NCBI GenBank assembly: GCA_043801595.1
Contig: JAZDLW010000001.1
Coordinates: 1 to 12,735 of the forward strand
Direction: 5' to 3'
Length of the DNA stretch: 12,735 nt
DNA from: Candidatus Aenigmatarchaeota archaeon
GTDB lineage: Archaea > Aenigmatarchaeota > Aenigmatarchaeia > JACPZZ01
A program made the translations under genes and the position numbers. The notes under the pieces are model-generated. The model was given only the letters and a program-made list of their open reading frames with translations, had not been told where the DNA came from and did not search any database. Shown in pieces: positions 1 through 12,735 of the stretch. How positions within the stretch are numbered: position 1 is the stretch's first letter; each line of letters opens with the position of its first letter.

Positions 1-468
1 TATTCTGCCAAAAAAAGATCGCGCAAAAAACCGTTATCAGTCATATTCGGCTCGCTCGATATTGCAAAGAAATATGTTTTATTGGACAAGACGGGTCTGG
101 CGCTCGTAAAACATTTTATGCCCGGACCGCTTACGCTGGTCGTAAAACCGAAAAAAAACCTGGCAGGATCGCCGAAAGACGAAATCGCTTTCCGTATCCC
201 GTCCGACTCGTTTGCTAGGTCGCTCGCAAAACGCTTCGGAAAGCCTATAACAGCGACGAGCGCGAACATGTCCGGAAAAAAACCGATATACTCGTTCCCG
301 CAGGCATTAAAATTTTTCGACGATAAGGTCGGCATGATAATCGACGCGGGCAGCCTGCCGAAACGGAAGGTATCGACCATATTCGATATAAAAAATATGA
401 TCGTGGTCAGGAAAGGCGCAATACGGGAAAACAAAATCAGGAAATTTATAACGCGCAAAACGCAATAA
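1..468 (+). CDS. tsaC: L-threonylcarbamoyladenylate synthase, TsaC/YrdC family; 5' end lies before the window
   Basis: Frame is open from base 1 (YSAKKRSRKKPLSV, matching the K.R...KPL motif). Also PGPLTLVV, AFRIP, PITATSANMSG, IIDAG and STIFD. No C-terminal SUA5 domain. Confidence 0.92.
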   Translation, partial: YSAKKRSRKKPLSVIFGSLDIAKKYVLLDKTGLALVKHFMPGPLTLVVKPKKNLAGSPKDEIAFRIPSDSFARSLAKRFGKPITATSANMSGKKPIYSFPQALKFFDDKVGMIIDAGSLPKRKVSTIFDIKNMIVVRKGAIRENKIRKFITRKTQ

Positions 469-474
469 TCATAG

Positions 475-1068
475 ATGTTCAGCATACAATACCCGTGGAA
501 ATACAGATGGAAACACAGGAACCTCGTGCTGATTTTCATTGCAACCGCATTTGCTGTGTACATCGCAAGCACTCCGCAGGTTGCGCAGCTGATCGAAAGC
601 AGCGGTAATCTTGGTTATCTTGGCTCGTTCATCGCCGGTTTCTTTTTTTCATCGCTTTTTACTGTTCCCCCTGCAACAGTGGTGTTGATCCTGCTCGGAA
701 AAACGCACGACCCGTTTATGATAGCGTTAATAGGCGCGTCCGGAACAGCGATAGCCGACTTGATAATATTCAAGTTTGTCAAAAAATCAATAGCAAATCT
801 TAGCGAAGAGATAATTGAAGTGAAGCTTTTCATTGAACGCTATAATCCTTTGCATTTCTCAAAGGACAGTAAAATCGTTCAACGGATTAAATCACACATG
901 CTGCCTATCCTCGCAGGCATTATCATAGCGTCGCCTATACCGGATGAGATTGCCATAGGTATGCTTGGAGCAGCGAATTACAGCAGGAATAAGATGCTGG
1001 TGCTGGCATTCACCGCCAACTTCGTGGGAATTTTAGTTCTGGCATATCTGGGGAAAACGTTGTTCTGA
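475..1068 (+). CDS. DedA/VTT (SNARE-associated)-like integral membrane protein
   Basis: Several hydrophobic helices. GYLGSFIAG, GASGTAIADLIIF and IIASPIPDE motifs resemble DedA-like proteins. Starts 6 nt after the tsaC stop. Confidence 0.6.
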   Translation: MFSIQYPWKYRWKHRNLVLIFIATAFAVYIASTPQVAQLIESSGNLGYLGSFIAGFFFSSLFTVPPATVVLILLGKTHDPFMIALIGASGTAIADLIIFKFVKKSIANLSEEIIEVKLFIERYNPLHFSKDSKIVQRIKSHMLPILAGIIIASPIPDEIAIGMLGAANYSRNKMLVLAFTANFVGILVLAYLGKTLF

Positions 1069-1069
1069 T

Positions 1070-2311
1070 CTACAGCCCAAGCAAACCTGCGACAAAAGCC
1101 ACGTTCCCTGAAAAAAACAGTATGGTCGGCAGGAGCAAACAACCCATACAGTGCGTTCTTTTGACGTTCAGGCGTTCGCATAAAATTCCTATGCAACTCG
1201 ACGTAAAGAGCACGAGAACACCGTTCATTCCTGAAAACAGGAATACAAGCAGCGTTATGAACGAAATCACAAACAGTGAAAGCAGCGAGTAATTTATTTT
1301 TTTCATCAGCGAAAGCACGCGACCGGACATGCGCAACGACACGAAAGCTGCTATTCCCGACGACAGCAGCATCGAACCTACTAGTAGCGTTAATTCGCTC
1401 ATTCCGATAACGCCCATGATCCTTTCAACCGCAACACTCGCACCGCTGCGCGGATTCCCGACAGTATAAAGCGCTGACATCGAGAATAAAGAATCAGCCG
1501 AGTTAACTGCGCCAAGCATCACAAGAAAGCTTTCCGGCGATGTTACAGCGAAAACTTTTTCAGACAGGATAACAGCCTGCGAAGCGCCTATGCCCGGCAT
1601 AAGTCCGACAAAAAGTCCTGCAATTGTTCCGATAATTACGAATTTCGCCATGTCCGTGAACTTGATTTGGATATCGCCATGCGATTGCTCGGGTATCGAG
1701 GCTTTCTTCTCAACGCTGACGAACAGTGTGCTTACGCCGAATAAACCGGATAATACGGGCAGCAAAGCGTCCTGCGGCTGCAACAGCTTTGCGTCAAGCA
1801 CGAAAAAACCCAGAAATCCGGACAGGAAAAATATCAGCGACGCATAAACCATCTTCTTGGCGCTTTTCTCGCCAAGGATCATGATAAGAACAACTGCCAT
1901 CAACGCAAAGTGCACATAAGGCCTTGTAATATCGTAAACGTTGCTGAAAAATTTCATCGACAGGAATACGATCGCAGATCCTAAAAGCAACGCTGACGCC
2001 GCGCCGGCTATCATAAGAAAAACCGCTTCCAAACCTCTTCCATCCAGGAGCATTTTATGCGCAGGCAATACCGATAGCGAATTATCCTCGTCCGGGGCGC
2101 CGAGCAGTGCGGCCGGGATAAAGGATGAAAAAATATGCGACGACACCATTGAAGATATTATTATGGAAGCCTCCAGCGGTGTTAAATTGAAATAACGGTA
2201 CAGCGACACTGTCAGCACGGCCAGCGTATTCGTGTGCAAACCCGGTATCATGCCCGAAAACAAACCCAAAAACGAGCCGGCCAGTGCTGCCAAAATAAAA
2301 TTCTCTATCAT
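1070..2311 (-). CDS. Tripartite tricarboxylate transporter TctA / DUF112 family permease (archaeal type)
   Basis: Repeated motifs GLFSGMIPGLHTN and GLFVGLMPGIG, plus FIPAALLGAPD, SVLPAHKMLLDGRG and GNPRSGA; about 12 hydrophobic segments. Confidence 0.88.
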   Translation of the reverse strand: MIENFILAALAGSFLGLFSGMIPGLHTNTLAVLTVSLYRYFNLTPLEASIIISSMVSSHIFSSFIPAALLGAPDEDNSLSVLPAHKMLLDGRGLEAVFLMIAGAASALLLGSAIVFLSMKFFSNVYDITRPYVHFALMAVVLIMILGEKSAKKMVYASLIFFLSGFLGFFVLDAKLLQPQDALLPVLSGLFGVSTLFVSVEKKASIPEQSHGDIQIKFTDMAKFVIIGTIAGLFVGLMPGIGASQAVILSEKVFAVTSPESFLVMLGAVNSADSLFSMSALYTVGNPRSGASVAVERIMGVIGMSELTLLVGSMLLSSGIAAFVSLRMSGRVLSLMKKINYSLLSLFVISFITLLVFLFSGMNGVLVLFTSSCIGILCERLNVKRTHCMGCLLLPTILFFSGNVAFVAGLLGL

Positions 2312-2691
2312 TTGACCATTCTCTTAACGTCGGAAATGCGGTTCGGTATTATCTCCAACAAACCTTTGTACTCGTCCACAACGCCTTTTACGGAAATTAC
2401 GGAACCTTTCGAAAATATCGAATACGCATCGCTGCCAAACGCGTTCTTCAAATCCTCGAATATTACAACATTGATATTGCTGTTGCCGTCGGATAATGTT
2501 ACCGCAATATTTTTGTTTGCGAAATCCGCAGATTCGACATAGCCGATAACGGAAACATACTCGCCAACCATCGAATTGTCCAAAAGCGATATCTCGTAAT
2601 TTTTCGGTTCAATGTTGCCTGCAACGCTGTAAATAAGCGCAAGCCCTATCACCGACAGGGAGAAAAATAATAACGGAAACCGGTCTCTCAT
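2308..2691 (-). CDS. Membrane-anchored OB-fold protein
   Basis: N-terminal TM helix, then an OB-fold pattern (VGEYVSVIGYV, LSDGNSNINVVIF, GSVISVKGVVDEYKGLLEII). ATGA overlap with the TctA gene. Confidence 0.8.
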   Translation of the reverse strand: MRDRFPLLFFSLSVIGLALIYSVAGNIEPKNYEISLLDNSMVGEYVSVIGYVESADFANKNIAVTLSDGNSNINVVIFEDLKNAFGSDAYSIFSKGSVISVKGVVDEYKGLLEIIPNRISDVKRMVK

Positions 2692-2819
2692 CTGACCTTA
2701 ATGCGCAAAACTGGAATAAAAGATTTCACGCCTTGTGCGTGATGACACATTTTTCGCCGCAATCTGTGTCGAGCTTATAAAAACGTGTTGTTGACGTGTA
2801 TAAAGCTTGCGTTTTATTG

Positions 2820-2835
2820 CGAAAAAATATAAATA
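2820..2835 (+). promoter_or_regulatory. BRE + TATA box for the small gene at 2937
   Basis: cgaaaaaa purine run followed by TATAAATA at 2828-2835. Confidence 0.6.
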
Positions 2836-2865
2836 CCTGCCAATAACCATAAGGAGAAGGTTAAA

Positions 2866-2930
2866 CAAAAAGGTTGGGTATCTAAGATTGCGCGAATTAA
2901 ATTCGCATTCAACCCTTTTTGAAGGAGTGA
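2866..2930 (+). promoter_or_regulatory. Structured 5' leader plus Shine-Dalgarno
   Basis: 2866-2879 pairs with 2907-2921 (14 bp, two G-U pairs, one bulged C). Inner stem gcgaat/attcgc at 2892-2906. SD GGAGTGA at 2924-2930. Confidence 0.6.
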
Positions 2931-2936
2931 TATGAA

Positions 2937-3107
2937 ATGGCATACGAAAAATTGAACAGCAGAGGCGTAAAATATTACCTGCACCAGAGAGGCAAGCTTT
3001 TCTTCTTCTCTAAGGCCGCAGATGGGTCAGTAGACTTGCCTGCGGGCAACTGGGATGTGATCGAGAACGCAAAAACCGGTCTGCCGATGTTAAAGAAAAA
3101 GGTTTGA
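2937..3107 (+). CDS. Small conserved hypothetical protein, 56 aa (not in the ORF track)
   Basis: Hand translation: MAYEKLNSRGVKYYLHQRGKLFFFSKAADGSVDLPAGNWDVIENAKTGLPMLKKKV. Strong SD, upstream TATA, downstream hairpin. The NS.G..YYLH...FF...V.EN..TGLP.LKK pattern matches a small uncharacterised family that I recall from memory. Confidence 0.88.
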   Translation: MAYEKLNSRGVKYYLHQRGKLFFFSKAADGSVDLPAGNWDVIENAKTGLPMLKKKV

Positions 3108-3128
3108 AAAAGTAACTTTATTATATTA

Positions 3129-3175
3129 CGCAACCGCTGCGGGAAACCGCCCGCAGCTTTGCGGATTATTTTTTA
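3129..3175. terminator. GC-rich hairpin between convergent genes
   Basis: gctgcggg (3136-3143) pairs with cccgcagc (3150-3157), extended by cgcaa/ttgcg, followed by a T-rich tract on the + strand. Confidence 0.65.
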
Positions 3176-3184
3176 TAATCCGTT

Positions 3185-3685
3185 TTATCTTGCAAACGAG
3201 AGCGAGGGTTTGTCCATGCCGTATTCTATGAACTTTTTGAAGTTGTCAGCCTTTTCTTTCTCGATCCTTTCCTTTCCCGTCATTTTTTTGGGCTTTGGAA
3301 TGCGCATCGCGAGCCATCTTATTGCACTGCTGACCGTATGGCTGGGCGTGCAGACAACCCAATATAACACCGATCCGGTTGCGTTTCCCTTATCCAGTAC
3401 AATGTAGAAAATCCTGAAAAGCCCTTCCAGTGCGACAAAAGCCGTAAAGCTTAACACAGCCACGCCGAACAACGTGGGATATCTCAGAAAACTTTCGGTA
3501 AAAACGCCGTTAAGCAGCATGAATAACGCGGAAAAACCGAGGATAAGCTCAGCCGTTCCAGACACGAGACTCGCAACAGTCGCATTAAACCTGTTTTCCA
3601 TGGACATCTGCATTTGCGCGGGTAATGCTCCAAGTAACGGATACGTGATCGCAAGACACCTTTTTGAAAGTTCTTTAGCGTCCAT
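3185..3685 (-). CDS. Hypothetical membrane protein
   Basis: 166-aa ORF with 2-3 hydrophobic helices and a charged C-terminus. AT-rich TATA-like element about 30 nt upstream. Confidence 0.7.
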   Translation of the reverse strand: MDAKELSKRCLAITYPLLGALPAQMQMSMENRFNATVASLVSGTAELILGFSALFMLLNGVFTESFLRYPTLFGVAVLSFTAFVALEGLFRIFYIVLDKGNATGSVLYWVVCTPSHTVSSAIRWLAMRIPKPKKMTGKERIEKEKADNFKKFIEYGMDKPSLSFAR

Positions 3686-3720
3686 TGCAATCCTATTTAC
3701 CGATCTTAGCTAAGGTATTA

Positions 3721-3733
3721 ATAGGCGATTTTA
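3721..3733 (+). repeat. 13-bp direct repeat ATAGGCGATTTTA, left copy
   Basis: Identical to 5140-5152; lies at the left edge of the AT-rich segment. Confidence 0.6.
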
Positions 3734-3826
3734 TGTCCAAAGGGGATATTTATATGGTGACGCTAAAAATGCCAATAATCACTAAATTTGAAGTATGATG
3801 CCCGTTTTTAGATAACTTCTGCTATC

Positions 3827-4234
3827 TCACAAAATAATAAATGCCATATACAGCAAAGTTCCAACGATAAAAACAAATCCTACTAACCCAAAAATAAGTA
3901 AAAAGTTACTAATAAAAGCCAACCATCTTTGAGATTTTCCTCTTGAAAAAGCTTCAAGTATTTTTAACAATCCAGAAAGAATCAGGGAAAATGCAGCTAT
4001 AAGAAAAGATCTTATTGTTGAAATACTGATCACGCTTCCTAAAGGTTTGGTAATATCCAAAAGTGAACCTAAAATCAACAATGAAAATGTGCCCAATGTT
4101 GCAATAGATACCCCAAAAGTTGCTTTGTTATGACCTTTTTCGTATATAGTGTCCGCGATATCATTAAATACCCAACTTGGAAGCCCAAATAAAAATGACA
4201 AGAAGTCTTTCTTCTTGACTCGCTTAGATTTCAT
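3827..4234 (-). CDS. Hypothetical membrane protein (about 3 TM helices)
   Basis: Track ORF 3827-4252. ATG at 4234 (MKSKRV) preferred because it lies about 24 nt from the TATA at 4258-4265. Confidence 0.65.
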   Translation of the reverse strand: MKSKRVKKKDFLSFLFGLPSWVFNDIADTIYEKGHNKATFGVSIATLGTFSLLILGSLLDITKPLGSVISISTIRSFLIAAFSLILSGLLKILEAFSRGKSQRWLAFISNFLLIFGLVGFVFIVGTLLYMAFIIL

Positions 4235-4294
4235 ACAATTTAGTTGATGCAAAGTAGTTATAAATTGCTAATTAACCAAAATAACAGTGATCAC

Positions 4295-4465
4295 ATGAAC
4301 ACAGAAAACATCATCTTCTTAATTTCAGGTTTAGCTATTGTAATCTTCGCATTTATGATGAATGTTAAAGACCTGTTGAGTACTGCTATGTTAGGATTAG
4401 CTCTTAGTTTCGTCGTATTCATGATAATATTATCTAAAAAATATAAACACTGGCACAATAGTTAA
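4295..4465 (+). CDS. Small two-TM membrane protein, 56 aa
   Basis: MNTENIIFLISGLAIVIFAFMM...AMLGLALSFVVFMIILSKKYK: two hydrophobic helices and a basic tail. ATG about 30 nt after TTATAAAT. Confidence 0.6.
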   Translation: MNTENIIFLISGLAIVIFAFMMNVKDLLSTAMLGLALSFVVFMIILSKKYKHWHNS

Positions 4466-4485
4466 TATTCGTAGAAATTAGTCGA

Positions 4486-4932
4486 TTAACCCTTTTCTAT
4501 GCTATAAAGACGACTTTCGATATCAGGATAAATTTTATTTACCCACTTTTTCACAAAAAATTTATTCGTCTTATTATCATAGAATAGATCATATTCTATT
4601 TCTTCAAGTTGTTTTTTTATTTCTTCATAAAAAAGATAAACGACGCCATTTATGTTAATTTGATAAATATTACACAAACCCTGTCTCTCTTTTTTTTCTA
4701 ATACCTTTGTTGTTTTGAAAATTAGAAATTTCTTTTTTTCTGCTATGATAATATTATTCTCCCATAAAGGTAGCCCAGGCGTCATAAAAATAGGGACATG
4801 ATGTTTTTTAGATAATTGTAACAACTCTTCTTTTGTTTTTATTATTGGTTCTTTCTTTATTGATTCTCTGTTGTCAGAAACGGGATTAACATTTGTTATT
4901 ACTATCACATGTTGTTTTTTATCATTTTTCAT
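4486..4932 (-). CDS. Hypothetical Lys/Glu-rich soluble protein
   Basis: 148-aa ORF that stays open in very AT-rich DNA; no recognised motif. Confidence 0.65.
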   Translation of the reverse strand: MKNDKKQHVIVITNVNPVSDNRESIKKEPIIKTKEELLQLSKKHHVPIFMTPGLPLWENNIIIAEKKKFLIFKTTKVLEKKERQGLCNIYQININGVVYLFYEEIKKQLEEIEYDLFYDNKTNKFFVKKWVNKIYPDIESRLYSIEKG

Positions 4933-5139
4933 GAATTAGATTCATTCTTCAAAAGGTTAAAACCTGTCTTCTTAAAAAAAGTCATACAGAGTTAACATCT
5001 GATTAAAACGGATTCATTCTGAATGGTAATGATCGTATAACCTATAGGAAAGGGTCAAACTAACCTAAAGAATGTGTTATTACTGCACAGTTAATCATAC
5101 TCAGATGATCAGAATATATTTATCATTTCTGAACATAAT

Positions 5140-5152
5140 ATAGGCGATTTTA
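5140..5152 (+). repeat. 13-bp direct repeat ATAGGCGATTTTA, right copy
   Basis: Identical to 3721-3733; overlaps the expected start of the ATP-grasp gene. Confidence 0.6.
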
Positions 5153-5784
5153 CGATCCTAACCCTCCCCGAGGCTGAAAAACTCTTTCGCAAATACGGAA
5201 TCAACACAGTCGATGAAAAGCTCGTTAAAGACCGGAATTCCGCAGTAACCATAGCCGGCCAGATCGGACTGCCTGTGGTTGTTAAAGCGCACAACTTCAT
5301 TAACAAAACCGAGCACGCTGCAATAAAAACCAACATAACCACTTTGGAAGCTGTGGCTGAAGCGTTCGAAAGTGTCGGAGCAGCCCAATATTCAAAAACC
5401 GGCAAAAAAGCCGAAGGCGTGCTTCTGCAAAAACATCTTGACGGGATCGAGTTTGCGATAAGCGTGTTCGGCTACCCTGATAAAACCATACGCTTTGGCC
5501 TTGGCGGCTTATTCACGGAAATTTTCAATGATTTTTCTTCGCACGCAGTTCCATTGAGCGAAAAAGACGCCGCTGCCATGGTCTCGGGACTGAAAAACAG
5601 CAGGATATTTGACGGGTTCAAAGGATTCAAACCAATCAAAAAGGACAGACTGGAAAAAGTGATACTCGCTGTTGCTGAAATGGTGCAACGCGAAGATGTG
5701 AAAGAGCTCGACATAAACCCGCTATTTGTAAACGGCGACTCTGCGCTCGTCGCGGACGCAAGGATCGTCACGGGTGACGGGTAA
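5152..5784 (+). CDS. ATP-grasp protein, ADP-forming acetate/acyl-CoA ligase beta-subunit family; start codon anomalous, possibly degenerate
   Basis: Homology extends upstream of the track GTG at 5275: TILTLPEAEKLFRKYGI...IAGQIGLPVVVK. Further motifs GVLLQK, GIEF, FGLGGLFTEIFND, ELDINPL and ADARI. No in-frame ATG/GTG/TTG between the TAA at 5092 and 5275; ACG at 5152. Confidence 0.78.
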   Translation, partial: TILTLPEAEKLFRKYGINTVDEKLVKDRNSAVTIAGQIGLPVVVKAHNFINKTEHAAIKTNITTLEAVAEAFESVGAAQYSKTGKKAEGVLLQKHLDGIEFAISVFGYPDKTIRFGLGGLFTEIFNDFSSHAVPLSEKDAAAMVSGLKNSRIFDGFKGFKPIKKDRLEKVILAVAEMVQREDVKELDINPLFVNGDSALVADARIVTGDG

Positions 5785-6249
5785 TTGCCGTCTTTTTACC
5801 AGCATCTCACAATAGCCGTTATCGCAGTGGCTTTGCTTTTGCTCAATGTAATGCCCGACTACTCTGTGCTGTTTTTATCGTTTCTGATATCCTCGCTCAT
5901 ACCCGACCTCGACTCGAAAAACTCGACAATAAGAAAAAACGCCGCAATGATAATACCGGCCGCGATGTCGTTTTTCGTTGTCCTGAACACGCCGACGAAC
6001 ATGGAAACAAGGGTGTTGGGAGGCGTTGCCGTATTTTTTGCAGCGCACATCGCAATCAATTCATTGCCGCTTGCACACAGGGGCGCAAGGTCGCTGCATC
6101 GCGCGAAACCGGCAATAATGCTGCCGATAATGCTCGGGATGATTGTCTGGCTCCTGTTCCGCACGCCTGAACCATGGAAGATTATAACCGCATCTTTTCT
6201 CGGTTACGCCTCGCACATTGCTGCGGACAAAGTCATGAACAAGCGATGA
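5785..6249 (+). CDS. Membrane-bound metal-dependent hydrolase (YdjM/DUF457-like)
   Basis: N-terminal His, SLIPDLD, HRG..SLH and GYASHIAAD motifs with TM helices. TTG start directly abuts the upstream TAA. Confidence 0.85.
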   Translation: MPSFYQHLTIAVIAVALLLLNVMPDYSVLFLSFLISSLIPDLDSKNSTIRKNAAMIIPAAMSFFVVLNTPTNMETRVLGGVAVFFAAHIAINSLPLAHRGARSLHRAKPAIMLPIMLGMIVWLLFRTPEPWKIITASFLGYASHIAADKVMNKR

Positions 6250-6255
6250 AACGGA

Positions 6256-6336
6256 TTTATTAATCAGTTTTTAGAAGAATAGTAAAGCCGGCGTTGGTTA
6301 ACAATGTCGGCAAATTAGATACGGAACAAGGAGTGA
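6256..6336 (+). promoter_or_regulatory. TATA box, 5' leader hairpin and SD for the 82-aa gene
   Basis: TTTATTAA at 6256-6263. gccggcgttg (6287-6296) pairs with caatgtcggc (6302-6311), 10 bp with two G-U pairs. GGAGTGA at 6330-6336. Confidence 0.65.
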
Positions 6337-6343
6337 TCCAAGA

Positions 6344-6592
6344 ATGACAGAAAGAATTGTAGAATTTGAGACAATAAACTCCAAGGAAACCAACTTTGGC
6401 AGGAATAATTTCCTGGAGATAGCGCGCAAACGCGCAAAGACTGAAGAGGGCGAGAATGAATTCCTTTCTATATCAAGAGGATTTTTCTCAAAAACCGGCG
6501 AAAAAATTTACAAAAGATCGGTTGCGATACCGTTAACAGACGAGATGGTCGAATTTCTGACCAGCTCAGTCAACGAATTAAAATCCGGCTGA
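6344..6592 (+). CDS. Small conserved protein, possibly a PC4/PUR-like single-stranded nucleic-acid-binding fold
   Basis: Strong SD. Alternating beta-strand pattern with aromatic and basic residues (NNFLEIARKR, EFLSISRGFF, YKRSVAIP), then a C-terminal helix. The fold is inferred. Confidence 0.75.
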   Translation: MTERIVEFETINSKETNFGRNNFLEIARKRAKTEEGENEFLSISRGFFSKTGEKIYKRSVAIPLTDEMVEFLTSSVNELKSG

Positions 6593-6631
6593 TATCAGCC
6601 GGATTTATTAAATTTTTTTCTGAATTTTTTT
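6581..6631 (+). terminator. Perfect 26-bp palindrome over the stop codon, followed by oligo-T tracts
   Basis: aaatccggctgat|atcagccggattt at 6581-6606, then two T7 runs. Confidence 0.65.
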
Positions 6632-6739
6632 CACAACAAAGTATAGTTTTATATACTGGCGCACACAAATATTTATTAAGCTGATTCTTTTTTTAAATAT
6701 TTTTAAAAAGATCCGCTTAGAAAGATGGAGGTTTTGAAT

Positions 6740-6772
6740 TTGGCAAAAAAGAAGAAAAAATCAAAAAGATAG
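6740..6772 (+). CDS. Candidate micro-ORF MAKKKKKSKR (or MEVLNLAKKKKKSKR from the ATG at 6725)
   Basis: GGAGGT (6727-6732) lies 7 nt before the TTG; upstream TATA (6647-6655) and hairpin (6677-6719). Confidence 0.35.
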   Translation: MAKKKKKSKR

Positions 6773-6808
6773 ATAACTGGTAAATTTTATAATTTATCTT
6801 GTTGCTTT

Positions 6809-8449
6809 TTAATTTCCTTTTTCTTTATTTTTTCCGTATCTCTTGTCAATATCTTCAAGCTTTTTGTCGATTTTCTTCTCCGCTTCAAGCCTTTCCAGAC
6901 CGTACGATGCTGTGTCAACGAAATTCGCAAACGACGTAAGATTCGGATGCACTTTTCTCACTTCTTCAAACATGTTCTGCGCAACTGCGCGGTAATCCGG
7001 ATGCCCTTGCCGTCCGCTTCTTAGCTCGCACAGGTGATAGACTTCTCTCAGGTTCATCATGAAATACCACCTTATCCTGTATGCGAGAGGAACGACATAT
7101 TGCGCCTCGTTCGGATATTTCACCGCAATCGCCCCGAAAGCAGATTTCGCAGCGTCCATCGCATCCGCGTACTCGGTTCCAAGTCCGGCCTCGCTGATTT
7201 CAGCAGGCATGTCGTAACCGTTATTGGTTGTTAACAATTGCCGCACCTGTGTAAGTATCCTGTGCCTGTGCAGATCGCGGTACATGCCGTAATTCCCTAA
7301 AATATCGAATTTGTAATAGGTGTTTTCGAAAGCGCGGCCAGGACGATGTCGCCTGTTCGCGCGCTGCGAAACATACGCTTCGATTATCCTTTTCCTCTCA
7401 TCAGCGCCCATTTTCGAAACTGTCTCCCTTATTCTCGTCTCGGATACGCCAAGATGCGGATAGAGTATTGCTGCTATGATCTTTACCTCCGCATCCCTGT
7501 CATAATCGACAAGCGTGACGGTTTTATCGTTTTTCGCAATCTCTTTCAGGTTTGACGCAATAGCCTCCACATCGCCGTGGCTACTTGAAAGATAATTGAC
7601 ATAATCGCTTCCGTGCGATCCGGAAACCCTTTTTACAAACGACGGTATCACTGTGCCAAGCTCGTTTTTCATCGAATCCGATATGTTTTTCATCTCAGCC
7701 ATCGGATTCGCTTTCATCTTCAGCAGCAAATACTCAAAAGCTCGTCCATTGCCGTAAAGCCCGAGATTTGTCAGTGTGCCCGCAGGCAGCAGCCCTCGAA
7801 TCAGATCGCACGCTTTAGCCCTTACAGCCGCTTCGTAAGCGCGGTCCGATACGCTTTCCGTTCTCGGAAATCGCCCGATCACGAACTTCTTGACAGGCTC
7901 AATCGTTTTCGCGTAAGTATCGAACAGTAGGTTCATTGTCTCAATGTACGTGTCCGCAAATTCGGACGCCATAATCGTTGGTTCCTTGTAAAACTTGTAC
8001 GACCCGTCCTCCTTTTGGTCGAAAAATACGTAGCGCGTCGATTTTTCCAAGGGCGAAAGGCCGATTCGCGAATCCTCGATTACCTTTGTGGCTACGATTG
8101 AAACGTTTTCGCAGGCAACATGCGCTCCGCCAAGCTCGGCAACAGAATCGTCGCCAAAATCAACCAAAACGCGATCGTAAAACTCTTCCGCTTTCTTTAT
8201 GGCGGCTGATTGGTCTGTCGTATTCGTAGAACCGACAATTTGACTGAATCCCATCTCGGGTTTTTTTATAAACTCATCGAGTAAAACTCTCCGTAGGCTT
8301 TTCGAAGTCCTACTGTAACGCGAGAATAACGAACCTTTCACAACCTCTGGAAGGTTTTTTATAACGAATATATCCTTGTCCATGTTCGAGAAAAAAGGTC
8401 TTAGAACCGCTTCCTCCTCTGGCGTGAATCTCTGCTGCATCTGCTTCAC
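6809..8449 (-). CDS. thyX: FAD-dependent thymidylate synthase, long tandem-domain form
   Basis: Domain 1: DFGDDSVAELG, SPLEKSTRYV, D.IRGLLP. Domain 2: YRDLHRHR, AQYVVPL, ELRSGRQGH..YR. GTG at 8449 overlaps the glyA TGA; alternative ATG at 8440. Confidence 0.93.
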   Translation of the reverse strand: MKQMQQRFTPEEEAVLRPFFSNMDKDIFVIKNLPEVVKGSLFSRYSRTSKSLRRVLLDEFIKKPEMGFSQIVGSTNTTDQSAAIKKAEEFYDRVLVDFGDDSVAELGGAHVACENVSIVATKVIEDSRIGLSPLEKSTRYVFFDQKEDGSYKFYKEPTIMASEFADTYIETMNLLFDTYAKTIEPVKKFVIGRFPRTESVSDRAYEAAVRAKACDLIRGLLPAGTLTNLGLYGNGRAFEYLLLKMKANPMAEMKNISDSMKNELGTVIPSFVKRVSGSHGSDYVNYLSSSHGDVEAIASNLKEIAKNDKTVTLVDYDRDAEVKIIAAILYPHLGVSETRIRETVSKMGADERKRIIEAYVSQRANRRHRPGRAFENTYYKFDILGNYGMYRDLHRHRILTQVRQLLTTNNGYDMPAEISEAGLGTEYADAMDAAKSAFGAIAVKYPNEAQYVVPLAYRIRWYFMMNLREVYHLCELRSGRQGHPDYRAVAQNMFEEVRKVHPNLTSFANFVDTASYGLERLEAEKKIDKKLEDIDKRYGKNKEKGN

Positions 8450-9795
8450 ATCTTAAGATAAAACGGGAACTTCGCGCATAATTCCTTTACACGCGTCTTG
8501 ACGTCCGCAACTTTCGCATTGCTCCTCATCTCGGCTTTAAACGCTTTGATGTAATCCGCCCGGTCGCCTTTATCCGGAAGCTGGTAATCCTTTGTCTCGC
8601 CGATTACGTCGGCTATCCATTTTCCTATGACTAGCATCTCCTTCTCCTTCATTCCCCTCGTTGTCAGTGTCGGCGTTCCTAAACGCAAACCGCTCGGATA
8701 AAACGGCGATGAAGGGTCTTTCGGTATGGTGTTCTTGTTTGTGAATATATTTGCAGCCTCCAATGCTTCAGACGCGAAAACGCCTTTCCCGATTCCGAAC
8801 TGCGTAAGGTCTATCAAAATCATGTGATTCTCGGTCCCATTCGTTACGAGCTTTATTCCGTTTTCCATCAACGCATTCGCAAGCGCCTTCGCGTTTTTGA
8901 CAATCTGTCTGCCGTATTCTTTGAACTCGGGTTTCATCGCCTCTCCCAACGCAACGGCTGTCGCGGCAATCTGGTGCTCGTGTGGCCCGCCTTGAAGACC
9001 GGGAAAAATCGCCCTGTCGATCTTTTCAGAAAGTTCAGGATCCTTTCTCAGTCCTTTCGCAGTAACCATTATCATGCCACCGCGAGGACCTCTCAGGGTT
9101 TTGTGCGTGGTTGTTGTTATTATATGGGCGTATTCAACAGGGCTTTTGTGAACGCCCGCTATTATCAGGCCGGAAATGTGCGCGATATCAGCGGCTAAGT
9201 ACGCGCCAACCTCGTCTGCTATCTTGCCCAACTCCTCAAACGGGAATTCTCTCACATAAGCCGTTGCGCCGACCCATATCAGCTTTGGTTTATTTTCAAT
9301 GGCGAGGCGCCGCACCTCCTCCAAGTCAATGTAGCCGTCCGCTTTTACGTGATAAGGAACGCTCTTATAGAATTGTCCTGTAGCATTTGCTTTCCAGCCG
9401 TGCGTTAAATGTCCTCCGTCAGGCAGATTGTGCCCCATTATAACGTCTCCCGGCTTGCACGTTGCCATATAGACGGCAAAATTGGCCGGACTTCCGGAAT
9501 ACGGCTGGACGTTTGCATGAGGCACGCCAAAGGCTTTTTTTGCGCGTTCTATCGCAATTGTCTCAATCTGGTCTATGAATTCATGCCCGCTGTAATAACG
9601 TTTTTTCGGATAGCCTTCGGAATATTTATTCGTCAGTATCGAACCTAACGCTTCCAGCACAGAAGGCGATACGTAGTTTTCCGAAGGTATCATCTCCAGC
9701 CCTTCTTCCTGCCTGCGTAGGTCGCTCCGGATAAGATTCGCAATCTCCGGATCGGTTTTCGTCAAATTCGAAAGTTGGAAAAACCAGTCTGTCAT
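8446..9795 (-). CDS. glyA: Serine hydroxymethyltransferase
   Basis: LEMIPSENY, NKYSEGYP..RYY, NVQPYSGSPAN, GGHLTHG, DIAHISGL, TTTHKTLRGPRGG (PLP lysine), FPGLQGGP and SGLRLGTP. Confidence 0.98.
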   Translation of the reverse strand: MTDWFFQLSNLTKTDPEIANLIRSDLRRQEEGLEMIPSENYVSPSVLEALGSILTNKYSEGYPKKRYYSGHEFIDQIETIAIERAKKAFGVPHANVQPYSGSPANFAVYMATCKPGDVIMGHNLPDGGHLTHGWKANATGQFYKSVPYHVKADGYIDLEEVRRLAIENKPKLIWVGATAYVREFPFEELGKIADEVGAYLAADIAHISGLIIAGVHKSPVEYAHIITTTTHKTLRGPRGGMIMVTAKGLRKDPELSEKIDRAIFPGLQGGPHEHQIAATAVALGEAMKPEFKEYGRQIVKNAKALANALMENGIKLVTNGTENHMILIDLTQFGIGKGVFASEALEAANIFTNKNTIPKDPSSPFYPSGLRLGTPTLTTRGMKEKEMLVIGKWIADVIGETKDYQLPDKGDRADYIKAFKAEMRSNAKVADVKTRVKELCAKFPFYLKM

Positions 9796-9823
9796 TCGAT
9801 CTGAAATACTGAATGATTTTCAA

Positions 9824-9833
9824 ATTATAAATA
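9824..9833 (-). promoter_or_regulatory. TATA box for glyA-thyX
   Basis: Minus strand TATTTATAAT about 30 nt upstream of the glyA ATG, consistent with a nearly leaderless mRNA. Confidence 0.6.
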
Positions 9834-9858
9834 CAGACGCCGGATGGCAACAACCGCG

Positions 9859-9867
9859 TTTTTATAT
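9859..9867 (+). promoter_or_regulatory. TATA box for the C/D box sRNA (and possibly rfcL)
   Basis: TTTTTATAT ends about 24 nt upstream of box C. Confidence 0.6.
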
Positions 9868-9883
9868 CGTCGTGCCGAAAGAG

Positions 9884-9960
9884 AATTGGCGATGACGAAG
9901 ATTTACCGTCCCAGTCTGACCTTTGGAATGACGACAACTGGTAGCTTCGGAGCCGCAATT
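9884..9960 (+). ncRNA. Archaeal C/D box 2'-O-methylation guide sRNA; D' guide predicted to target 23S rRNA G2251
   Basis: Box C ATGACGA 9892-9898, D' CTGA 9916-9919, C' ATGACGA 9928-9934, D CGGA 9948-9951. Terminal stem aattggc/gccgcaatt. Guide accgtcccagt pairs with the conserved P-loop sequence ACUGGGGCGGU. Confidence 0.85.
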
Positions 9961-9972
9961 TTGTCAAAATGG

Positions 9973-10013
9973 TTTTTGGGAAATCCAAAGACCTTTTTCC
10001 CAAAAAGGGATTT
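9973..10013 (+). repeat. Inverted repeats able to form alternative hairpins ahead of rfcL
   Basis: tttttgggaaa (9973-9983) / tttcccaaaaa (9996-10006). Alternative: T-tract stem at 9992-10008 plus aaatcc/ggattt. Confidence 0.6.
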
Positions 10014-10016
10014 GGT

Positions 10017-11153
10017 ATGTTAACGGAAAAATACAAGCCGAAATCGCTGGACGAAGTCGTGGGCCAGAACCAGGTTATTATAAAACTTGAGCACTGGTTT
10101 TCACACTGGAAACGCGGTGAAAAATGCCTTTTCCTGTGCGGACCGCCGGGAATCGGAAAAACTTGCGTCATCGAGGCGTTCGCGGCTGAAAAAAATCTTG
10201 AACTGATAGAAATGAACGCTTCCGATTACCGTACTGCAGAACAAATAAGCAAGGTCGCCGGCAATGCGTCTGCGATGGCGTCGTTGACAAACAGAAAAAA
10301 ACTTATTTTAATCGACGAAGTCGACAACCTCGACAGGCATGAAACCGTAACGCCGCTTGTTAATCTCATAAAAAATTCGGGTTTTCCGATAGTTTTAACG
10401 TCGAACGATGCGTGGAACATCAAAATAAGGCCGCTGCATGCGGTCTCGGAAATAATCCATATGAGAAGGGTGATGTCGTTTTCCGTAACAAAAAAACTCA
10501 AGGAAATTTCAGCAGCGGAAAAATTAAACTCAACGGACGATCACATAAAAGCGATAGCGGCCCAATGCGCCGGCGACCTTCGTTCCGCTATAAACGACCT
10601 GGAATCGTTTTCTTCGGAAACATACCGCGAACGCAGGTCGTCGATATTCGACGCTGTAAGGACAATATTGAAAACAAACAGCGCAAAAGACGCGAAAACC
10701 GCGATATCGCTGTTGTCAGAGGATCCGGAGTACGTTTTCTGGTGGGTTGAGAACAACGTGATAGAAGAATATAAAAATCCAAACGACCTCGCAAATGCGA
10801 TGAAGACGCTTGCACTGGCAGACTTGTTCCGCACAAGGATAAAAAACCAGAACTGGAAAATGCTCGGCTACTTCATAGATTTATTCACATCCGGAACTGC
10901 GCTGGCGAAAAAAGAAACGTACGGCGGATTCACAATGTACCGGCCGCCCGATATTATCTCCTCGCTGGGCAGCACGAAAAAATCGCGGGCTTTGCGAAAA
11001 GAACTTTGCAGGAAGATCGGGAAAAAATTGAACGAATCGCCTTCGACCGTTAATACGGAATACCTTCCGTTCCTCGCAATGCTAAAACGAAACGACGAGA
11101 TTGCAAAATACTTCAACTTGACGGACGAAGAAATCGAAATACTCAAAGCGTAA
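10017..11153 (+). CDS. rfcL: Replication factor C large subunit
   Basis: MLTEKYKPKSL, Walker A GPPGIGKT, IEMNASDYR, Walker B ILIDEVD, PIVLTSND, GDLRSAINDLE and WVENN. ATG 10017 preferred over 9969 on family start position. Confidence 0.93.
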   Translation: MLTEKYKPKSLDEVVGQNQVIIKLEHWFSHWKRGEKCLFLCGPPGIGKTCVIEAFAAEKNLELIEMNASDYRTAEQISKVAGNASAMASLTNRKKLILIDEVDNLDRHETVTPLVNLIKNSGFPIVLTSNDAWNIKIRPLHAVSEIIHMRRVMSFSVTKKLKEISAAEKLNSTDDHIKAIAAQCAGDLRSAINDLESFSSETYRERRSSIFDAVRTILKTNSAKDAKTAISLLSEDPEYVFWWVENNVIEEYKNPNDLANAMKTLALADLFRTRIKNQNWKMLGYFIDLFTSGTALAKKETYGGFTMYRPPDIISSLGSTKKSRALRKELCRKIGKKLNESPSTVNTEYLPFLAMLKRNDEIAKYFNLTDEEIEILKA

Positions 11154-11402
11154 TCATTCGTCGCAATCGTGGCTATATCGATAAACCTCTGGCAACGGAA
11201 GCCCGGCAGAAGCAAGCACCTTGTAAACAACCGGCGCCCTTTCTTCGATTTCAAGCATGGCCAAATCGTATCTCGCCCTGATTGTACCCCGTCTCAACCG
11301 GAACCTTACATTCTCCGCAAACGTCCCGCCCGGCAAAGGCGTTGACAGGACTCTTGCCTTCCACTTCGCATATTCATTAGGTGTATGATAGCGCCCTTGC
11401 AT
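11154..11402 (-). CDS. Hypothetical protein (82 aa from MQGRY; up to 106 aa from 11474)
   Basis: Fills the gap; its stop directly abuts the convergent rfcL stop. No recognised motif and the start is uncertain. Confidence 0.45.
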   Translation of the reverse strand: MQGRYHTPNEYAKWKARVLSTPLPGGTFAENVRFRLRRGTIRARYDLAMLEIEERAPVVYKVLASAGLPLPEVYRYSHDCDE

Positions 11403-11482
11403 TATTCTCGAATCGGATACGATGTGATCTGGATCTGTGCAAACAAAGCTCATTAAAAACATATGCGCGTGCAACTATTTAT

Positions 11483-12289
11483 CTACGGAAACGCAAGCTC
11501 TATCTTTCTCATTATGTTGGGCACGCTTCCAACGCTGTCCGCCTTTATTTTTACATAAACATCCATACATCCGATGCATGAGCATGACGCGCTCACGACC
11601 CACGAACCGCTGCCAGTCAATCCGGAAGCGCATTGCGAATAAACGTTGCCGTCAGAGGATGTATAAATCGAAAAAGTATCCGAATCCGAACCGCTCGCCT
11701 GTTCCGTATAAGCGCTTACAGCAACATTGTTCGTATCGGCGTTTGCAACCTTGAACACCATGAACGAATCGTCCTTCGACCAAAGGAACTTGCTCTTCGG
11801 GTTGTCGCAGTTCTGCTTTATCTTTTTCGACTTGTACGCGTCCGCAGTGCCTAAGATATTTTGGTAGTCGTGACTTACCGAATTGCACGTCCCAAGCACG
11901 GTTTTGCCGTCGAATTGTGCGGCCTTAAAAGATGCGAAATACGTTGCCCTATTCGACGACAATGTAACATTATAGTAAGCGTTCCTCAAGAGGTTGGTCG
12001 AGGTACAGCCGAGCGTGTAATTGTAATCGATTGAAAACGGCCCGTTCGCCTTGTTCTCAAAAAAATATTTCATCTCCTCGAAAGGCTGCGTGTTTCCGCA
12101 TCCAGTATTGTACTGCCAATACCTTCCCATTTCCTCCGACACGTCAACGATATTTTTCAAGACAAACGCTTCCGAGTATGTTTCCGGCTCCGAAAGGTCC
12201 ATCGAGGAATAGTTTTGCAGGCTCTGGTATATTCCCAACAAAACTCCTACGATTATAACCGCGGCGACAATGAAAAATTGTCCTTTCAT
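11483..12289 (-). CDS. Class III signal peptide (archaeal type IV pilin-like) surface protein
   Basis: MKG|QFFIVAAVIIVGVLLGIY prepilin-type N-terminus; Ser/Thr/Asn-rich body with 8 Cys. Confidence 0.8.
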   Translation of the reverse strand: MKGQFFIVAAVIIVGVLLGIYQSLQNYSSMDLSEPETYSEAFVLKNIVDVSEEMGRYWQYNTGCGNTQPFEEMKYFFENKANGPFSIDYNYTLGCTSTNLLRNAYYNVTLSSNRATYFASFKAAQFDGKTVLGTCNSVSHDYQNILGTADAYKSKKIKQNCDNPKSKFLWSKDDSFMVFKVANADTNNVAVSAYTEQASGSDSDTFSIYTSSDGNVYSQCASGLTGSGSWVVSASCSCIGCMDVYVKIKADSVGSVPNIMRKIELAFP

Positions 12290-12386
12290 TTCAAACCACT
12301 TGATTGAGTATAACCATCCTGATTAATAATCATGATCAAATGATTTGCAAAACACTTTGATAAAATGCTTTCTGGTTGACCGCCAT

Positions 12387-12695
12387 TTATCCGATCTTCG
12401 CCGTAACCGCCTGCGCATGCATGACGCCGCCTATGCTTAGGACATGATTTTTCCCGACAAAACCGTTTTTTATCGCAACAGCAACGCATAGATTTCCGGC
12501 AAGATTTATTATTGTCGAATTCCGCATTTCCGATAACAGTTCCTGTTCACTGCACTCCCTGCCGCAATAAAACGTCTTCGAAACGCTTAGTCTCAGTTTG
12601 TTCTCCTCGAAAACCTGGCCAACAATATTCGAATCGCACGCTGCGACGACAATATCGCCGTTTCTTTCAAACCTGTTCACGAAGAACTCTGCCAT
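12387..12695 (-). CDS. DUF424 family protein
   Basis: VVAACD..IVG..FEE..L.L.VS..FY.G, IINLAGN.CV..AI..GFV and IGGV.HAQ, the typical archaeal DUF424 pattern. Confidence 0.9.
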   Translation of the reverse strand: MAEFFVNRFERNGDIVVAACDSNIVGQVFEENKLRLSVSKTFYCGRECSEQELLSEMRNSTIINLAGNLCVAVAIKNGFVGKNHVLSIGGVMHAQAVTAKIG

Positions 12696-12735
12696 AAATC
12701 TTCCCGCAAAACAAAATTTACTATGAAGTTTAATC

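Follow-up and report, generated by a model that had tools for sequence, protein, structure and literature searches.

What is encoded in the gap between glyA and a gene for an RFC large-subunit-like AAA+ protein? The window analysed here, 12,735 nucleotides long, is the entire contig C15 of an 814-kb archaeal assembly that is 86% complete. In this gap, four short box-like words follow one another in the order C, D′, C′, D, with 60 nt from the start of box C to the end of box D. The sequence-only reading had taken them, together with an upstream TATA box and a closing terminal stem, for an unannotated C/D box guide sRNA; all of these elements were recovered in place, and the interpretation is now borne out by a conserved RNA with covarying k-turn pairs and a guide that matches the host 23S rRNA. 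By every sequence feature that can be tested, the element is a real archaeal dual-guide box C/D sRNA. It is probably transcribed independently, with a D′ guide that would mark G2251 and a D guide that would mark U2438.

Table. Coordinates of the sRNA gene, its parts and its neighbours (window positions unless a contig is given; 23S positions in E. coli numbering)
Feature	Position	Strand	Remarks
Host 23S gene (L001)	G000:C1:6572-10613	-	reference for all pairings
glyA (SHMT)	8446-9795	-	divergent neighbour of the sRNA
Second TATA-like element	9825-9833	-	presumably serves divergent glyA
TATA-like element, T-rich	9859-9867	+	28 nt 5′ of the terminal stem
Box C/D sRNA body	9888-9954	+	~67 nt; putative ends, set by the terminal stem GGC/GCC
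Box C AUGACGA	9892-9898	+	window sequence
D′ spacer	9899-9915	+	9904-9915 pairs with 23S 2247-2258; N+5 = G2251
Box D′ CUGA	9916-9919	+	window sequence
Short hairpin between D′ and C′	9920-9927	+	most variable part of the sRNA within the genus
Box C′ AUGACGA	9928-9934	+	window sequence
D spacer	9935-9947	+	9940-9947 pairs with 23S 2434-2441; N+5 = U2438
D spacer, alternative pairing	9935-9944	+	with 23S 2688-2697; N+5 = U2689
Box D CGGA	9948-9951	+	window sequence
Dispersed two-hairpin repeat with T run	9971-10010 (region 9963-10020)	+	3′ of the sRNA, before the RFC gene
RFC large-subunit-like AAA+ gene	10017-11153	+	AAA and RCF lid matches

The boxes depart from consensus in a coherent way. 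Under the k-turn pairing rules, C5 (box C) and G2 (box D) form a C-G pair. The terminal stem (9888-9890/9952-9954) has 3 bp with a 3-nt bulge and, if further bulges are allowed, extends to 9882/9962. In the fold of the free RNA, the 5′ part of the D′ spacer can also pair with the D spacer, lengthening stem II. The T-rich TATA-like element is probably the sRNA's own promoter; a TATA-like motif stands 28-31 nt 5′ of the stem in all six genus copies, despite differing flanks, and two of the relatives (G001 and G006) have one single TATA-like element, of the 9825-9833 kind, between glyA and the sRNA. A sigma-70 promoter scan, with a model unsuited to archaea, returned 0 sites. The gene glyA is likewise found 5′ of the sRNA in G001, G003 and G006 and is absent there in G002 and G004. 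Here the element is intergenic, and so lies outside any tRNA or rRNA intron.

On the other side, the two-hairpin repeat lies outside the sRNA and may end its transcript. Three further copies of this repeat are present in the same genome, and many in relatives. The listed open reading frame start of rfcL at 9969 traverses it, and we prefer the ATG at 10017 as the start of this gene. Finally, a strict-filter box scan of the whole genome, which is no census of such genes, gave eleven candidates, among which 9888-9954 alone is convincing.

The element is present in five of six genomes of the genus, where the boxes and the D guide are constant while the loop and flanks vary; the D′ guide shows a single change, in G001. 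One copy (G006, L012:1502-1630) carries a perfect 60-nt hairpin between D′ and C′, with both guides intact. Beyond the genus, the Rfam SNORD31 model together with a first pattern detected copies in a further five families (f11, f13, f18, f24 and f33), all of which run up to box D with GUAGCU and one more base. This first phylum pattern, which demanded strict C and D′ boxes, matched 5 of 371 genomes; it was too strict and was replaced by a model, R1. On this genome, R1 gives one match (9884-9959, 50.1 bits), to a copy that was in its training set. It also gives exactly one match in each of 92 of the 151 genomes of the same phylum (G006 is missed owing to its insert) and, again once each, in 45 of 101 genomes of a second DPANN phylum, that of G399; some of the genomes searched had also contributed training rows. 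In the phylum of G421, R1 matched 14 of 151 genomes. The guides were inspected in the top 30 of the own-phylum matches and in the 14 of the G421 phylum. Six of these top 30 copies (L191, L200, L201, L202, L208 and L215) reside inside a 23S insertion near 2307; the 23S gene of this genome is without an insertion at that place.

A wider search among GTDB genomes, with a pattern made of both guides, D′ and C′ and blind to archaea with U at 23S 2437, returned 104 stretches. By record title, they comprise 55 Micrarchaeota, 16 unnamed archaea, 13 Aenigmatarchaeota, 4 Nanobdellati, 3 Altiarchaeota, 3 Iainarchaeota, 1 Nanohalarchaeota, 3 other archaea and 6 bacteria; the copy of one Aenigmatarchaeota-titled record (L096) has the same boxes and guides as here. 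Boxes C and D, not included in the pattern, stand in register in 98 of the 104, the remaining six being four bacterial records, one Nitrososphaerota-titled record and one contig end. Full copies also occur in two bacterial-titled and two non-DPANN-titled records, which are probably mislabelled or mis-binned.

In an alignment of 81 copies, covariation of the k-turn and terminal stem pairs reached 0.53, compared to 0.17 when shuffled and at most 0.19 when slid. The C6-D1 pair is standard in 73 of the 81 rows and the D′1-C′6 pair in all 81, each with four pair types; in the terminal stem, 78.9% of the cells are paired, with changes on both sides. These data bear directly on whether the boxes could be a chance array of words between two genes. 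On the element, every Rfam family stays below its gathering score (the best, SNORD31, RF00089, scores 23.1 against 40 bits), and its folding energy is unremarkable (z = -0.4 to -1.4), as would be the case for a chance array. A weak folding z-score is, however, expected for a k-turn RNA, and chance is left with a negligible probability by the conservation, the single copy, the compensatory changes and the guides matched to their host.

The family is thinly represented in three families of the phylum: the sRNA was detected in one of seven genomes of f7, one of twelve of f13 and one of fourteen of f40 (3 of 33 in all). We considered that these families might be without fibrillarin, which was ruled out since the gene is found in 7/7, 12/12 and 14/14 of their genomes, respectively. 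There, the sRNA may have been lost, split or diverged.

Where would this RNA act? Targets were sought in the 23S rRNA, as the assembly contains no 16S, and positions were numbered on E. coli K-12 rrlB aligned to the host gene. An 11-nt pairing of the D′ guide with the P-loop, including one G-U, had been proposed from conserved sequence; against the genome's own 23S rRNA, the pairing covers 12 nt (+1 to +12, 11 Watson-Crick and one G-U), with +5 opposite G2251, the nucleotide to which the N+5 rule had been said to lead. The forecast of a full 17-nt pairing failed, as the duplex stops at a mismatch at +13. This is the best duplex of the guide in the 23S rRNA (-23.0 versus -17.3 kcal/mol for the next), and 10 of 1000 guide shuffles reached 11 Watson-Crick pairs. 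Moreover, a G-U-tolerant search of the genome with the last 13 bases, including the first base of D′, matched only the 23S P-loop and the sRNA gene itself. In G001, the D′ guide is mismatched at +9. G2251 touches the end of the P-site tRNA (PMC11542601); in E. coli, the methyl group of Gm2251 blocks an alternative conformation of D2449, and loss of rlmB alone is without phenotype (PMC13469067). The equivalent Gm2353 is annotated in the cryo-EM model of the T. kodakarensis ribosome (PMC12124282).

The D guide, for which the sequence-only reading had given no target, pairs at +1 to +8, all Watson-Crick, with 2434-2441. This stretch belongs to helix 74 (3′ strand). In this genus, the duplex has just 8 bp and is followed by a U-U mismatch between +9 and 2442. 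By energy, the guide has a stronger duplex at four other places in the 23S rRNA, with up to -14.1 against -12.2 kcal/mol at U2438. Two registers fit the guide, one on U2438 (+1 to +8) and one on U2689 (+4 to +13, with +3 mismatched). We chose U2438 as the target of the D guide because in relatives +9 tracks position 2442 of their own 23S rRNA.

This comparison rests on an rRNA pattern that was tried on 50 of the 99 initially listed loci and matched 17 genomes. The 17 genomes counted are 15 fetched from these plus G260 and G245, three with the downstream site alone being left out. In 15 of the 17, positions +2 to +8 were preset by the search pattern, and the independent test begins at +9. The +5 pair is Watson-Crick in 17/17 genomes. 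At +9, the pair with 2442 is Watson-Crick in 16/17 (A-U in eight, G-C in six and U-A in two); the shuffle mean is 6.7 and none of 20000 shuffles reaches 16, although these genomes are kin and the shuffle overstates the case, so that the +9 covariation is strong without being a probability. Among the records that a literature search listed, none pointed to methylation of U2438.

It could be argued that in this genus the D guide of the same sRNA has been retargeted to U2689, or doubles on it. This nucleotide lies in helix 96, 3′ of the sarcin-ricin loop. Positions +4 to +13 pair with 2688-2697 in this genome (G000), G004 and G006, where the base at +9 tracks 2693 instead of 2442; at +4, two of these genomes have a G-U pair and G006 has a G-C pair. 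The duplex is also the stronger one (-14.1 versus -12.2 kcal/mol at U2438) and, given the +1 to +8 core, 7 of the 1024 possible 5-mers match in this manner elsewhere in the 23S rRNA. Against this, +3, two bases from the target, is mismatched, with wobbles at +2 and +4, and whole-guide shuffles yield a run of nine Watson-Crick pairs in 96 of 1000 cases. Furthermore, half of the match is inherited, as UACC is common to both sites, and of 17 further genomes that have this part of the 23S rRNA, only L130 and L095 show a partial match. Retargeting or doubling within the genus appears unlikely, if worth keeping in mind. As a target for the whole family, U2689 was rejected, since relatives pair there no further than the shared UACC.

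U2438 thus being preferred, we can propose how the RNA might work. In the established pathway, an RNP of L7Ae, Nop5 and fibrillarin forms on the two k-turns and methylates the bases given by the N+5 rule (PMC4644070, PMC7994747). Here, L7Ae would bind the C/D and C′/D′ k-turns, Nop5 would bridge them and fibrillarin would 2′-O-methylate the base opposite guide position +5. The D′ guide would grip 2247-2258 and mark G2251, which is the job of RlmB and of SNORD31/snR67. The D guide would grip 2434-2441 in helix 74 (3′ strand) and mark U2438. Since this second strand leads into 2445-2449, the two strands gripped by a single RNP would meet at the P site. Both gripped strands flank one subdomain of domain V, and the RNP might also serve as a folding aid.

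Could folding be its main role, the D guide pairing with helix 74 without methylating U2438? The two targets lie 187 nt apart, when most dual guides have theirs within 100 nt (PMC7994747), and long-range dual guides have been proposed to act as chaperones (PMC4644070). Across the family the D duplexes are short, mostly 8-10 bp, and the two spacers pair mutually in the free RNA. However, +5 is Watson-Crick in all of the 17 genomes, and 98/104 stretches keep the same register to box D. This counts against pairing alone, because methylation needs both features and mere pairing needs neither. We consider a chaperone that does not methylate U2438 rather improbable; a chaperone role as such is compatible with dual methylation of G2251 and U2438, which we favour.

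The expectation that this archaeon has kept RNA-guided rRNA methylation holds for two of the three proteins: in profile searches, the Nop5 and L7Ae genes are intact, but in this assembly the fibrillarin gene is frameshifted. The latter (C23:157154-157815, L002) directly follows nop5 and has one base missing in an A run (157637-157641). One reading of this is that the sRNA gene is intact yet idle in this strain, fibrillarin having recently been inactivated by the one-base deletion that splits it. The assembly is not riddled with errors, which is in agreement with such a lesion: a frameshift scan gave 14 strict candidates of 137, and one of six others inspected looks real. Nevertheless, the deletion falls in a homopolymer, as is typical of assembly slips. 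The two halves are about as conserved as each other (0.73-0.78 and 0.64-0.73 identity to relatives, compared to 0.83-0.88 and 0.69-0.82 among the relatives) and no second lesion was found. Fibrillarin is intact in 5/5 genus relatives and scores above cut-off in 150/151 genomes of the phylum, and there is no sign of decay in Nop5, L7Ae or the sRNA.

We therefore regard an idle sRNA as quite improbable. The break itself is probably an assembly slip; a recent real lesion is a poor second, and a small remainder goes to minus-one slippage, a known mechanism, which may occur at low level on the AAA AAG sequence of the gene. A metagenome search for the fibrillarin locus returned 0 exact matches and 21 related ones, the best at 76% identity and none from the same species. 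The "two TGA stops" in a second L7Ae-family match proved to come from alignment overhang, the L30e-like gene itself being intact, and a SpoU-family gene considered as RlmB is TrmJ (38 bits with the RlmB model, compared to a cut-off of 160). RlmB was not found in the assembly, whose 86% completeness leaves its absence from the organism unproven. Elsewhere in the genome, a second probably frameshifted gene, of unknown function, lies on the minus strand near 5245 of G000:C31.

That a guide addresses G2251 has been predicted before: in one survey (PMC4644070), guides for this nucleotide (G2520 in its alignment) appear in three of seven archaea, each with a local partner target. These RNAs, T. tenax sR7 (TtesR107), P. 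calidifontis sR36 and M. kandleri sR13, have the same layout, follow the N+5 rule and target the P-loop, as here, and the T. tenax and P. calidifontis guides carry before CUGA the same word, CCGUCCCAGU, as our element. They differ in that the G2251 guide of T. tenax and P. calidifontis stands at box D, and not at D′, and in that the partner target of all three lies within ~30 nt instead of 187 nt. For the second target, the closest likeness in the same survey is Nanoarchaeum equitans sR14. Its D guide likewise has GUAGCU and one further base directly 5′ of box D, and its predicted target is U2712 of the alignment, which we count as U2438, in the same register. By our own reading, the D′ guide of N. 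equitans sR4, whose target is blank in the survey table, resembles the P-loop guide; N. equitans would thus split over two RNAs the targets that are united here in one. Similarly, M. maripaludis sR106, listed there with no target, has by our reading a U2438-type guide at D′.

A P-loop guide at D′, as here, is also found in S. acidocaldarius sR110 and in the guides of the G421 phylum, but the latter have a different D guide in all 14 copies and weaker R1 scores (28-40 bits). In L224 of G421, a P-loop guide at D′ is joined by a D guide that falls on 2437-2445 in another register, with N+5 near C2441 (G000 numbering), and a fibrillarin gene is close by. In Bacteria, the SPOUT enzyme RlmB makes the same product, Gm2251, as a protein alone (PMC11542601).

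Within Rfam, the nearest kin are SNORD31/U31 (RF00089, in clan CL00053 with yeast snR67 and plant snoR35) and Giardia GlsR4 (RF02473). The best Rfam E-value in the window is that of SNORD31 on this element, followed by GlsR4 and sR39, the last scoring 15.4 against a cut-off of 50. When 12 family loci were scanned, SNORD31 reached at best 33.4 bits, below its 40, and no archaeal sR family (sR1-sR60, snoPyro_CD) came to its cut-off. SNORD31 directs a D′ guide to the G2251 equivalent, as here (PMC3511168, PMC11542601), and its consensus also has GGUA at +8 to +5 of the D spacer. However, SNORD31 is eukaryotic, the likeness is largely forced by the boxes and the common target, and an internal stem with the D′ spacer would account for GGUA. 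The comparison yields a shared D′ position and GGUA register, with no signal beyond boxes and guides, and the likeness is a lead only. An ancient guide lineage for G2251 and U2438 across DPANN phyla, acting as a folding clamp on the P-site side of the peptidyl transferase centre and orthologous to SNORD31, seems improbable. If true, it would make a snoRNA family traceable across the divide between archaea and eukaryotes, when previous surveys were unable to establish cross-domain orthology for single snoRNA families (PMC3511168, PMC3486863).

What stands out is the coupling, across phyla, of targets that lie 187 nt from each other; this type of molecule was known before, and so was G2251 as a target. 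No description of a coupled G2251/U2438 family was found in the literature searched, most subscription papers lying outside it. Archaeal guides are described as evolving fast and as combining their two guides in varied ways, with fewer than two-thirds of targets conserved within one genus (PMC7994747). The same two targets, served by a single-copy RNA across Aenigmatarchaeota, Micrarchaeota, Iainarchaeota and Altiarchaeota, would be an exception to this rule and would name a minimal set of P-site modifications retained by small-genome archaea. The family predicts a so far unreported Um2438, offers a clean test case for the idea of long-range chaperones and, through R1, allows the annotation of a gene absent from Rfam.

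Some minor observations were made along the way. The 23S gene of this genome has an insertion of ~690 nt after the equivalent of 1919 (~2046-2738 of the gene), with an open reading frame that reads as a LAGLIDADG homing endonuclease-like protein, and further insertions of ~135 nt after 2470 and ~165 nt near 2750. ARAGORN called only 17 tRNAs in the genome, 11 of them with long introns (up to 190 nt), some of these calls being doubtful. In the window, 3750-5000 forms a low-GC island (26-32% versus 45%) that was possibly acquired, and its open reading frames at 3827-4252 and 4486-4932 matched no Pfam family. Past this island, a lone ATP-grasp_5 open reading frame of 169 aa (5275-5784) may be a remnant. 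Finally, glyA overlaps by 4 bases a gene for a 546-aa double-domain Thy1/ThyX protein, the two (6809-9795) forming a probable thymidylate operon.
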